Shown here: positions 1 through 58,270 of the stretch, piece by piece
Numbering within the stretch: the first letter of the stretch is position 1
Layout of the letters: each line of letters starts with the position of its first letter
Assembly: GCA_964438405.1 (NCBI GenBank)
Contig: CAYTKF010000003.1
Span: 1-58,270 of the forward strand
DNA: 58,270 nucleotides
From: an uncultured Candidatus Saccharibacteria bacterium
GTDB lineage: Bacteria > Patescibacteriota > Minisyncoccia > UBA9983
Direction of reading: 5' to 3'
Position numbers and translations under genes: made by a program
The notes under the pieces: generated by a model
What the model saw: the letters and a program-made list of their open reading frames with translations, nothing else
The model's database searches: none
Told to the model about the DNA's origin: nothing

Positions 1-40
1 GGGAAAATTTTGAGAAATTTTACCTTCATTATCAATCATT

Positions 41-127
41 CGGTGAGGGTGGGATTTGAACCCACGGACCCCTTTCAGGGTCGGCACGTTAGCACCGTGC
101 TGCACTAGACCACTATGCGACCTCACC
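41..127 (-). tRNA. tRNA-Ser(GCT)
   Basis: Reverse complement folds as a cloverleaf: acceptor GGTGAGG/CCTCACC, anticodon stem GCACG/CGTGC with loop GTGCTAA, long variable arm, TTCAAAT T-loop; no encoded CCA. Confidence 0.93.
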
Positions 128-151
128 AATTTTTTTAATATTTTACCACGT

Positions 152-763
152 CTATCCCCGCGCCACAACCAGGCCAATGACATTTTTGGCGCCCGCGTTT
201 TTTAAAATTTTTTTCGCCTCAGCCATTGTTGCGCCGGTTGTGGAAACGTCATCTATAAGAATTATATTTTTGTTGATTATCAATTCCGCGTTTTTTACGC
301 CAAAACTGCCCTTGATATTTTGCAGGCGTTTTCTTCTGTCTTTTAACGCCACCTGTGAGGGAGTTTCTTTCATTTTATAAAGGACATTGGTTATCACGTT
401 GTCCGATATATGTTTTGCGATTAATTCTGTCTGATTAAAACAGCGTTCCTTCATCCGTTTTGCAGAGAGGGGAATGGGAATAAAAGCAGTTTCTTTGTCT
501 TTAATTTTTTCCAGCAGCCTTATTTTTATTAATTCTGCCAACGGCTCAGCCGTCTCTCTTATACCCCTATATTTTAAAAGCCAAATTGCCTTTTTAACCA
601 AAATATCATTGTAATCGCTTGCGGCAAAAACGTTGTTTAACTCCAAAAATGTCGGTTTGTCTATTTTGTCAATGCACTTTCGGCACAAGATATCATTCTT
701 ATTGCCACAGCCTATGCACTTTTGCGGGAAAAAGAAACCCATGATACTTCTTAACAGTTCCAT
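152..763 (-). CDS. comF: ComF family competence protein (phosphoribosyltransferase-like)
   Basis: N-terminal CxxC...CxxC, RxFNQ motif (RCFNQ) and C-terminal IILIDDVSTTGAT PRTase motif. Confidence 0.92.
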   Translation of the reverse strand: MELLRSIMGFFFPQKCIGCGNKNDILCRKCIDKIDKPTFLELNNVFAASDYNDILVKKAIWLLKYRGIRETAEPLAELIKIRLLEKIKDKETAFIPIPLSAKRMKERCFNQTELIAKHISDNVITNVLYKMKETPSQVALKDRRKRLQNIKGSFGVKNAELIINKNIILIDDVSTTGATMAEAKKILKNAGAKNVIGLVVARG

Positions 764-782
764 AATTTTTATAATATAATTA

Positions 783-791
783 TGTTATAAT
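783..791 (+). promoter_or_regulatory. Extended -10 promoter (TGnTATAAT) for the pilM operon, probably leaderless
   Basis: TG-T-TATAAT at 783-791, 7 nt before the ATG at 799. Confidence 0.6.
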
Positions 792-798
792 AATAACA

Positions 799-1884
799 AT
801 GGATGTCACACTTTTTAAAAAAATCAGTTCGTTCTTTAAAAAAGAGAACCGTGTTTTGGGTATTGATATTGGCACCTCTTCTATAAAAATTGTCCAGCTA
901 ATAAAAGAGAAAGAAAGAGCAGTGCTTGAAACATACGGTGAGCTTGCAACCGGCCCCTATGCCAAGTTAGGGGTTGGACATGCGGTAAAACTTCAGGAGG
1001 ATGTTTTGGCCTCAGCCATAAAAGATCTTTTAAAAGAGGCGAATATAACAGCAAAAAAGGCAGTTGTTTCAATTCCGTTAAGTTCTTGTTTTGTGACAAC
1101 CATCAATCTTCCCTTCAACTCAGAATCAGGACTCGAAGAAATTATCCAGCTTGAGGCAAGGCGCTATATCCCGGTGCCGATATCTGAGGTGGTTCTTGAT
1201 TGGTGGGTGCTTCCCCAGGAAACAGCTAAGAATGAACAGCAAAAGAAAAGCGTAATACAAGTTTTGCTTGTCGCCATTCATAAAGACGTTATTGACAGTT
1301 ATAAAAAAATAATTTCCGAATCCGGTCTTGAGGCCGTGGCTTACGAAATAGAATCATTCAGCGCCATTCGTTCTTCTTTGGGCAGAGAAAATACAGCAAC
1401 GGCTCTTTTGGATTTTGGCGCCCTTACAACCAAGTTATCCATTGTTGACTATGGTGTTATGAAATCGTCTTATTCAATAAATCATGGCTCTCAGGAGCTG
1501 ACAACCGCCATTTCCCAATCTCTTGGTATTGATTTCTCCAGGGCCGAGGAAATGAAAAGAGAAATAGGCCTTTCCGACCTTCCTGAACACAGGGACGTGA
1601 ATGCAATTTTTGAGCCGGTTCTTAATTATATTTTTTCTGAGGTCAATAGATTTATAAAAGACTACCAAAATAAGAATAATCGCTCCGTGGGCAAGGTGGT
1701 CATGGCTGGAGGAGGTTCTTCACTTATGGGGTTGATTGATTTTTCCATTAAAAGTTTTACGATAGAAGTAGTACTCGCAGACCCGTTTATCAAGGTTGAT
1801 TATCCAGTTATTCTTTCCGAAGTCTTAAAAAAGGTCGGCGTAAATTTTTCTGTTGCCCTGGGATTGGCTCTTAGGAATTTATAA
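799..1884 (+). CDS. pilM: Type IV pilus assembly protein PilM
   Basis: Actin-like ATPase motif VLGIDIGTSSIKIVQL, IQLEARRYIPVP, LLDFGA and C-terminal AGGGS; first gene of the pil operon. Confidence 0.93.
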   Translation: MDVTLFKKISSFFKKENRVLGIDIGTSSIKIVQLIKEKERAVLETYGELATGPYAKLGVGHAVKLQEDVLASAIKDLLKEANITAKKAVVSIPLSSCFVTTINLPFNSESGLEEIIQLEARRYIPVPISEVVLDWWVLPQETAKNEQQKKSVIQVLLVAIHKDVIDSYKKIISESGLEAVAYEIESFSAIRSSLGRENTATALLDFGALTTKLSIVDYGVMKSSYSINHGSQELTTAISQSLGIDFSRAEEMKREIGLSDLPEHRDVNAIFEPVLNYIFSEVNRFIKDYQNKNNRSVGKVVMAGGGSSLMGLIDFSIKSFTIEVVLADPFIKVDYPVILSEVLKKVGVNFSVALGLALRNL

Positions 1885-1891
1885 ATTAAAT

Positions 1892-2461
1892 ATGCCTGAA
1901 AAAAATTTATCATTTATTCCCAAGAAGAATTTTAATCCGATAGTGTATAAAAATGCCGGAGCGGGCCTGTTTTTGTCTGCTTCATTTTTTTTGCTGATTT
2001 TATCCGGAGTATTATATGGAGGTTTATATTTTTATAAATATTCCATAAATAAAGAAATTTTCACCCTTAACGATTCTTTGAATAAAGTAAAATCCGCCTT
2101 TGAACTTTCAACCATAGATCGTATTGTCGCGGTTTCCAGTGAAATAGATACGGCAAAAAATATTTTAGGTCAGCACAAAACAGCCATTCCGGTCTTTGAT
2201 TTTTTACAGAAAGATACTGTTAAGGATTTGAGGTTTAAAATTTTCAGACTAAGTTTCGATGAAGACGGCGCCGCAACTGTTTCTATAGACGGAACTGCCA
2301 AAAGTTTTTTAGCCATCGCTGTCCAGGAAGATGTTTTTAAGAACGAAAGCACTGTCAGTAATGTTCTTTTTTCTGATTTTAAACTTGGAGACAAAGGAAC
2401 GGTTGATTTCAAAACCAATCTTATGTTTTATCCGTCAACTTTTGTTTATAAAAGTGAGTGA
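1892..2461 (+). CDS. PilN-like pilus alignment protein
   Basis: Single N-terminal TM helix then coiled-coil/periplasmic domain, located between pilM and pilO. Start moved to MPEKN (1892) to avoid overlap with pilM. Confidence 0.7.
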   Translation: MPEKNLSFIPKKNFNPIVYKNAGAGLFLSASFFLLILSGVLYGGLYFYKYSINKEIFTLNDSLNKVKSAFELSTIDRIVAVSSEIDTAKNILGQHKTAIPVFDFLQKDTVKDLRFKIFRLSFDEDGAATVSIDGTAKSFLAIAVQEDVFKNESTVSNVLFSDFKLGDKGTVDFKTNLMFYPSTFVYKSE

Positions 2462-3180
2462 TCTTTATGTTTAAGAACATACTTTCAATAATATTACTTG
2501 GAACAGCAGCTGCAGTTTTTTTTGTTTTTTCCAAACCCCTTTATCAAGAAATCCAGGATTTACGAGTGCATAGAGAGTCTTTAAACGATACTCTTTCCCA
2601 ATCAAAAAAAATTCAGGCAAAGAGAGATGAAATTTTGTCGCAATACAACAATATTTCCAATGATAATCTGGATCGTCTTAAAAAAATGCTTCCGAACAGT
2701 CCGGATTCAATAAAATTTATTTTGGGGCTTGATAATATTTCAAGAAAAAATGGCATTATCCTAAAAGATATAAATGTTAATAGTAGCGCAGTGCCATCTT
2801 CAGGTGGGCAGAAGATAGACGTTATTTCCATGCCGATTTCCATGAAGGTGAGCGCTTCATACGTTTCTTTTTATAATTTTCTAAAAGATATTGAAAACAA
2901 TTTACGTCTGACAGAAATAAAAGAAATTAATTTTACGGCCGGAGATGCTGATTTTTACGAATTTAATATTAGTGGATTAATTCGTTATAAAGAAAATTAT
3001 TCTATCGCTCCTACGGAACAAATATCTCAGACCCAAGAAATTATAATGATTCTTAATACTCTCAACAATATAAATCTTGATGTTACATTTTTTGATAACC
3101 CGGTTTTTAAGAATCTGAACGATTTTTCGGTTGAGTTGCCAATAATGGAAAAAGGGAAAATAAATCCATTTTCTCAATAA
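2458..3180 (+). CDS. pilO: PilO-like pilus alignment protein
   Basis: N-terminal TM, coiled coil, KMLP motif and SYxxFxxFLxxIExxxRL motif typical of PilO; start may be 2467. Confidence 0.75.
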   Translation: MIFMFKNILSIILLGTAAAVFFVFSKPLYQEIQDLRVHRESLNDTLSQSKKIQAKRDEILSQYNNISNDNLDRLKKMLPNSPDSIKFILGLDNISRKNGIILKDINVNSSAVPSSGGQKIDVISMPISMKVSASYVSFYNFLKDIENNLRLTEIKEINFTAGDADFYEFNISGLIRYKENYSIAPTEQISQTQEIIMILNTLNNINLDVTFFDNPVFKNLNDFSVELPIMEKGKINPFSQ

Positions 3181-3181
3181 C

Positions 3182-4888
3182 ATGCAGTTTTCTGACGTAT
3201 TAATCAAAAAGAAAATTATAGACGCGCGAAAACTCGCGAAACTCACCACGAGGTCAAAGGAGGAAAATTTGTCTCTGGAAAAACTTCTTTTGGATGAAGG
3301 TATTTCAGAAAAAGAAATTTTGGATGCCAAGGGAGAGGCCGGAGAAATTTTAACGCGGACCATTGTTAAAGATCAGATCTCCTTTGAAGTTTTAAAACAA
3401 ATTCCAGAAGAAGCCGCCAGGCATTATAAATTTGTTCCCCTTGAAATTAAAGACGGGGTTTTGGAAGTGGGAATGGTGAATCCAGAAAATGTAGAGGCAA
3501 GAGAGGCTTTACAATTTATTGTCTCAAAATTAAATATTCCATTCAGAATTTATTTGATTACCGATAAAGATTTGGAAATAGTGCTTGACTCTTATAAGGG
3601 CATTCGCGGAGAGGTGGGCAAGGTTTTGAATGAACTGGAATCAGCCCTGGCAGAAACCATACGCGAGGAATCTGTTGAAGATTTTTTAAAAACAGAGATT
3701 AAATTTATAGAAGATGCGCCAATTACCAAAATGGTTGCAGTGATATTAAAACACGCTATATCCGGCAATGCCTCTGATATTCATATCGAACCGACTTCCG
3801 AAAAAACAAAAGTGCGTTTTAGGGTTGATGGTATTTTATATACAAGCATAATGCTTCCTATCAGCGTTCATGATGCCATTGTCTCCAGAATAAAAATTTT
3901 AACCAACCTGAAAATTGATGAAAAACGTAAGCCTCAAGACGGCAGATTCGAAACAAAATTAGAAAATAGAAATATAGATTTTCGCGTTTCCACCTTCCCA
4001 ACTTTTTGGGGAGAAAAGGTTGTCATTCGTATTCTGGATAAAGTAAAAGGGGTTAGGAGTTTAAAAGAAATCGGTTTTTCCGAAGACCAGCTTGTGATTA
4101 CGAAAGAGGCGATAAAAAGACCTTACGGCATGATATTAATTACCGGTCCCACCGGTTCCGGCAAAACCACCACTCTTTATGCTATGCTCCAGGAACTGGA
4201 TAAAGAAAAATATAATGTTGTAAGTTTGGAGGATCCCATTGAATACAATATAGAGGGAGTAAGTCAGTCCCAAGTTCTTCCAGAAATAGGTTATGATTTT
4301 GCAAATGGTCTGCGTTCAATTTTACGTCAGGACCCGGACATGATAATGGTTGGTGAGATTCGCGACAAAGAAACTGCCGCTCTGGCCATACAGGCGGCCT
4401 TAACAGGACATCTTGTTTTTGCAACACTGCACACTAACAATGCTTCTGGCGTAATACCAAGGTTAGTGGATATGGGCGTTGACCCGTTTTTAATTGCCCC
4501 AACCATTCTTTTGGCCATAGGTCAAAGACTTGCCAGGACGCTTTGTCCTGATTCAAAAAAAGAAATACCCTTACTGGGAGCCGCAAGGGAAAAAATTGAA
4601 AAAGAGATAGCTGATATTCCGGAAAACATAAGAAAAAATATTAAAACTCCGGATAGAATATACCAGGGTGTGCCTTCGGCCACATGCCCTAAGGGGGCAA
4701 GGGGAAGAATAGGTATTTTTGAGATTTTGAGGAAATCTCCGGAACTGGAAAATATAATTTTAAATAAACCTATAGATGTCGAGATAATGAAAGAGGCCCG
4801 GCGCCAGGGCATGTATACAATGAGAGAGCAGGGCCTGATGAAATTATTTGAGGGGATAATTAGCTTTGAGGAATTTAATAAGTTATAA
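3182..4888 (+). CDS. pilB: Type IV pilus extension ATPase PilB (GspE/PulE family)
   Basis: ASDIHIEP, PQDGR, Walker A GPTGSGKTTT, EDPIEY, LRQDPD, VGEIRD, ALTGHLV. Confidence 0.96.
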   Translation: MQFSDVLIKKKIIDARKLAKLTTRSKEENLSLEKLLLDEGISEKEILDAKGEAGEILTRTIVKDQISFEVLKQIPEEAARHYKFVPLEIKDGVLEVGMVNPENVEAREALQFIVSKLNIPFRIYLITDKDLEIVLDSYKGIRGEVGKVLNELESALAETIREESVEDFLKTEIKFIEDAPITKMVAVILKHAISGNASDIHIEPTSEKTKVRFRVDGILYTSIMLPISVHDAIVSRIKILTNLKIDEKRKPQDGRFETKLENRNIDFRVSTFPTFWGEKVVIRILDKVKGVRSLKEIGFSEDQLVITKEAIKRPYGMILITGPTGSGKTTTLYAMLQELDKEKYNVVSLEDPIEYNIEGVSQSQVLPEIGYDFANGLRSILRQDPDMIMVGEIRDKETAALAIQAALTGHLVFATLHTNNASGVIPRLVDMGVDPFLIAPTILLAIGQRLARTLCPDSKKEIPLLGAAREKIEKEIADIPENIRKNIKTPDRIYQGVPSATCPKGARGRIGIFEILRKSPELENIILNKPIDVEIMKEARRQGMYTMREQGLMKLFEGIISFEEFNKL

Positions 4889-4899
4889 TTAATAAAAAT

Positions 4900-5280
4900 A
4901 TGAACGGAGAAAATAGTAAAAAAGTGTTGATTATTGATGATGATGAATTTTTGCTTGATATGTATTCAACAAAGTTTAAAGAGAGCGGTATAGGTGTTGA
5001 AATTTCTCTCAGCGCCCAAGAGGCCCTTGAAAAAATTAGAGCCGGCCTTAATCCGTCAGTAGTCCTTTTGGATATTATTATGCAGGGAATGGACGGTTTC
5101 GGTTTTTTAGAAACAGTTAAAAAGGAAAGTTTATTAAAAGACAGTAAAATAATAATTCTTTCCAATTTGGGGCAGAAAGGGGATATAGAAAAAGGGTTGG
5201 CTCTCGGTGCCTACAGTTATCTGGTAAAGGCATATTATACGCCGTCTGAAATTGTTAAAAAGGCAAAAGAATTATTATGA
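4900..5280 (+). CDS. Single-domain response regulator (receiver)
   Basis: VLIIDDD, phospho-Asp in LLDIIM, DGFGFL, conserved K in YLVKA; no output domain. Confidence 0.92.
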   Translation: MNGENSKKVLIIDDDEFLLDMYSTKFKESGIGVEISLSAQEALEKIRAGLNPSVVLLDIIMQGMDGFGFLETVKKESLLKDSKIIILSNLGQKGDIEKGLALGAYSYLVKAYYTPSEIVKKAKELL

Positions 5281-6344
5281 GTGACTATAAAAAAGAACTG
5301 GAAAAATTAATTCTTATCACTGTCAAAGAGGGCGCATCAGACCTTCATATTTCTGCCGGCAGACATCCAACCATAAGGGTTTCCGGTGCGCTCATTCCGC
5401 TTGTTAAAGAACAAATTCTTTCCTCAGAAGATACGGAGGGATTAGTTTTCGTAATGTTGGGAGAAGAAAAAATGAAGGAATTTATCAAGGAAAAAGAATT
5501 TGATTTTTCTTATGCCTTTGAAGATACTGCAAGATTTAGAGTAAACGCCTTTTATCAGAGAGGTCTTATCAGTGCATCTTTAAGGCTCATTCCGGTCAAT
5601 ATCAAAAATATAGCAGAACTTAATTTGCCAAATTCCCTTCAGGATTTTGCCAATATGGAGCAGGGATTTTTTTTGGTGGTTGGGCCGATTGGCCATGGCA
5701 AATCAACCACCCTTGCATCCATGATTGATTACATCAATCACAATCGTAGCGAGCACGTTCTTACGATAGAAGATCCGATTGAATATTTTTTTAATCAGGA
5801 TAAATCAATAATTGACCAAAGAGAGGTTAAAAACGACACAAAGGATTTTCGTTCAGCGCTCCGTTCCATGTTCAGAGAAGATGTTAATGTGGCCATGGTT
5901 GGCGAGATGAGGGATTTGGAAACAGTTTCTACAGCCATAACCGCTGCTGAAACCGGGCACTTGATTTTTTCTTCGCTTCACACCAACAATGCAGCCCAGA
6001 CAATAGACAGAATTATAGATTCTTTTCCGGCAGAACAGCAGAATCAGATACGGCTTCAGCTTTCCAGCGCTCTCATAGGAGTTTTTTCCCAGAGACTTGT
6101 GCCGCGAATATCAGGCGGGCTGATTCCGGCCTACGAGCTTTTAATATCCAATTCGGCAATAAAAAATTTGATACGCGAGGGAAAAACTCACGAGATAGAC
6201 ATTGTCATAGAAACGAGTTTTGAACAGGGGATGGTCAGTCTCAATCGTTCTCTGGCAAATTTAGTCCGTCAGGGAGAAGTGACAATTGATAATGCTCTTG
6301 TCAATTCTCTTAATCCAAAAGAGCTGAGAGGAATGATTGGATAA
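5277..6344 (+). CDS. pilT: Type IV pilus retraction ATPase PilT
   Basis: ASDLHI, RFRVNAF, Walker A GPIGHGKSTT, TIEDPIEY, GEMRD, AAETGHL, LHTNNA. Confidence 0.95.
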   Translation: MSDYKKELEKLILITVKEGASDLHISAGRHPTIRVSGALIPLVKEQILSSEDTEGLVFVMLGEEKMKEFIKEKEFDFSYAFEDTARFRVNAFYQRGLISASLRLIPVNIKNIAELNLPNSLQDFANMEQGFFLVVGPIGHGKSTTLASMIDYINHNRSEHVLTIEDPIEYFFNQDKSIIDQREVKNDTKDFRSALRSMFREDVNVAMVGEMRDLETVSTAITAAETGHLIFSSLHTNNAAQTIDRIIDSFPAEQQNQIRLQLSSALIGVFSQRLVPRISGGLIPAYELLISNSAIKNLIREGKTHEIDIVIETSFEQGMVSLNRSLANLVRQGEVTIDNALVNSLNPKELRGMIG

Positions 6345-7563
6345 TATGTTATATAAATATTCAGCGACAACGCCGGATGGGCAGAGAAGCAGCGGCACCA
6401 TTGAGGCGGCCAACATCGAACTGGCTGTTAATTCTTTACAAACCAAAAATCTGATTATCATGTCCATTGATCCGGCTGATAAGTCTCCTTTCTTGTCGTT
6501 AAAACTTTCAACGATTGTTTCTTTTTTTGAAAGAATAAAAAACAGGGATATTGTTATTTTTTCCAGGCAACTGGCCACATTTTTTGAGGCCAAGGTTTCA
6601 ACCATGGCTTCCTTTAAAATGCTTATTACTGAAACAGATAATCCGGTTCTGCGCAGGGTTGTTGCCTCTGTTTTGGACGATGTTCAGGGAGGTGTCTCTC
6701 TTTCTCAGGCCATGTCCAAACATCCGGATGCCTTTTCCCGTTTTTATGTAAGTATGGTTAAATCAGCAGAAGAATCAGGAAAGCTTGATGAAACATTTAC
6801 TTATCTGGCTGATTACATGGAGCGTTCATATGAATTGTCTTCAAAAGCCAAAAATGCCCTTATCTATCCGGCCTTTATTATATCAGCGCTCATTGTTGTT
6901 TTGATACTGATGATGGTTTATGTCATTCCCAACTTGAAGACAATTTTAACAGAATCCGGCCAGACACTTCCTTTTTACACACAAATTTTAATAGGGCTGA
7001 GCAATTTTTTTATAAATTTTGGCGTCTATCTTTTGATTCTTTTGGCAATAGGCGCGTATTTTTTATGGAGATATAAAAGGACGGAAAACGGTAAAGTTGC
7101 TGTTTCCAGATTTATTCTCTCCGTGCCGTTATTCGGGCCAATTTTCAAAAAATTTTATATTTCCCGCATTACGGATAATTTAGAGACATCTCTTTCAAGC
7201 GGCATATCAATGGTCAGGGCGCTTGAAATTGCCTCTGATGTTGCAGGAGATAGCGTTTACGGAAAAATATTAGTTGATTCTGTAAATGATGTGAAGGCCG
7301 GAGAATCGCTTTCTGTTTCTTTGGGCCGTTACAAGGAGGTTCCCTCTATTGTTTCTCAGATGATTAAAATAGGAGAAGAGACCGGCAAGCTAAATTTCAT
7401 TTTAAAAACTCTGAGCCGCTTTTACAGAAAAGAGGTTAATAACGCAGTGGATACTTTGGTGAGTTTAATAGAGCCGGTTATGATTATTGTTTTGGGAGGA
7501 TTTGTCGGCATTTTTATTTTGGCAATATTGGGACCGATTTATAGTTTGACTTCAGCCATGTAA
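6337..7563 (+). CDS. pilC: Type IV pilus inner-membrane platform protein PilC (GspF family)
   Basis: FSRQLAT, AEESGKLD, LIYPAF, MIKIGEETG, LIEPVMI. Confidence 0.95.
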   Translation: MDNMLYKYSATTPDGQRSSGTIEAANIELAVNSLQTKNLIIMSIDPADKSPFLSLKLSTIVSFFERIKNRDIVIFSRQLATFFEAKVSTMASFKMLITETDNPVLRRVVASVLDDVQGGVSLSQAMSKHPDAFSRFYVSMVKSAEESGKLDETFTYLADYMERSYELSSKAKNALIYPAFIISALIVVLILMMVYVIPNLKTILTESGQTLPFYTQILIGLSNFFINFGVYLLILLAIGAYFLWRYKRTENGKVAVSRFILSVPLFGPIFKKFYISRITDNLETSLSSGISMVRALEIASDVAGDSVYGKILVDSVNDVKAGESLSVSLGRYKEVPSIVSQMIKIGEETGKLNFILKTLSRFYRKEVNNAVDTLVSLIEPVMIIVLGGFVGIFILAILGPIYSLTSAM

Positions 7564-7597
7564 TTATTATTAATAATTTGTTAAAATTAAATAAATT

Positions 7598-8122
7598 ATG
7601 AATAAAAAAAGCAAAGGTTTCACTTTATTGGAGCTTTTGGTAGTCATTGCCGTTATTGGACTTTTTGCCGCAGTTATTCTTGCCTCGCTCAATAGCGCCA
7701 GAACAAAATCGCGGGATTCCAAAAGAGTTGTGGATTTAAAGAGTCTTCGAACAGCCCTGGAAATGTACTATGATACCTGCAGACAATATCCATCTACTCT
7801 GGCATTGGCCACTAATAATGGATGTCCTTCGGGAACTACGTTCGGGTCTTTTATCTCGGTTTTGCCAATAGACCCGCTCAGTGGCAGTTATAAATATACC
7901 GGGCTTGGCAACGCCTCTCCTCTTTCCTGCAACTCGTATCATTTGGGCGCTAATCTTGAAGATAAGACAAACCAATCTCTTAGCACTGATATTGATGCAT
8001 CTGCCGCCACCGCCTGCAGCGGCACAGATTTTAACGGCGTGGCCAATGAAAGCGCCTGCGTTAGTAATTGCGATTGTGCTGCGTCTGTTGCAACCAGATA
8101 TTGTTATGATATTAAGCCATAA
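7598..8122 (+). CDS. Type IV major pilin 1
   Basis: Class III signal KSKG|FTLLE, hydrophobic helix, ARTKSRDSKR motif, 8 Cys in the globular domain. Confidence 0.92.
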   Translation: MNKKSKGFTLLELLVVIAVIGLFAAVILASLNSARTKSRDSKRVVDLKSLRTALEMYYDTCRQYPSTLALATNNGCPSGTTFGSFISVLPIDPLSGSYKYTGLGNASPLSCNSYHLGANLEDKTNQSLSTDIDASAATACSGTDFNGVANESACVSNCDCAASVATRYCYDIKP

Positions 8123-8133
8123 ATAGTTTTCAT

Positions 8134-8142
8134 TTATCCACA
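8134..8142 (+). promoter_or_regulatory. DnaA-box consensus (TTATCCACA) upstream of the pilin 2 promoter
   Basis: Perfect 9-mer in the intergenic region between the pilins. Confidence 0.5.
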
Positions 8143-8196
8143 ACGGTCTTGTTTATAAAATAAGCTTTATTTATAATAGATACAGAAAACAAAGTG

Positions 8197-8234
8197 CCTG
8201 CCCGCAACGCTTGAGCGTAGCGATGGCGGGCGGG
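8197..8234 (+). repeat. REP-like GC-rich palindrome (CCTGCC family)
   Basis: CCTGCCCGC...GCGGGCGGG hairpin; near-identical inverted copy at 18233-18263. Confidence 0.8.
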
Positions 8235-8270
8235 GTCGATTTAAAAATTATTTCATTATTAAAATAAAAA

Positions 8271-8762
8271 ATGAATAAAAGAAACAAAGGTTTTACCTTA
8301 ATTGAACTTCTGGTAGTCATTGCCATTATCGGCTTATTGTCTTCTATTGTTTTGGCCTCGCTTAACAGCGCCAGAAAGAAAGCCAGAGACGCAAGAAGAG
8401 TGGCTGATTTAAAACAGCTTCAGATAGCATTAGAAATGTATTTTGACACTAATAAGCTTTATCCAACAGGCGCAAGCGCTACGGCCTTAGATCTGCTTAA
8501 AACCGGAGGATATATATCAGTAGTCCCTGTTGATCCTTTAGGCGGAACTTATGCATACGCAGGATTGGGTTCTGGCACTTCCTGCACTTCTTACCACCTC
8601 GGATCCAGTCTTGAAGACACTAACAGCCCGCTTCTTGGTAACGACGCTGATGCTGCATCTGGCACCGCCTGTACTGGCAGCACTGATTTTTCCGGCGTTG
8701 ATACAGCCAAATGCGCTGCCGCAGACTTGGGAGGCGCTGACTGCTATGACCTTAAGCCGTAA
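8271..8762 (+). CDS. Type IV major pilin 2 (paralog of pilin 1)
   Basis: RNKG|FTLIE signal; shares CxSYHLGxxLED and CYDxKP with pilin 1; 4 Cys. Confidence 0.92.
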
Positions 8763-8764
8763 TC

Positions 8765-8902
8765 GTGATTGATATTTTTGTTTTTATTTTCGGAACGATT
8801 ATAGGGAGCTTCCTCAATGTAATTATTTTACGCTTTAACACCGGCGAGTCGGCCCTAACGGGCGGCTCCCGGTGTTTTAGTTGTAGGCCAAACTATTATT
8901 AA
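8765..8902 (+). pseudogene. pilD: Truncated 5' fragment of a prepilin peptidase (pilD stub)
   Basis: Hand translation from GTG 8765: [45 protein letters not shown]. This aligns with the N-terminus of the intact PilD at 9667 ([26 protein letters not shown]...SKCFSCR). Not in the ORF track. Confidence 0.88.
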
Positions 8903-9597
8903 ATATCTACATCGAAGTCGGACTTCGACGCAAGTGGCCAATCACGAAGAAATTCTTCATATTCTTTTTTATTTTTAAATTGGTCAGTAATTATCTCTGA
9001 TCCGGATATTATCTGGTCTTTAAAGTTTTCTTCTAAAAACATCTTTAAACTTGACCAAGGATAGTTTAAAAGTTTATTTTTCGAAGAATTCCATTCTTTT
9101 AAGTTGTGCTGTCTCCAACCCTTACCGATTAAGAAATCCAAAGGATTAAGATGAATGTAAACAGAAAGATGAAGCAGATATTCATTTGAATTTACATGTT
9201 TAGATTTAAATTTGCTTTCAAAAAGGGGGCCGGTTCTGCCATTTTTTATATTTATGTATTTAGCAATTGATGTATTGCATTTACGTATAAATTCAGTAAT
9301 TCCTTTTTCTTTAACCTCTTTTAATAAAAGATGATAATGGTCTGGCATTATTGCATAACAGAGAACATCCACCAATTTTTCTCCTCGCCTTGCAATTTCT
9401 GTAGCTCTTTTAAATGTTGAATTTCTGTCGTTTCTTAAATAATCAAATGCTTGACCCGATTTTGTTGAATTGGCCAATAAAAATGTTTGGGCAAGTTTTG
9501 ATGCATTCTTGGTATCTTTAAACTCGGGAATATTAAAAATTGTTCTGCTGTATATATGATAGTATTCACCAGGAACAAATTTTTCTTTTCTCACCAT
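8899..9597 (-). mobile_element. REP-associated tyrosine transposase (RAYT, IS200/Y1 HUH superfamily)
   Basis: GEYYHIYSR, CYAIMPDHYHLLL (HUH), GPLFESKFKS, YIHLNP, YPWSS motifs. Confidence 0.9.
8908..8934. repeat. 27-bp hairpin direct repeat, copy 1 (overlaps the RAYT 3' end)
   Basis: TACATCGAAGTCGGACTTCGACGCAAG, containing the inverted repeat TCGAAGTC-G-GACTTCGA; identical to 9608-9634. Confidence 0.92.
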
Positions 9598-9607
9598 TAA
9601 TTTATTT

Positions 9608-9634
9608 TACATCGAAGTCGGACTTCGACGCAAG
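9608..9634. repeat. 27-bp hairpin direct repeat, copy 2 (RAYT promoter region)
   Basis: Identical to 8908-8934, 700 bp apart. On the minus strand it overlaps TTGCGT-18nt-TAAAAT, which ends 6 nt before the RAYT ATG. Confidence 0.92.
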
Positions 9635-9666
9635 ACAAATGGATATAATAATGTTAATATTAAAAT

Positions 9667-10404
9667 ATGGTAGTTAGTTTTTTTGTTTTTATTTTCGGAA
9701 CGATAGTTGGTAGTTTTTTGAATGTCGTTATTTTGCGTTACAATAGCGGTGAATCAATTATTAAAAATAGTTCTAAATGTTTTAGTTGTAGAGAAAGATT
9801 GAAATGGTATGAAATGATTCCGGTTTTAAGTTTTATATTCCAAAGGGGCAGATGCCGGCATTGCAAAAGTAAAATTTCATGGCAGTACCCGATTGTTGAA
9901 TTACTTACTGGTTTAGTTTTTTTATTAATATTTTTAAAATTCCAATTTACGCTCGTTACGAGTTACTACTTTGTAGTTTTCAGTATCTTAATAATTATTT
10001 CTGTTTATGATTTGCGCCACCAGATTATTCCCAATTTATTAGTTTATATTTTCGATATTTTGGCATTTTTAAATTTATTACTAATTACGAATTACGAATT
10101 ACGAATTACGAATTTTTTGGCTGGTTTATGTTTCTTCGCGTTTTTTGCTTTAATCTGGCTTTTGAGTAAGGGCAGGGCAATGGGCTTTGGTGATGCCAAA
10201 TTGGCATTGGGCATAGGCTGGTTTTTGGGTTTAAACAAGGGTATTTTTGCTCTCTTGTTGTCTTTTTGGCTTGGTGCCATTGTGGGTATTTTCCTTTTAA
10301 TTTTCTTTAATAAAAAGTATAATATAAAAAGTAGCATCCCCTTCGGTCCTTTTTTGGCCATGGGAGCTGCGGTTGCATTTTTATGGACAAAAAACTTTTT
10401 TTAA
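9667..10404 (+). CDS. pilD: Prepilin peptidase (A24) PilD
   Basis: GSFLNVVILR, CFSC/CRHC Zn sites, YDLRHQIIP and MGFGDAKL aspartyl motifs, IPFGPFLA. Confidence 0.95.
   Translation: MVVSFFVFIFGTIVGSFLNVVILRYNSGESIIKNSSKCFSCRERLKWYEMIPVLSFIFQRGRCRHCKSKISWQYPIVELLTGLVFLLIFLKFQFTLVTSYYFVVFSILIIISVYDLRHQIIPNLLVYIFDILAFLNLLLITNYELRITNFLAGLCFFAFFALIWLLSKGRAMGFGDAKLALGIGWFLGLNKGIFALLLSFWLGAIVGIFLLIFFNKKYNIKSSIPFGPFLAMGAAVAFLWTKNFF
10083..10114. repeat. Heptamer tandem repeat (AATTACG)x4.6 inside pilD
   Basis: AATTACG AATTACG AATTACG AATTACG AATT, encoding ITNYELRITN. Confidence 0.9.
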
Positions 10405-10760
10405 TATCAGTTATTATAGTTGCTGTTTTTACTGGTATTTATTATTCACCCCTTATAAAAAATAAACAAGGCGATAATACCATTGTTTTAATTTTGGATT
10501 ATGGCAATAATAAGAAACAATCTTTTAAACTATCCACAGAGGAACCATACCGAGTATGGAGTTTGCTTCAGCAGGTGGCAGCCGTCTCAAATACAATTTT
10601 GGTACCGGATAATAATTTTTATCCACAGAAAATAGATAGTCCTGACGGAGATATTGCAAACAAAAATTGGAATTTTTATGTTGATGGAATTAAACAAGAA
10701 AAATCACCGTTTGAAACGATGGTCAGTCCTCCGGCCGAAATTATATTTCGTCTGGAATAA
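10383..10760 (+). CDS. Membrane-anchored protein, DUF4430-like
   Basis: N-terminal TM helix; C-terminal WNFYVDG...SPFETMV resembles the W-x-F-x-VNG motif of DUF4430 (recognised from memory only). Confidence 0.5.
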   Translation: MDKKLFLISVIIVAVFTGIYYSPLIKNKQGDNTIVLILDYGNNKKQSFKLSTEEPYRVWSLLQQVAAVSNTILVPDNNFYPQKIDSPDGDIANKNWNFYVDGIKQEKSPFETMVSPPAEIIFRLE

Positions 10761-11322
10761 AAGGGATTCAAGAAATTCCGCCTTCACTGTTTTAGAACTT
10801 GTAGTCACAACTTCTATTTTAATTTTGATTATGGCTTTTCTCTTTAGTAATTACGCCAGTTTTAGGGAAAACTTATCTATCAAGAGAACCAGCCAGGAGA
10901 TTGCCTTGTCAATAAGACAGGCGCAGGTCTACAGTTTGAGCGTAAAGGAATCATCAGTTGGAAGCAATATTTTTCCCGGATATGGAATTCGTTTCGCGCT
11001 GTCTTCCCCGGATAGCTTTATTCTTTTTGCGGACAAAGCCAATTTAAATTATTATGATGTTGGAAACGGCTGCGGAAGCATGAATACAGAATGTGTTGAA
11101 AATAATAAAATAACAACAGGAGATAAAATTATTGCAATCTGCGGTGGCGCTGACTGCACACTTTCCAGTATGAACATTGTTTTTTTAAGGCCGATTCCAT
11201 TTGTAACTTTGATAACGGATGGAGGAACAATTTATTCTGATGTTTCCATAAGAGTCAGTTCTCCGGGCGGTAAAATAAAAACAATTAAGGTATTATCAAG
11301 CGGCCAAATATCAATAGAATGA
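10654..11322 (+). CDS. Minor pilin (FimT/PilE-like); start uncertain
   Basis: Class III-like signal RNSA|FTVLELVV with hydrophobic helix; all candidate starts overlap the upstream ORF. Confidence 0.75.
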   Translation: MQTKIGIFMLMELNKKNHRLKRWSVLRPKLYFVWNKRDSRNSAFTVLELVVTTSILILIMAFLFSNYASFRENLSIKRTSQEIALSIRQAQVYSLSVKESSVGSNIFPGYGIRFALSSPDSFILFADKANLNYYDVGNGCGSMNTECVENNKITTGDKIIAICGGADCTLSSMNIVFLRPIPFVTLITDGGTIYSDVSIRVSSPGGKIKTIKVLSSGQISIE

Positions 11323-11843
11323 AAAAGTTTTTTTCACAAAAAGGTTTTACTCTTCTTGAAACATTTGTGGCGGTGGCAATATTGGTCATGGTTGTTTCGG
11401 GTCCAGTTTCTTTGGCAATTACCAGTATGGGTCTTGCTTCTGTTTCTCAAAATCAGCTTGTTGCTTCATATTTGGGCCAGGAGGGAGTTGAGATTATAAG
11501 AAATATCCGCGATGGAAATTTTATTAATAATAGAAGCTGGCTTTCTGGATTAGGGCCGTGCTCTAATATTAATAACGGCTGTTATATAGATGTCAATTCT
11601 CTCAATTTCAATGCTATTTCTTGCGGTGTAAAGTGTCCTGTTTTAAAATATGATTCTAATCTAAATGTTCCTTATAACTATTCTTCAGGCCAAGACACGA
11701 TTTTTACAAGAATTATAACAGTAGACCCCGTGCCAGGTAAAACTGATGAGGCAGAGATTAAAGTTACTGTTTCCTGGTCGGAAAAATACCAGGATACTAA
11801 AAGTTTTGTTATTCAGGAAAATATTTTTGACTGGAAACCATGA
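11319..11843 (+). CDS. Minor pilin (PilV-like)
   Basis: QKG|FTLLE signal; ASYLGQEGVEIIRNIRD motif. Confidence 0.85.
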   Translation: MKKFFSQKGFTLLETFVAVAILVMVVSGPVSLAITSMGLASVSQNQLVASYLGQEGVEIIRNIRDGNFINNRSWLSGLGPCSNINNGCYIDVNSLNFNAISCGVKCPVLKYDSNLNVPYNYSSGQDTIFTRIITVDPVPGKTDEAEIKVTVSWSEKYQDTKSFVIQENIFDWKP

Positions 11844-12345
11844 TAAAAATTAAAAAATTAAGCAAGGGTTTTACATTACTGGAAATGATAGTGGCAGTAG
11901 GACTTTTTATTGTGGTGGCCATCATTTCTCTTGGTACTCTTTTGAACATAAGTGATGTTCAAAGAAAAACAGGAGCATTGAGGTCAATAAACGATAATAT
12001 AAATTTTTCTCTTGAGACCATGGTGCGGGAAATAAGATCCGGCAGTAATTACAGCAGTCCCAGCCAAAGCGTTTTCACTATGACCAATAATATAGGAGAA
12101 TCTGTGACATACCGGCTTAATAACAACAGAATAGAGAGGTCAGTCAGTGGCAATCCATATGTTGTCCTTACAGCCCAAGAAGTAACTATTAATAATTTAA
12201 AGTTTATAGTCAGTGGTCAATTGGCCGGAGATTCATTGCAGCCGTCGGTCACAATAAGCATCAATGGTATTGCCGGCTCTGAAAAGGAAAAAACAAAGGC
12301 GATTTTGAAATTACAAACCACTGTCACCCAAAGGAAATTAGATTC

Positions 12346-12349
<4 letters not shown>
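11840..12349 (+). CDS. Minor pilin (PilW/GspJ-like)
   Basis: SKG|FTLLE signal; MVREIRSG motif. Confidence 0.85.
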
Positions 12350-14780
<2,431 letters not shown>

Positions 14781-14790
14781 AATTAAAATC

Positions 14791-14830
14791 AACACTTATT
14801 TGCTATCGCTGATAAGTGTTGGTTTTTTGG
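14791..14830 (+). terminator. Probable intrinsic terminator after ligA
   Basis: AACACTTAT/ATAAGTGTT stem followed by a T-rich tract. Confidence 0.55.
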
Positions 14831-14886
14831 GTTGACTTTATTACTATTATTTGATAATTTTTTATCGGATCATCGGGAGGTGGCCA

Positions 14887-15261
14887 ATGCTTCTTATCTA
14901 TTGCGCAACACCAGCCAGATTGGCGCACAAGAAAAAAGAAATCATGGATTTTGTAACTAGACAAGGATTTGGCCCATTTCATCCTTTCCAGGCGTTTGAG
15001 CTGGAAAGGTTTGAAAACGGACCTATCGGTCGGCAGAAAACTATGGAGTTTTGTTTGCGTGCGATAGATATTTGCGATGAATTTTGGCTGTTCGGGGTTT
15101 CTCCTGGCACCATGATGGAATTGGATTATATTTGTGAAAAAAATTTCGTTTCTGAAAAACCAAAACCGATTAGAAAATTTTTAGACGAATTTGATCCCAA
15201 TTGGAGAAGTCTTATTTCAGTATCATGTGATGTCAATCGGCTCATTTCTTCTTTGAAATGA
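14887..15261 (+). CDS. Hypothetical protein, nucleoside 2-deoxyribosyltransferase-like (DUF4406-like) fold
   Basis: IYCATP, P-F-H-P, CLRAIDICDEFWLFGVSPGTMMEL resemble the NDT-like fold. GGAGG SD at 14876-14880 supports the 14887 start. Confidence 0.55.
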   Translation: MLLIYCATPARLAHKKKEIMDFVTRQGFGPFHPFQAFELERFENGPIGRQKTMEFCLRAIDICDEFWLFGVSPGTMMELDYICEKNFVSEKPKPIRKFLDEFDPNWRSLISVSCDVNRLISSLK

Positions 15262-15274
15262 GCTCTTTTCTTTT
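15240..15274 (+). terminator. Intrinsic terminator
   Basis: GCTCATTTC/GAAATGAGC stem followed by TCTTTTCTTTT. Confidence 0.7.
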
Positions 15275-15316
15275 GAAATTGTTAAATTAATATTTTTCTG
15301 CTAAAATTATAATATT

Positions 15317-15802
15317 ATGGATCTAAAGCAAAAAATACAAGCTGATTTTAAGACGGCATTTAAAGGGAAAGAAGAGGTGAAATTAGGCGTTTTAAAGATG
15401 CTCAATGCAGAAATTCATAATGCTGAAATTGCCAAAAGAACGAAAACTGCCCGCCTTGACTCGGCGAGGCAGGGCAAAGAAGAAACCCTAAATGATGATG
15501 AAATTTTAAGCGTTATTACCCGCGAGATTAAAAAAAGAAAAGACGCGGTTGAACTTTACGAAAAAGGCGGAAGGCAAGAACTTGCGGAAAAAGAAAAAAA
15601 AGAAATAGAAGTGCTTTCCCAATATCTTCCGGAGCAATTACCAGAAGAAGAAGTCAGAAATTTAGTGAAGAAGGCAATTGAGCAAACCGGAGCAAAAGAG
15701 ATAAAAGAAATGGGGAAAGTCATGGCAATAATTGCCCCGCAGGTAAAAGGCAGGGCTGATAATTCTGTTGTCAGTAATATTATAAAGGAATGGTTGACAT
15801 AG
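15317..15802 (+). CDS. yqeY: GatB/YqeY domain protein
   Basis: KKRKDAVELYEKGGR, YLPEQL, MGKVM, VKGRAD motifs; short in-frame insertion at about 15447-15475. Confidence 0.9.
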   Translation: MDLKQKIQADFKTAFKGKEEVKLGVLKMLNAEIHNAEIAKRTKTARLDSARQGKEETLNDDEILSVITREIKKRKDAVELYEKGGRQELAEKEKKEIEVLSQYLPEQLPEEEVRNLVKKAIEQTGAKEIKEMGKVMAIIAPQVKGRADNSVVSNIIKEWLT

Positions 15803-16077
15803 AAAATCTTGCCAATTTGGCAAGGATAAAATTAACTCCCAAATTCAAAGAAGAACTGGAAAAAGAATTCAGGGCGATTTTGGATTATTTTTCGAAATTA
15901 AATGAAGCCGACGTCAGCCAAATAAAAAACGAAGAAATCGGCAATATCACTGGACTTACAAATATCACAAGAGATGACGAACAGCAAAATGAACCTGGAG
16001 AATATTCAAAAATATTATTAAAAGAAGCGCCGGACACAGAAGACGGATATATTAAAGTAAAACATATATTAGAGTGA
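15790..16077 (+). CDS. gatC: Asp/Glu-tRNA amidotransferase subunit C
   Basis: LANLARI, TNITRDD, APDTEDGYIKV; immediately upstream of gatA. Confidence 0.88.
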   Translation: MVDIENLANLARIKLTPKFKEELEKEFRAILDYFSKLNEADVSQIKNEEIGNITGLTNITRDDEQQNEPGEYSKILLKEAPDTEDGYIKVKHILE

Positions 16078-16078
16078 C

Positions 16079-17491
16079 ATGGCTGTAATAAATTTGGGGG
16101 AATTAAATATAAAAAAGGCCAGGGAATTGATTGATAAAAAAGAAATTTCCTGCAGGGAACTGCTCGCGCTTTATCAAAAAAATATCAAAGACAAAAATGA
16201 AAATGTTAACGCATTTCTGGAAGTTTTTGATGATGCAGATGAATTTGCAGAAAGGACTGACAAGGAAATTTTATCAGGCAAAGAATTCAAAGAGCTTGCT
16301 GGTATTCCCATTGCCATTAAAGACAACATTTTAATAAAAGAAAAAATTTGCTCGGCTGGCTCAAAAATTTTGGAAAATTATCACGCAACATACGATGCAA
16401 CTGTCATAAAAAAACTTCGCGATGCAGGAGCAATTTTTATAGGCAGAACAAACATGGACGAATTTGCAATGGGTTGTTCCACTGAGAATTCTAGCTACGG
16501 CCCCACAAAAAATCCCTATGATTTGGAGCGAGTTCCTGGCGGTTCCTCTGGCGGTTCAGCAACGGCAGTTGCAATACAGGGCGCAATTGCTTCTCTTGGT
16601 TCTGATACGGGCGGTTCCATACGCCAGCCAGCAAGTTTCTGCGGAGTTGTGGGATTGAAACCGACTTACGGAACTGTTTCGCGCTATGGTCTCATTGCCA
16701 TGGCTTCGTCTTTTGACCAGATAGGGCCGATTACAAAAAGTGTTGAGGACGCGGAAATAATTTTTAATATTATACGCGGAAAAGATAAAATGGATTCAAC
16801 ATCTGTAGAAAGTCGTCAGTCATCAGTCGTCAGTCGTCAGCTTAAAATCGGTCTTTTAAAATACGATAGAAATGGCGTTGATAAAGAAATTAACGACGCC
16901 ATTGATTCTTCGGTAAAGATCTTAAGAAGACTGGGCTACGAAGTTGCAGAAATTGACATGCCCAATCTTGAGTACGCCCTTGCATGTTATTATATTCTTG
17001 TTCCCGCAGAAATTTCCGCAAACCTGGCTCGTTTTGACGGCGTCCGATACGGGCTTTCTATTAAGGGGGAAAATTTAATGGAAGATTATTTAAAGACAAG
17101 GGCTGAAGGTTTTGGCAAAGAGGTCAAAAGAAGAATAATGCTTGGCACCTATGTTCTTTCTGCCGGATATTACGATCAATATTACGCCAAGGCTCAGAAA
17201 GTCAGGGTTTTAATAAAAAAAGATTTTGAGCGTGCATTTAAAAATTTTGATTTAATCTTGTCGCCGGTTTCTCCGACTCTGCCGTTTAAAATAGGGGAGA
17301 AAGTTGATGACCCACTTAAAATGTATCTGTCAGATATTTTTACCGTTTCCGTAAACCTGGCAGGTTTGCCGGCAATATCAATTCCTTTCTCAAAAAATAT
17401 CGGCGTTCAATTCATTGCGCCGTGGTTTAGAGAAGATGTATTATTTAACATAGGCAAGCAATATGAACAATATAGCGGCGCAAGCGCCTGA
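16079..17491 (+). CDS. gatA: Asp/Glu-tRNA amidotransferase subunit A
   Basis: IAIKDN, RTNMDEFAMG, PGGSSGGSA, GSDTGGSIRQPA amidase signature, RRIMLGTY. Confidence 0.96.
   Translation: MAVINLGELNIKKARELIDKKEISCRELLALYQKNIKDKNENVNAFLEVFDDADEFAERTDKEILSGKEFKELAGIPIAIKDNILIKEKICSAGSKILENYHATYDATVIKKLRDAGAIFIGRTNMDEFAMGCSTENSSYGPTKNPYDLERVPGGSSGGSATAVAIQGAIASLGSDTGGSIRQPASFCGVVGLKPTYGTVSRYGLIAMASSFDQIGPITKSVEDAEIIFNIIRGKDKMDSTSVESRQSSVVSRQLKIGLLKYDRNGVDKEINDAIDSSVKILRRLGYEVAEIDMPNLEYALACYYILVPAEISANLARFDGVRYGLSIKGENLMEDYLKTRAEGFGKEVKRRIMLGTYVLSAGYYDQYYAKAQKVRVLIKKDFERAFKNFDLILSPVSPTLPFKIGEKVDDPLKMYLSDIFTVSVNLAGLPAISIPFSKNIGVQFIAPWFREDVLFNIGKQYEQYSGASA
16811..16840. repeat. Heptamer tandem repeat (AGTCGTC)x4.3 inside gatA
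   Basis: AGTCGTC AGTCATC AGTCGTC AGTCGTC AG, encoding SRQSSVVSRQ. Confidence 0.85.
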
Positions 17492-18047
17492 ACCAAGATT
17501 TCTTAATCTTGAATATATTTTCGCGCATTTTTTTGTGTTGCTATATTATTTAGCATTACAGATTCTTAAATTTGCAGAATGGCTTTCGCATCAAGCGTTG
17601 CTTTCCGTTGTTTTGTCAATAATATTTTTGATCTGCATAATTTTTGTCGTCATTAACATAATGCGCTTGAGGTCGCGAAAGATGACTCATCTTGCCAATT
17701 TTGTCATGCACGAAGATGTTCCCAAAATGCGCGTAAACAAATGGGATGATATTAATAAAAAAATCTCCAGCGAAAATCAGGCTGACTGGAAATCAGCAAT
17801 CATTGAGGTTGACGCGTTGATAGACAGCATAATCCAGAGAATCGGTTACAAAGAAGGGGAGAGCATGACAGAGAGATTGAGAAGTATTGAGCCGAGCGAT
17901 CTGGACAGTTTAAAAGATGTCTGGGAGGCGCACAGAATAAAAATCAAAATAAGTCACGAGGGCGAGGCATTTCAGCTCACGCAAGAAATTGCCAAAGAGA
18001 CAATGGGAAAATACAAAAAAGCACTCAAAGAATTGAAGTATATATAA
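17463..18047 (+). CDS. Membrane-anchored hypothetical protein with a helical HEPN-like C-terminal domain
   Basis: N-terminal TM segments; WKSAIIEVDALID...GESMTERL...WEAHRIKIKISHE. Confidence 0.6.
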   Translation: MNNIAAQAPEPRFLNLEYIFAHFFVLLYYLALQILKFAEWLSHQALLSVVLSIIFLICIIFVVINIMRLRSRKMTHLANFVMHEDVPKMRVNKWDDINKKISSENQADWKSAIIEVDALIDSIIQRIGYKEGESMTERLRSIEPSDLDSLKDVWEAHRIKIKISHEGEAFQLTQEIAKETMGKYKKALKELKYI

Positions 18048-18053
18048 TTTCTG

Positions 18054-18128
18054 CGCAGCCGATGGGATTTGAACCCACGATCTTCCCCGTGACAGGGGGA
18101 CGTGTTAACCGGGCTACACTACGGCTGC
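18054..18128 (-). tRNA. tRNA-Asp(GTC)
   Basis: Acceptor GCAGCCG/CGGCTGC, anticodon arm TCCCC-CTGTCAC-GGGGA, TTCAAAT T-loop. Confidence 0.95.
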
Positions 18129-18131
18129 ATA

Positions 18132-18205
18132 TGTCGGAGGTGGGAGTCGAACCCACGACCTTAGGTTTATGAATCCTACGCTCTAACCATCTGAGCTACT
18201 CCGAC
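18132..18205 (-). tRNA. tRNA with CAT anticodon (elongator Met or Ile2)
   Basis: Acceptor GTCGGAG/CTCCGAC, loop TTCATAA, TTCGACT T-loop. Met versus Ile2 cannot be decided by eye. Confidence 0.88.
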
Positions 18206-18210
18206 AAATT

Positions 18211-18284
18211 TTAAAAGTCCTTTGTTCCCCGTCCGCCATCGCTACGCGAAGCGTTGCGGGCAGATGCCGTTGAACTATACTGGC
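18211..18284 (-). pseudogene. 5'-half tRNA-Lys(TTT) pseudogene with a REP in the D-loop
   Basis: Minus strand: GCCAGTA TA GTTC AACGG [CA-REP-CGGG] GAAC A AAGGA CTTTTAA, then truncated. D-stem GTTC/GAAC and the Lys anticodon loop are intact. Confidence 0.75.
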
Positions 18285-18291
18285 GAACTTG

Positions 18292-18362
18292 TTGCGGGGG
18301 CGGGAATTGCACCCGCGCCTGGGGATTATGAGCCCCCCGACCTACTACTGGTCTACCCCGCT
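18292..18362 (-). tRNA. Initiator tRNA-fMet(CAT)
   Basis: Unpaired 1:72 (A/A), GCGGGG/CCCCGC acceptor, A11:U24, G-run anticodon stem with loop CTCATAA; T-loop TGCAATT. Confidence 0.85.
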
Positions 18363-18429
18363 AAAAAACAAATTAATTATATCAGTCTTGAAAAATAAAG
18401 CAAATAAGATAAAATAAGATAGAGAAATC

Positions 18430-18505
18430 GCCAACGTAGCTCAGGTAGCAGAGCACATTCTTGGTAAGAATGAGGTCCGCAGTGCAAATCTGCGCGTTGG
18501 CTCCA
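18430..18505 (+). tRNA. tRNA-Thr(GGT)
   Basis: Acceptor GCCAACG/CGTTGGC, CATTC-TTGGTAA-GAATG, encoded CCA; T-loop TGCAAAT. Confidence 0.93.
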
Positions 18506-18576
18506 GGGGTTGACTTTTTGGTTGACTTATGTTAATCTTATAAAAAAGGCCAATTTAGGGCTTTTTTGTTTAATTT

Positions 18577-18984
18577 ATGAAGACAAAATATTCGATTAAG
18601 ATTTTGGCCATTAATGTTTTGTTGTCATTAATGACATTGCCTATAATTACTTTTGCCAATGCAAAAGTCGTTCAGGCGCCGGATTTGGAGACAAAAGAAA
18701 TGGTTGTTCATGTCACTGGTTATTCTTCAACTATTGACCAGACCGATGACACGCCGTTTATTGCGGCCAATGGAACGCGTGTTCATGACGGAGTGGTTGC
18801 CGCAAACTTTTTGCCCTTTGGCACAAAAATAAAAATTCCCGAGGTTTATGGCGATAAAGTCTTTACGGTTGAAGACAGAATGAACAAAAGATATAAAGAT
18901 AGAGTTGATATTTGGTTTCCAAATAAAAAGAGTGCCACTTATTTTGGCCATCAGGTTTTAAAAATACAGATTTTAGAAATATAA
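18577..18984 (+). CDS. 3D (Asp-Asp-Asp) domain protein, putative peptidoglycan-active
   Basis: Signal peptide; VTGYSST..QTDDTP..ANG, VAANFLPFGTKI, VEDRM, VDIW. Confidence 0.88.
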   Translation: MKTKYSIKILAINVLLSLMTLPIITFANAKVVQAPDLETKEMVVHVTGYSSTIDQTDDTPFIAANGTRVHDGVVAANFLPFGTKIKIPEVYGDKVFTVEDRMNKRYKDRVDIWFPNKKSATYFGHQVLKIQILEI

Positions 18985-18999
18985 AAGAAAGGGTTCGAA

Positions 19000-19033
19000 A
19001 ACAAAAATCTTGCCCAAAGGCAAGATTTTTGTT
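19000..19033. terminator. Bidirectional intrinsic terminator
   Basis: AACAAAAATCTTGCC-CAAA-GGCAAGATTTTTGTT, a perfect 15-bp stem. Confidence 0.8.
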
Positions 19034-19048
19034 ATTTTATAGATAATT

Positions 19049-19122
19049 GCCGATGTAGCTCAGATGGCCAGAGCAACGCTTTCGTAAAGCGTGGGTCGTC
19101 GGTTCGACTCCGACCATCGGCT
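19049..19122 (+). tRNA. tRNA-Thr(CGT)
   Basis: Acceptor GCCGATG/CATCGGC, ACGCT-TTCGTAA-AGCGT, TTCGACT T-loop. Confidence 0.95.
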
Positions 19123-19125
19123 TTA

Positions 19126-19182
19126 TCCCAATTCCCTGCCCGCCATGCGAGCCGCAAGGCGAGGCAGGCGGGGAATCTGGGA
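19126..19182 (+). repeat. REP-like hairpin (CCTGCC family) extending over the prfB SD
   Basis: TCCCA ATTCCC TGCCCGCC...GGCAGGCGGG GAAT C TGGGA nested stem. Confidence 0.7.
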
Positions 19183-19190
19183 GGTGGCTT

Positions 19191-20060
19191 ATGGACGATA
19201 TAAAAAATAAAATTGCGGAATTGGAGGTAGAAATGCTGAAGCCGGATTTTTGGAAAGACAAAGAACGGGCGCAGAAAGTTATTAGGGAAATTAAAGAATT
19301 GAAAGAAGGGGCTCTTGGCGCGGGAAAATATGACAAAGGCGACGCAGTTTTAACGCTTTTTTCCGGAGCCGGAGGCGATGATGCCGAAGATTGGACGCGT
19401 ATGCTTTTTGAAATGTATGAAAAATACTCAACTAGACGCGGCTGGCCTGTAAAAATTCTCCACGGCCACAAAAGCGAATCAGATGGATATAAAAATATTA
19501 CTTTTGAAGTGCGGGGCAAAAATGTTTATGGCGCGCTTAAAAACGAATCAGGCGTTCATCGCCTGGTGCGTATCTCTCCGTTTTCTGCAAAAAAACTTAG
19601 ACATACCTCTTTTGCGCTTTTGGAAGTTGTGCCGAAATTTGTCGCGCCGGAAGAGGTTGAAATTTCCGATAAAGATATTAAAATAGAATTAAGCAGGTCA
19701 TCGGGCCCAGGCGGGCAGAATGTAAATAAAAGAGAGACTGCTGTGCGCATTGTGCATCTAGCGACAAATATCGCTGTTCATATAGATTCAGAACGTTCCC
19801 AGCAGCAAAATAAAGAAAGGGCCATGGAATTGTTAAAGTCAAAACTTTACAGACAAAAAGTTTTACAGGAAGAAGAAGAAAAAAATTTCATGCGCATCAG
19901 CAAGACCACAGAGGCAGAATGGGGAAGCCAAATACGTTCTTATGTTTTGCATCCTTACAAGATGGTCAAAGACCACAGGACAGAAGTTGAAACAGCGGAC
20001 GTGGAGGCCGTGCTCAACGGAGATTTGGATAAATTTATAGAAGCGGAAAAAACATTATAA
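19191..20060 (+). CDS. prfB: Peptide chain release factor 2 (short form, no frameshift)
   Basis: SPF anticodon mimic (RISPF), GGQ (SGPGGQNVNK), WGSQIRSYVLHPY. Confidence 0.93.
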   Translation: MDDIKNKIAELEVEMLKPDFWKDKERAQKVIREIKELKEGALGAGKYDKGDAVLTLFSGAGGDDAEDWTRMLFEMYEKYSTRRGWPVKILHGHKSESDGYKNITFEVRGKNVYGALKNESGVHRLVRISPFSAKKLRHTSFALLEVVPKFVAPEEVEISDKDIKIELSRSSGPGGQNVNKRETAVRIVHLATNIAVHIDSERSQQQNKERAMELLKSKLYRQKVLQEEEEKNFMRISKTTEAEWGSQIRSYVLHPYKMVKDHRTEVETADVEAVLNGDLDKFIEAEKTL

Positions 20061-20740
20061 TGATTTTTTTTGATAAAGTTTCAAAAATATATTCGCCGAC
20101 ATCAACCGCCCTAGACGATGTCAGTTTGGCAATTGAACCCAAAGAATTTATTTCTATTGTCGGACAATCGGGCGCGGGCAAAACCACGCTTTTAAAATTG
20201 CTTTTGGCGGAAGAACAGCCCACATCGGGCAAAGTTTTTTTTGAATCAGTTGATATCAATACCATTCCCCACAGAAAAATGTCTGAATTCAGAAGAAAAA
20301 TCGGCACGGTCTTTGAAGATTTTCGCCTTCTTTCCAATAAAACCGCCTATGAGAATATCGCCTTTGCCATGGAGGCAGCCGGCAGAACACCGGAAGAAAT
20401 AGAAACAGATGTGCCGCAGGTTTTGGAGCTTACAAATTTGGTGGAGAGAGGATGGCATTTCCCGGACGAGCTTTCAAGGGGAGAGCGCCAGCGCGTTGCA
20501 ATTGCGCGAGCAATTATCAACCAGCCTGACGTGATTATTGCTGACGAGCCCACAGGCAATCTTGACCCGTTAAATACCTGGGAAATCATAAATATTTTAA
20601 AAAAGATAAACGAGCTGGGCACAACAGTAATTTTGGCAACGCATAATAAATCAGTGATAGATTCTCTTGGCAAGCGAGTCGTAACCATGGAAAAGGGTAA
20701 GATTATACGCGATGACAAAGAAGGTCGTTATATTGTATAA
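20060..20740 (+). CDS. ftsE: Cell division ATP-binding protein FtsE
   Basis: GQSGAGKTT, IIADEPTGNLD, ATH; adjacent to ftsX. Q-loop and signature motifs are atypical. Confidence 0.9.
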   Translation: MIFFDKVSKIYSPTSTALDDVSLAIEPKEFISIVGQSGAGKTTLLKLLLAEEQPTSGKVFFESVDINTIPHRKMSEFRRKIGTVFEDFRLLSNKTAYENIAFAMEAAGRTPEEIETDVPQVLELTNLVERGWHFPDELSRGERQRVAIARAIINQPDVIIADEPTGNLDPLNTWEIINILKKINELGTTVILATHNKSVIDSLGKRVVTMEKGKIIRDDKEGRYIV

Positions 20741-20747
20741 TAAAAAG

Positions 20748-21668
20748 ATGGTTTGGATAAAAATAAAAAGAATTTTAAAATCAGGGTTCGTTAATTTTTG
20801 GAGAAACGGCTGGATTTCTCTGGCCACGATTTTGATAATGGTCATCACCCTTTTTACCATCGGTTCTCTCATCTTTTCCCGCGCCATTTTGGGCTCAATG
20901 ATTTCCCAGATACAGGACAAGGTTGATATCACTGTTTATTTTAAAACAAGCGCCCAGGAGCAGGATATTACAGCCTTTCAGAACCAGATTTCCAAACTGG
21001 GCGAGGTTAAAAGTGTAGAGTATATTTCTAGTGACCAGGCCCTGCAGGATTTTAAAGAACGGCACAAAGACAATGCCACAATAACCCAGTCGCTGGATGA
21101 GCTGGGAACTAATCCTCTTGGCGCCATGCTCAACATCAAAGCCAAAGAACCGTCTCAGTATGAGGCAGTGGCAAAATTTTTAGAGAATCAGACGAGTACT
21201 GGAAACGGTTCCATCATAGATAAAATAAATTATTTCCAGAACAAAATGGTCATTGACCGTTTAACAAAAATTTTGGACTCAGCCAAAAAGATGGGCGCTG
21301 TTTTGAGTATAGTTTTGATAATTATTTCTGTTCTCATCACATTCAACACTCTGCGTCTGGCGATTTATATTTCGCGCGAGGAAATAGGTGTGATGCGGCT
21401 GGTTGGCGCAAGTAGTAAATTTATCAGCGGGCCGTTTATGGTGGAGGGAATTATGTACGGAGTGATATCAGCCATCATTACTATGGTTTTGTTTTATCCC
21501 ATCTGCTACTGGCTTGGTTCAGTAACCGAGAGCTTTTTCTCCAGCGTTAATCTCTTTCATTATTACATTGCTAACTTTGGTCAGATATTTTTGGTTCTTC
21601 TTTTCACTGGTGTCGTCCTGGGCACTCTCTCAAGCTTCATAGCAATCAGAAGGTATTTGAAGATATAA
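20748..21668 (+). CDS. ftsX: Cell division permease FtsX
   Basis: NFWRNGW, four TM segments, NTLRLAIYISREEIGVMRLVGAS..FISGPF. Start MVWIK (20748) preferred over 20712. Confidence 0.92.
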   Translation: MVWIKIKRILKSGFVNFWRNGWISLATILIMVITLFTIGSLIFSRAILGSMISQIQDKVDITVYFKTSAQEQDITAFQNQISKLGEVKSVEYISSDQALQDFKERHKDNATITQSLDELGTNPLGAMLNIKAKEPSQYEAVAKFLENQTSTGNGSIIDKINYFQNKMVIDRLTKILDSAKKMGAVLSIVLIIISVLITFNTLRLAIYISREEIGVMRLVGASSKFISGPFMVEGIMYGVISAIITMVLFYPICYWLGSVTESFFSSVNLFHYYIANFGQIFLVLLFTGVVLGTLSSFIAIRRYLKI

Positions 21669-21670
21669 AA

Positions 21671-21828
21671 TTATAACCCTAGCAGTTTATAGGCAAGCAT
21701 TACTGGCCAGACAATGGTCTTGAGAATGCCCAATACACCGGCCCAAAAACCATCTGCCTACTGAATAAAATAAACCACCGCACCTATTAAACCTAAACTG
21801 TACACCGCACCGGAACCACACTTTTCAT
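21671..21828 (-). pseudogene. Decayed small two-TM membrane protein gene
   Basis: ATGAAAAG then TGT GGT...: a -1 frameshift in an A-run plus an in-frame TAG (21758-60). Reconstructed: M(K)KCGSGAVYSLGLIGAVVYFIQ*ADGFWAGVLGILKTIVWPVMLAYKLLGL*. Confidence 0.7.
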
Positions 21829-21861
21829 AAAAATTTTGTTAATTAATAATGTTTTAAAACA

Positions 21862-22470
21862 CTAAGAGATTTTTGTTTTTATATAATCTGTAATTTCTTG
21901 AATGGCTTGTTTTACATCTTTATTAAAAGCATCGTCATTATTTTCATCTCCATATCCTTTATCATAAATAATATCGTGAATTTCCATAATTTTTTTTGTT
22001 CTGAACTCTGGTGGTTGAAAATTTTGTTTTAAAGCTATATTAAGTTCAATAACTTTTTTATGTAATGGCTCTATTAAATTTGAAATATTTGGTCCCCAGA
22101 GTACTTCAGCTGCCAATAGATGTGATTCCATTTCAATATCAGCATCTCTAATTTCTTCCCATCTCATTTCGTATGTATATGCGTTTAAATCTTTTTTTAT
22201 TTCTTCTTCTGTTTTATCAGGATACTTGGTTTTGGAATATTGTGTTGCCTTATAAAATTCAGAAGGAAGAATAAAGGGGTCTCGAACATGTTTAATGGCA
22301 TTTCTGAGTTTAAGTATTGAATAATGAAGATTATAGGCAATATTAAATTCTTTTGTTCCCTTAATCTGTTTTTTCCATGTAGCAAGTCCCATGCCAGCAA
22401 TTATCAATCCGGCAGCCGCGAAGATAAACGTAAATATATCTTTAATAATAAGGTATGTAGGATTTTCCAT
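21862..22470 (-). CDS. Hypothetical protein with one N-terminal TM helix (tRNA-adjacent islet)
   Basis: 202-aa ORF, very AT-rich, TM then GLATWKKQ; directly downstream of tRNA-Gln. Confidence 0.75.
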   Translation of the reverse strand: MENPTYLIIKDIFTFIFAAAGLIIAGMGLATWKKQIKGTKEFNIAYNLHYSILKLRNAIKHVRDPFILPSEFYKATQYSKTKYPDKTEEEIKKDLNAYTYEMRWEEIRDADIEMESHLLAAEVLWGPNISNLIEPLHKKVIELNIALKQNFQPPEFRTKKIMEIHDIIYDKGYGDENNDDAFNKDVKQAIQEITDYIKTKIS

Positions 22471-22517
22471 AAATATTACTTAATGATAAATTTGATTTCA
22501 AAAATCGTATTCCTTTT

Positions 22518-22588
22518 CTGCGGGATAGGGATTCGGACCCCAATTTTTTGGTTCAGAGCCAAACGTCCTACCATTAGACGATCCCGCA
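22518..22588 (-). tRNA. tRNA-Gln(CTG)
   Basis: U1-A72 acceptor TGCGGGA/TCCCGCA, TTTGG-CTCTGAA-CCAAA; T-loop TCCGAAT. Confidence 0.93.
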
Positions 22589-22644
22589 ATAGTTTATTTC
22601 TATCACAAAAATTTTTATTTTTCAAACCCTCTTTTGGCTAAAAA

Positions 22645-22673
22645 TTGTCAATGCCAGATAATTTTGGTATAAT
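22645..22673 (+). promoter_or_regulatory. Sigma70 promoter for the methyltransferase-kinase operon
   Basis: TTGTCA-17nt-TATAAT, 7 nt before ATG 22681. Confidence 0.72.
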
Positions 22674-22680
22674 AAATCCA

Positions 22681-23574
22681 ATGACCATTGATTCTAATCC
22701 AGCATTAAAATACGAATATCAAGGAAAATGGAAATTTTTTTTGATGCCGGTTTTGGAGTATCCAATTACTTTTTGGGTGGCATTTAAAAAATTGTTTAAC
22801 GGCGGAAAATTAAAAACAAATTGTTTTTGGATTGACGGAATAAGTCCGATTTGTAGAAACATAAAAGAAAATGCCACTAATTGGCGTGCACTGGACACAA
22901 TTTACAATTATGAGCCCAAAAACGGAAATTTTGTTGATTCCATAACAAGATTTTGGATGGAAAATGTAGTAAACGTAAAAGCCGTTCGCAATCGCTTAAA
23001 ACTGATAAAAGAAAAATTACATCAAGCGATTGAGGAAATTTTATCAAAAAATAAAGAGGTTAAAATACTTTCAATAGCTAGCGGTTCAGCACAGGGTTTA
23101 ATAGAAATTATATCGGAATTTAAACAAAAAAATATTTTTATTAAAGCTCTTCTTATTGATTTAGATCCAACGGCAATAGAAAATAGTAGAAAGTTGGCGC
23201 AGGAAAATGGAGTTTTGGGACAAATAAGTTTTGCGAACAAAAACGCACATAATCTTGAAGAGGCGGTTGGAAATTTTAAACCAAATATAATTGAAATGGT
23301 TGGTTTTTTAGAATACAGGTCAAAAGAAAAAGCGATAAAATTAATTCAAAGAATTCATAATATCCTTGAAACAGATGGGATTTTTCTAACCAGTAATTTG
23401 AAAAACAATCTTGAGCGATCATTTCTAAATTTTGTTATTGATTGGCCGATGGTTTACCGTTCGCCAGAGGAATTTGCTAAGGTTTTAGAAAATGGGGATT
23501 TTTCTCCAGAAAATTTTGAAATTATTTACGAGCCATTAAAAATTCACGGCGTAGCAATTTGTAAAAAGTTATAA
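22681..23574 (+). CDS. Class I SAM-dependent methyltransferase (PhcB-like)
   Basis: ILSIASGSA motif I, LLIDLD motif II, VGFLEY, LTSN, IDWPMVYRS. Start set by the promoter. Confidence 0.75.
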   Translation: MTIDSNPALKYEYQGKWKFFLMPVLEYPITFWVAFKKLFNGGKLKTNCFWIDGISPICRNIKENATNWRALDTIYNYEPKNGNFVDSITRFWMENVVNVKAVRNRLKLIKEKLHQAIEEILSKNKEVKILSIASGSAQGLIEIISEFKQKNIFIKALLIDLDPTAIENSRKLAQENGVLGQISFANKNAHNLEEAVGNFKPNIIEMVGFLEYRSKEKAIKLIQRIHNILETDGIFLTSNLKNNLERSFLNFVIDWPMVYRSPEEFAKVLENGDFSPENFEIIYEPLKIHGVAICKKL

Positions 23575-23585
23575 AATAAATAATT

Positions 23586-25214
23586 ATGTTATCTTATGCG
23601 TTTTCGGGATTAATTAATGGAATAGTAAGCCTTCTTTTTGGTATTCTTGTTTACTTCGGGAATAAAAAGGCAGAATTAAATAAAAAGTTTGTTATTTTGT
23701 GCTCCGTGGTTTTTGTGTGGAGTTTTGGTTATTTTTTCTGGCAGATTTCGGATAATACGGGATCGGCGCTATTTTGGTCAAGGGTTTTAATGATAGGAGC
23801 GATTTTTATACCGGTTACATATTTTCATTTTGTCTTGGTTTTTCTGAATAAACTGAAAGAAAATAGAAAACTTTTAACTTTTATATATATTCTTTCTTTT
23901 GTTTTTTTAATTCTAAATTTTACTCCGTTGTTTGTTAAAAATGTAGAACCAATTTTATCGTTTCCTTATTGGCCCAAAGCAGGGCTTGCCTACGGCCCAT
24001 TTGTTTTTATGTTTGTCGCTCTTGGAATTTACTGTTGGTATTTAATGCTTCGGGCGCTTAAGAAATCAACGGGCGTAGAAAAATTACAGATAAAATATGT
24101 TTTTTGGGGAACATTAATAGGTTACAGCGCCGGAATTACAAATTATTTTTTGTGGTACAATATTCCGATTCCGCCGCTTGGCAATTGGATTTGTTCAATT
24201 TACATAATATCAATGGCTTATGCTGTTTTGAAACATCACCTAATGAATATTAAAGTTATTGCTACTGAACTATTTGGCGGAGCGCTGATTCTTGTTTTCT
24301 TGTTTAATCTTTTTCTTTCCCAAAACAGTAGTGATTTTTGGGTAAAACTTATATTGCTTATTTTTGTTTCTGTTTCTGGCATTCTTTTTATCCGTTCCGT
24401 TTGGCAGGAAGTGCGAACGCGCGAGGAGAAAGAAAAGCTGGCAGAGGATTTGGCTGTTGCCAATACAGAGTTGGCCAAGGCCAATGAGCGGTTGAAGGAA
24501 CTGGATAAGGCCAAGTCGGAATTTGTGACCATTGCCTCGCACCAGTTGCGCACGCCCATTACTGCCATTAAAGGTTATTCCTCTATGCTTCTTGAGGAAA
24601 CATACGGAAAATTTTCAGAACAGATGAAAAAACCGCTGGAAAATATTTTTGAATCAGCCAACCGCATGGTCCATATGATTGGCAATTATCTCACCTTGAG
24701 CAGGATAGAAAGGGGTAAAATAGAATATATGTTTCAGAAAGCCGACCTCAAAGAAATAGTAGATTCAGTTTTTGATGAATTTAAAGTTGTGAACGAAAAA
24801 CAGAAAAACGGCAAGAATCTTGATTTGAGTTTGGACATTGCTGAAGGCGAAGATTTTAATTTGAACATTGACGCGGAAAAAATAAGAGAGGTTGTTTACA
24901 ATATCATGGATAACGCCATGAAGTACACTCATCAGGGCTTTATCAAGATTTTTCTTTCCAAAAGCGCTGACAAGAGTAAGACTGTTTTGAAAATTCAGGA
25001 TTCTGGTATTGGCATGAACAAAGAGGCAATGGCCAAGCTTTTCCAGAAATTCAGCCAGGCCGGGCAGGGCAACGGCAACGGCGGTGCCGCGCCTGGCATG
25101 GGACTGGGGCTTTACGTGGCGCAGGAAATAATAAAGGCGCACAACGGCAGAATCTGGGCAGAGTCCGAAGGCGATGGCAAGGGAAGCACGTTTTTAATAG
25201 AACTGCCGGTATGA
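23586..25214 (+). CDS. Sensor histidine kinase with an N-terminal multi-pass (about 7 TM) domain
   Basis: H-box ASHQLRTP, N-box NIMDNAMKYT, G1 DSGIG, G2 GMGLGL; hydrophobic N-terminal half. Confidence 0.94.
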   Translation: MLSYAFSGLINGIVSLLFGILVYFGNKKAELNKKFVILCSVVFVWSFGYFFWQISDNTGSALFWSRVLMIGAIFIPVTYFHFVLVFLNKLKENRKLLTFIYILSFVFLILNFTPLFVKNVEPILSFPYWPKAGLAYGPFVFMFVALGIYCWYLMLRALKKSTGVEKLQIKYVFWGTLIGYSAGITNYFLWYNIPIPPLGNWICSIYIISMAYAVLKHHLMNIKVIATELFGGALILVFLFNLFLSQNSSDFWVKLILLIFVSVSGILFIRSVWQEVRTREEKEKLAEDLAVANTELAKANERLKELDKAKSEFVTIASHQLRTPITAIKGYSSMLLEETYGKFSEQMKKPLENIFESANRMVHMIGNYLTLSRIERGKIEYMFQKADLKEIVDSVFDEFKVVNEKQKNGKNLDLSLDIAEGEDFNLNIDAEKIREVVYNIMDNAMKYTHQGFIKIFLSKSADKSKTVLKIQDSGIGMNKEAMAKLFQKFSQAGQGNGNGGAAPGMGLGLYVAQEIIKAHNGRIWAESEGDGKGSTFLIELPV

Positions 25215-25843
25215 ACAAACAGGATTATTTTGTCGGGCTTAGCGAGCGCGAGTTGAAAATTTTTAAAAAACTTTCCACCCCGGGAAAAATACAGGATTTT
25301 CTGGAAAAAATTCCCATTAATTTTGATTACGAAAAAGACACTCTTATTTCGCCCCTAATGATTCTTCGCAAAAACAAGGCCTATTGCATAGGAGGCGCGA
25401 TTTTTGCCGCAGCCGTTCTTTTTTTCCACGGTCACAAGCCTTTGCTTCTTGATTTAAAATCAACGAGCAATGATTCCGACCACGTTTTGGCTCTTTTCAA
25501 AAAAAACAAAAAATGGGGCGCCATAAGCAAGACCAATCATGCTGTTCTCCGCTATCGCGAGCCGATTTACAAAAGTGTCCGCGAACTGGCCATGTCATTC
25601 TTTCACGAATATTTTGATGATAAAGGAAAGAAAAATCTAAGAAGCTTTTCCAAACCTCTCAATATTTTAAGTTTAAAAAGAAAAGATTGGATTACATCTG
25701 GAAAAGATATTTGGGAAATTGCCGAGGCTCTTGATAAACAGCCCCACTGCAATATTCTTACAAAAGAAGAAATTGCCCTCTTACGGAGGGCCGACCCGAT
25801 TGAGATTGAGGCAGGGAAGATAACGCGCTGGAAGAAAATTTAA
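25211..25843 (+). CDS. Conserved hypothetical protein, transglutaminase/papain-like fold
   Basis: TPGKIQDFL, AYCIGGA (Cys), DHVLALF (His), WGAISKTNH; ATGA overlap with the kinase. Confidence 0.6.
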   Translation: MNKQDYFVGLSERELKIFKKLSTPGKIQDFLEKIPINFDYEKDTLISPLMILRKNKAYCIGGAIFAAAVLFFHGHKPLLLDLKSTSNDSDHVLALFKKNKKWGAISKTNHAVLRYREPIYKSVRELAMSFFHEYFDDKGKKNLRSFSKPLNILSLKRKDWITSGKDIWEIAEALDKQPHCNILTKEEIALLRRADPIEIEAGKITRWKKI

Positions 25844-27681
25844 AATAATTTTTTTGCCTCGTTCCAATAGGTCGGGTCATTATTTTTTTCTTTCATCCAA
25901 TACCACCATTCAGCGCCCCAGAGATAAAATTCGTTTAACCCAGTTTTTTTTGCAAACTCAATATTTTCTTTAAAAATTTCCAAAGACATTGTTTTTTTCT
26001 CCTCTTCCAACGGCAAATCGTATAACAGCACCCGGCCCCATGGCTCAGCCTGCAATTCTATGCAGATAACATTTTTATGGAAAAATTTTTCTATAATCCA
26101 GGTTTTAAATCTGTAAAAAAATGGGGGAAAGGGATATCTTATATAGATTTTAAGCGGTTTGAACCATGTTCTTGTATACATTGTTATGCCCACAATATCA
26201 GCGATTTTTGCAGTTTTAAACCAGCTTGACCACTCACCTGAGTCGGAAATAATCACCGGCCGTTTATACGGGTCAAGTTGACGTACAAGATTCGCCTCTT
26301 TTTTTAAAAAATTTTCATCATACCACGGGCATTCGCCGAATTGGAAAAGTGGTTCGTTTTCAACCTGCCATGCCAATATTGTATTTTTGTAATTTTCTCC
26401 GGAGTATCTATTTATAATTTTTGCCAGCTCCGCCAAAATTTCTTTTTGCTGTTCTTCTTTGGATAAATTTTTTGCCCAGTCCGGTATGTGACATTCTGGC
26501 CAACGGCTTGTCTTCATGCCTATAACTGGTATGATTTCTGCTCCGCGCTTTTGCGCTTCGTTGAGCTGCCAGTCGGTGTCGTCAAAAACAAATTTATCTT
26601 TTTCCGGCTCTGTCATATCCCAGTCAACAGCTGTTTTTATTTTTTTAACATTCATATCGTCAAGAAGGCTAAGATAGTTTGCCCTCCAGTCAAGGCCGAA
26701 GTTTTGAGAATGTTTCTGGGAAAAATTGACTCCCCATGAAATTTTTTGCGAATTATTTGTATTTGGCATAAACAAAAAAATAAGGCCGATAATTATTAAT
26801 ATTATGGAAATTATTTTTTGTATTATTATTTTACCAGAAATCTTTTCTTTCAGCCCATGCTCTTTTGACCAGAGCGGGAATATTAGAGATATTAAACCGG
26901 TAATGATTAAAAGAAAGACATATTGCGTTCCCTGCAGGGCGTTAATTATCGCAACAAAAGAGAGCGGAGCTATGGCTACAGCCCAGTTCTGCAAAAGATT
27001 AGCTCCAGCCCCGCCAGCCTGATTGATAAAAAATATTACAACATTTCCCTTTTTAGCCCGAAAAGAATCCCTAAGCACCGAATTTCTTATTTTCCCGGAG
27101 AGGACAAACAAAAACAGCGCTGTCAGCCCGCTGCCTATTTTAATCCAAAAAAGTGCATTCCAAAGGCCCTGGCCTAAAAATGCGTATTTGCTAAAAACAA
27201 AAGAAAGCGCAAAGAAAAATGCCGCAACACCAGCCAGCCAAAAACTTTTTAAACTAATTTTTTTCTCTAAAGTTATTAATATACTGCCGATGACAAGAAG
27301 TATAAATGCCAATCCCGCGGAAAAAGATAAAGTCTCTTTTCCTCTGGAAAATATAAAAACAAAAAGAAAAGTAAAAATCGGCACGAGCCCGCCAATGGCC
27401 GGAATGATACGCGACGCTTCAAATTTCTTCAGCCCCGTGAACAGCCACAAAGTTCCCAAAACAAAACTTGCCCCAGAGGCAAAACTAAAAAATATCTGCT
27501 GGTTGCTTGGCAGATAAATGCCGAAAACAGGTATGAGTAAAAGTATAAGCAAACTCAAAATGCTGATATAAAAAGCATAAGCTCCCGGCTCAGGCACAGC
27601 CTTGGCAAGCAAATATTTGTCTATCAAAAAGACGACTGCAAGAATAAAATATGAAGATATGGCGATAATCAACCAGAGCAT
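25840..27681 (-). CDS. Fusion of an EamA/DMT transporter domain and a clan GH-A glycoside hydrolase-like domain
   Basis: About 10 TM helices in the N-terminal 300 aa; then WGVNFS, WQVENEP (acid/base), IELQAEPW (nucleophile), YLWGAEWW. Confidence 0.75.
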   Translation of the reverse strand: MLWLIIAISSYFILAVVFLIDKYLLAKAVPEPGAYAFYISILSLLILLLIPVFGIYLPSNQQIFFSFASGASFVLGTLWLFTGLKKFEASRIIPAIGGLVPIFTFLFVFIFSRGKETLSFSAGLAFILLVIGSILITLEKKISLKSFWLAGVAAFFFALSFVFSKYAFLGQGLWNALFWIKIGSGLTALFLFVLSGKIRNSVLRDSFRAKKGNVVIFFINQAGGAGANLLQNWAVAIAPLSFVAIINALQGTQYVFLLIITGLISLIFPLWSKEHGLKEKISGKIIIQKIISIILIIIGLIFLFMPNTNNSQKISWGVNFSQKHSQNFGLDWRANYLSLLDDMNVKKIKTAVDWDMTEPEKDKFVFDDTDWQLNEAQKRGAEIIPVIGMKTSRWPECHIPDWAKNLSKEEQQKEILAELAKIINRYSGENYKNTILAWQVENEPLFQFGECPWYDENFLKKEANLVRQLDPYKRPVIISDSGEWSSWFKTAKIADIVGITMYTRTWFKPLKIYIRYPFPPFFYRFKTWIIEKFFHKNVICIELQAEPWGRVLLYDLPLEEEKKTMSLEIFKENIEFAKKTGLNEFYLWGAEWWYWMKEKNNDPTYWNEAKKLF

Positions 27682-28904
27682 TGCGATATTATTTTTTCAA
27701 TATTATATACGCCCATTTTTTCCGCCTCAATAAAACCCTGCATGGCTGCCTCGCTGAACCAGCCGGAATTAATCCCGTCAAAAAGCCATTCAGACGTATA
27801 ATCGGGATTTTCCTGGTCTCTGCCGGAACCCAAATTAAGCAGCCATTTTCTGTTAAAATCTTCTTGCGAGCCTATTGTTGGGGCAATTATAATGGGCAGG
27901 CCAATTGCCGTATAAAAAGACAATTCGCTTGGCTTAGTCCATAGAATATCGGTTTTTCTCAGGGCAGAGTTAAAGTTTTTAAAATAGTCATTAATATTAT
28001 CTCCGGAAATTATTTCTACATCACCATCAAAATATTTTTTTAGGCCAGTTTTTACACCGATAGAAATAATTATTTTTATTTCGTTGTTTTTAATTTTCTT
28101 TCTTAAGTTTTTAATTATTTTTAATGCAATATCTTTTTGGGCGCCGGCTCCGCCGATGGCAAACATCAGGGTCAGGGGATGGTCGGATTTTTCCGGCAGA
28201 TCGCCCAGGTAATTTTTTACCAAATCGTTGTATTTGCTTAGATATTTTTTCTGAGGGTCGAGATTTAAAATGCGATTCTTGAGATCATCTTTGTTTATAT
28301 TTTCTTTGGGCAAGGGATAGCCAGTGAGAAAAATATTTTCAGACCTGACGCCATATAGTTCTAATCTTTCCACTACTCTTTGGTTTGGTGCAAAATATTT
28401 TATTCTGCTTTTTTGCGGTTCCAGCGGAGCCCAGGTGCGGGAGACATCAGCGTCGCAGACAATGCAGAAAATTTCTCCGGGATAATTAAAAAATTCCGCC
28501 ATAAAGGCCGGAGTAAAAAAAGTACTGATAATGGGCAGGGGATTATTTTTTAATTTTTCTATTAAATCTTTGCCCCAGCCCTTTTTAATAAGAGCAAAAT
28601 TGTTTTTGAGAATAAAATTGGGTTCAGATAAGTCTCTTCTTGGATAAAAATTTAAAATTTTCTGGAAATAATCAAAGGCAAAAAAAACAGTGTTTCCAAT
28701 AATAGGCATCCTCTTGAACCTTGAAATAAATTCGTAAAATTTTTGATTGGACTGCCAGATTTTTTTATCTTTTAAGGGAATGCTTTCATAATCGTTGGCA
28801 TTGATAACTTTTTCATCCGGCGCCAAATACCGCAGGGGATAGGCAGTACGCTGGTGGCCATAGCCCATATTCACATCTATTATCCACGCTCTTGTTTTAT
28901 CCAT
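27669..28904 (-). CDS. GT-B glycosyltransferase-like protein (MGDG synthase-like)
   Basis: MGYGHQRTA, IGGAGAQ, TKPSELSF, PTIGSQEDFN motifs. Confidence 0.65.
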   Translation of the reverse strand: MDKTRAWIIDVNMGYGHQRTAYPLRYLAPDEKVINANDYESIPLKDKKIWQSNQKFYEFISRFKRMPIIGNTVFFAFDYFQKILNFYPRRDLSEPNFILKNNFALIKKGWGKDLIEKLKNNPLPIISTFFTPAFMAEFFNYPGEIFCIVCDADVSRTWAPLEPQKSRIKYFAPNQRVVERLELYGVRSENIFLTGYPLPKENINKDDLKNRILNLDPQKKYLSKYNDLVKNYLGDLPEKSDHPLTLMFAIGGAGAQKDIALKIIKNLRKKIKNNEIKIIISIGVKTGLKKYFDGDVEIISGDNINDYFKNFNSALRKTDILWTKPSELSFYTAIGLPIIIAPTIGSQEDFNRKWLLNLGSGRDQENPDYTSEWLFDGINSGWFSEAAMQGFIEAEKMGVYNIEKIISQCSG

Positions 28905-28940
28905 AGCTTTATTTTATCAGATGTGCTACAATAATTACAG

Positions 28941-28995
28941 GTTAGGCAGAGTTAGTCGTTCGCCTAACGTTTATTAAAAGTTTAAGTTAGGCGAA
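28941..28995 (+). promoter_or_regulatory. Putative two-state 5' UTR
   Basis: TTCGCCTAAC (28959-68) is complementary to both GTTAGGC (28941-47) and GTTAGGCGAA (28986-95, next to the ATG). Extended -10 TGCTACAAT at 28924-32. Confidence 0.5.
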
Positions 28996-28998
28996 TAA

Positions 28999-29193
28999 AT
29001 GGATTTTCAAAACAATCGCCCAAGACCGGACCTTATCGATGTTACCGCATTGGACATAAAATGTGCCAAATGCGCAAACCCCATTGATAAGCTTCCCTTC
29101 AATCCTACCAAAAAGGAGGATGGCACTTTTGGCACAATTTACTGCTATCAGTGCAACAAAGAGAGAAGGAGAGAAACCGGCAGGAGATTCTAA
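28999..29193 (+). CDS. Small Zn-ribbon protein (CxxC-x17-CxxC-like)
   Basis: CAKC...LPFNP...IYCYQC. Confidence 0.8.
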   Translation: MDFQNNRPRPDLIDVTALDIKCAKCANPIDKLPFNPTKKEDGTFGTIYCYQCNKERRRETGRRF

Positions 29194-29196
29194 ATT

Positions 29197-29229
29197 AAAA
29201 CAAAACCGCCGAAGAGGCGGTTTTGTTTT
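29197..29229. terminator. Bidirectional terminator
   Basis: AAAACAAAACCGCC-GAAGA-GGCGGTTTTGTTTT between convergent genes. Confidence 0.85.
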
Positions 29230-29233
29230 GGGA

Positions 29234-30952
29234 TTAAACTTCAATAAGCACCGGCAATACCATTGGTCTTCGTTTTGTTTTCTGGAACAGGAATTTGCCG
29301 ATTTTTTCGCGAAGCTGGTCTTTTATATAGGTCGTGTTGAGCGGATGCATTTTGGCTGATGCGTCTTCAACAGTTTTTCTTATCAAATATCTTGTGTGGC
29401 GCAATAATTCTTGAGATTCGCGCAGATAAATGAAACCGCGGGAAATTATATCCGGCGAGTTATTCACCTTGCCTGTCTGCGAATTAATGACCGTGATAAT
29501 CACGAAAATTCCGTCCTGGGCCAGCATCTGTCTGTCGCGCAGAACAACCTCTTTGACATCTCCCACGCCCAGGCCGTCAACCATCACATAATTGGAAGGC
29601 ACGCTTTCTTTGAGCACGTGAATTTTTTCTTTGGTTGCCTCTATGATTGCTCCGTTGTTAAAGGGAATGGCAATATTTTCCTTTGGCATGCCCATGGATT
29701 CCATCAGGTCCGCGTTTGTCTTGAGCATGAAATAATAGCCGTGAATGGGAATTAAAAATTTTGGCCTTAACAGCTTAACCATCAATTTAAGTTCTTCTTG
29801 ATAGGCGTGTCCTGAGGCGTGAACTTCAGCCACCTTATAATGAACAATGTGCGCGCCCTGCCGGGCAAGATTGTCTTTTAAATTTTGGATGCTTCTTTCA
29901 TTGCCGGGAATGACAGATGAAGACAAAATTACTGTATCGTCTTTTTGAATTTTTATATATTTGTGTTTGCGGTTGGCAATACGCATCAGGGCTGCGTTTT
30001 CCTCGCCCTGGGCTCCGGTGCAGATAACCAGAATTTTTTCAGACGGGTAATCATTGATGCGGTCGCTGGAAATGATAGCATCTTTTTTTGCTTTAAAATA
30101 TCCGAGTTCAGCCGCAATCTCCACGTTAGCTTTCATACTAAAACCATCAATTGCCACCTTTCTACCCAAGCGGTCTGCTATTTTTATAAGCTCAATAATT
30201 CTTTCCAGTTGGGAAGAAAAAGTTCCGGTAATGACACGACCTTTTGCCTCGCTGATTATTTTTTCTAGATTTCTATGCACTGATTTTTCTGATATGGAAA
30301 TACCCGGCGCCTCTGAATTGGTGCTTTCCATAAGAAGAACCAGGTTTTTTTCTCTGCCAAGCTGAGCATAGCCCTCAATGCGAAGGGGATTACCCTTGGC
30401 GTCATGTTCTATTTTAAAGTCGCCGGGGTAAATGACATTGCCTAATGGAGTTTCTATAATTGTGCCGATTGCGTCCGGAATGGTGTGTGTGATGTCAAAA
30501 AATCTCGCCCTTAATCTGCCGAGCTGGACTTTATCCGTTGATTTAATTTCATCAATATGCAAAGTCGGCGCATGGGGAAATTCTTCCTGTCTCTTTAAAA
30601 TCATGGCCTTTGTGAGCTTAGTAGTATAAATGGGCGGATAACCAAGCTTGTCCATTAAATAGGGAATGGCGCCAACATGATCCATATGCCCGTGGCTTAT
30701 AATAAGGCCGCGGATTTTGTTTTTTTTGGCCTCAAGATATTTGGTGTTGGGAATAATATAATCAATGCCCGGGGTTTCCTCAATGGGAAATTGCAAACCA
30801 GCGTCAATGACAACAATGTCATTGCCGTATTCTATAACCGTCATATTTCTGCCGATTTCCTCAACTCCGCCGAGCGGAATGATGCGAATCGGCTCTTCTC
30901 TTTTAGCGTGGACCGTGTGGATTGCATGCAATCCGTGTGTTTTTTCTGGCAT
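29234..30952 (-). CDS. rnj: Ribonuclease J
   Basis: IPLGGVEEIGRNM, SHGHMDH, HTIPD, GDFK, TGAQGE, HASGHA, RRPMVLP. Confidence 0.96.
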   Translation of the reverse strand: MPEKTHGLHAIHTVHAKREEPIRIIPLGGVEEIGRNMTVIEYGNDIVVIDAGLQFPIEETPGIDYIIPNTKYLEAKKNKIRGLIISHGHMDHVGAIPYLMDKLGYPPIYTTKLTKAMILKRQEEFPHAPTLHIDEIKSTDKVQLGRLRARFFDITHTIPDAIGTIIETPLGNVIYPGDFKIEHDAKGNPLRIEGYAQLGREKNLVLLMESTNSEAPGISISEKSVHRNLEKIISEAKGRVITGTFSSQLERIIELIKIADRLGRKVAIDGFSMKANVEIAAELGYFKAKKDAIISSDRINDYPSEKILVICTGAQGEENAALMRIANRKHKYIKIQKDDTVILSSSVIPGNERSIQNLKDNLARQGAHIVHYKVAEVHASGHAYQEELKLMVKLLRPKFLIPIHGYYFMLKTNADLMESMGMPKENIAIPFNNGAIIEATKEKIHVLKESVPSNYVMVDGLGVGDVKEVVLRDRQMLAQDGIFVIITVINSQTGKVNNSPDIISRGFIYLRESQELLRHTRYLIRKTVEDASAKMHPLNTTYIKDQLREKIGKFLFQKTKRRPMVLPVLIEV

Positions 30953-31007
30953 TAGAGATTAATAATGATAATTCAATTATATACTATTAAAAATAAAAAA
31001 GCAAGGT

Positions 31008-31862
31008 CTATTCATTATAATAAGATCTTCGTAATTGACCGCAGCCGGCGCCAACATCGGTCCCAGCCGAATAAAATCTGCAGGTTTTTATTCCGTTGGA
31101 ATTCAGTATTTTTTCAAACATTTTGAATTTTTCTTCGCCGGAAGGTTTTAGATTTTTAATTTCGTTTAAATTCGACAATTTTACCGTAAATGGATATTTT
31201 TTTAATAATTTTACCAGTTGGAGGGCACATTTTTTTGAATCATTGATATTTTTAATCAAGACATAAACTACTTTTGCGGGGATTTTTCTTATTAAAGAAA
31301 AATATTTTAAGGCGTCAAGCGCAGGTTTTATTTTGCCGGCGTTTGGCAGGATTTTTTTGCGCAGGGCGTCGGTCGGCGCCTGAAACGATAATTGCAATTT
31401 TAACAAGGTGTTAATTTTTTCGCGGGCCAATTTTTTTATTAAATCAGGTTTTATGCCAGTTGTGCAAAGGGTTGTTCTTGAGTTTGGAAACAGTCTAGTT
31501 AAAGTTTTTACACTCTTTATTACATTTTTGTAATTTAAAAACGGCTCGCCCATACCAAAATAAGAAAACAATATTCTTTTAGATTTTAATCTATTTTTGC
31601 TTATAAAATTCAAAACATTTTTAACCTCAGCAACTATTTCATTGTATGTTAAATTGCGGATAAAACCTTTTTTACTCGTACCAACCGGCAGAGTTGTTGC
31701 ACAACAAATACAGCCCATACAGCATCCTATCTGTGTAGAGATACAAAGAATATTTTCATCAAGATTATAATATCCAGTTTCAATAATGTGTCCGTCTATG
31801 GTTTGTTGAAGAAACTTGACTGTGTGTCCGTCTTTAGATTTTAATTGTTTTATTATTTTCAT
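31008..31862 (-). CDS. RlmN/Cfr-family radical SAM RNA methyltransferase, N-terminally short
   Basis: IETG, CISTQIGCxxGCxxC, GMGEPFLN, AGCGQL. Confidence 0.8.
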   Translation of the reverse strand: MKIIKQLKSKDGHTVKFLQQTIDGHIIETGYYNLDENILCISTQIGCCMGCICCATTLPVGTSKKGFIRNLTYNEIVAEVKNVLNFISKNRLKSKRILFSYFGMGEPFLNYKNVIKSVKTLTRLFPNSRTTLCTTGIKPDLIKKLAREKINTLLKLQLSFQAPTDALRKKILPNAGKIKPALDALKYFSLIRKIPAKVVYVLIKNINDSKKCALQLVKLLKKYPFTVKLSNLNEIKNLKPSGEEKFKMFEKILNSNGIKTCRFYSAGTDVGAGCGQLRRSYYNE

Positions 31863-31869
31863 TATCAAA

Positions 31870-31953
31870 TGGGCGCGAGAGGATTTGAACCTCCACTAGA
31901 TTGCTCTAACTGGCTCCTGAAGCCAGCGCGTCTGCCAGTTCCGCCACGCGCCC
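31870..31953 (-). tRNA. tRNA-Leu(CAG)
   Basis: Acceptor GGGCGCG/CGCGCCC, CTGGC-TTCAGGA-GCCAG, long variable arm. Confidence 0.95.
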
Positions 31954-31957
31954 GTTG

Positions 31958-32449
31958 CTATATTCTTTCGTATAACCTTTCTATTGTCAAAAGGTCGCTG
32001 TATTGCTCTGGTTTTGTTAAAAATTCCAGATTTTCTAATTCTTTTGGCACTTGTTTGGGTTTTAGTTTTATCGGCTCCTGCAAATTTTTAAAAGCGTCGT
32101 AATTATTTTTTACTTCATCGCTAATCCAGTTAGAAATAATTAATTCTTTATCGCCGGACGGATTTATTGTTCTCATGCTGAAACCGGGCGGAAAAACTAT
32201 TTTGTCTTTTTCTTTTGCCTCTATTATATATGTTTTTGAAGCATCGGGATTTTGCGTTAAAAATTGTGCCTCTCCGGATTGCACTTCATAAATCTCCGGT
32301 TCGTTGCCAATGTGATAATGTCCTGCTGTTTGGCGGCCAGGGAAAAGCAGTGTTAAATCATAGCGTAAGCCGCCCTGACGATTCACGTCTCTGCATACAT
32401 CATAACCGTTTTTATGTTCTAATTTTCCTTTGGCGCAAAAATTTTCCAT
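31958..32449 (-). CDS. Cupin-type glucose-6-phosphate isomerase-like protein
   Basis: RYDLTLLFPG, TAGHYH, EIYEVQSGEA cupin metal motif. Confidence 0.7.
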   Translation of the reverse strand: MENFCAKGKLEHKNGYDVCRDVNRQGGLRYDLTLLFPGRQTAGHYHIGNEPEIYEVQSGEAQFLTQNPDASKTYIIEAKEKDKIVFPPGFSMRTINPSGDKELIISNWISDEVKNNYDAFKNLQEPIKLKPKQVPKELENLEFLTKPEQYSDLLTIERLYERI

Positions 32450-34137
32450 ACTTTATCTGTTTTAATATACCATTTATAGACCTGGGAAAAACGTTCCGAG
32501 GAGACGGTGATGGCCTTCAAATTTTCCGTGCCCATGATTGAATTTGATATTAAATATAAAAAGTTAGGAGAAAACAAAAAGACAGCAGGAATATCTTTTA
32601 CAAGTTCTTGCTGAAATTGTTCATATTTTTGCTTTCTTAATTTTTCATCTGTTGTTGTCCGCGCATCCTCTAAAAGTTTGTCAACATTCGTATTGGTGTA
32701 AAGCGCGATGTTCAGGCCCGGGTCGTTTCTTTGCGATGAATGCCAGAAGGCAAACGGGTCTGGATCTCGTCCCACCACCTCGCCGAAAAGCAGGGCATCA
32801 TATTTTCTGGGCCGGATGATATTCTGGTTAAGATCGCCGATTTCAAAAACATTAACGGTAACTTTTGCCCCAAGGCTAGTCCAATTATTTTTGACTATTT
32901 CTGCAGCTGCCTTAAGGTCTGAGGCGTCTGAAGTGGCAAGGGAAAATTCCAGACGCATTGTTTCTTTTTTAAGCCTTTTTTCCCAGACGCTATCTTTATC
33001 ATTAAATGTCCAGCCGTTGTTTTGCAGAATTTTTTTGGCATTATCTATGGAGAAATTATCAGTGGAAGTGGAATTTATGGCGCCGAATGAACCCGGTGGA
33101 ATGGGAAAGTCAAGTTCCGCACCATAACCAAGAAGAACATCGTTAATTATTTTTTTCTTGTCCGTTGCCATATTCAATGCCTCTCTGACTTCTTTTTGGG
33201 CAAATATTTTATTGTTGTTTTGGTTAAAGAAGACTGCAAAAATTCTGGGAAGAAAAAGAGTCTTTAGGTCTTTGTTTCCTCTTTTTATGTCTTTAACAAG
33301 AGAAGGGGAAAGAGCGCTTATGTTGTCTATATCACCTTTTTGATAGGCGGATAAAAGATCTTTTTCTGAAACGTAAAAATTCATTATTATATTCGAGATG
33401 TAAGGTTCTTTTAAACTAAAATCGCTGTTTGATGAAAGCTCATAAGAGGTTACGATGCCTGAGGAATTCCTGTTGATTTTATTTACCTTATAAAGTCCGG
33501 AGCCGATGGGGTCAGTATTAAATTCACTGAAAACCATTTGGTCAGACGTTGCTCCCTGCCAGATATGTTTGGGTAAAATACCCATAATTGTATTTTCCAA
33601 AAATGGCGTGTAAGGTTTTTTAAGAGTAAATTTTATTGTCCGGTCGTCTATTTTTTCTGCATCAACTCCTTCCCAGTTGGGCCGTTTCGGGCTTTTTAGA
33701 TTAGGGTCTGTTACTTGTTGAATAGTAAAAATAATATCGTCGCTGGTCAATGGTTTGCCGTCGTTCCACTTAAGATTATCTTTCAGTATAAAAGTATATG
33801 TTAGGCCGTCTTTGGAAACATCAACTTTTTCCGCAAGGTCGGGAATAAGTCCGCCGTCCCCATCAGGACGCATCAGGCCAGAATAGATCAGGGCTGTCAT
33901 GTCTCTGTCCGCGTCTGATATGGCCAAAAGGGGATTGATGAACCGCGGAGTGCCGATTACGCCTTCGGATATTGTGCCCCCATGGCTAGGAACTTCCTTC
34001 AGAAAAAGATTTTCCAGTTTCCACACGCCAATAATTATGCTGATTACAAAAATAATAAATAAAACAAAAAAAATAACTTTTTCTTTTAAGGAAAAGCTTC
34101 TTAGAGCATAAACAAATCTAAAGAGATTTTTATTCAT
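32419..34137 (-). CDS. ABC transporter peptide-binding protein (family 5)
   Basis: N-terminal TM, GTPRFINP, IYSGL, PDLAEK, W-DGKPLTSDD, PIGSG, DPDPFAFWHSSQ. Confidence 0.92.
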   Translation of the reverse strand: MNKNLFRFVYALRSFSLKEKVIFFVLFIIFVISIIIGVWKLENLFLKEVPSHGGTISEGVIGTPRFINPLLAISDADRDMTALIYSGLMRPDGDGGLIPDLAEKVDVSKDGLTYTFILKDNLKWNDGKPLTSDDIIFTIQQVTDPNLKSPKRPNWEGVDAEKIDDRTIKFTLKKPYTPFLENTIMGILPKHIWQGATSDQMVFSEFNTDPIGSGLYKVNKINRNSSGIVTSYELSSNSDFSLKEPYISNIIMNFYVSEKDLLSAYQKGDIDNISALSPSLVKDIKRGNKDLKTLFLPRIFAVFFNQNNNKIFAQKEVREALNMATDKKKIINDVLLGYGAELDFPIPPGSFGAINSTSTDNFSIDNAKKILQNNGWTFNDKDSVWEKRLKKETMRLEFSLATSDASDLKAAAEIVKNNWTSLGAKVTVNVFEIGDLNQNIIRPRKYDALLFGEVVGRDPDPFAFWHSSQRNDPGLNIALYTNTNVDKLLEDARTTTDEKLRKQKYEQFQQELVKDIPAVFLFSPNFLYLISNSIMGTENLKAITVSSERFSQVYKWYIKTDKVWKIFAPKEN

Positions 34138-34145
34138 TTATAATT

Positions 34146-34370
34146 TTATTTTATAAGAAGGGCTATGATAGTCAAACCAGCGAAGAGAATACTCAAAACA
34201 ATGGTGGCAATGAATAAAATTTTTTCAAAACCTCGGCGGACAAAATAAGAGGCTCCGCCTCCGCCGAATGAACCGCCCAAACTGCTTCCCCTTTGCTGGA
34301 GCAGAATTACCGTAATCAAAAGTCCGCAGACAACAATCTGGGAAACGGAAATAATAAAAGAAATAGACAT
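34146..34370 (-). CDS. secG: Preprotein translocase subunit SecG
   Basis: ILLQQRGSSLGGSFGG...RRGFEKILF with two TM helices. Confidence 0.93.
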   Translation of the reverse strand: MSISFIISVSQIVVCGLLITVILLQQRGSSLGGSFGGGGASYFVRRGFEKILFIATIVLSILFAGLTIIALLIK

Positions 34371-34467
34371 TAATTAGTATTATAAACCCCCGCGCCCCCC
34401 TTATCAAGGGGACAAAAGAAAAAGCCCTCCTCCTTGCGGATTCGGGTAATATGGAATTCTCTAAAGA

Positions 34468-34644
34468 TTAATCCTCTCCGCCCTGATAAGTTGTAGGCGG
34501 CATTCCATGTGCAACGCAAAAATAAGATAATCGTGGCAAACCCTTTTTTTCTCGTTCTTGATTCACACGATCAAGAGTTTCTTGGGGTGTTTCTTTTTTG
34601 GGGGGTTCGTAAGGAACCCCGCCATGCTCACTGAAATGTCCCAT
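34468..34644 (-). CDS. Small hypothetical protein
   Basis: ORF MGHFSEHGG...YFCVAHG; SD-like GGAGG upstream of 34644. No family recognised. Confidence 0.4.
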   Translation of the reverse strand: MGHFSEHGGVPYEPPKKETPQETLDRVNQEREKKGLPRLSYFCVAHGMPPTTYQGGED

Positions 34645-34682
34645 GTTAACCTCCAATTTGAAACTAGCATATGCATGCGTTC

Positions 34683-34710
34683 TTGACAAGGGTTTAATTT
34701 TTCTTAAAAT
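34683..34710 (+). promoter_or_regulatory. Sigma70 promoter of groES-groEL
   Basis: TTGACA-16nt-TAAAAT, 8 nt before the ATG; no CIRCE element seen. Confidence 0.65.
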
Positions 34711-34718
34711 ATCTTTGT

Positions 34719-35027
34719 ATGACTAAAATAAAACCTTTACATAATAATGTTCTTATTGAACTTCTTTCTGATGAGGAGCGAGGCGCTGGCTCGAAAACCA
34801 AGAGCGGGATTTTGATTCCCGAAACTATTAATAAAGAAAAACCAGACCAGGGCAAGATTGTGGAAATCGGTCCGGGTAAGAGCGATGCCAACGGGAAAAT
34901 TATTCCCATGTCAGTTAAAAAGGGTCAGAGAATTATTTTTTCAAAGTATAGTCCCGACGAGATAAAATTGAATAATAAGAAGTATTGTATTATTAGTGAG
35001 GAAAATATATTAGCAATTATTGAATAA
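34719..35027 (+). CDS. groES: Co-chaperonin GroES
   Basis: IKPLHNNV, KSGILIPET, GKIVEIGPG, SVKKG, FSKY. Confidence 0.94.
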   Translation: MTKIKPLHNNVLIELLSDEERGAGSKTKSGILIPETINKEKPDQGKIVEIGPGKSDANGKIIPMSVKKGQRIIFSKYSPDEIKLNNKKYCIISEENILAIIE

Positions 35028-35088
35028 TACAAATCAACGAATGATTTACGAATGCAACAAATATTCGTGTCATTCGTCAAAATTTGTA
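35028..35088. repeat. Palindromic heptamer array between groES and groEL
   Basis: Direct units TACAAAT, AACGAAT, TACGAAT, AACAAAT followed by inverted units ATTCGT, ATTCGT, ATTTGTA. Confidence 0.7.
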
Positions 35089-35098
35089 GATTAGCATT

Positions 35099-36736
35099 AT
35101 GTCCAAACAAATTGTTTTTAATGAAAAAGCTCGTCAGGCCTTGAAGGCCGGCATTGACGCTGTCAGCGAGGCGGTAAAAATCACGCTCGGCCCAAAAGGC
35201 AGAAATGTTGTTTTGGAAAAGGGTTATGGCGCACCGACAATCACCAACGACGGCGTTACCATTGCCAAGGAAATTGAGCTGGAAGACAAAATTGAAAACA
35301 TGGGAGCCGAAATTGCAAAAGAAGTCGCCTCTAAGACCAATGATATTGCCGGTGACGGCACAACAACTGCCGTTGTTTTAACTCAGGCCATCGTGGCACA
35401 AGGGCTTAAGGCTGCTGTCTTGGGTACAAATCCCATGGCTATCCGTCATGGCATAGACAAGGCAAAAGATAATGTTGTTGATGCACTCAAAAAAATGGCC
35501 AAACCAATTAAGAGTAAAGAAGAAGTTGGACAGGTTGCCACTATTGCTGCAGAATCAGAAGAAATCGGCGCAATTATTGCCGAGGCCATAGACAAGGTAA
35601 GCAAAGACGGAGTTATAACCGTTGAGGAGTCGCAGTCTTTCGGCGTTGAAAGCGAGGTGGTTAAGGGTTTGCAGTTTGATAAGGGTTATGTTTCGCACTA
35701 TATGATAACCAGCGCTGATACAATGGAAGCTGTTTACGAAGATATTTTAATTTTAATCACTGACAAGAAGATTTCTTCTATAAATGAAATTTTGCCTCTC
35801 ATAGAAAAATTGGCCAAAACAGGCAAAAAAGAATTGATGATTATTGCGGAAGATGTTGATGGTGATGCATTGGCCACCCTTGTTGTAAATAAAATCAGGG
35901 GAATTTTTAATACGCTGGCTGTAAAGGCGCCGGGTTATGGCGACAGAAAAAAAGAAATGCTTCAGGATATTGCTGTTGTCACCGGCGGGAAAATTGTTTC
36001 CGAAGAACTTGGCATAAAATTGGAAAATGCGGATTTGAATATGCTGGGCAGGGCGAGAAAAATTATTGCCACAAAAGACAACACCACCATTGTCGGCGGA
36101 AAGGGTAAAAAACAGGAAATTGACGAACGCGTGGCTCAGGTTAGAAAACAAATTGAAAAAAGCGATTCTGAATTTGATAAAGAAAAACTGCAGGAGCGTC
36201 TCGCCAAGCTCATCGGCGGAGTGGCTGTTATAAAAGTTGGCGCTGCCACGGAAACAGAGATGAAATATTTAAAGATGAAAATTGAAGACGCTGTTAATGC
36301 GACAAAGGCAGCTGTTGATGAAGGAATTGTTGCTGGCGGAGGCACTGCGCTTATAAAGGCGGGAGAAATTGCCAAAAGTAAAAAGGTTGCAGGTGAGAGC
36401 AGCGAGTTTAATGTAGGTTATGAAATATTACTGAAATCACTTGAGGAACCATTAAGGCAAATTGTGATGAACGCGGGCAAAAGCGATCCTGGAGTGATTG
36501 TCAATAATATCAGGGCATCCAAAAACACCAATCCCGGCTATGATGCTTTGGCTGACAAAGAAATTGATGATATGATAAAGGCAGGCATTATTGACCCGGT
36601 TAAGGTGACGCGCACTGCTCTTGAGAACGCCGCATCAGCGGCAGCCATGCTTTTAACCACAGAAGTGGCAGTGGCAGAAATTCCCAAACCAGCCCAGGGC
36701 GGGCCAATGCCGCCCAACCCAGGAATGGATTATTAG
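35099..36736 (+). CDS. groEL: Chaperonin GroEL
   Basis: [45 protein letters not shown]. Confidence 0.98.
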
Positions 36737-36752
36737 TAAAAAATTATAATTT

Positions 36753-37310
36753 ATGATATCTATTTCTTTCGTAACTATTGCGATTATCGCAGTTATAGCC
36801 CTTTGGTTTGTTTTTGTTTATAACAGTTTTGTTCGTCTTGTTAACCGTGCCAAAGAGGCGTGGTCAGACATTGAGGTACAGTTAAAGAGGCGATACGATT
36901 TAATTCCCAATTTAGTGGAAACAGTCAAGGGTTACGCGGCTCATGAGTCCGGGGTTTTTCAAAAAGTTACAGAAGCCAGAACTCGGGCCATGGGAGCGAG
37001 CGGAATGGCGGACAAGGCAGCGGCGGAAAATCAGCTTGCAGGAGCGCTCAAAACTTTGTTTGCTGTTTCAGAAAATTATCCGCAATTGAGAGCTTCGGAA
37101 AATTTTAAGGCCCTGCAGGATGAATTAACTGATACGGAAGATAAAATTCAGGCAGCGCGGAGATTTTACAATGGCAATGTCCGCGACCTCAACATAATGA
37201 TAGAATCTTTTCCAGCCAATATCATTGCCGGAATGTTTAACGTTTCCAAAATGGAATTTTTTGAAACAGAAGGCGGAGCCGAGCGCGAACCGGTGGCAGT
37301 AAAATTTTAA
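36753..37310 (+). CDS. lemA: LemA family protein
   Basis: YNSFV, WSDIEVQLKRRYDLIPNLV, ENYPQLRAS, ARRFYN. Confidence 0.95.
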   Translation: MISISFVTIAIIAVIALWFVFVYNSFVRLVNRAKEAWSDIEVQLKRRYDLIPNLVETVKGYAAHESGVFQKVTEARTRAMGASGMADKAAAENQLAGALKTLFAVSENYPQLRASENFKALQDELTDTEDKIQAARRFYNGNVRDLNIMIESFPANIIAGMFNVSKMEFFETEGGAEREPVAVKF

Positions 37311-37319
37311 TCTAAAAAT

Positions 37320-37454
37320 ATGTTTGATAAGATCGTTGAAAAGATAAGAAAAATTTTTATTTACTGCTTTTATGTTTTTTTAATTTTATTAGGGGCGACA
37401 ATTTTCTTTTTGGGTGTTCAAGAATTATTATCTTTATGCTGGTGGTCTTGTTAG
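37320..37454 (+). CDS. Putative 44-aa single-TM peptide (below the ORF-track cutoff)
   Basis: MFDKIVEKIRKIFIYCFYVFLILLGATIFFLGVQELLSLCWWSC*; ATG 9 nt after the lemA stop. Confidence 0.4.
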   Translation: MFDKIVEKIRKIFIYCFYVFLILLGATIFFLGVQELLSLCWWSC

Positions 37455-37489
37455 ATTGTTTTTTAGAAAATTTGTGATATTATATAATT

Positions 37490-37696
37490 ATGTCAACAGC
37501 AGAAGCACAAATATTACAAAAAGAAATAAAACTTTTGAGACAAGAAGTTTTTGAAATAAAAGAGGCTTTTTGCGGCTGTTTGAAAGACAAAGAAGGAATT
37601 TATAAAAAAGGTTTTGTAAAAGAAATTTTGTCTCTTGCGAGAAGAAAACCTGTTTACCGTTACAACAAAAAAGATTTTTTAAAAAGAATCAGTTAA
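37490..37696 (+). CDS. Putative antitoxin of the downstream RelE-like toxin
   Basis: 68-aa charged protein 3 nt upstream of the toxin, with its own TGnTATTAT promoter. Confidence 0.6.
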   Translation: MSTAEAQILQKEIKLLRQEVFEIKEAFCGCLKDKEGIYKKGFVKEILSLARRKPVYRYNKKDFLKRIS

Positions 37697-37699
37697 TTT

Positions 37700-37969
37700 A
37701 TGAAATGGGTTGTTTTTTACGGTTCAGGATTTGAATCTTCTGCAAGAAAACTGGAAAAGAAATTAAAAAACCAGCTCGTAAAACAAATTGATTTTTTAGA
37801 ATCAGACCCGTTTCATTCCAAACTGCACACAAAACCATTAACAGGTGAATTGAGTGGATTTTATTCTTTTCGTATCGGCAGAGATTATCGCGTAATTTTC
37901 TTTTTTAAAGAAAAAGCTGAAATTCATCTTGTTAAAGTTGCCAAAAGAGATGAAATTTATAATAGATAA
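37700..37969 (+). CDS. RelE/ParE-family type II toxin
   Basis: DPFHSKLHTKPLTGELSGFYSFRIGRDYRVIF motif. Confidence 0.85.
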   Translation: MKWVVFYGSGFESSARKLEKKLKNQLVKQIDFLESDPFHSKLHTKPLTGELSGFYSFRIGRDYRVIFFFKEKAEIHLVKVAKRDEIYNR

Positions 37970-37972
37970 AAT

Positions 37973-38869
37973 ATGACCTTATATACGCAACAAGGAAAAA
38001 ATATTCGCCGAACCTGGCTCTTGATGAGCTTGTTTTTGATTATCATTATCGGCGTGGGCTGGGTCTTTTCGCAGGCCTATGGCAATCCGGCAATTTTGTA
38101 TTTTGCAATTATTTTTAGTTTGATTATGAATTTTGCAAGCTATTGGTATTCTGATAAAATTGCGCTTTCAATGGCCGGCGCAAAACCAGTTGAACATAAC
38201 GAAATGCCGGAGCTTTATCATGTTGTGGAAAATCTTTGCATCACAGCCGGTTTAAAAACGCCAAGAATTTATGTCATCAACGACCCCTCGCCCAATGCTT
38301 TTGCAACAGGCAGAAATCAGGATAATGCGGTTGTGGCTGTTACAACAGGCCTACTTGAAAGATTAAACAAAACAGAACTTGAAGGCGTGATTAGCCACGA
38401 ACTTTCGCATATCGGCAACCGCGACATTTTGATTTCCACTATTGTAGTTATTTTGGTTGGTTTCATTGCCATGCTTTCTGATTTATTTTTGAGAATGTCG
38501 TTTTTTGGAGGCAGAAGCAGAGATAATGACAGCCGTGCTGGTGCGATTATGATGATTTTGGGTATTGTAACAGCCATTCTTGCGCCCATTGCCGCAACGC
38601 TTATTCAGTTGGCTGTTTCAAGAAAGCGCGAATTTTTAGCTGACACAGATGGCGCGCTTTTAACGCGCTATCCCGAAGGCCTTGCCTCTGCATTGGAAAA
38701 AATTTCAAGTTATCCTGTTTCTGTTAAACGAGCAAACAATTCAACATCACATCTTTATATAGACAATCCGTTTAAGGGCAAACACGCAACATCGTGGATA
38801 GTAAAATTATTTTCCACTCATCCGCCAATTGAGGAGAGAATTAAGGCCCTAAGAGAAACGCATATTTGA
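37973..38869 (+). CDS. htpX: Zinc metalloprotease HtpX
   Basis: PNAFATGR, VISHELSH, SRKREFLAD, FSTHPP..ERI. Confidence 0.95.
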   Translation: MTLYTQQGKNIRRTWLLMSLFLIIIIGVGWVFSQAYGNPAILYFAIIFSLIMNFASYWYSDKIALSMAGAKPVEHNEMPELYHVVENLCITAGLKTPRIYVINDPSPNAFATGRNQDNAVVAVTTGLLERLNKTELEGVISHELSHIGNRDILISTIVVILVGFIAMLSDLFLRMSFFGGRSRDNDSRAGAIMMILGIVTAILAPIAATLIQLAVSRKREFLADTDGALLTRYPEGLASALEKISSYPVSVKRANNSTSHLYIDNPFKGKHATSWIVKLFSTHPPIEERIKALRETHI

Positions 38870-38936
38870 TTTATTTATTTGTATATTTATTTAGAGAAAG
38901 AGTTAAATTAAAAATTATAAGGAAGTAAACATATAG

Positions 38937-39869
38937 ATGCCTAGAAATTTTAACCCAGAAAATCTACCATCTCCCGAACTTACTCATGAAGGAATTATGC
39001 TCACCAGCGGCCGTGTCCGCCGAGCTAAAGAGGGCAGAGAACATCGTTGCGAAGACGATATATTAGCTTTTGATTCTGGTGACGTAGTCCAAGCAGTTTA
39101 CGGTGTGTTTGATGGCGTGGGGGGCCACTTTTATGGACAGGAGGCTGCTGAAACCGCAAAAAAGATTTTAAAGTTATATCTTGAACAACATCATCGCGGG
39201 ACTACTAAAAATATCTCCCAAAGGGACCCTAAGAAAATCGGGGCTGATCTTAGAGACTGTTTACTTGAAGCAAATGATAGACTTTTTAGATGGGGCGAAA
39301 AACTCCAAATAGAAAAAGCCGGGCCTAGCACCACTGCTACTGTTTTGATGTTTACCCAAAGTAAGGAAAAGGGATTAGTTGCTGTGATCGCCCATGTTGG
39401 GGATAGCCGGGTTTACCTTTTTCGCGGAGGCAAACTGGAATGTTTAACTCTCGATGATAACCCGCTCATCAAACAAAGTGCTAACCCCAAAGAAACACAG
39501 ATCCAATTAAGCAATACCCACGATCACGCTCTACTATACAGACGAAATGAATTAAGTAAGGCACTTGGATTTGGAAAATATCTTGAACCCCAGATTCTTG
39601 AAACCCTGGCGCAAAAAGGCGATTTATTTCTGATTACTACCGATGGAATTACTGATAATCTAACGGACGAAGAAATCGAGAGGACATTAGAAGAGGCTTT
39701 TGGAACCATGGCCGCCCCCCAAGAAAAAGATTTAGATTTCAAAGACCTTATTAGTAGTAGTGCTAAATTGTTGTATGAGAAGGCTTTGGAAATCAGCCGC
39801 AAAAATCGAGAGGAAGAGGCCCGCGTTCACCCAGACGATATGACTGCGATTATCGTAAAAGTAGAATAA
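38937..39869 (+). CDS. PP2C/PPM-family Ser/Thr phosphatase
   Basis: CEDD, VFDGVGGH, STTAT, HVGDSRVY, TTDGITD, DDMTAI. Confidence 0.9.
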   Translation: MPRNFNPENLPSPELTHEGIMLTSGRVRRAKEGREHRCEDDILAFDSGDVVQAVYGVFDGVGGHFYGQEAAETAKKILKLYLEQHHRGTTKNISQRDPKKIGADLRDCLLEANDRLFRWGEKLQIEKAGPSTTATVLMFTQSKEKGLVAVIAHVGDSRVYLFRGGKLECLTLDDNPLIKQSANPKETQIQLSNTHDHALLYRRNELSKALGFGKYLEPQILETLAQKGDLFLITTDGITDNLTDEEIERTLEEAFGTMAAPQEKDLDFKDLISSSAKLLYEKALEISRKNREEEARVHPDDMTAIIVKVE

Positions 39870-39902
39870 AGATATTAAGGGGAACGAGTTTGTAAATTTA
39901 AT

Positions 39903-40517
39903 ATGACTGCTTTACAAAAAATTAAAAAACTGGAAAAAGAGATTAAAAAACTGCGCGAGCTGGCATATAAAGACGAGCTGACCAAGCTTTACAATAGGCA
40001 TGGCTTTAAAGAAGAGTCAGAAAAGATTATTTCTCAGGTGTCGGCCTTTTTAAAACACGGCGATAAAAGAAAATCTTTGATAATAAAAGATTTTAGTTTG
40101 ATAATTTTTGACATAGACAATTTTAAAAAACTTAACGATACTTACGGCCATCAGGCGGGCGACGAGGCCTTAAAATTTTTTAGCGGATTAATATTGGACC
40201 GTGTAAGAGGCATTGATGCTGTGGCCCGTTGGGGCGGGGAAGAAATTGTAGTGGGTCTGGCCGGAGCCAACGAAGATGACGCATATAAAATCGCCGATGA
40301 TATCCGCGGAAAGCTGGAAAGAAACAGTTTTGTTTATAAAAATAAAAAAATAAATTTTACAGTTAGCGGTGGCGTGACAAGTTTAAATAAGACAAAAGAT
40401 TTTGAGAATATGTTTCGTTGCGCTGACAAAGCCTTGTATAAAGCCAAAAAAACAGGTAAAAATAAGATAGTAAAAGGAAGCGTCGCATTGCGCCTCAACG
40501 GCGCACTTGTGCGGTAA
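39903..40517 (+). CDS. GGDEF diguanylate cyclase
   Basis: DELTKLYNR, FDIDNFKKLNDTYGH, RxxD I-site, RWGGEE, ADKALYKAK. Confidence 0.92.
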   Translation: MTALQKIKKLEKEIKKLRELAYKDELTKLYNRHGFKEESEKIISQVSAFLKHGDKRKSLIIKDFSLIIFDIDNFKKLNDTYGHQAGDEALKFFSGLILDRVRGIDAVARWGGEEIVVGLAGANEDDAYKIADDIRGKLERNSFVYKNKKINFTVSGGVTSLNKTKDFENMFRCADKALYKAKKTGKNKIVKGSVALRLNGALVR

Positions 40518-40818
40518 TGAGGTGCATCCGCCGATGAGGCGGAAGTAATAATATAATTAATGTTTTACTTTTATGTGTTAAAATTTAAAAAGAATGGTAA
40601 ATTATATTATGGTTTTACAAATAATTTGAAACGTAGAATTAGAGACCATAATAGTGGTCAGTCTGATTTTTCTTCAAGAAACGGTAAATTTGATTTGATA
40701 TTTTATGAAGCTTATATCAATAAAAATGATGCAATGGCCGCAGAAAAATATTTTAAAAGTGGACACGGGAGAGAAGTATTAAGAGGAAAATTGAAAAATT
40801 ATTTTGGAAGCGTCGCAT
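40476..40818 (+). mobile_element. GIY-YIG insertion unit that duplicated the 5' end of tRNA-Ser
   Basis: GGAAGCGTCGCAT at 40476-88 and 40806-18 (330 bp apart); REP hairpins at 40489-505 and 40526-44; nuclease gene in between. Confidence 0.75.
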
Positions 40819-40820
40819 AG
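40560..40820 (+). CDS. GIY-YIG nuclease family protein
   Basis: FYFYVL...LYYGFT..LKRRIRDHN...YEAY...AEKYFK; stop codon lies in the tRNA D-arm. Confidence 0.9.
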   Translation: MFYFYVLKFKKNGKLYYGFTNNLKRRIRDHNSGQSDFSSRNGKFDLIFYEAYINKNDAMAAEKYFKSGHGREVLRGKLKNYFGSVA

Positions 40821-40890
40821 TGGCCTAGTGCGCCCGCTTGGAAAGCGGGTATGCCGAAAGGCATCGTGAGTTCGAATCTCACCGCTTCCG
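40806..40890 (+). tRNA. tRNA-Ser(GGA)
   Basis: Acceptor GGAAGCG/CGCTTCC, CCCGC-TTGGAAA-GCGGG, long variable arm, TTCGAAT T-loop. Confidence 0.95.
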
Positions 40891-40894
40891 ATTG

Positions 40895-41488
40895 ATGCAA
40901 TTTCTTGTTAATTTTTTTGTAGGGATTATTGATAAGGTTGGCTATGCCGGCGTTTGTTTTTTAATGGTTCTGGAGAGTATGATTTTTCCTGTACCATCTG
41001 AGGCGGTTATGCCCTTTGCCGGATTTTTGTGGCAGGCCGGACGTTTTTCTTTTTGGCCTGTTTTAATTTGGAGTTTGGTCGGCGCCTTAATTGGTTCCCT
41101 TATTTCTTACTTTGTTGGTTTTTACGGAGGCCGTCCGTTTGTGGCAAGATTCGGCAAGTATTTTCTGCTTAACGAACATCATTTGGAAATGACGGAAAAT
41201 TTTTTCAATAAGCATGGTGAAGTGAGCGTTTTTTTATGTCGTTTGATTCCAGTTGTCAGGCATTTTATTTCTATTCCTGCCGGAGCAGGCAGAATGAAAT
41301 TATGGAAGTTTATTTTTTATACTTTAATTGGCGCGGCATTATGGCACACCATTTTAATTTTTACTGGCTATTATCTTGGCCAGAATTGGGAGTTAATCCA
41401 AAAATATTTTGACATAATAAACATCGCAGTGGTGATTGCAATTGTCTGTGTTATAATATTTTTATATGGCAGAAGAAATAAAGTTTAA
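40895..41488 (+). CDS. DedA family membrane protein
   Basis: LESMIFPVPSE, FFNKHG, CRLIPVVRHFISIPAG. Start reset to MQFL, after the tRNA. Confidence 0.92.
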   Translation: MQFLVNFFVGIIDKVGYAGVCFLMVLESMIFPVPSEAVMPFAGFLWQAGRFSFWPVLIWSLVGALIGSLISYFVGFYGGRPFVARFGKYFLLNEHHLEMTENFFNKHGEVSVFLCRLIPVVRHFISIPAGAGRMKLWKFIFYTLIGAALWHTILIFTGYYLGQNWELIQKYFDIINIAVVIAIVCVIIFLYGRRNKV

Positions 41489-41837
41489 TTCAACACAGGA
41501 AGAAATTGATGCCTTGAGGCGGATGATTAACGAAAGGCCTGATTTTGCCAGAGAGATTTTAAAAGAGCACATCCAGAAAAGGCCGGAGGAAGTTTTGGGC
41601 GAAGAACATAAGTTGTCTTCTGAGGAGATAAAGGCAAACGCAGAAAAAATTTCTGAATTGTCTTTGGAAAAAGCAGAAGAGCCGCATCAGAGACAAGTTT
41701 TACAGCTTTTACAATTGGTAGAAGATAAGGGAGTTTTAAACGCTGTCTCCGTGGTCAAAAAAATAGATGACCCGCATTTGGAAGACGATTTTCACGACGC
41801 CTTAATAAAATTTTTACAAGGCATTAAAAATACTTGA
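41466..41837 (+). CDS. Hypothetical protein
   Basis: 123-aa acidic helical ORF overlapping both neighbours; ends DPHLEDDFHDAL. Confidence 0.7.
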   Translation: MAEEIKFNSTQEEIDALRRMINERPDFAREILKEHIQKRPEEVLGEEHKLSSEEIKANAEKISELSLEKAEEPHQRQVLQLLQLVEDKGVLNAVSVVKKIDDPHLEDDFHDALIKFLQGIKNT

Positions 41838-44242
41838 TGTATCAATTTTTCTTTTATTTCTATTTTGTTCTGATTATTTTGGTTATAGCTCTGCCGGCCG
41901 GAATAGTTTTTTATTTTATCCACAGAAATCAGAAAAGAGTTCGGGCGGCCCTCAATCTTGTTTTATATGAAATAACCCTGCCTCTTGAAAAACCCAAAGA
42001 GGCGGAAAAAGAACTTAAACAGATTATCGCGCCCATGGAGCAGTTTTATCAGAGCATGGTTGCAAAAAATTCTTATTTTGTTCTGGAGGTGGGTTTGCCG
42101 GCCAGGGGTGATGAGGTGGTCTTTTATTCCGCGGTGGACAAAAAGCAGGCGCATATTTTTGAAAAAACTATTCAGGGACTTTTTCCTTATGCCCACGTTA
42201 AAATTAAAGAAGATGATTATAATATTTTTAAACCCCAGGGCTATTCTTTGGGCTCAACGGCCAAGCTGAAAAAACAGGAAATTCTTCCCATAAAAACATA
42301 CGACAAATTTCAGTCAGACCCGCTTCAGGTGATTATAAATATTTTTTCTAAACTGCAGGAGGATGGCGAGGGCGCTGCTTTGCAGATAGTAGTTTCTTCT
42401 GCCGGCAACGAAGTAAATAATATGGCAAAAGCCACGGCCTCGGGAGTTAAGCAGGGAAAATCTTTGGGTTCGGCCCTGAAAAAAGACAGCAGTTTGTCCG
42501 GAGAATTTGCGAAAGAAATGGGATTTTTGATTACCGGAGGCACTGACCAAAAAAAGAAAGATGATATTAAACCCAAACCGGCTGATGAAAACTTGGTTAA
42601 TCTTCTGGAAATGAAAGCTTCCCGCCAGATGATGAATATTAATCTGCGCCTCGTTGCCTCTTCGGAAACAAAAGAAAAAGCAAAGTCAATATTAAGGGAA
42701 TTGGAAAGCGCCTTTTTGCAGTTTGAAGACAGCCAAGGGAACGGATTCCAGTTTTTAAAATTAAATGACAAAAAACTTAAAGATTTATTTTATAAATTTT
42801 CTTTTAGAATGCCTGATAAAAATTACAGTATGCTTCTAAATACAGCTGAACTGGCAACACTTTTTCATCTGCCAATGGGAATTGCCCCGTCTGCCGCGCC
42901 CCAGCTTAAATATCTCAAAACCAAGGAAGCGCCGCCGCCGTTGAATTTGCCGAAATCAGGCCTCTTAATCGGTAAAAATTCCTATCGAGGAGAATTAACG
43001 AATATTTTTATAAAAGAAGAAGACCGGCGCAGACATTTTTATGTTATTGGTCAGACAGGCACAGGCAAAACAAATCTTTTAAAAAATATGATTGTGCAGG
43101 ACATTGAGGCAGGCAAGGGAGTTTGTTTTATTGACCCGCATGGTTCTGATGTTCAGGAAATTTTGGCAAGAATTCCTCAAAACCGCGCCGAAGATGTAAT
43201 TTATTTTAATCCCGGAGATGTCGCAAGACCAATGGGTTTGAATATGCTTGAGTATGACCCGCGATACCCGGAGCAAAAAACTTTTATTGTCAACGAACTG
43301 CTTGGAATTTTCAACAAACTTTTTGACATGAAAGTTGCCGGCGGTCCGATGTTTGAGCAGTATTTTAGAAACGCCACCATGCTGGTTATGGACGATCCCT
43401 CTTCCGGCAACACGCTTTTTGAAGTCAGCCGAGTCTTCAGCGACAAGACTTTCCGCGATTTAAAACTTTCTAAGTCAAACAATCCAATAGTCCGAAGTTT
43501 CTGGCGTGATGTGGCAGAAAAGGCGGGCGGTGAGGCGGCTCTGGCAAATATGGTGCCTTACATCACCAGCAAGTTTGATAATTTTTTAAGCAATGACATC
43601 ATGCGCCCCATTATCGGCCAGGAAAAATCTTCGTTTAATTTTCGCCAGGCAATGGACGAGCAGAAAATTCTTCTCATAAATTTGAGCAAGGGACGGCTGG
43701 GCGATATCAATTCCAGTCTGCTCGGTTTAATTTTGGTCGGCAAACTTCTTATGGCAGCGCTTTCGCGCGTAGATATGCTGGAGCAGGACAGAAAAGATTT
43801 TTATTTGTACATTGATGAGTTTCAAAATGTAACCACTGATTCTATTTCCACAATTCTATCTGAGGCGCGCAAATACAAACTTGATTTGATAATAGCGCAC
43901 CAATACATTGGCCAGCTTGAAGAGGGGATTAAAAAAGCAGTCTTTGGCAATGCCGGCTCTATTGCCAGCTTCAGAATTGGTTCTGAAGATGGGGAGTTTT
44001 TGGAAAAGCAGTTTGAACCAGTTTTTAATTCCTATGATCTCATAAATATTGATAACTTCAACGCCTGTTTGAAATTGCTTATTGACGGTCAGCCTGCAAG
44101 GCCGTTTAGTGTAAAAATTATAGCGTTTACAAGGGGCAATCCGCAGATCGGCGATGATATTGCCAAGATTTCTTCATTTAAATACGGCCGTGTTCGTGAA
44201 GAAGTGGAAGCGGAAATCTCCAAAAAGTACGGAGTTTCATAG
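41834..44242 (+). CDS. VirD4/TraD/HerA-like coupling ATPase (DUF87-type)
   Basis: N-terminal TM, DRRRHFYVIGQTGTGKT, FIDPHG, YLYIDEFQN, LSEARKY, IAHQY. Confidence 0.88.
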   Translation: MMYQFFFYFYFVLIILVIALPAGIVFYFIHRNQKRVRAALNLVLYEITLPLEKPKEAEKELKQIIAPMEQFYQSMVAKNSYFVLEVGLPARGDEVVFYSAVDKKQAHIFEKTIQGLFPYAHVKIKEDDYNIFKPQGYSLGSTAKLKKQEILPIKTYDKFQSDPLQVIINIFSKLQEDGEGAALQIVVSSAGNEVNNMAKATASGVKQGKSLGSALKKDSSLSGEFAKEMGFLITGGTDQKKKDDIKPKPADENLVNLLEMKASRQMMNINLRLVASSETKEKAKSILRELESAFLQFEDSQGNGFQFLKLNDKKLKDLFYKFSFRMPDKNYSMLLNTAELATLFHLPMGIAPSAAPQLKYLKTKEAPPPLNLPKSGLLIGKNSYRGELTNIFIKEEDRRRHFYVIGQTGTGKTNLLKNMIVQDIEAGKGVCFIDPHGSDVQEILARIPQNRAEDVIYFNPGDVARPMGLNMLEYDPRYPEQKTFIVNELLGIFNKLFDMKVAGGPMFEQYFRNATMLVMDDPSSGNTLFEVSRVFSDKTFRDLKLSKSNNPIVRSFWRDVAEKAGGEAALANMVPYITSKFDNFLSNDIMRPIIGQEKSSFNFRQAMDEQKILLINLSKGRLGDINSSLLGLILVGKLLMAALSRVDMLEQDRKDFYLYIDEFQNVTTDSISTILSEARKYKLDLIIAHQYIGQLEEGIKKAVFGNAGSIASFRIGSEDGEFLEKQFEPVFNSYDLINIDNFNACLKLLIDGQPARPFSVKIIAFTRGNPQIGDDIAKISSFKYGRVREEVEAEISKKYGVS

Positions 44243-44252
44243 AATTTTTTAC

Positions 44253-44261
44253 TTATCCACA
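44253..44261 (+). promoter_or_regulatory. DnaA-box consensus upstream of nrdD
   Basis: TTATCCACA in the short intergenic region. Confidence 0.5.
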
Positions 44262-44318
44262 AAAAATTTCTCGTTTTTTAAAACGTAAGGTATCATTAAG
44301 TTGTTTTAATATTTACTT

Positions 44319-46460
44319 ATGCCAAAGATAAGGTCAAAATCAATAAAGATTGTAAAAAAAGTAGAAAAAAGAGACGGGAGGATAGCAGATTTTGACCAGC
44401 AGAAGGTCTATTCTGCCATTCACAAGGCTTTAACTGCCTCTAATCAGGGTAACGGCAAACATTCCAAAATTTTAACCGAAAGGGTAAAAAATCTTATAAA
44501 TAAACGCTTTCGCAGGGAAGAGGTTATTAAGGTTGAAGATATACAGGACATTGTAGAAGAGGTTTTGATTCTTGAGGGTTATGTGGAAACAGCCAAGTCC
44601 TATATTCTTTACCGTGAACAGCACCGCAGGATTCGCGAGGCCAAGACATCCATTGACGAGAGCCTGGAAATGGTGGACAAATACATCGACGATTCTGACT
44701 GGCAAATTAGGGAAAACGCCAATATGGGTTATTCTTTGCAGGGTTTGCATCAGTACATTGTTTCCGCGGTCAGTAAAAAATATTGGCTGAATAAAATCTA
44801 TTCCAAAGAAATTAGAGAGGTGGTCAATACCGGCGCCTTCCATATTCACGACTTGGATTTTCTCGGCCCTTATTGTTGCGGCTGGGATTTATTTGATTTA
44901 TTGGTCAGGGGATTCGGCGGAGTAAGGGGAAAGGTGGAATCAAAACCAGCCAAGCATTTTCAGTCCGCCCTAAGCCAGCTGGTAAATTTTTTTTATACCT
45001 TGCAGGGCGAAGTGGCAGGAGCCAATGCCATTTCCAATTTTGACACGCTCTTGGCGCCGTTCATACGATATGACAATCTTACTTACCAGCAGATTAAACA
45101 GGCAATGCAGCAATTTATTTTTAACTGCGCCATTCCCACACGCGTGGGCTTCCAGACGCCGTTTTTAAATGTCACTTTGGACATCAAACCTCCTAAACAT
45201 CTGGCAACACAGTCGGTTATTCTCGGCGGACAGCCGCAGAAAGAAACCTATGGCGAATTTCAGGAAGAAATGAATCTTTTTAACCGCGCCTTTACAGAGG
45301 TGATGACAGAGGGAGATGCCAAGGGCAGAGTATTCACTTTTCCCATCCCGACCATTAACATCACGGAAGATTTTGAATGGGATAATCCGTCCCTGCATGG
45401 TATCTGGGAAATGACAGCCAAATACGGAGTGCCGTATTTTGCCAATTTTATCAATTCCGAGATGAGTCCGGACGACGCCCGTTCCATGTGCTGCCGTCTG
45501 CGTCTGGACAACCGCGAACTTTACAAGCGCGGAGGCGGATTATTCGGTTCAGCGCCGTTAACCGGCTCCATCGGCGTTGTCACCATCAATTTGCCCCAGA
45601 TCGGCTATCTTTCCAAAACAAAAAAAGATTTCTTTGACCGGCTCGGCCGTCTCATGGATTTGGCAAAAGAAAGTCTGGAGATAAAAAGAAACACAGTGGA
45701 GATTTTTACGGAAAAAGGGCTTTATCCTTATTCCAAGTATTATCTTGAGGCGGTAAAAAGAATGCGCAACGCCTATTGGGGAAATCATTTTTCCACCATC
45801 GGCCTGGTGGGAATGAACGAGGCCCTGCTGAATTTTATAGATAAAAATATTACCGCGTCGGCCGGCCAGAAATTTGCCAAAGAGATTTTGGATTTTATGC
45901 GCCAGCGCCTAATTAAATATCAGGAAGAAACCGGCAGTCTCTATAATCTTGAAGCAACGCCGGCAGAGGGAACCGCATATCGTCTAGCCAAAAAAGACAA
46001 GGAGAATTATCCGGATATCATCACTGCGGGAGATAAAGAGCCGTATTACACCAATTCCACTCATTTGCCCGTTGGCCATACAGATGATTTGTTTGAGGCC
46101 TTAGAGCTTCAGGATGACTTGCAGACAATGTATACAGGCGGGACAGTGCTTCACGGATTTTTGGGAGAAAAAATCAGCGATCCGGAAATGATAAAATTGC
46201 TCCTGAAGAAAATTTTTACCAACTACGAGCTTCCGTATTTTACTTTTACTCCCACTTTCAGTATCTGTCCCAACCATGGATACATTTCAGGCGAGCATTT
46301 TAACTGTCCGCATTGCCTCATACCCCAGCCATGCGAGGTCTACTCGCGCATAGTCGGTTATATCAGACCTGTTCAGCAGTGGCACGTCGGCAAACAGGAA
46401 GAATTTAAAGACAGAAAAACTTATGTTATTGGGGGGACTTCAAAAACTGACTCTCATTGA
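44319..46460 (+). CDS. nrdD: Anaerobic (class III) ribonucleoside-triphosphate reductase
   Basis: N-terminal ATP cone (KRDGR..FD), HIHDL, YCCG, SMCCRL, CPNHG/CPHC, glycyl-radical motif YSRIVGY. Confidence 0.95.
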   Translation: MPKIRSKSIKIVKKVEKRDGRIADFDQQKVYSAIHKALTASNQGNGKHSKILTERVKNLINKRFRREEVIKVEDIQDIVEEVLILEGYVETAKSYILYREQHRRIREAKTSIDESLEMVDKYIDDSDWQIRENANMGYSLQGLHQYIVSAVSKKYWLNKIYSKEIREVVNTGAFHIHDLDFLGPYCCGWDLFDLLVRGFGGVRGKVESKPAKHFQSALSQLVNFFYTLQGEVAGANAISNFDTLLAPFIRYDNLTYQQIKQAMQQFIFNCAIPTRVGFQTPFLNVTLDIKPPKHLATQSVILGGQPQKETYGEFQEEMNLFNRAFTEVMTEGDAKGRVFTFPIPTINITEDFEWDNPSLHGIWEMTAKYGVPYFANFINSEMSPDDARSMCCRLRLDNRELYKRGGGLFGSAPLTGSIGVVTINLPQIGYLSKTKKDFFDRLGRLMDLAKESLEIKRNTVEIFTEKGLYPYSKYYLEAVKRMRNAYWGNHFSTIGLVGMNEALLNFIDKNITASAGQKFAKEILDFMRQRLIKYQEETGSLYNLEATPAEGTAYRLAKKDKENYPDIITAGDKEPYYTNSTHLPVGHTDDLFEALELQDDLQTMYTGGTVLHGFLGEKISDPEMIKLLLKKIFTNYELPYFTFTPTFSICPNHGYISGEHFNCPHCLIPQPCEVYSRIVGYIRPVQQWHVGKQEEFKDRKTYVIGGTSKTDSH

Positions 46461-47127
46461 TTATCCAGGAGAAATGGCAGCCACGGTTTTTACCATTGGC
46501 TGTAATTTTTTGTGCGGTTTTTGTCATAATTCCGAACTGGTTGATGCGGAAAAAATAAAGGTTCAACCAAGAATAAAAGAAGAAGATTTTTTTAAATTTT
46601 TGAAAGGCAGAGTTGGCATTTTAGAAGGTGTGTGCATAACGGGCGGGGAGCCGACATTACAGCCGGATTTAGCCGATTTTTTATTAAAAATAAAAAATCT
46701 AGGCTTTGATACAAAATTGGACACAAACGGCACAAGACCGGAAGTTATAGAAGAGCTGCTCAAAAAAGATGTTCTGGATTATATTGCCATGGATATCAAA
46801 GCCCCGCTCACCCAAGAAAAATACGAAAAAATTACCGGTGTAAAAATAGATATAGAAAAAATAAAACAAAGTGTTGAAATTATAAAAAAATCCGGCCTGC
46901 GATATGAATTTCGGACAACTGTTTTACCAACGCTTCATAGCAAAGAAAATATAATAGAAATCGCCAAGGCGCTGGCGCCGGCAAATTATTATTTTCTACA
47001 GCAATTCCGGCAGGGTAAAACATTATCACCTGCGTTTGAAAAAGAAAAATCATATTCCAAAAAAGAGCTGGAAGAAATCCAGCAAGCTGTTTCAGAATAT
47101 TTTGTAAAGTGTATAATTAGAGAATGA
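46423..47127 (+). CDS. nrdG: Anaerobic RNR activating enzyme (radical SAM)
   Basis: LIDYPG, GCNFLCGFCHN, TGGEPT, KLDTNG, EFRTT. Confidence 0.93.
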   Translation: MLLGGLQKLTLIDYPGEMAATVFTIGCNFLCGFCHNSELVDAEKIKVQPRIKEEDFFKFLKGRVGILEGVCITGGEPTLQPDLADFLLKIKNLGFDTKLDTNGTRPEVIEELLKKDVLDYIAMDIKAPLTQEKYEKITGVKIDIEKIKQSVEIIKKSGLRYEFRTTVLPTLHSKENIIEIAKALAPANYYFLQQFRQGKTLSPAFEKEKSYSKKELEEIQQAVSEYFVKCIIRE

Positions 47128-47549
47128 TTTCTTTTAAGACGGTTTTAATTATTTTATTTCTTATTCTTTTTGTGGAAACTTTATCTTCCATCGGCAGCTG
47201 GCAGTGGATAGTTCCGTGGCTTGATATGCCAATGCACTTTGCGGGCGGAATATGGGTGGCGCTTTTGTTTTTTTATCTGGACGAAAATTATTTTAAGATC
47301 AGCAATAAAATCGCGCGTTATTTATCTACAATTTCTTTTACAATGCTCACCGGCGTTTTGTGGGAATTTGCCGAATATATTTACAGCGTATTTTTCCCGT
47401 CATCTGTTTTTTCTCTTTTTAAATTCCCGATGAATTTATACCGCGACACTTTGGGAGATTTATTTTTTGACCTTGCGGGAGCGCTGTTTTTTTGCCTGCT
47501 ATATTTTATAGTTGACAAATTTGGAAAGGCGAATAGAATGGGAGTATAA
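47124..47549 (+). CDS. Membrane protein (VanZ/DUF2238-like)
   Basis: Four TM helices, WLDMPMHFAGG, GVLWEFAE, DTLGDL. Confidence 0.7.
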   Translation: MISFKTVLIILFLILFVETLSSIGSWQWIVPWLDMPMHFAGGIWVALLFFYLDENYFKISNKIARYLSTISFTMLTGVLWEFAEYIYSVFFPSSVFSLFKFPMNLYRDTLGDLFFDLAGALFFCLLYFIVDKFGKANRMGV

Positions 47550-47618
47550 GTCGTAGACAGCAGGCATTTATAATGTAAGTCCTGTTCAGATATATTTGCG
47601 GCTTTTGCCGTATTTTTT
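47549..47618 (+). ncRNA. Ribosomal protein L10 leader (cis-regulatory)
   Basis: GTAGACAGCAGG...TAA...CCTG kink-turn-like motif followed by a hairpin and T-tract, directly upstream of rplJ. Confidence 0.65.
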
Positions 47619-48128
47619 ATGATAACGAAAGACCAAAAACAGGAAATATTAAAAGATTTGGAAGCTGGATTTAAAAAGGCCAAGGTTATTATTTTTGTAA
47701 ATTTCCACGGTCTTAGCGTTTCCGCGTCAACAAAATTAAGAAAATTATTAAGAGAGATCGACGTTAAATATACTGTTGCCAAAAAGACGCTTATCAAAAG
47801 GGCGCTTGGAGCGATCAATCCATCTGGCGAAATGCCGAAACTTGACGGAGAAATTGCAATTGCCTTTTCTGAAAATGATCCCATTGCTCCGGCAAAAGCT
47901 CTGGACAAATTCGCAAAAGAAAACAAAATGGTGACTTTTGCCGGTGGAATATACGAAAACGGCTATATCGGCCCCGGCTTAGTGACCGAGCTTGCCAGCA
48001 TTCCCTCAAGAGAAATTTTGCTCGGTAAATTAATTTATGTTATCAGTTCGTCGCAAAGAGGTTTGGTCGTGACTCTAAATGGCGTTATTAGAAATTTAGT
48101 GGGAGTATTATCCCAGATTAAGAAATAA
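47619..48128 (+). CDS. rplJ: 50S ribosomal protein L10
   Basis: FVNFHGLSV, VAKKTL, LASIPSRE. Confidence 0.95.
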   Translation: MITKDQKQEILKDLEAGFKKAKVIIFVNFHGLSVSASTKLRKLLREIDVKYTVAKKTLIKRALGAINPSGEMPKLDGEIAIAFSENDPIAPAKALDKFAKENKMVTFAGGIYENGYIGPGLVTELASIPSREILLGKLIYVISSSQRGLVVTLNGVIRNLVGVLSQIKK

Positions 48129-48132
48129 AAAC

Positions 48133-48516
48133 ATGAGCGACAAGTTTAACGATATTATAGAAAAAATAGAGAAACTTAGCGTTTTGGAATTGTCAGAATT
48201 AGTGAAGACATTGGAAGAAAAGTTTGGCGTATCAGCACAGGCAATGATGGTTGCTGCTTCGGTAAATGGGGCGGGTAATGCGACAACGGAAGAGGTTGAA
48301 GAAAAGTCAGCCTTTAATGTTGAAATTAAAAGTACTGGAGAAAAGAAAATTGAAGTGATTAAAGTTCTCCGCGACACACTTGGTCTCGGCCTTAAGGAGG
48401 CAAAAGATATGGCTGACAAGGCTCCTATTGTTGTCAAAGAGGGAATGGACAAAAAATCAGCAGACGAGCTCAAAGCCAAACTGGTTGCCGCAGGCTGCAC
48501 AGTGGAACTTAAGTAG
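48133..48516 (+). CDS. rplL: 50S ribosomal protein L7/L12
   Basis: LSVLELSELVK..EEKFGV, KKIEVIK, GLGLKEAK. Confidence 0.97.
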   Translation: MSDKFNDIIEKIEKLSVLELSELVKTLEEKFGVSAQAMMVAASVNGAGNATTEEVEEKSAFNVEIKSTGEKKIEVIKVLRDTLGLGLKEAKDMADKAPIVVKEGMDKKSADELKAKLVAAGCTVELK

Positions 48517-48554
48517 TTGCCAAAAATTATTGCTGGTGCTAGAGTGAAATTGTT

Positions 48555-49178
48555 ATGCAGAGCATCCTAGAAAAGATTTTTGGTTCAGCGGCAAGGGTTA
48601 AAATAATCCGTCTTTTCCTGTTAAATCAAGAAAACCTATTTAATGCAAAAGATATCTCCCGCAGGGCCAAGGTCAGTATTGCCTCGGTTCGCCGGGAGAT
48701 TTTTCTTTTAAACGGAATTGACTTCATAAAACAAAAACGGGAAAAAATAGACGATGTTATAAAACTCAAAAACGGCGAAATAAAAAACAAAAAGAAAATA
48801 ATCCAGGGTTTTAAACTTAATCCGCTTTTCCCATTTTTGCATCAGCTGAGAGGTTTGGTTGTAACGGCCGCGCCAATTAATAAAGAAAAATTAATAAAAT
48901 CACTTAATTCAACGGGCAAAATAAAATTAATAATTTTATCGGGAATTTTTATTCAGTCAGATGAAAGCAGGATTGATTTATTTATCGTCGGCGATTCCAT
49001 CAGACGCGGGGCATTGGACAGAATTTTAAAAAACATTGAGGCAGAAATCGGCAAGGAATTAAATTACGCAATTTTCACTACAGAAGAATTTCTCTACCGC
49101 TTCGGCATGTACGACCGTTTCATACGCGACATCCTTGACTACCCGCACGAGAAACTGGTGAATAAATTAAATATCTAG
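48555..49178 (+). CDS. HTH plus nucleotidyltransferase-like domain protein
   Basis: LEKIFGSAARVKIIRLF winged-HTH-like N-terminus; LSGIF...RIDLFIVGD, EIGKELNY. Confidence 0.6.
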   Translation: MQSILEKIFGSAARVKIIRLFLLNQENLFNAKDISRRAKVSIASVRREIFLLNGIDFIKQKREKIDDVIKLKNGEIKNKKKIIQGFKLNPLFPFLHQLRGLVVTAAPINKEKLIKSLNSTGKIKLIILSGIFIQSDESRIDLFIVGDSIRRGALDRILKNIEAEIGKELNYAIFTTEEFLYRFGMYDRFIRDILDYPHEKLVNKLNI

Positions 49179-49249
49179 CGCCCTTAGCTCAGTGGTAGAG
49201 CGTTCGATTCACATTCGAAAGGCCGTAGGTCCAATCCCTACAGGGCGCA
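49178..49249 (+). tRNA. tRNA-Val(CAC)
   Basis: Acceptor GCGCCCT/AGGGCGC, TTCGA-TTCACAT-TCGAA; T-loop TCCAATC. Confidence 0.92.
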
Positions 49250-49316
49250 ATTAATAAAGTTTAAAATTCTATAAATTGGCCTATTTTAGCCATATATTTT
49301 AAGCCTAATTTTGTGC

Positions 49317-49346
49317 TTGACAAATTGATGGCTTTTGGTATATAAT
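49317..49346 (+). promoter_or_regulatory. Sigma70 promoter
   Basis: TTGACA-18nt-TATAAT. Confidence 0.7.
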
Positions 49347-49474
49347 ATAAGTAGAAATTTACGATCTGTTCGGGCTATCAGGGTCGTAAAAGTGCCTCTC
49401 AACCCTTGCCCCTTCCCACAAGGAAGAAAGCGGATGAGCTCCAATTTGCTGGTTTCTAAACCACAAAAAGGAGA

Positions 49475-49795
49475 ATGGCTATGACGAACGAATGCACTTG
49501 CAAAAATTGCGGAAAGAAATTTCAATCACAGAAGAAAGACAGCACTATCTGCTACGCCTGTGCTCTCGCGGAGCTCATTGGGAAAGGTGGTCCAGAGGAG
49601 GGCGACATCAACAGTGCCCTACTCATTTCTGGCGAGATGTCTGACCAAAAGACTCGGTGGCTCCAAGAAGATTTGGAGTCAATCGATCATTCGAGCGCAG
49701 AGTCCCGATGGAGGCAGATGGTTGAAGATTACGACCGCGGCGATTTCGAAGACCATCGCTGGGATTACCTCGAAGAGCGAGACGAAGAAGAGTAG
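49475..49795 (+). CDS. Hypothetical Zn-finger protein with an acidic C-terminus
   Basis: CTCKNC...CYAC then a D/E-rich tail; AAGGAG SD; followed by a terminator. Confidence 0.7.
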   Translation: MAMTNECTCKNCGKKFQSQKKDSTICYACALAELIGKGGPEEGDINSALLISGEMSDQKTRWLQEDLESIDHSSAESRWRQMVEDYDRGDFEDHRWDYLEERDEEE

Positions 49796-49805
49796 TACTT
49801 TCGGT

Positions 49806-49834
49806 AAGAGCGACCTTCGGGCCGCTCTTTTTTA
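49806..49834 (+). terminator. Intrinsic terminator
   Basis: AAGAGCG-ACC-TTCG-GGC-CGCTCTT then a T run. Confidence 0.8.
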
Positions 49835-49924
49835 TTTATTTCTTTTTTGTATCACCATAAACAACATTATCATCGCGAATGCTGTGAAGGCCATTAGAGG
49901 TATCGTGATGTAGCCGAAGGTCAT
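49832..49924 (-). pseudogene. C-terminal remnant resembling DsbB
   Basis: MTFGYITIPLMAFTAFAMIMLFMVIQKRNK*. FGYITIP followed by a TM helix resembles the last helix of DsbB/BdbC proteins (recognised from memory). Confidence 0.45.
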
Positions 49925-49963
49925 GAAAAATTTCTCTGCTTGACTTTTTATTTTGATAATGAT

Positions 49964-49987
49964 AACCTACTACCTAGGTGGTAGGTT
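49964..49987. promoter_or_regulatory. Palindromic operator, putative CsoR site
   Basis: AACCTACTACCT/AGGTGGTAGGTT, a 24-bp inverted repeat with one mismatch, just upstream of the repressor gene. Confidence 0.7.
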
Positions 49988-50009
49988 TATTAGTTATATT
50001 AAACATAAC

Positions 50010-50279
50010 ATGAAAAAGCATATTTTTGCAAACAGGGAAAAATCCCTTAAGTATTCCAAGCAGGCCCAGGGCACGCTTTTAAAAGTAATAGAAATGATAG
50101 AAAAAAATAGATATTGTCCGGAAATTATACAACAGGTGGACAGTGTTATCGGTCTTTTGACTGCTGCCAAGCGAGAGCTCCTTTCCGGACATCTTGACAC
50201 CTGCCTGGTCCATCAGATGATAGAAAATAAGAAAAAGGCAATAGAAGAATTATTAAAAATATATAATTTGTCAAATTAA
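50010..50279 (+). CDS. csoR: CsoR/RcnR-family metal-sensing repressor
   Basis: MIEKNRYCPEIIQQV...GHLDTC (Cys...His-x3-Cys); heads the copper locus. Confidence 0.85.
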   Translation: MKKHIFANREKSLKYSKQAQGTLLKVIEMIEKNRYCPEIIQQVDSVIGLLTAAKRELLSGHLDTCLVHQMIENKKKAIEELLKIYNLSN

Positions 50280-50282
50280 TTT

Positions 50283-50528
50283 ATGATGGGTTATTATTAC
50301 GACAATAATTATATGATGGGTTTCGGCGGAGGTTTTATCTTTATGATTTTTTGGTGGGTATTGATTATCGTTGGAATTGTTTTACTGGTGAAATGGGTTG
50401 CAAATCCGCAAAAAGATAACTCTGGCAATAAAGAGAAAACGCCTTTGGATATTCTTAAAGAACGCTATGCAAAAGGAGAGATAGACAAAAAAGAATTTGA
50501 AGAAAAGAAAAAAGATATAGGAGCATGA
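50283..50528 (+). CDS. SHOCT domain membrane protein
   Basis: [10 protein letters not shown] helix, [23 protein letters not shown]. Confidence 0.9.
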
Positions 50529-52894
50529 AAAAAGAAACATATAAAATTCACGGAATACATTGTGCCAGCTGCGTTGCCACCATTGAACGAGCGCTTTCAA
50601 AGACGTCCGGCGTGCATTCTGCTTCGGTTAATTTCGCTTCGGAATCAGCTTTGATTGAGTTTGATGAAAATATTGTTTCTGAATCTGGTCTGGCAAAAGC
50701 AGTTGAACTTGCTGGTTATAATCTCAATATCGGTTTCCAAACAAAAAAAGAAAAAATAGATATGGGCTCTTCTGGACACAATCACGCGGATATGGAACGA
50801 GAGAATCAGATAAAAAATATGAAGCGTAAGCTTGTCGTCGGCGGCATTATTTCTGTTCTTATATTCTTGGGCAGTTTCCCGGAATGGTTCTCTTTTGTGC
50901 CAAAAATTTTAAATAATAACTGGATTCTTCTTGTCCTAACAGCTCCTGTGCAATTTTGGGTTGGCTGGCAATTCTACAGCGGACTTAAGCTTCTTGTAAA
51001 ATACCGCACGGCTGACATGAATACGTTAATCGCCATTGGAACTTTAGCGGCATATTTCTACAGCGTGGCGGTTACTGTTTTCCCTATCTTTTTCACAAAA
51101 GGAGGGATAACACCGGCGATCTATTTCGATACTTCGGCGATAATTATTGTTTTAATCCTTTTGGGAAAGTATTTTGAGGTTTTAATGAAGGGAAGGGCAA
51201 GCGAAGCGATTAAAAAATTGATAGGGCTTCAGCCAAAGACGGCAAAAGTTTTAAGGGACGGAAAAGCCGCCGAAGGCGAGCCTCGCCAATGGCGGGAAAT
51301 TGAAATGCTGATTGCTGATGTTATTGTTGGCGATTTAATAATTGTTCGGCCCGGAGAAAGAATTCCGGTTGACGGGAAGATAACCGAGGGAGATTCGGAA
51401 ATTGACGAATCAATGATTACCGGGGAATCAATGCCAATTCATAAAAAAGTTGACAGCGTAGTTATAGGCAGCACCATAAATAAATTCGGAACTTTCACTT
51501 TCCGCGCGACCAAGGTTGGAAAGGACACGGTGCTCTCGCAAATTATTAAAATGGTAGAGGAAGCCCAGGGTTCCAAGGCTCCGATTCAACGACTGGCTGA
51601 CCTGGTTTCTTCCTATTTTGTTCCCGCGGTATTTATCATCGCTGTTCTGACTTTTGTTGTTTGGTTTTTCTTCGGGCCTGCCTCGCCGGCAGGCGGGCCG
51701 GCTCCCGCTTTTACTTTTGCTCTTATTAATTTTGTGGCTGTTTTGATCATCGCCTGTCCCTGCGCTCTTGGTCTTGCCACGCCAATGGCCATTATGGTTT
51801 CTTCCGGCAGTGCGGCGGGCAGAGGAATTTTAATAAAAGACGCCGCTTCGCTCGAAATTGCCAATAAGATAAACACGGTGATTTTAGATAAAACAGGTAC
51901 CCTCACCCAAGGGAAACCGCAATTGACTGATATTGTTGCGTTCAATAATAACCACCAAGTTGAAATTCTTAATCTTGCCGCTTCATTGGAGCAGAGATCA
52001 GAACATCCCTTGGCGCAGGCCATATTGCAATATGCCGCAAGCATTGATCAAAAATCCTCGCACCCGCTTGATAGGGCAATTATAGATGAGGTGACGAAAG
52101 AAAAAATCGAACTTTATAGATTAGAAGATTTTAAGGCTATCTCTGGAAAGGGATTGCGAGGATTTTTACAAATCCAATCTCAAAAAATTGAGGCATATTT
52201 AGGAAACCGAGCCTTGATGGCTGATATTGGTCTCGATGCATCTTTATACGAAAATGCTATCACCAAGCTTGAAAATGAAGGAAAGACAATAATGATTCTT
52301 GCTGTTGATAAAAAGATTAAGGGCGCGCTTGCTGTTGCCGATGTGTTAAAAAAGGAATCAATTGAAGCAATACAGATCCTCAAAAAGAACAGCATAGATG
52401 TTTGGATGCTGACCGGAGATAACGACCGTACTGCTAGAGCTATTGCAGCGGAGGTGGGCATAGATAATGTAATGAGCGAAGTTTTGCCAGAAAAAAAATC
52501 AGAGAAAGTTCGTGCGCTTCAAGAACAAGGGAAAATTGTGGCAATGATCGGTGACGGCATAAACGACGCGCCCGCACTCACCCAAGCCAATGTAGGTATT
52601 GCCATGGGTGAAGGCACGGATATTGCCATGGAGTCAGCCAATATTACGCTGATGAGAGGAGATTTGATGCTTATTCTTGAAGTAATAAAAATTTCAAAAC
52701 GTACTATGAGAATAATAAAACAAAATCTTTTCTGGGCGTTTTTCTACAATATTGCTTTTATCCCCGTGGCAGCGGGGGCACTCTATCCGTTTTTCGGAAT
52801 TCTCCTCAATCCGATTTTTGCCGGGCTTGCCATGGCGTTTTCAAGCGTTTCTGTTGTTTCCAATTCACTTCGGCTTAAGGCTAAAAATTTATAA
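50525..52894 (+). CDS. copA: Cu(I)-translocating P1B-type ATPase
   Basis: HMA domain [42 protein letters not shown] and MAFSS. Confidence 0.96.
51267..51296 (+). repeat. In-frame REP-like insertion in copA (10 codons)
   Basis: CCGCCGAAGGCGAGCCTCGCCAATGGCGGG, giving [10 protein letters not shown] within VLRDGK|EIE. Confidence 0.7.
51677..51697 (+). repeat. In-frame REP-like insertion in copA (7 codons)
   Basis: CCTGCCTCGCCGGCAGGCGGG with GGGCC repeated 21 bp apart; encodes PASPAGG. Confidence 0.75.
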
Positions 52895-52900
52895 AATATT

Positions 52901-53920
52901 ATGGAGCAAAAAATACACATATTTCATATCCATGGCATGCATTGCAAGGCCTGCGAGGTGCTTACGGAAAGTGAGCTCAAAGAACATCCGAAAGTTTTTT
53001 TTGTAAAATCAAGCTTAAAGACATCTTCGGTAGAAATTTTAGGGGATTTTGGAGATTTATCACAAGAAGATGTTATTAAGGAATTGGCTAATCTTCTTTC
53101 TCAACATTCGCTTTCGACGGAAAAACAGAAAAAAGAAATAAAATGGAAAGAATTTTTAACGGCAATTCCTATTGCCCTTAGTTTTATACTTTTGTTTATA
53201 CTTTTGCAGAAATTTGGGATTGTAAATTTGGTGAATTCCACAAAACTCAATTACGGCACTGCGTTTGTTGTTGGTATCATTGCCTCTCTCTCAACCTGTC
53301 TGGCAGTTGTGGGTGGATTACTTCTTTCCATTTCCGTCACGTTCGCGCAGAAGAACGATAAAGTACGGCCGCAGATTCTTTTTCATATTGCTAGAATTAT
53401 TTCTTTTTTTCTGCTTGGAGGGGCTGTCGGCGCAATCGGTTCCGCATTCCAATTTGGCGCCATCGGAACATTTGTCCTTAGCATTCTTGTCGGTCTTGTG
53501 ATGTTCGTGCTGGGTATTAATCTTCTTGATATTTTTCACTGGACAAAAAGACTTCAGCCGGCAATGCCGAAATTCTTTTCCAAGAGAGTTTTAAACGTTA
53601 CAAAAATAAATCACACAATCACTCCTGCGCTGGCCGGTATTGCGACATTCTTTTTACCCTGTGGTTTTACCCAATCAATGCAAATATACGCGTTGTCAAC
53701 GGGCAGTTTTTTGAGCGGAGCTCTGACAATGCTTTTTTTTGCGCTAGGCACGTTACCGGTGCTGGCCTTGATAAGCTTTAGTTCATTTAGCATTAAAGAT
53801 AGTTCCAAGTCCGGCATTTTTTTTAAGAGTGTTGGATTGATTTTGATTCTTTTCGCGGTTTTTAACATTATCAACGGTCTGGCGGCAATGGGATTGATTG
53901 CTCCGGTGTTTAATTTTTAA
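52901..53920 (+). CDS. HMA domain plus TauE/SafE (DsbD_2)-like membrane protein
   Basis: GMHCKAC, ASLSTCLAVVGG, FFLPCGFTQ, FALGTLP. Confidence 0.88.
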   Translation: MEQKIHIFHIHGMHCKACEVLTESELKEHPKVFFVKSSLKTSSVEILGDFGDLSQEDVIKELANLLSQHSLSTEKQKKEIKWKEFLTAIPIALSFILLFILLQKFGIVNLVNSTKLNYGTAFVVGIIASLSTCLAVVGGLLLSISVTFAQKNDKVRPQILFHIARIISFFLLGGAVGAIGSAFQFGAIGTFVLSILVGLVMFVLGINLLDIFHWTKRLQPAMPKFFSKRVLNVTKINHTITPALAGIATFFLPCGFTQSMQIYALSTGSFLSGALTMLFFALGTLPVLALISFSSFSIKDSSKSGIFFKSVGLILILFAVFNIINGLAAMGLIAPVFNF

Positions 53921-53926
53921 AAAATT

Positions 53927-54316
53927 ATGAAAGCAACAATAATTTCAATTATCTTTTCTGTTGCGCTTATTGCTGGGGTGATAATATTTTTTGGCAGTGG
54001 TTCCGGTGCCTCGTCATCTCCTGAACAAAACAACGTTTCAATAGTAGACGGGAAACAGATTATTGAAATAAGCGCCAAGGGTGGATATTCGCCGCGAAAC
54101 ACTACTGCAAAAGCGAACATACCTACAGTTCTTAGAATAAAGACGCAAGGAACCTTTGATTGTTCTTCTGCCCTTGTCATCCCGTCAATAGGATACAGAA
54201 AGAATCTTCCCTCTTCCGGAGAGACTGATATTGAGCTTCCCTTACAAAAAACAGGTTCAATCATAAAGGGTTTTTGCACCATGGGTATGTACAGTTTTAA
54301 GATTAATTTTAATTAA
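53927..54316 (+). CDS. Cupredoxin-domain protein
   Basis: TM anchor, GGYSP, FDCS, FCTMGMY. Confidence 0.85.
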   Translation: MKATIISIIFSVALIAGVIIFFGSGSGASSSPEQNNVSIVDGKQIIEISAKGGYSPRNTTAKANIPTVLRIKTQGTFDCSSALVIPSIGYRKNLPSSGETDIELPLQKTGSIIKGFCTMGMYSFKINFN

Positions 54317-54322
54317 AAAAGC

Positions 54323-54331
54323 TTATCCACA
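54323..54331 (+). promoter_or_regulatory. DnaA-box consensus
   Basis: Intergenic TTATCCACA upstream of the 54411 gene promoter. Confidence 0.45.
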
Positions 54332-54410
54332 CGTTAATATTTAAAGGCAATCGGCTGTGATATTATATAAAGAGGTCGGAATTATTAGTTTTAATAATTA
54401 AATATCACAT

Positions 54411-55097
54411 ATGTTGCAAACTTGGAGCGACGTTTTGGCTTACACATTCCAGGAACTTTGGGCAGGGACGATTTTGTTTATTCCAAAATTGCTCGTGGCA
54501 GTCATAATTTTTATTGTTGGCTGGGTGATTGCGGTTGCCTTGGGCAAATTGGTTAATCAAGTTGTCCGTGCCATAAGAGTTGATAAACTTTTTCAGGCAC
54601 TGGGAGCTGAGGAGCCGTTGGCCAAGGCTGGATTCCGCTTGGATACAGGTGCTTTTATTGGCGGTTTGGTACGATGGTTTTTGATCATCGTTTTCATGGT
54701 TGCGTCTATTGACGTTCTTGGTCTGAGTCAGGTCAATCTCTTTTTGAGAGAGGTTGTTCTTGGTTATCTGCCTAATGTCATCGTGGCTGCTCTTATCTTG
54801 GTTGTGGCCGCATTTGTGGCTGAGACAATGCAGAGGATTGTTGTTGGTACTGCAAAGGCGGCAGGCGTTCCCTCCACTCATCTTATGGGCGGAGTGACAA
54901 AGTGGTCCATCTGGACATTTGCCATTTTGGCTGCTTTGTACCAATTGGGAATTGCCGGAGTTTTTGCTCAGACGCTTTTCACGGGACTTGTTGCTATGCT
55001 GGCAATTGCCGGCGGAGTGGCCTTTGGTCTTGGTGGAAAAGATGCGGCAGCCAGATACGTTGAAAAGATGCGAAGAGATATCGGAGGAAAAGAATAA
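54411..55097 (+). CDS. CmpX/MscS-TM-helix-like membrane protein
   Basis: FIPKLLVAVIIFIVGW, YLPNVIVAALIL, AFGLGGKDAA. Confidence 0.8.
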   Translation: MLQTWSDVLAYTFQELWAGTILFIPKLLVAVIIFIVGWVIAVALGKLVNQVVRAIRVDKLFQALGAEEPLAKAGFRLDTGAFIGGLVRWFLIIVFMVASIDVLGLSQVNLFLREVVLGYLPNVIVAALILVVAAFVAETMQRIVVGTAKAAGVPSTHLMGGVTKWSIWTFAILAALYQLGIAGVFAQTLFTGLVAMLAIAGGVAFGLGGKDAAARYVEKMRRDIGGKE

Positions 55098-55176
55098 AAA
55101 ATACTGATATTCAAAAAAGTCCGGCTCTCAAAGCCGGGCTTTTGATTTTTAATGTAGATTTTATATAGTATATAAC

Positions 55177-55800
55177 ATGGTGCACAAACGCAAAACTAAG
55201 AAGTCAGTTATTGTGGCTATTGTTGGTCTTGTCGGTTCCGGTAAAAGTTCTGTGACTAAAGAACTTGCTAGGCATATCGGTGCCACCGTTATTAAAGGCG
55301 ATGATATTCGTATCGAGCTTCGCAAGCAGGGTGAACGGTATGAACAAGCTCGAGTTATTGCTGAAAATGTTGCGCTTGAAGTTGTAAAGCGAGGCAGTAA
55401 CGTTATTCTTGATTCTGATTTTATTGAAGCGAATAAACGAGCAAGTGTTCGTGAGAAAGCGCGGAAAGCTGGTGTGCGTCTCGTCTTCGTTCGTACACAC
55501 TGCGATCTCGATGTGGCAGTTGGCCGTGTTCTAACTGCAACCTATCATAATCGTGTGGACGACTTTTTCGGAGGTGCGTCTTCGAAATGGACAGGAGGCG
55601 AGCAGACAAAAGGTGCGGTAGTAAAAATCCGCGAGATGTGGCGTCGCACGCCTCATCACTATCGCTGGGTCAATCAAGGCGGCGGTAAGTGGATTCTCAA
55701 AAAATTTCCGTTTCCCCTTTTTGCCGAAATTGACACCACAACTGATTCCTGGAAAAAGGAAGTGAAGAAATGCGCTAAAAAACTTTTAGCGCAAAAATAA
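55177..55800 (+). CDS. P-loop kinase (AAA_33-like)
   Basis: Walker A GLVGSGKS, GDDIRIEL, VILDSDF. Confidence 0.75.
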   Translation: MVHKRKTKKSVIVAIVGLVGSGKSSVTKELARHIGATVIKGDDIRIELRKQGERYEQARVIAENVALEVVKRGSNVILDSDFIEANKRASVREKARKAGVRLVFVRTHCDLDVAVGRVLTATYHNRVDDFFGGASSKWTGGEQTKGAVVKIREMWRRTPHHYRWVNQGGGKWILKKFPFPLFAEIDTTTDSWKKEVKKCAKKLLAQK

Positions 55801-55868
55801 AATTGTTATTTTTTGTAATTTGGTCCGTGCTTGAAAAAGCCGGACTTTTTGTTTTTTATCCACAGCGC

Positions 55869-55898
55869 TTGCCTTTTTGTCTTTGGAAGTGTTATACT
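55869..55898 (+). promoter_or_regulatory. Sigma70 promoter of a small RNA
   Basis: TTGCCT-18nt-TATACT with extended TG; no plus-strand ORF follows before the terminator. Confidence 0.65.
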
Positions 55899-55903
55899 TA
55901 TAA

Positions 55904-55993
55904 AGTGCTTGTGGGGCGTCAGCCCTATTCGGCTAATACATAAGCTGAAGGCAGGCACTACAAAGATACCCCTTGCGGGGTGTTTTTGTTTTT
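55904..55993 (+). ncRNA. Putative structured small RNA (three-way junction plus terminator)
   Basis: P1 AGTGCTTGT/GCAGGCACT, P2 GGGC-GTCA-GCCC, P3 TTCGGCT/AGCTGAA, then ATACCCC-TTGC-GGGGTGT and a T-tract. Confidence 0.7.
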
Positions 55994-56471
55994 AGTCTTC
56001 TTCGGGATTACCATTCATTGTTGTAAAAAATCTTATATCTCTATATTTATTTGTAGTCCAGTCGGGAATAATGCTTAAAAAATGCATTGTCCCGTTGTCT
56101 CCTATTTTTCTGATTATTACTTTAATTTTTCTGCCGTCAATTATTGCGATTATACCCCAATATTTGACTGGCTTAGTTTTTCTAATTTTTTTCTTGAAAC
56201 TTTTAACTTCAAATTCTTTTATTGTTTCTTCAAATTCTTGATAAGTTGTTGATGTTTTTATAAGTTTGACTGCCAATGGAAGCAATTTAAATCTCAATAT
56301 TTGAGAAGATTTTTCTCTTTCCGAATGCGCCCGCTTAAAAATAATATGATTAAATGATTCAGAGGGAAAATATATATCTTGATTAAAAACAGGAGAAAAA
56401 ACCTTACCAATTCCATTATAAAAATTTTGTGCATTCTCTTTTAGTTTTTCGTAGTTAGAAATATCTTCCAT
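55992..56471 (-). CDS. BECR-fold (PBECR/RelE-like) putative ribonuclease
   Basis: IYFPSESFNHIIFK...RFKLL...YWGIIAII..KIKVIIRK...HFLSIIP pattern. Fold assignment is an inference. Confidence 0.6.
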   Translation of the reverse strand: MEDISNYEKLKENAQNFYNGIGKVFSPVFNQDIYFPSESFNHIIFKRAHSEREKSSQILRFKLLPLAVKLIKTSTTYQEFEETIKEFEVKSFKKKIRKTKPVKYWGIIAIIDGRKIKVIIRKIGDNGTMHFLSIIPDWTTNKYRDIRFFTTMNGNPEED

Positions 56472-56512
56472 AATGAAACTTTATCATTTTTGGTTTAATT
56501 TATCCACAGCGC

Positions 56513-56540
56513 TTGACAGGAAAAATTAGGAGAGTAGAAT
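56513..56540 (+). promoter_or_regulatory. Sigma70 promoter upstream of the SAM riboswitch
   Basis: TTGACA-16nt-TAGAAT, preceded by TTATCCACA (56500-08). Confidence 0.7.
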
Positions 56541-56566
56541 GTAATTAGACAATTAAATAAGTGGTT

Positions 56567-56667
56567 TTATCAAGAGAGGCACGAGGGTTCTGGCCCGATG
56601 ACTGCCCGACAACCTGCCAATAAGTCCTTTGGCAAGGTGCCAAATCCAGCCCGCAAGGGAAAGATAA
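56567..56667 (+). ncRNA. SAM-I (S-box) riboswitch
   Basis: TTATCAAGAGAGG..GAGGG..TGGCCCGATGA..CCCG.CAACC...GGTGCCAAATCC...AAAGATAA matches the SAM-I consensus, with P1 TTATC/GATAA. Confidence 0.9.
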
Positions 56668-56757
56668 TTTGGCGATTTTTGTTTGCCAAGAATTAAAGAA
56701 CTCTTTCCCAGCGGAAGAGCTCTTTTACAATTGAAGAAAGTAGAAAGGAGAAAAGAA

Positions 56758-57336
56758 ATGAGCGAAAACTGGAAAGACATTCTTGAAGCAGTTCAAGGTT
56801 TTAAAGACAACAGAAAGGACCATTTTCCTCAGGCGGATAAAATGGTTGAATTTTTTAACCAAGTGTCTACGGAGAATTTAGTGGTTCATCTTGAGGAAAT
56901 TTTCCAACTTTTCAAGCAGTGGCCGTATAATCAACATGATGACGAGGCTCAGAACGCAATACAAATTGCCATGAGCAGATTGATTTGTCATTTGACACCG
57001 GACCGTCAGTTTGTATTAGTTAAGTTGGGGTTAAGGCATTTGGCTGAGGAGTTGGATTTTTCAGAATCCGACCTGAACGAAAGCGGAGTGCCGATTCCCA
57101 AATGGCTTCACCTGTGGAATATTTTTGCCACTTACAAATCATTGTTTAAGAATTATGTCCAAGTGAGACAATTGCGCTCTTTAGCAAAAAAACTCTGCGC
57201 AACGCACCCGTTTTTTAAAAACTACTATTTTATCTTTGACCAGTTGATTCTTGTTCCAGAAAGAATGAGGATGTCTCGACTGGAAAGAATCAAGTGGTTT
57301 CGTGAAATTAAGAAACCCAAATGGCTCATTTCTTGA
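56758..57336 (+). CDS. Hypothetical helical protein under the SAM riboswitch
   Basis: AAGGAG SD before ATG 56758; no family recognised. Confidence 0.7.
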   Translation: MSENWKDILEAVQGFKDNRKDHFPQADKMVEFFNQVSTENLVVHLEEIFQLFKQWPYNQHDDEAQNAIQIAMSRLICHLTPDRQFVLVKLGLRHLAEELDFSESDLNESGVPIPKWLHLWNIFATYKSLFKNYVQVRQLRSLAKKLCATHPFFKNYYFIFDQLILVPERMRMSRLERIKWFREIKKPKWLIS

Positions 57337-57354
57337 TATATTTTGTTCTTTTGT

Positions 57355-57380
57355 GGCACTCGAAAGGGTGCCTTTTTATT
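57355..57380 (+). terminator. Intrinsic terminator
   Basis: GGCACTC-GAAA-GGGTGCC followed by TTTTT. Confidence 0.82.
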
Positions 57381-57412
57381 TTTATCCACAGAACGATTTA
57401 TTGCCAAGCGGC

Positions 57413-57440
57413 TTGACAGGAATTTTTATAAGAATATAAT
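57413..57440 (+). promoter_or_regulatory. Promoter of the unlinked 23S rRNA gene
   Basis: TTGACA-16nt-TATAAT; DnaA box at 57382-90; boxA-like GAACTTTAACAA at 57565-76. Confidence 0.72.
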
Positions 57441-57764
57441 TGGAATTACAGTATGAGTAACATTATAAAAACCCAATATTTGAAGCGGAAAATCTAGCTG
57501 TCTTTTTTTGCGATGTGTCAGAATGTCCGCTTCTAAAAGGCGGATTTTTTAATCAGAATGAATAGAACTTTAACAATTTAGCAGGTAAAAAAGTAGAATA
57601 AGTATATAAATTTCCTAATAGGAAATTAAGGGCGTATGGTGGATGCCTAGACATCAAAGGGCGATGAAGGACGTGGCGTGGCTGCGATAATCTTCGGGGA
57701 GCTGCCAAGCGAGCTTTGATCCGGAGGTTTCCGAATGGGGCAACCCATCGTGATTTAATCACGA

Positions 57765-57848
57765 TACGCAGATTTGCGCAGATTTCTACGCAGATTCTCG
57801 CGGATTTTATCCGCGTTTATCCGCGCAGGCATCTGCGTTTATCTGCGA
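57765..57848 (+). repeat. Repeat-built intervening sequence in 23S (helix 10 region)
   Basis: Four CGCRGAT units followed by four inverted ATCYGCG units. Confidence 0.8.
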
Positions 57849-58102
57849 GTGAACCCGCTGAAGTGAAACATCTCAGTAAGCGGTGGAAAAGAGAATAAAA
57901 ATTTATTCCCCCAGTAGCGGCGAGTGAAAAGGGAAGAGCCCAAACCCCGATACTTTAGTATCGCGGGGGTTGTAAGATAATAACATCTATTTAATTAGGA
58001 GAGTCTATAAAATAAAACTTCGTTAGTTGAATCTTGCTGGAAAGCAGAGCCAGAGAGGGTAATAGCCCTGTAAGCGAAAACGGTTTTATGCTCTCAGTTA
58101 TT

Positions 58103-58139
58103 TGCGCCTCAACGGCGCATCTGCCGACGAGGCAGAATT
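58103..58139 (+). repeat. REP-derived insertion in 23S rRNA
   Basis: TGCGCCTCAACGGCGCA plus TCTGCCGACGAGGCAGA; matches the element at 40489-40544; flanked by ATT on both sides. Confidence 0.8.
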
Positions 58140-58215
58140 CTTGAGTACTTCGAAACATGATTGGTTCGGAGGAATCCGGGAGAACTAACTCCCAAGGCTA
58201 AATACCTTTGATGAT

Positions 58216-58252
<37 letters not shown>

Positions 58253-58270
58253 CAGCCCGGTGAGGGCGAT

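Follow-up and report, generated by a model that had tools for sequence, protein, structure and literature searches.

What does a SAM-sensing RNA control when the gene behind it has no recognisable function? SAM-I riboswitches usually, though not by definition, lead genes for the synthesis or transport of methionine, cysteine or SAM. In the window (the whole stretch of 58,270 nucleotides analysed here) one of them precedes the gene of a 192-aa protein, and so points to a family that has neither annotation nor solved relative and counts about 15 known sequences. For such a gene, a riboswitch is one of the few function-independent clues to its purpose. The reading that we prefer, with somewhat better than even confidence, is that of a SAM-I OFF switch acting mainly by transcription attenuation of a single gene, and recruited in one CPR lineage to an accessory, probably SAM-linked scaffold. 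CPR bacteria draw most of their metabolites from hosts and, to our knowledge, their regulation is almost unstudied; a literature search on SAM riboswitches in CPR found no paper. The first-pass annotation had spoken of a biosynthetically minimal organism, and both the genes read from the one contig and its origin in groundwater agree with this. The sequence occurs in three groundwater DNA runs only, and in no RNA runs.

The elements of the locus and its surroundings are:

55992-56471, - strand: gene of a divergent 159-aa neighbour (homology searches)
56500-56508, + strand: TTATCCACA motif, an exact match of the DnaA-box consensus, 4 nt ahead of the -35 hexamer
56513-56540, + strand: sigma-70-type promoter of the riboswitch transcript, TTGACA-16-TAGAAT, 11/12 matches
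56564-56670, + strand: SAM-I (S-box) aptamer (RF00162 match, alignment to consensus)
56567-71/56663-67, + strand: aptamer P1, 5 Watson-Crick pairs
56576-87/56594-607, + strand: aptamer P2 (consensus alignment)
56590-93 with 56646-49, + strand: L2-J3/4 pseudoknot, CUGG with CCAG, a perfect complement
56608-18/56631-41, + strand: aptamer P3, one A.C mismatch
56650-52/56657-59, + strand: aptamer P4, 3 bp only, GCAA closing loop
56651-56714, + strand: predicted alternative antiterminator (unconstrained minimum-free-energy fold)
56695-56733, + strand: terminator-like hairpin and tail (pattern scan, folding)
56701-07/56713-19, + strand: core stem of this hairpin, followed by CUCUUUUACA
56695-99/56723-27, + strand: optional A-tract/U-tract extension of this hairpin, tail CUCUUUUACAAUU
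about 56745-56751, + strand: Shine-Dalgarno (SD) sequence AAAGGAG, 6 nt before the ATG at 56758
56758-57336, + strand: gene of the 192-aa protein (conserved ORF)
57355-57382, + strand: intrinsic terminator of this gene (pattern scan, folding)

The SAM-I aptamer and the transcription unit

The RF00162 covariance model matched the leader over its full length (model positions 1-108 of 108) with 61.7 bits, above the gathering threshold of 44.4 and at a whole-window E of 6e-12, in agreement with the canonical SAM-I aptamer that had been proposed for this position. In the alignment to the consensus, the four-way-junction architecture P1-P4 is present and the conserved junction and core nucleotides are kept; the conserved segments found are UUAUCAAGAG, GAGGG, CUGGCCC, AUGA, CAACC, GGUGCCAA and GAAAGAUAA. 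The same alignment places two U.U mismatches at the outer end of P1. Judged from sequence alone, the kink-turn loop strands of P2, CGA (56582-84) and GAUGAC (56597-602), depart from the consensus gGA/uaUGAA by one A-to-C change. The C-G and A-U pairs of P3, which we take from the published SAM-I structure to be those contacting SAM, are present. By these features the predicted RNA is a canonical SAM-I aptamer, and it would be expected to bind SAM. An identical copy was found in 4 further contigs. Its P1-P4 four-way junction, its junction nucleotides and its L2-J3/4 pseudoknot are those of classical S-box leaders (Bacillus subtilis yitJ/metE, the Thermoanaerobacter tengcongensis metF aptamer). 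The leader differs from those of Firmicutes in its host, a groundwater bacterium of CPR/Patescibacteria type, in its short P1 (5 bp) and P4 (3 bp), in its weak terminator and in its cargo, a monocistronic gene for a putative HEAT-like scaffold instead of an enzyme or transporter of methionine, cysteine or SAM.

The remaining parts of the unit that the first-pass annotation had named, i.e.: promoter, SD sequence, 192-aa ORF and terminator, were all recovered. The ORF is a real gene as far as comparison of sequences can tell, being conserved and having an N-terminus that aligns with the N-termini of its homologues. At its end lies the hairpin GGCACUC-GAAA-GGGUGCC (57355-57372; a 7-bp G+C-rich stem) with a U tract, and this strong terminator makes the unit monocistronic. 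No Met/SAM gene was found within about 10 kb upstream of the 192-aa gene.

The divergent 159-aa neighbour keeps 72-82% identity over many lineages of Patescibacteria. With at least 629 clusters, its family is far more widespread than that of the 192-aa protein. LPD3 (PF18798) was matched weakly by 8 of 21 members (best E 9.5e-4), the window copy giving no match. A 33%-identical homologue adjoins a gene of the 192-aa family in another CPR contig (L001/L002). In the window the two genes point away from each other and in L001 towards each other, and in neither case are they co-transcribed; this arrangement and the far wider spread of the 159-aa family make a toxin-antitoxin-like pair unlikely.

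The 192-aa protein

An AlphaFold model built from the alignment (pLDDT 87.5, pTM 0.80) is all-alpha with 10 helices, consistent with the helical, non-membrane, motif-less protein described from the sequence at first pass. The product is modelled as an all-helical HEAT/ARM-like solenoid with a basic C-terminal tail. Foldseek, which had been suggested as a check on a predicted structure, returned helical-repeat proteins as top neighbours, the best at E 0.015 and with TM up to 0.53. Searches of Pfam and NCBIfam with the protein gave no match, and a PDB profile search gave no significant one (best E 0.14); HEAT-type Pfam matches (PDS5, Gcn1_N, HEAT_EF3_N) were seen for single family members and below threshold only. 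The model resembles the HEAT/ARM alpha-solenoids (designed helical repeats, Rrp1, PP2A B56, importin-alpha-like) in being all-alpha and built of stacked helix pairs. Unlike them, the protein is much smaller, matches none significantly and has conserved motifs peculiar to its own family (QVRQLRSL and MRMSRLERxKWF).

Several identities were considered for the protein. The absence of any Pfam, NCBIfam, PDB-sequence or structural match to a known Met/Cys/SAM enzyme or transporter rules out such a cargo, as had been claimed. SAM is an endogenous methylating agent, which is the ground for considering a HEAT-like DNA alkylation-repair glycosylase of the AlkD/AlkC type. This idea is unsupported: there was no match to Pfam DNA_alkylation, and neither the PDB profile matches, taken to E 10, nor the best 50 Foldseek matches included a structure of that type. 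Nor did PHROGs, PADLOC, IMG/VR, INPHARED or PLSDB yield a match that would mark a phage, plasmid or defence gene, CPR elements being poorly represented in these collections, so that the null result leaves room for an island origin. The protein is probably soluble; as it shows no catalytic or transport features, it most likely acts by binding a partner, protein or nucleic acid.

A possible SAM-linked role or a captured riboswitch?

The first-pass annotation had offered two explanations: the gene has a new function related to SAM, or it is an orphan into whose control a riboswitch was captured. Each has part of the evidence on its side. With about 15 relatives in billions of proteins, the family is very rare; GTDB genomes and IMG/VR held no further loci, and JGI metagenome contigs gave one short locus. 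To the question of whether homologues carry SAM riboswitches, the answer differs between the two branches of the family. Among CPR-type homologues, the six with readable DNA were covered in eight loci (L001-L004, L018-L021), and none has a riboswitch; all of them have promoters of their own and short 5' UTRs. Conservation of the riboswitch ahead of the orthologues is therefore ruled out for these loci, and SAM control is not a trait of the family. In a distant high-GC branch, three members (52-69% identical, one from an Acidobacteria MAG) adjoin a SAM-I/IV riboswitch located in the upstream intergenic region of the homologues P0013, P0015 and P0016 (L010, L011, L014-16). RF01725 matched these loci over the full model with 45.7-49.0 bits, against a gathering threshold of 41.1.

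SAM-I/IV shares with SAM-I its ligand and its clan (CL00012), and it adjoins the same protein family. The high-GC loci differ in that the riboswitch lies on the strand opposite the family gene and leads a divergent gene, so that the family gene itself is not led by it. The gene downstream of the riboswitch changes from locus to locus while the riboswitch persists: in L011 it leads a thrB-like kinase and metK, and in L010 a DUF4407-vWA-PP2C-kinase. These riboswitches apparently use an SD-sequestering GUCUCC element. The presence of this branch beside SAM-I/IV riboswitches suggests that the role of the family is tied to the SAM/methylation economy and would be important when SAM is low. The three high-GC loci may stem from a single evolutionary event. 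A further hint of a SAM link is the TylF-type SAM-dependent methyltransferase encoded 55 nt upstream of the CPR homologue P0002.

Incidental capture is the most serious alternative to a SAM-linked scaffold, and we regard it as possible, clearly less probable than the reading we prefer. It holds that the riboswitch works while the protein is without any connection to SAM, an accessory gene having landed behind, or gained, a SAM-I leader in one species, where its regulation would be neutral or loosely useful. The riboswitch-free CPR-type homologues with their own promoters speak for it, as does the tiny and patchy distribution of the family, whose neighbours are variable and island-like. Among these neighbours are a ParB-DNA methyltransferase, a small protein with sigma-70 r2, HigB and an excisionase-like HTH. 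The operon of the high-GC branch contains a ParA-like partner, which tblastn did not find in the window. The near-duplicate promoter modules TTATCCACAG...GCTTGACAGGAA at 56500 and 57382, which bracket the cassette, would also be compatible with insertion or duplication. Against capture, the second and distant branch adjoins SAM-I/IV riboswitches as well, and two independent adjacencies in about six lineages would be improbable by chance if SAM riboswitches flank about 0.1-0.2% of genes, a rough estimate. The G+C content of the ORF (about 0.40, for a window mean of 0.39) equals the average and gives no sign of recent horizontal import, and the plasmid, phage and viral collections gave no match. 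On the preferred reading of a SAM-linked scaffold, SAM control would have been acquired in one CPR lineage by this very rare accessory gene family.

SAM riboswitches also control novel genes in Bacillales, Clostridia and Chloroflexi, and such genes have usually been read as Met/Cys-related (Sun et al. 2013, PMC3766115). There too, the riboswitch is the sole functional clue to an uncharacterised gene. Those genes are, however, usually enzymes or transporters and their association with the riboswitch recurs across genomes, whereas here the cargo is a putative scaffold under direct control in one species. If the SAM link is true, the protein would be a new, non-enzymatic player in the SAM/methylation economy. 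If it is incidental, the locus is still a complete predicted S-box attenuator in Patescibacteria, and could be put to use as a native element for ligand-controlled expression, of the kind called for in a 2024 perspective on this group (PMC11665869).

A bolder version of the SAM link, which we consider a long shot, would have the 192-aa family serve accessory or conflict islands as their SAM-status effector. The riboswitch would be no metabolic feedback loop and would instead sense a collapse of SAM, triggered by starvation of the episymbiont or by a phage SAM-degrading enzyme, and the induced scaffold would act on a SAM-dependent methylation or defence module. Such a role would fit the island-like neighbours (ParB-DNA methyltransferase, TylF methyltransferase, HigB, an excisionase/MAD1-like HTH, a ParA/KGGVGR-like ATPase, a PDC-S10-like protein), the DUF4407-vWA-PP2C-kinase cluster that the SAM-I/IV riboswitch leads in L010, and the repeated placement of family members beside SAM riboswitches, in two lineages that are very far apart.

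Predicted expression platform and direction of regulation

Downstream of the aptamer, the first-pass annotation had noted a near-perfect hairpin as a possible terminator. A terminator-like hairpin is indeed there, AAAGAACUCUUUC-CCAGC-GGAAGAGCUCUUU, at 56695-56727 and not at about 56696-56732 as given earlier. A loose pattern scan flagged it as terminator-like, and an A tract on its 5' side mirrors its U tract, as is common to many intrinsic terminators. It is weak: the core, with 3 G-C pairs, reaches -5.7 kcal/mol, extension brings this to -10.4 kcal/mol, and the tail has four consecutive U only, compared to -9.6 to -17.8 kcal/mol and at least 5 U in three neighbouring terminators. When the stem is fully extended, no U tail is left.

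The aptamer 3' end and the 5' arm of this hairpin share an 8-nt perfect complement, which coincides exactly with that arm. A complement of this length was reached in 33 of 5000 shuffles; like the aptamer (E 6e-12), it is beyond chance. The predicted antiterminator consists of the pairings CCGC:GCGG, GGGAAAGA (56657-64):UCUUUCCC (56702-09) and UAAUU:AAUUA, which enclose a small hairpin at 56670-88. It uses up P4 together with the P1 3' strand and the terminator 5' arm, and is hence mutually exclusive with the terminator. Folding of 56645-56735 gave -25.3 kcal/mol for the antiterminator and -18.6 kcal/mol for the terminator state. The unconstrained leader (-59.7 kcal/mol) forms the antiterminator; when P1 and P4 are enforced (-50.3 kcal/mol), the hairpin at 56701-19 forms instead, followed by CUCUUUU. 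These folds are in silico, for one sequence version (the contigs are 99-100% identical) and without covariation, and they make plausible an expression platform in which exclusive antiterminator and terminator structures share the aptamer 3' strand. The predicted attenuation, with the P1/P4 3' strand common to an antiterminator that competes with a hairpin and U tract, is the same OFF logic as in classical S-box leaders.

From these structures we infer the following direction of regulation. The start of transcription would lie near 56547, about 7 nt downstream of the -10 hexamer. With SAM bound, P1 (56567-71/56663-67) and P4 would be held closed and GGGAAAGAUAAUU would find no partner downstream. 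This would leave the hairpin (56701-19, with its extension 56695-56727) free to form before its U-rich tail, and most transcripts would stop before the gene. When SAM is scarce, the aptamer 3' end would pair with 56691-56714 as antiterminator, the hairpin would not form and the 192-aa protein would be made.

The weakness of the terminator raises the alternative of a translational or ON switch, in which the hairpin is an anti-anti-SD element and there is no terminator. With SAM, the extended hairpin (56695-56727) would sequester CUCUUUU and free the SD; without SAM, CUCUUUU (56720-26) would pair with AAAGGAG. The low stability of the core, the four U and the loss of the U tail on extension favour this logic, and the complementarity of CUCUUUU to the SD is real enough for the helix to appear in predicted folds. 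This helix is weak, however, and is predicted in the free and in the P1/P4-enforced states alike, so it cannot discriminate between them. Moreover, the 56690-56775 fragment favours the core hairpin plus SD helix (-12.6 kcal/mol) over the extended hairpin as calculated on a shorter fragment (-10.8 kcal/mol), and the characterised SAM-I riboswitches that we know of are OFF switches. We therefore consider a translational or ON switch improbable and retain transcription attenuation as the main mode.

Slightly less credible still is a relic aptamer in decay that has lost SAM binding, with the gene expressed constitutively from its strong promoter: a score below what we would expect of a typical SAM-I aptamer, the mismatches in P1 and P3, the short P4 and the reduced genome of the organism lean that way, but the score lies well above the Rfam threshold, nearly all highly conserved positions, the pseudoknot complement and a matched antiterminator are kept, and a 210-nt structured leader would be unlikely to persist without function in a streamlined genome.

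Finally, the TTATCCACA motif found just upstream of the promoter is present in eight exact copies in the window (none on the - strand), all of them on the + strand and intergenic.

The SAM-I leader and its predicted switch

The sole riboswitch in the 58 kb of the window is a match to RF00162 (Rfam SAM-I) at 56564-56670 (+), spanning the whole model at 61.7 bits (E 6e-12 for the whole window; gathering score 44.4 bits). The canonical aptamer recognised in the first-pass annotation is thus a full-length member of a well-known riboswitch class. The rest of the riboswitch-ORF unit that it had described in 56500-57380 is also present, including its hairpin (56695-56727, core stem 56701-19). An identical riboswitch recurs in four further contigs from this population. 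The remaining elements are:

56513-56540 (+): promoter pattern TTGACA-16-TAGAAT
56745-51 (+): Shine-Dalgarno sequence AAAGGAG
56758-57336 (+): ORF of 192 aa, ATG at 56758
57355-72 (+): strong terminator 3' of the ORF, from a terminator scan

In the alignment to the model, nearly all highly conserved consensus positions are kept (UUAUCAAGAG, GAGGG, CUGGCCC, AUGA, CAACC, GGUGCCAA and GAAAGAUAA). CUGG (56590-93) and CCAG (56646-49) provide the complementarity for the L2-J3/4 pseudoknot. The aptamer also keeps the P3 pairs C56610-G56639 and A56611-U56638, which we take to be the ligand-contacting pairs of the published SAM-I structure. Departures from consensus are mild: the outer end of P1 has two U.U mismatches, which leaves this helix five Watson-Crick pairs, and P3 has a single A.C mismatch at its base; P4 has 3 bp and a closing GCAA loop.

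Folded without constraints, the leader has a minimum free energy of -59.7 kcal/mol and lacks P1 and P4: the aptamer 3' end base-pairs downstream through CCGC:GCGG, UAAUU:AAUUA and GGGAAAGA (56657-64):UCUUUCCC (56702-09), helices that enclose a small hairpin (56670-88) and use up the 5' arm of the hairpin at 56695-56727. Enforcing P1 and P4 as a mimic of the ligand-bound state gives a fold of -50.3 kcal/mol in which the hairpin at 56701-19 forms, followed by CUCUUUUACA. Over 56645-56735, the antiterminator (56651-56714) reaches -25.3 kcal/mol, versus -18.6 kcal/mol for the terminator state. In these predicted folds the antiterminator/terminator arrangement is the same as in a classical S-box. 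An 8-nt perfect complement between the aptamer 3' end and the downstream sequence was equalled in just 33 of 5000 shuffles; its position coincides exactly with the hairpin arm. We predict with high confidence that the leader works as a SAM-I OFF switch, by attenuation. The weak points of this reading are the hairpin energy (-5.7 kcal/mol for the core, -10.4 when extended) and its four consecutive U, whereas three neighbouring terminators fold at -9.6 to -17.8 kcal/mol and have longer U tracts. Platform covariation has no variants to draw on because the other contigs are 99-100% identical. A translational or ON switch could operate instead, and a helix between CUCUUUU (56720-26) and the Shine-Dalgarno sequence is indeed predicted; this helix is weak, however, and forms in the free and P1/P4-enforced states alike. 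It therefore does not discriminate between states, and we keep this model as a minor rival only.

A rare, predicted helical-repeat protein in a CPR host

The 192-aa ORF is a genuine gene. Three homologues at 38-41% identity came from a word-based search; an exhaustive HMM search over 1.84 billion cluster representatives yielded nine true members only, and profile searching across 5.8 billion clusters brought four more. Family N-termini align, and QVRQLRSL and MRMSRLERxKWF stand out as conserved motifs. In CPR-type members the protein is basic (pI 8.7-9.6, except P0009 at 7.9), with very basic C-terminal 35 residues.

The ORF had been annotated as helical and of no recognisable function, and this description holds. 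With an 11-sequence alignment, AlphaFold gave a model of ten helices and no notable strands (pLDDT 87.5, pTM 0.80). The proposed Foldseek comparison with the PDB returned generic helical-repeat proteins only (designed repeats, Rrp1, PP2A B56, ARM proteins; best E 0.015, TM at most 0.53), and viral structures gave no match to the model. PUM-HD was the only match in a PDB profile search (E 0.14). Pfam and NCBIfam had no match for the query, and other members gave scattered HEAT-type Pfam matches, all below threshold; PHROGs, PADLOC, and plasmid and phage collections had none. Because structure, profile and family searches agree, we conclude that the product is no recognisable enzyme or transporter, and it is modelled as a soluble alpha-solenoid scaffold.

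The window has type IV pilus genes and encodes NrdD/NrdG, GroEL, LigA, GatA, RNase J, rplJ/rplL and a CsoR-CopA copper cluster. Its 23S rRNA gene (57616-58270, +), inside which the contig ends, has no 16S upstream and, near its 5' end, is expanded by 67 nt (model 13) and by 61 nt (model 19). Sequencing runs containing the window sequence were groundwater metagenomes only, with no RNA-seq run among them. Relatives of the divergent 159-aa neighbour belong without exception to Patescibacteria; from these, the gene content and the groundwater runs, the source organism is a CPR/Patescibacteria bacterium. No Met/SAM metabolic genes lie within ~10 kb upstream. A 207-aa P-loop kinase with an AAA_33 match (Pfam APS_kinase 32.3 bits, threshold 21.1) is encoded at 55177-55800 (+), some 0.7 kb before the riboswitch promoter, and is possibly a generic small-molecule kinase.

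Family loci and a possible link to SAM

The proposed check of whether homologues also carry SAM riboswitches had a mixed outcome. None was found, even at E up to 1, in the CPR-type loci (L001-L004, L018-L021), a check covering the readable DNA of P0002, P0003, P0004, P0006, P0007 and P0008. Each of these homologues has its own promoter-like sequence and short leader, and neighbours vary. L001/L002 have a small sigma-70 region-2 protein, a ParB-N6/N4 DNA methyltransferase and a nearby tRNA; in L003 a same-strand TylF-type methyltransferase precedes the family gene by 55 nt; and a second contig with P0002, the protein of L003, has a HigB-like gene downstream. Incidental capture of a riboswitch by the 192-aa gene is a strong rival explanation, which we rate as possible rather than probable.

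A distant branch, ~30% identical to the query and with G+C 0.53-0.58, includes one member from an Acidobacteria MAG and has a constant operon: HTH_17 (excisionase/MAD1-like), family gene, ParA/MinD-type ATPase of ~380 aa and a ~316-aa protein. Unexpectedly, for P0013, P0015 and P0016 (mutually 52-69% identical) a SAM-I/IV riboswitch (RF01725, 45.7-49 bits, threshold 41.1) lies on the opposite strand in the intergenic region upstream of the operon. The more divergent P0012 (L013) has none. The riboswitch and ~70 nt of leader are conserved, and the gene led by it changes:

L010 5446-5560 (-): SAM-I/IV, leading a DUF4407-vWA-PP2C-Ser/Thr kinase cluster
L011 1589-1709 (-): SAM-I/IV, leading a thrB-like homoserine kinase and metK
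L014 131-253 (-): SAM-I/IV, leading a gene with an unrelated N-terminus
L015 134-256 (-): SAM-I/IV
L016 2-124 (-): SAM-I/IV

The three high-GC loci may represent a single event. Two independent adjacencies among ~6 lineages would be unlikely to arise by chance (probability of the order of 1e-4), a rough estimate of ours made without tool computation and assuming that SAM riboswitches flank ~0.1-0.2% of genes. The family occurs twice with SAM riboswitches and twice with SAM-dependent methyltransferases, and on this ground we favour a SAM-linked, non-enzymatic binding role for the 192-aa protein, important at low SAM; SAM control would have been acquired as a lineage-specific regulatory recruitment. 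The SAM riboswitch heading a conflict-system-like cluster in L010 is odd, and a SAM-depletion sensor switching on an island or conflict-system component seems improbable.

Earlier work has described novel genes under SAM-riboswitch control, usually taken to be Met/Cys-related (PMC3766115). Our literature search found no paper covering SAM riboswitches in CPR hosts. The unusual features here are the CPR host, a scaffold-type protein as cargo, and a second such association, in a distant lineage.

The 159-aa neighbour (55992-56471, -) is exceptionally conserved: it is 72-82% identical over its full length across many lineages (Nealson-, Azam-, Komeili-, Lipton-, Staskawicz-, Nomura- and Woesebacteria, Minisyncoccia), in at least 629 clusters, nearly all of 159 aa. 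This hypothetical protein has no Pfam family, only a weak LPD3 similarity in 8 of 21 members, and no match in viral contigs. In L001/L002, a 33%-identical homologue lies directly downstream of the family gene, convergent (tblastn E 1e-12 to 9e-16), and no further gene is shared with the window. The two proteins may form a functional pair, in an orientation that is not the same in the window and L001/L002.

A repeated promoter-proximal motif and candidate small flanking units

The sequence TTATCCACA, identical to the DnaA-box consensus, has eight exact copies in the window and none on the - strand (our chance estimate is ~0.2-0.3 per strand):

8134, 10619, 41916, 44253, 54323, 55856, 56500, 57382 (+): exact TTATCCACA copies

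Each is preceded by a T run and lies in or beside gaps between large + strand ORFs, 4-35 nt upstream of promoter-like hexamers, including those ahead of nrdD and the riboswitch. Homologue loci of other CPR lack it. It may be a site for DnaA or another transcription factor, or a lineage-specific promoter element.

Two regions resemble small transcription units. The first, 55856-55995 (+), has the TTATCCACAG motif, a promoter-like TTGCCT-17-TTATAC, a strong terminator (55960-89) and ~90 nt folding at -46.3 kcal/mol (z -6.8; 0 of 200 shuffles as stable); as it matches no Rfam family, we consider it a candidate unclassified small RNA. The second, 57382-57552 (+), directly past the ORF terminator, combines the TTATCCACAG motif with a perfect TTGACA-16-TATAAT promoter (57413-40), ~100 nt with a 14-codon ORF (MSNIIKTQYLKRKI), a terminator (57525-45) and an unexceptional fold (z -0.6), just upstream of another promoter (57570-99) and the 23S rRNA gene. 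The riboswitch-ORF cassette is flanked by near-duplicate promoter modules TTATCCACAG...GC(G)GCTTGACAGGAA (56500-56524 and 57382-57424), with a third TTATCCACAGCGCTTG copy 640 nt upstream (55856-55871). These bracketing modules could reflect a promoter duplication or insertion of the cassette.

Follow-up and report, generated by a model that had tools for sequence, protein, structure and literature searches.

A repeat-armed hairpin at helix 10 of a groundwater bacterial 23S rRNA gene: a probable intervening-sequence-like copy from a dispersed family

Introduction

Why should a 23S rRNA gene carry, in the place of its helix 10, a hairpin with arms that are each built of four copies of one heptamer? 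Since 1990 it has been unclear how bacterial rRNA intervening sequences (IVSs) originate and what purpose they serve, and the rRNA genes of the CPR are full of insertions, the shorter of which, to our knowledge, have not been dissected so far. IVSs lacking an ORF are known in 23S rRNA at helices 25 and 45 in Salmonella, Yersinia, and Campylobacter, and at helix 9 in Alphaproteobacteria. Insertions of at least 100 nt have been counted in 77% of CPR 23S genes, with most of those tested being absent from transcripts (Brown et al. 2015, as cited in PMC9297842). Full-text literature searches gave us no account of a family of repeat-armed hairpins in rRNA genes, or of short repeat-unit hairpins there, which is not proof of absence. 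Here, we dissect one such hairpin, trace its relatives, and weigh the explanations for its presence.

Results

Four direct and four inverted heptamers take up helix 10

The window (the whole 58,270-nt stretch of DNA analyzed here) ends within a 23S rRNA gene, the 5' part of which (57616..58270, + strand) matches positions 1-539 of the Rfam bacterial LSU model (343 bits, E 3.8e-109) and which is carried on to model position 1597 by locus L051 of the same organism. A helix 9 hairpin of normal size (57747..57765, +; ATCGTGATT T AATCACGAT) is directly followed on its 3' side by a repeat-armed hairpin of 81 nt (57767-57847, +) that takes up all of helix 10, which thereby has 67 nt as against 13 in the Rfam consensus; the outermost pair of repeat units aligns with the native 7-bp stem of this helix. 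The 5' arm (57767..57805, +) comprises three CGCAGAT units and one CGCGGAT, which start at 57767, 57777, 57789, and 57799, and are separated by the spacers TTG, TTCTA, and TCT, amounting to a 2+2 arrangement (by TRF, period 22 in 2.0 copies and period 10 in 3.9 copies). The apical loop is TTT (57806..57808, +), and the 3' arm (57809..57847, +) comprises two ATCCGCG units and then two ATCTGCG units, starting at 57809, 57819, 57831, and 57841, with the spacers TTT, CAGGC, and TTT; in consensus form, four CGCRGAT units are followed by four of ATCYGCG. An earlier note made from the DNA letters alone had described four direct and four inverted units forming a long hairpin where helix 10 is expected, and this description was borne out when the units were read off the sequence, folded, and placed with Rfam, as was its reading of the stretch as an insertion relative to the bacterial consensus. 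The span of 57765-57848 that it gave narrows, by the unit starts, to 57767-57847, which lies inside it. The stretch is also ORF-less, as the note had it, since the loop has 3 nt and the sole ORF across the hairpin is a spurious 60-aa frame.

With units spaced by 10-12 nt and spacers of 3-5 nt (TRF periods of 10 and 22), the arms depart from contiguous heptanucleotide tandem repeats of the STRR/TAACTGA type. Furthermore, because the spacers are T-rich or non-complementary in both arms, these are complementary in their units only and do not constitute a simple DNA palindrome. Across both strands of the window there are 19 matches to CGCRGAT, eight of them inside the 81-nt stretch, with the other 11 equaling the expectation from shuffled sequence (10.0 +/- 3.0). 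Together with helix 9 and the flanks, the hairpin folds into a single predicted structure of -56.3 kcal/mol (z = -7.1, 0/200 shuffles as stable; -45.6 kcal/mol for the hairpin alone), namely a chain of 7-8-bp helices and internal loops with 31 predicted pairs in the hairpin, a longest uninterrupted helix of 8 bp, and a basal quasi-continuous helix of 15-17 positions. A one-unit shift of register carries a penalty of 10-16 kcal/mol, and the native register is present in all 210 suboptimal folds within 6 kcal/mol. These register energies disfavor, at the RNA level, the previous suggestion that the hairpin is slip-capable, and no copy-number variants were seen among the three assemblies compared.

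An assembly or sequencing artefact created by the repeats themselves deserves mention, as the Logan contigs of all three source runs (groundwater metagenomes) break across 57760-57849. These breaks are explained by the conserved rRNA words on both sides and a depth of about 5x. Moreover, independent MEGAHIT-type assemblies of three samples (L050, L051, and L052) agree letter for letter over the 160 nt around the hairpin, and we reject an artefact as having next to no probability.

The hairpin is absent from the other 23S genes compared

A conserved native helix shared by related taxa, the condition that the earlier note had itself set against its reading, is ruled out by the comparison with about 160 other 23S 5' regions (44 genome loci and 120 metagenome loci), none of which has a CGCRGAT hairpin at helix 10. 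The named genomes were selected by a shared 29-mer upstream of helix 9, which is common to many phyla and yielded no close relative in the genome scan, and the metagenome loci by a shared 32-mer in helix 11. The nearest 23S sequences in this comparison are only 76-88% identical in their conserved parts, none of them at the genus level, and the best named matches are from Kaiserbacteria and Moranbacteria, which makes the organism a probable member of the CPR/Patescibacteria. AACCC and GAANTGAAACATCT lie 44-61 nt apart in 38/39 named genomes versus 113 nt here, with the 39th, from Moranbacteria, showing a helix-9 expansion. Similarly, helices 9 and 10 jointly measure 37-56 nt in 47 of the 55 measurable loci among the 120 from metagenomes versus 105 nt here. 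Thus, the hairpin has the sporadic distribution that is typical of IVSs, being absent from the other taxa compared, none of them a genus-level relative, rather than that of an expansion segment shared by a clade.

Helix 10 nevertheless varies among these loci. In the distantly related L161 it consists of 7 bp and a triloop between the same A...AGTG flanks, whereas in eight metagenome loci it is a long hairpin itself built of other short repeats, e.g., a 2+2 hairpin of TACGAAA in L213 and ATAAAGTT in L141, L214, and L220, with repeat-built extensions of 30 to 190 nt that often sit on a shared G+C-rich base. A conservative detector of repeat-armed hairpins (paired tandem arrays of reverse-complementary units with a period of 6-12, at least 2.5 copies, and a gap of up to 90 nt) recovered 36 such hairpins, spread over 20 loci, while locally shuffled sequence yielded none.

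Relatives of the hairpin in other 23S genes and in phages

The window hairpin aligns over its full length with positions 1255-1342 of L214, in the 23S gene of another organism (identity 62/81; score 73, shuffle maximum 21), which has the same 4+4 units and 2+2 spacing, and with scores of 55-60 with elements at L141:3776 and L214:2807 and in L102. We accordingly define a CGCRGAT family of repeat-armed hairpins, characterized by 3-4 direct CGCNGAT units and 3-4 inverted ones with a period of 10-11, a 2+2 arrangement, and alignability over the full length, all of which hold for the window hairpin. Copies, each of four direct and four inverted units in this 2+2 spacing, lie inside 23S genes at L214:1255, L214:2574, L214:2807 (gene span 63-4496), L141:3776 (the same organism as L214), and L102:11869, and just outside the 23S gene at L214:5287. 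In the L141 and L214 copies, the central base of most units forms a purine-purine mismatch (CGCRGAT versus ATCAGCG).

The 23S gene of L214 (63-4496) is itself 4434 nt long, about 1.5 kb of which is insertions. In both L141 and L214 the 23S locus bears hairpins of ATAAAGTT-type repeats in the 5' leader, in helix 10, and further downstream (1762-1863, 2105-2198, and 2332-2427 in L141), in addition to at least four CGCRGAT-type hairpins, and many of these are flanked by small tetraloop hairpins. Three groundwater DNA contigs (X5, X8, and X10) match 37-50 nt of the window hairpin with flanks unlike conserved 23S. We dropped them as candidate non-rRNA copies, as they are flanked by tetraloop mini-hairpins like those by the 23S insertions of L214 and may lie in rRNA genes.

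A scan of viral contigs with ATCYGCGTTTATCYGCG returned 49 loci, about 29 of them distinct, including about 20 matches with at least three units (further period-10 units or hairpins). Two control scans with scrambled units returned 5 and 11 loci, in which no unit was followed by another in tandem and there was one lone inverted copy of a chance-like kind. The phage hairpins with 3+3 to 4+4 CGCNGAT units sit between structural genes (portal, protease, major tail, and adaptor). Genomes that differ widely in G+C content have the same motif, and no Rfam family matched the repeat hairpins of the viral loci.

Phage contigs also show other arrangements of such repeats. In L034 (959-979 and 1291-1311) and L017 (2512-2538), three direct CGCAGAT(A/G)AA units without an inverted partner lie 11-14 nt upstream of successive start codons, resembling in this respect the TAACTGA repeats upstream of start codons in Beggiatoaceae. 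Further phage contigs have many repeat-armed hairpins each (L002 at 4402-4483 and 5079-5154; L004/L039 at several sites; L007), with units of their own (AGTTGCG, CGCAGAGGA, CACGGAGG, and ACGTTTC), variants of which are sometimes mirrored in the other arm. The resemblance of TTATCCGCG to a DnaA box we regard as coincidental.

Sister hairpins in the same 23S gene

Two further hairpins, both with TACGAAT/ATTCGTA units, are found in the continuation of the gene on L051. The first of these (L051 2863-2925, 176 nt past the window end), on the 3' side of AGCGAAAGCG, accounts for 72 nt where the model has 3, and we take it to be in helix 31 (E. coli numbering; PMC2441807, Table 2). The second (L051 3444-3505, 757 nt past the window end) lies between AGTACCGAAG and GGTAGGAGAG, i.e., at the helix-45 IVS site, and is ORF-less. 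As they are 59/72 (82%) identical without gaps (score 94 versus a shuffle maximum of 33), the two are copies of a single element, one at each site.

The same heptamer recurs in the window as about five tandem TACGAAT/ATTACGA units (10077..10114, +) that are translated in frame (...ITNYELRITNF...) within a 245-aa ORF (9667-10404), which by eye looks like a prepilin peptidase. A second coding heptamer array, AGTCGTC in 4.3 copies (30 nt; 16811-16840), is likewise in frame (...ESRQSSVVSRQ...) in a 470-aa ORF (16079-17491) that looks like the amidotransferase subunit GatA, with the array in an apparent variable linker.

Heptamer stems of S23p intervening sequences

Deltaproteobacterial 23S genes with an S23p (PF05635) ORF at helix 45 have about 4.6 heptamers on each side of it, that is, 4-5 direct and 4-5 inverted ones (e.g., GTCAGAA, GACAGAG, TACAGAG, and GACAGAC on one side, and TTCTGTC, TTCTGTC, CTCTGTC, and TTCTGAT on the other), which are contiguous, with a 7-nt spacing, and pair as perfect helices of 14-19 bp. 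Such 4-5 + 4-5 stems were noted in L057, L064, L077, and L238-L250, and the plan is the same in all ten S23p loci added to those that the genome scan had brought in, with unit variants that differ between samples; the 4+4 units of the window hairpin correspond to this plan, but with spacers of 3-5 nt. In Coxiella, the IVS has 2-3 tandem GACAGAT heptamers, the number of which varies among strains, RNase III cleaves where the first of them begins, and the S23p ORF is decaying (PMC4990558). Taken together, the S23p stems and the Coxiella cuts indicate that four direct and four inverted heptamers are the building plan of known RNase III-excised IVS stems. The earlier idea of a repeat-flanked element gains substance from this plan, from the tandem GACAGAT of Coxiella, and from the ORF-less helix-45 hairpin of the same gene.

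Among the loci examined, S23p itself has a restricted distribution: in an HMM search of the 9501 ORFs of all loci it was detected only in seven deltaproteobacterial loci (L057, L064, L071, L074, L077, L091, and L096), and neither HMM nor regex searches found an S23p ORF in the window or in any CPR-like or viral locus examined, nor did an alignment search of viral contigs give a match. The best 120 S23p homologues are, without exception, proteins of helix-45 IVSs. Five loci from different samples (L238, L240, L242, L243, and L245) encode the same S23p protein, with identical flanks as printed (about 120 nt on each side). That these loci differ only in the heptamer variants of the 3' array (TTCTGAC, TTCTGTC, and TTCTGGC) implies that the arrays evolve faster than their surroundings.

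Predicted fate of the RNA

By analogy with IVSs, and given its basal quasi-continuous helix of 15-17 positions, excision of the hairpin from pre-23S rRNA by RNase III is plausible and may be its likeliest fate. Its retention as a protruding expansion segment is also a real prospect: the duplex is interrupted (longest perfect helix of 8 bp versus 14-19 bp in S23p IVS stems), and the L141 and L214 copies contain purine-purine mismatches, such that these hairpins may be poor substrates for RNase III. The words of the hairpin were in no public run searched. The reads of eleven RNA runs covered only conserved rRNA words from other organisms, and in the RNA runs from the study of the L141 organism its specific regions were uncovered. 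CGCRGAT-like hairpins were present in 3/4 other groundwater DNA runs versus 0/4 groundwater RNA runs, a weak hint of little weight as the sites differ. A motif search for an RNase III gene found none in the window, which is uninformative for a stretch of 58 kb.

Discussion

Comparison with known systems

Like the ORF-less 23S IVSs, the window hairpin is an extended and stable stem-loop of extra sequence that replaces the tip of a surface helix, is sporadic, and contains no ORF. It lies at helix 10 rather than at the usual helix 9, 25, or 45, and the list of IVS sites in PMC4990558 does not include helix 10; this helix does, however, adjoin helix 9, and a sister hairpin occupies the helix-45 site of the same gene. 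Two differences are that its arms consist of spaced repeats with internal loops and that its excision is putative. With the S23p IVSs of Coxiella, Leptospira, and deltaproteobacteria, it shares a stem of about 4-5 + 4-5 heptamers and the core of the unit (GACAGAT or GTCAGAA versus CGCAGAT), and the variation of the S23p arrays between strains and samples may be counted as a further likeness. In contrast, the S23p elements sit at helix 45 and have an ORF for the S23p protein (PF05635) and contiguous heptamers in perfect helices of 14-19 bp, where the window hairpin, at helix 10, has a 3-nt loop and 3-5-nt spacers.

Expansion segments, such as eukaryotic ES4L at helix 10 and H54a of Mycobacterium, resemble it in being extra rRNA at a solvent-side, insertion-tolerant site (an attribution that for the window hairpin comes from Rfam placement at helix 10 and analogy with E. 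coli) and in the nested growth of helix 10 in related lineages. However, they are retained and conserved in clades, whereas the window hairpin is private to its lineage. Heptanucleotide tandem repeats, known in several phyla (PMC4679880), e.g., the cyanobacterial STRR and the TAACTGA repeats of Beggiatoaceae, likewise have a 7-nt unit in 2-6 copies at many loci with a scattered phylogeny, but their units follow one another without gaps in a single orientation, mostly ahead of start codons, and do not form paired inverted arrays in rRNA genes. REP/BIME elements and MITEs are similarly short, dispersed, hairpin-forming, and non-coding; in the present case, though, the arms are internally repetitive, and we saw neither a RAYT or transposase nor any terminal inverted repeats or target duplications. 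Finally, with the rRNA insertions of CPR/Patescibacteria the hairpin shares its setting, a groundwater organism with a CPR-like 23S, although the published work (PMC9297842) deals with long insertions and introns.

The preferred reading and its rivals

We consider the hairpin to be an IVS-like insertion without an ORF, one of a dispersed family of repeat-armed hairpins, at a surface helix that tolerates insertions, a reading to which we assign a probability of roughly 0.6. Under this model, one copy of the CGCRGAT family, with four units per arm in a 2+2 arrangement around a larger central spacer, would occupy the tip, and effectively the whole, of helix 10 on the solvent side of the 23S rRNA, at a place that accepts insertions. 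It would be transcribed within the pre-23S rRNA and would fold into a rod about 39 positions long, made up of 7-8-bp helices and U-rich internal loops, which a double-strand-specific RNase (RNase III) would remove during maturation. The putative outcome is a 5' fragment of about 150 nt that would stay base-paired into the subunit, as with the helix-9 IVSs of Alphaproteobacteria. While the anatomy, position, absence elsewhere, relatives, and sister hairpins are read directly from the sequences, we infer transcription, processing, and the way in which the family spreads. The E. coli 23S rRNA accepts insertions at H9, H10, H29/H31, and H45, and that at H10 (I3) allows normal growth (PMC2441807, Table 2). 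As to mobility, neither a target-site duplication nor a transposase was found, the 58 kb of the window hold no second CGCRGAT array, and the roughly 60 kb of the genome covered include two copies and one coding array of the TACGAAT element.

Instead of arriving as a copy, the hairpin might have grown in place if slippage during replication, or duplication, multiplied the native 7-bp stem in both arms to a unit, doublet, and quadruplet, the product being retained as an expansion segment. Such an origin is in keeping with the alignment of the outermost unit pair with the native stem, the minimal helix 10 of L161 within the same flanks, the 22-nt duplication that makes up the 5' arm, the hypervariability of helix 10 in related lineages with their nested extensions, and the other heptamer tandem arrays of the genome; the tolerance of helix 10 to insertion in E. 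coli and its coincidence with eukaryotic ES4L (PMC2441807), as well as an interrupted duplex that may escape RNase III, would fit with retention. On account of the native stem and L161, growth in place is possible for the window copy as such, but it does not explain the relatives elsewhere: the unit, the unit number, and the 2+2 spacing recur in phage DNA and at unrelated 23S sites of other organisms, and the same gene has, at two different helices, hairpins that are 82% identical copies; independent local slippage predicts neither observation. We therefore regard it as an unlikely, if serious, alternative to a dispersed copy.

The view put forward in the earlier note, of a decayed remnant of an ORF-bearing IVS that has lost the part coding for its four-helix-bundle (S23p) protein, draws on the shared plan of 4-5 direct and 4-5 inverted heptamers, the decay of the S23p ORF in Coxiella (PMC4990558), and the xxCAGAT core common to GACAGAT and CGCAGAT. 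It is improbable in view of a 3-nt loop without a trace of coding sequence, the confinement of S23p to the seven deltaproteobacterial loci with none in the CPR-like or viral loci examined, units at 10-12 nt with spacers of 3-5 nt as opposed to contiguous arrays at 7 nt, and a location at helix 10 rather than helix 45. An element acting at the DNA level, i.e., an array of binding sites for a sequence-specific protein akin to joined transposon ends (MITE-like), with the RNA hairpin as a by-product, could account for the maintenance of CGCNGAT in both orientations even where the central base is unpaired (the L141 and L214 copies), for a spacing of 10-11 bp that would place the sites on one face of B-DNA, for single-orientation arrays upstream of phage genes (L017 and L034) and inside coding sequences, and for a motif unchanged across genomes of very different G+C content. 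Yet in both arms it is the rRNA strand that has U-rich spacers, a property both strand-specific and RNA-like, the location of copies at the tips of rRNA helices points to selection at the RNA level, and neither a transposase nor a target duplication was seen, nor any terminal repeats besides the units; a DNA-level element is hence very improbable.

Implications

These observations imply that at least some CPR insertions are not random expansions but copies of a few recognizable repeat-armed modules, which recur at the insertion-tolerant helices H10, H31, and H45 in different organisms and in phage DNA, and have a plan in common with the stems of S23p IVSs. This offers a handle on the origin and movement of the insertions, on the fragmentation of CPR 23S rRNA, and on the role of heptamer arrays and S23p/Avd-like proteins. 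On a practical note, the modules break short-read rRNA assemblies and inflate the apparent length of 23S rRNA. Going well beyond this, we offer the rather doubtful speculation that repeat-armed hairpins might be an unrecognized class of miniature non-autonomous elements with about 4-5 tandem heptamer-core units per arm (the CGCRGAT, TACGAAW, and GWCAGAR families), which would spread sequence-specifically among rRNA helix tips, rRNA leaders, phage intergenic regions, and coding sequences. Their cognate partners might be S23p/Avd-like pentameric four-helix-bundle proteins with one subunit per repeat. If true, this would explain both the constant unit number of about 4-5 and the 35-year-old puzzle of IVS origin.

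Other features of the locus

The 23S gene begins about 280 nt downstream of a gene for a 192-aa protein that is preceded by a SAM riboswitch (S box, 61.7 bits), both within 56564-57336. No Pfam match is on record for this protein, and its homologues number only three, all of them distant (38-41% identical) and on contigs with no adjacent 23S gene. As there is no 16S gene upstream in the window, the rRNA genes appear to be unlinked. Two ORFs overlapping the 23S gene and the hairpin (57553-57762, -, and 57716-57898, +; 69 and 60 aa) are almost certainly spurious and at risk of being miscalled as genes. A 22-nt insertion relative to the Rfam LSU model (57999-58020) lies in the next domain I helix, and a second insertion in domain I has 61 nt where the model has 19 (58108-58168). 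The latter includes a mini-hairpin, ATCTGCCGACGAGGCAGAA (58119-58137), which over its 19 nt is identical to the entire helix 10 in another organism (L207), as though small hairpin modules turned up repeatedly at different sites in rRNA.

Follow-up and report, generated by a model that had tools for sequence, protein, structure and literature searches.

A 34-nt double hairpin interrupts the 23S rRNA gene of this genome and has a sibling in a GIY-YIG nuclease/tRNA-Ser cassette on the same stretch of DNA, and it seems likely, though by no means certain, that it was inserted into the rRNA gene and has been kept there as a micro-expansion. Comparison with relatives, whose loci are given L-numbers and were set against the window (the whole 58,270-nt stretch of DNA that was analysed), shows that the module entered the 3′ strand of the 23S trunk helix as a DNA-level insertion, without duplication of the target, and indicates that it behaves as a discrete insertion in both of its contexts, each with a known uninterrupted counterpart. 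The 23S insertion is a recent rRNA gain, namely a small expansion for which a related copy can be identified.

The double-hairpin module and its place in the 23S rRNA gene

The two copies share an 18-mer, TTGCGCCTCAACGGCGCA, that is exact at 40488-40505 and 58102-58119, as the sequence-only reading had it; at up to three mismatches, 0.01 matches are expected in the window, and three or more matches were obtained in none of 100 shuffles. The third match of the window at this threshold falls on the reverse strand of the second hairpin (HP2), which therefore resembles the reverse complement of the first (HP1); the two agree at 14-15 of 17-18 positions, making the unit an inverted doublet of short palindromes. 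The second hairpin, ATCCGCCGATGAGGCGGAA at 40526-40544 and ATCTGCCGACGAGGCAGAA at 58119-58137, differs between the copies at three positions, two of which (C40529 to T58122 and G40541 to A58134) are the two sides of one stem pair. The C-G to T-A covariation proposed earlier is borne out by these changes, and the remaining difference, T40535 to C58128, is a loop base.

The module proper comprises 34 nt (58103-58136, plus strand; covariance-model match of 60.3 bits), 31 of them the same in both copies, and consists of two abutting GC-rich hairpins, each with a 6-bp stem and a 5-nt loop. In the 23S copy these read TGCGCC-TCAAC-GGCGCA (HP1, 58103-58119) and TCTGCC-GACGA-GGCAGA (HP2, 58120-58136), and are predicted to fold in the 23S context as two independent hairpins. 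In the cassette copy, also on the plus strand, HP1 (40489-40505) is the same as in the 23S copy and HP2 (40527-40543) reads TCCGCC-GATGA-GGCGGA, a sequence identical in L122, L123 and L124. The cassette hairpins of the window are separated by 21 extra nucleotides (40506-40526, plus strand; CTTGTGCGGTAATGAGGTGCA) that the 23S copy does not have and that belong to the cassette of this genome only, being missing from the modules of L122, L123, L124, L132 and L139. They look like a partial third hairpin unit, in that AATGAGGTGCA within them resembles the 3′ half of HP2, with pairing to HP1 being possible.

The two copies are homologous and not products of chance, and their stems are under structural selection. 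Among the seven distinct copies, 98.8% of pair cells hold standard pairs, the only unpaired cell belonging to the decayed copy of L132, and three pairs (four cells) have changed on both sides. The covariation score of the module was reached by none of 500 shuffles, and controls slid along the sequence gave 33-48% pairing. The earlier suggestion of selection for structure is upheld by these compensated changes, which point to a constraint acting on the RNA. A covariance model of the module, run over 173 kb of the window and its relatives, recovered the nuclease/tRNA-Ser cassettes and two 23S copies; it matches the opposite strand as well, at 35-48 bits compared to 52-62 bits on the plus strand, the transcribed strand always scoring better. 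No dispersed copies were found in these 173 kb, and the 58 kb of the window hold two. That the element colonizes stable-RNA genes, as had been proposed, overstates its copy number, which is so low that it lends little weight to active mobility, and the non-autonomous mobility suggested with it is conjectural.

Wider scans returned mostly chance matches. A 17-mer, TGCGCCTCAACGGCGCA, gave at least 119 matches in genome contigs, nearly all fortuitous and in GC-rich genomes; the one CPR match among those listed, in L012 (Saccharibacteria), comes from an intergenic hairpin that is unrelated to the module and matches no Rfam family. Viral contigs gave a single match, a chance one in a GC-rich phage gene, and a protein-based scan of them yielded no relatives. 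The covariance model also picked up one divergent doublet of 30 nt, TCCGCC-AAA-GGCGGA TCCGCC-TCG-GGCGGA, in L131 only (4713-4744). Inserted at the 3′ end of rplJ without breaking its frame, this doublet contributes SAKGGSASGG to the product; the window, L126, L129, L150 and L152 are without it, and its stem and abutting architecture are those of the module. Together with a solo HP1 in the cassette of L139, it indicates that hairpin units have gone into other places as well. The window also holds a bidirectional terminator-like hairpin, AAAACAAAACCGCC-GAAGA-GGCGGTTTTGTTTT (29195-29232), with the same core as HP2 of L139, and a stem-loop core of the type CCGCC-GAAGA-GGCGG may be no more than a stable hairpin that these genomes favour.

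The 23S rRNA gene begins at 57616 and runs past the end of the window (57616-58270, plus strand; the 5′ 655 nt, matching RF02541 at 343 bits over model positions 1-539), which places the copy at 58102 inside it. The left flank of the module, GTTATT (58097-58102, plus strand), lies in the upper part of the domain-I trunk helix, on its 3′ strand, and pairs with AAUAAC of the 5′ strand, and the right flank, ATTCTTGAG (58137-58145, plus strand), comprises the 3′ strand of the lower trunk helix and the conserved GAGUA. The covariance alignment absorbs the extra bases in a 61-nt insert. Aligned by eye, CUUGAGUAC, UUCGAAACAUGAUUGGUUCGGA and GGAAUCC against the consensus CCcGAGUAcgg..ccgGAAUC place the extra material exactly at 58103-58136, between GUUAUU and AUUCUUGAG. 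The site corresponds approximately to Rfam model position 409/410, presumably near position ~360 of the E. coli gene, on the 3′ strand of the basal helix by which the multi-branched helix ahead of GAGUA is closed.

The 23S genes of relatives were obtained through the MscS-like gene that precedes 23S, and the identities given here are those of the MscS-like protein to that of the window. The module is absent from L151 (85%), which reads GCTCCTAGTTATTATTCTTGAGTACC, from L126 and L128 (82%), which have the same reading, and from L131 (76%), where the 23S site is also empty. The empty site of L151 and of L126/L128 is GTTATTATTCTTGAG; among the three closer relatives the uninterrupted site reads TTATTATTCTT in two and the equivalent GTTAATCTT in the third, the flanks GTTATT and ATTCTTGAG being contiguous. 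Removal of 34 nt from the window, which reads GTTATT-(34 nt)-ATTCTTGAG, restores GTTATTATTCTTGAG, and the predicted fold of an empty-site relative has both flanks in one continuous strand of the trunk helix. The comparison with close relatives that the sequence-only reading had called for thus reveals a discrete insertion, and not native sequence conserved in related taxa. Since relatives without the module already have ATTATT, the ATT on either side of it is no target duplication, a possibility raised from the sequence at first. In L129 (79%), an unrelated insert of ~65 nt (about 7575-7640) occupies the place of the module, which marks the site as a hotspot.

A search of metagenomes for the two-hairpin pattern, which demanded a TCAAC loop and hence missed cassettes with TCTAC, TCCAC or TCATC loops, returned a sole match, L121, in the 23S of a relative (62%). 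At the same place as in the window, L121 carries TGTGCC-TCAAC-GGCACA TTCGCC-GATGA-GGCGAA, in which every stem difference from the 23S copy of the window is compensated. Removal of 34 nt again gives TTATTATTCTT, with the junction 1 nt off (TTATTA^TTCTT, or alternatively a one-base shift of the insert). Two independent gains at this site are probable, as in this sampling they are more parsimonious than one gain followed by three precise losses and two indels, the phylogeny here being that of one neighbouring protein, with 520 ungapped 23S columns that are star-like.

Several other features of the locus also vary. At a second domain-I site each relative has a small hairpin of its own (CCCGCC-AAC-GGCGGG at 1657-1687 of L121, CCGGA-GCAA-TCCGG in L126 and GCCAGA-GTAA-TCTGGC in L129), and the window has an AT-rich 22-nt insert (57985-58006). 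A further insertion of ~100 nt lies more upstream in domain I of L129. Between the MscS-like gene and 23S, which adjoin in relatives, the window has ~2.5 kb extra (55100-57615) with an APS-kinase-like ORF, a 159-aa ORF on the minus strand and a SAM riboswitch (56564-56670) before a 217-aa ORF. No 16S gene occurs in the 57 kb upstream of 23S, so that the rRNA genes are unlinked.

The GIY-YIG/tRNA-Ser cassette

The sibling of the 23S copy lies in a compact cassette, all of whose parts are on the plus strand. A GGDEF gene (39903-40517) leads into it, its frame continuing through the relic and HP1 to end in the tail KGSVALRLNGALVR and a stop, the Pfam GGDEF domain itself ending at residue 188 of 204. 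The relic (40476-40488), GGAAGCGTCGCAT, directly precedes the copy at 40488 and is identical to 40805-40817, that is, to nt 1-13 of the functional tRNA-Ser(GGA) (40805-40891; ARAGORN and Rfam) that forms the 3′ partner of the cassette. The second copy does lie in a tRNA-Ser fragment, as had been noted from the sequence, and exactly between tRNA positions 13 and 14. Between the module and the tRNA is an 86-aa GIY-YIG nuclease gene (40560-40820; Pfam PF01541, E 7e-17), the last five codons and TAG stop of which fall within nt 1-16 of tRNA-Ser (40805-40820), the TAG being nt 14-16. The same stop-in-tRNA overlap is found in L123 (4247-4262) and L124 (4247-4262). RNase P, in cutting at the 5′ end of the tRNA, would strip the mRNA of its stop and of the five codons before it, thereby setting tRNA maturation against full-length translation, and the two look mutually exclusive.

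The nuclease is UPF0213-like and consists of the catalytic domain only, with no separate DNA-binding domain in its 86 residues; its closest solved structures are UPF0213 proteins (PDB 1zg2 and 1ywl), and Y3, Y5, Y16, G18, R26, H30 and E62 do not vary among 15 homologues. Its homologues form more than 130 clusters, with identities of 64-84%, and every one of these comes from Patescibacteria. The protein relatives of the window are all named Patescibacteria, Parcubacteria or Paceibacteria, which, with the ~39% GC and the unlinked 23S, marks the organism as a CPR bacterium. Cassette loci were found by way of this protein itself, and of the contigs of six homologues that were read, five contain the full cassette (L122, L123, L124/125, L132-138 and L139-148, from other Paceibacteria lineages), in the order tRNA-Ser nt 1-13, module, short AT-rich spacer, GIY-YIG ORF and tRNA-Ser. 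The consensus of the cassette module, TGCGCC-TCNAC-GGCGCA TCCGCC-GATGA-GGCGGA, is nearly invariant across lineages. Immediately after it stands AGCGGT (L123), AGTGGT (L124) or AGTGGCC(G)AG (L139), in each case the D-loop of the genome's own tRNA at nt 14-20. Because the D-loop resumes after the module, the relic amounts to nt 1-~22 of tRNA-Ser split exactly at 13/14, and its uninterrupted counterpart in the tRNA, GCAT^AGYGG, indicates that no bases were duplicated at the insertion. The upstream region as a whole was considered as a degenerate but complete tRNA-Ser and rejected, since only nt 1-13 and 14-~22 match.

The relic matches the tRNA of its own genome in L123 (3939-3951), L124 (3937-3949), L139 (2432-2444) and the window (40476-40488), and does so at every comparable variable position (4, 6, 16 and 19) despite the vertical look of the cassette. 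This suggests concerted evolution or repeated re-creation of the relic, and could be explained by gene conversion between the short repeats, by repeated re-insertion, or by a role at the RNA level. Individual cassettes depart from the common plan in other respects. In L139, HP1 carries a compensated change (TGAGCC/GGCTCA) and, as in L140-L148, a solo HP1-like hairpin of 21 nt, GGCGCGCCTCATCGGCGCACT (2749-2769 of L139), is inserted in frame past the end of the GIY-YIG ORF and before tRNA-Ser, which lengthens the protein from 86 to 93 aa. In L132 most of the relic is gone and HP2 has decayed into a Shine-Dalgarno-like AGGAGG; the cassette of L122 is without the relic; and that of L124 stands at tRNA-Ser(TGA), another isoacceptor and another locus. 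The sixth homologue read, L154 (66% identity, Wildermuthbacteria), has a nuclease-tRNA pair without module, relic or overlap. A second, truncated GIY-YIG ORF (58 aa) is found in L154 just downstream of tRNA-Ser (2936-3112).

The synteny from HtpX/GroEL upstream to GIY-YIG and tRNA-Ser is conserved, and inheritance of the cassette looks vertical. Every example has an intact and highly conserved nuclease gene, and a gene so maintained in kept synteny fits better with domestication than with selfish homing. Downstream of the cassette tRNA-Ser, the DNA differs among strains (L124 4320-7252, L136-L138 2732-4342 and L122 1340-1363), with serine recombinase and integrase genes and, in L122, a repeat of the tRNA 3′ end; this region has the look of a hotspot for integration, one unconnected with the cassette.

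Other roles for the leader of the cassette were considered and set aside. Pairing between the relic and HP1 as a conserved switch is possible in L123 only, and not in the window or L139. The module as a coding N-terminal extension of the nuclease (LRLHGASADEAE in some gene calls) fails on the frame, which is not conserved, L123 being out of frame. A guide-RNA-like unit of relic and hairpins is speculation with no supporting evidence. A promoter scan around the cassette gave nothing above background, and a relaxed Rfam search of the leader gave nothing credible (best match E 0.035, 19 bits against a cutoff of 43). A description of this combination of relic, double hairpin, GIY-YIG gene and tRNA-Ser was not found in literature searches, and the cassette is widespread in Paceibacteria and apparently undescribed.

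Origin of the 23S copy

The two 23S copies differ from the cassette consensus by 3 and 4 positions and from each other by 7. The HP1 loop TCAAC is common to the 23S and cassette copies of the window, the cassettes of other genomes having TCTAC, TCCAC or TCATC. Moreover, the cassette module is nearly invariant over deep divergences, and the 23S copies drift by compensation. The invariance of the cassette, the greater proximity of the 23S copies to its consensus and the shared TCAAC loop favour transfer from the cassette, or from a common source, to 23S as the most likely direction on the basis of sequence comparison.

A course of events can be proposed from these observations. The source of the 23S copy is most likely the cassette copy or a shared source within this lineage, and copying most likely proceeded through nuclease-initiated gene conversion or repair of a break, for which the adjacent GIY-YIG enzyme is the obvious candidate. 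Once in place, the module has most likely been retained in the mature rRNA as a small branch, with selection acting only on its local folding into hairpins that let the trunk helix still form. At both targets the insertion lies between T and A (GCAT^AG and TTATT^ATT), a weak consensus, and break-repair copying triggered by the nuclease would be the most economical mechanism. The nuclease is nevertheless put forward as a candidate agent only, as its lack of a DNA-binding domain, the intact state of its gene everywhere and the conserved synteny argue against a selfish homing gene. A bolder proposal, that the bare-domain GIY-YIG protein and the module constitute an unrecognized bacterial insertion system, which cuts at T^A in stable-RNA genes (the tRNA-Ser D-loop and 23S domain I) and copies in the 34 nt without target duplication, can be offered only tentatively and is itself rather unlikely.

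Of the competing explanations, the one that survives best, at a probability well short of even, is that the module is an old native 23S expansion of the clade that was precisely lost in several lineages, with the cassette copy derived from rRNA or mimicking it, for example as the binding site of a protein that also binds the ribosomal module. That two lineages with just 62% identity in the neighbouring protein share the module at one 23S site is consistent with such antiquity, the compensatory evolution of its stems is as expected for native rRNA helices, and the invariance of the cassette copy as expected for a protein-binding site. Yet the clean empty site of the three closer relatives has both ATT intact, a loss that simple slippage cannot explain, and an offset of 1 nt separates the two 23S copies. 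Furthermore, the module of the cassette extends far beyond the two lineages with a 23S module, and is there too an insertion, splitting the relic at 13/14.

Less likely still, the module may be a functional RNA element of the cassette transcript, such as a 5′ stabilizer or a processing or protein-binding signal for the GIY-YIG mRNA or pre-tRNA-Ser, its 23S copy being accidental and without a role. Its single orientation relative to transcription in every context, the near invariance of the cassette copies, and the competition between tRNA 5′ processing and translation that follows from a stop codon inside the tRNA all accord with a function in RNA, as do the HP2 loops, GAUGA, GAAGA and GACGA, which resemble GNRA-like pentaloops. 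Against it stand the Rfam search, with a best match far below the gathering score, the failure of the alternative pairing with the relic to be conserved, the nuclease-tRNA pair of L154 that does without any module, and the decay of HP2 in L132 into an AGGAGG.

Excision of the 23S copy by RNase III as an intervening sequence, leaving a fragmented 23S rRNA, was an option left by the sequence-only reading and is quite improbable, because the stems are of only 6 bp, with no long closing duplex for RNase III, and the site at ~409/410 lies apart from the classical helix-9 site (helices 25 and 45 being other sites of this kind in 23S). This same gene does bear a 67-nt insertion (13 nt in the model) in its helix-9 region further upstream (window about 57750-57830), built of repeated GCAGAT/ATCTGC motifs able to form a long imperfect stem. 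Short non-intron insertions are also frequent in CPR 23S genes, some at known sites of intervening sequences (PMC11270868), but the comparable double-hairpin elements of mitochondrial rRNA are reported to escape removal (PMC2800124). That the similarity is one of generic GC-rich hairpins, by chance or convergence, a reading to which the terminator-like hairpin at 29195-29232 and the many fortuitous matches of the 17-mer in GC-rich genomes might lend some colour, is effectively refuted already by the expectation of 0.01 matches in a window of ~39% GC, by two abutting hairpins with the same order and boundaries and 31 of 34 bases identical, and by the presence of the module in seven independent sequences.

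Related elements and significance

By architecture, the closest known things to the module are the mitochondrial double-hairpin elements (DHEs) of Allomyces, other chytrids and Schizosaccharomyces (Paquin et al. 2000), of which it may best be read as a bacterial counterpart. As later articles describe them, DHEs are GC-rich two-hairpin units of ~35 nt, located in intergenic DNA and in variable parts of rnl and rns, with no flanking duplication and nearly identical sequences across species, and are reported not to be removed from transcripts (PMC2800124, PMC10085805). The module likewise is a unit in the ~30-40-nt range with two adjacent GC-rich hairpins, and likewise occurs in a variable region of rRNA and in non-coding DNA without flanking duplication (TTATTATTCTT and GCAT^AGYGG). 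DHEs differ in being organellar and in having several dispersed copies, whereas the module resides in a CPR bacterium at very low copy number in the DNA surveyed, with one copy tied to the GIY-YIG/tRNA-Ser cassette.

Other systems offer looser analogies. The GC clusters of yeast mtDNA and the hairpin elements of sponge mtDNA are similarly small GC-rich palindromic insertions in AT-rich genomes, found inside rRNA genes and ORFs and retained in transcripts (PMC4478555, PMC2800124), but yeast GC clusters are thought to transpose with target duplication (PMC4478555, PMC2800124). Unlike the module, both are high-copy, and neither consists of doublets whose stems are fixed at 6 bp. REP/REPIN elements with RAYT are short imperfect palindromes arranged as inverted doublets beside the gene of a nuclease-type enzyme, in their case an HUH (Y1) transposase, and are extragenic with hundreds of copies. 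The module resembles them as an inverted palindrome doublet next to a nuclease-type gene, but this gene encodes a GIY-YIG protein (PF01541) and not HUH/RAYT, the copies are few, and one of them lies inside rRNA. With regard to the nuclease, SegB of phage T4, a free-standing homing endonuclease of the GIY-YIG type encoded in a cluster of tRNA genes, recognizes a conserved tRNA-gene motif and drives the inheritance of itself and its flanks (PMC2330249). Both genes are embedded among tRNA genes, yet SegB possesses a DNA-binding part and cleaves at a proven site, whereas the 86-aa protein is a bare UPF0213-type domain, a predicted nuclease, whose gene looks vertically inherited. Three established classes were rejected for the module: a MITE, as there is no target-site duplication in 23S, where ATTATT pre-existed, or at the tRNA relic; a classical intervening sequence excised by RNase III, for the reasons given above; and a group I or II intron or Rfam family, with no match at the gathering score.

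Insertions are known in 82% of CPR 23S genes (Tsurumaki et al. 2024; PMC11270868), among them short non-intron insertions without ORFs and, rarely, GIY-YIG ORFs. This survey counted only insertions of at least 100 bp, such that elements of the size of the module have gone uncatalogued, and linked none to a donor outside rRNA. The module belongs to the same group of organisms but is of 34 nt and has an identified sibling, and its 34-nt branch in 23S combines a sibling within this genome with clean empty sites in close relatives and compensated stem changes after insertion. The main new fact is its link to a conserved GIY-YIG/tRNA-Ser cassette, which the sequence-only reading had missed. The module is a structure-constrained discrete insertion and, in the DNA searched, not a proliferating element, and it makes the gain of an rRNA helix testable, as a ready-made hairpin unit placed in one strand of an existing helix. 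Should the proposed GIY-YIG/module insertion system prove real, it would account for some of the many small expansions in CPR rRNA and would provide a living example of the proposed step of rRNA growth in which a branch helix is inserted into a trunk helix.
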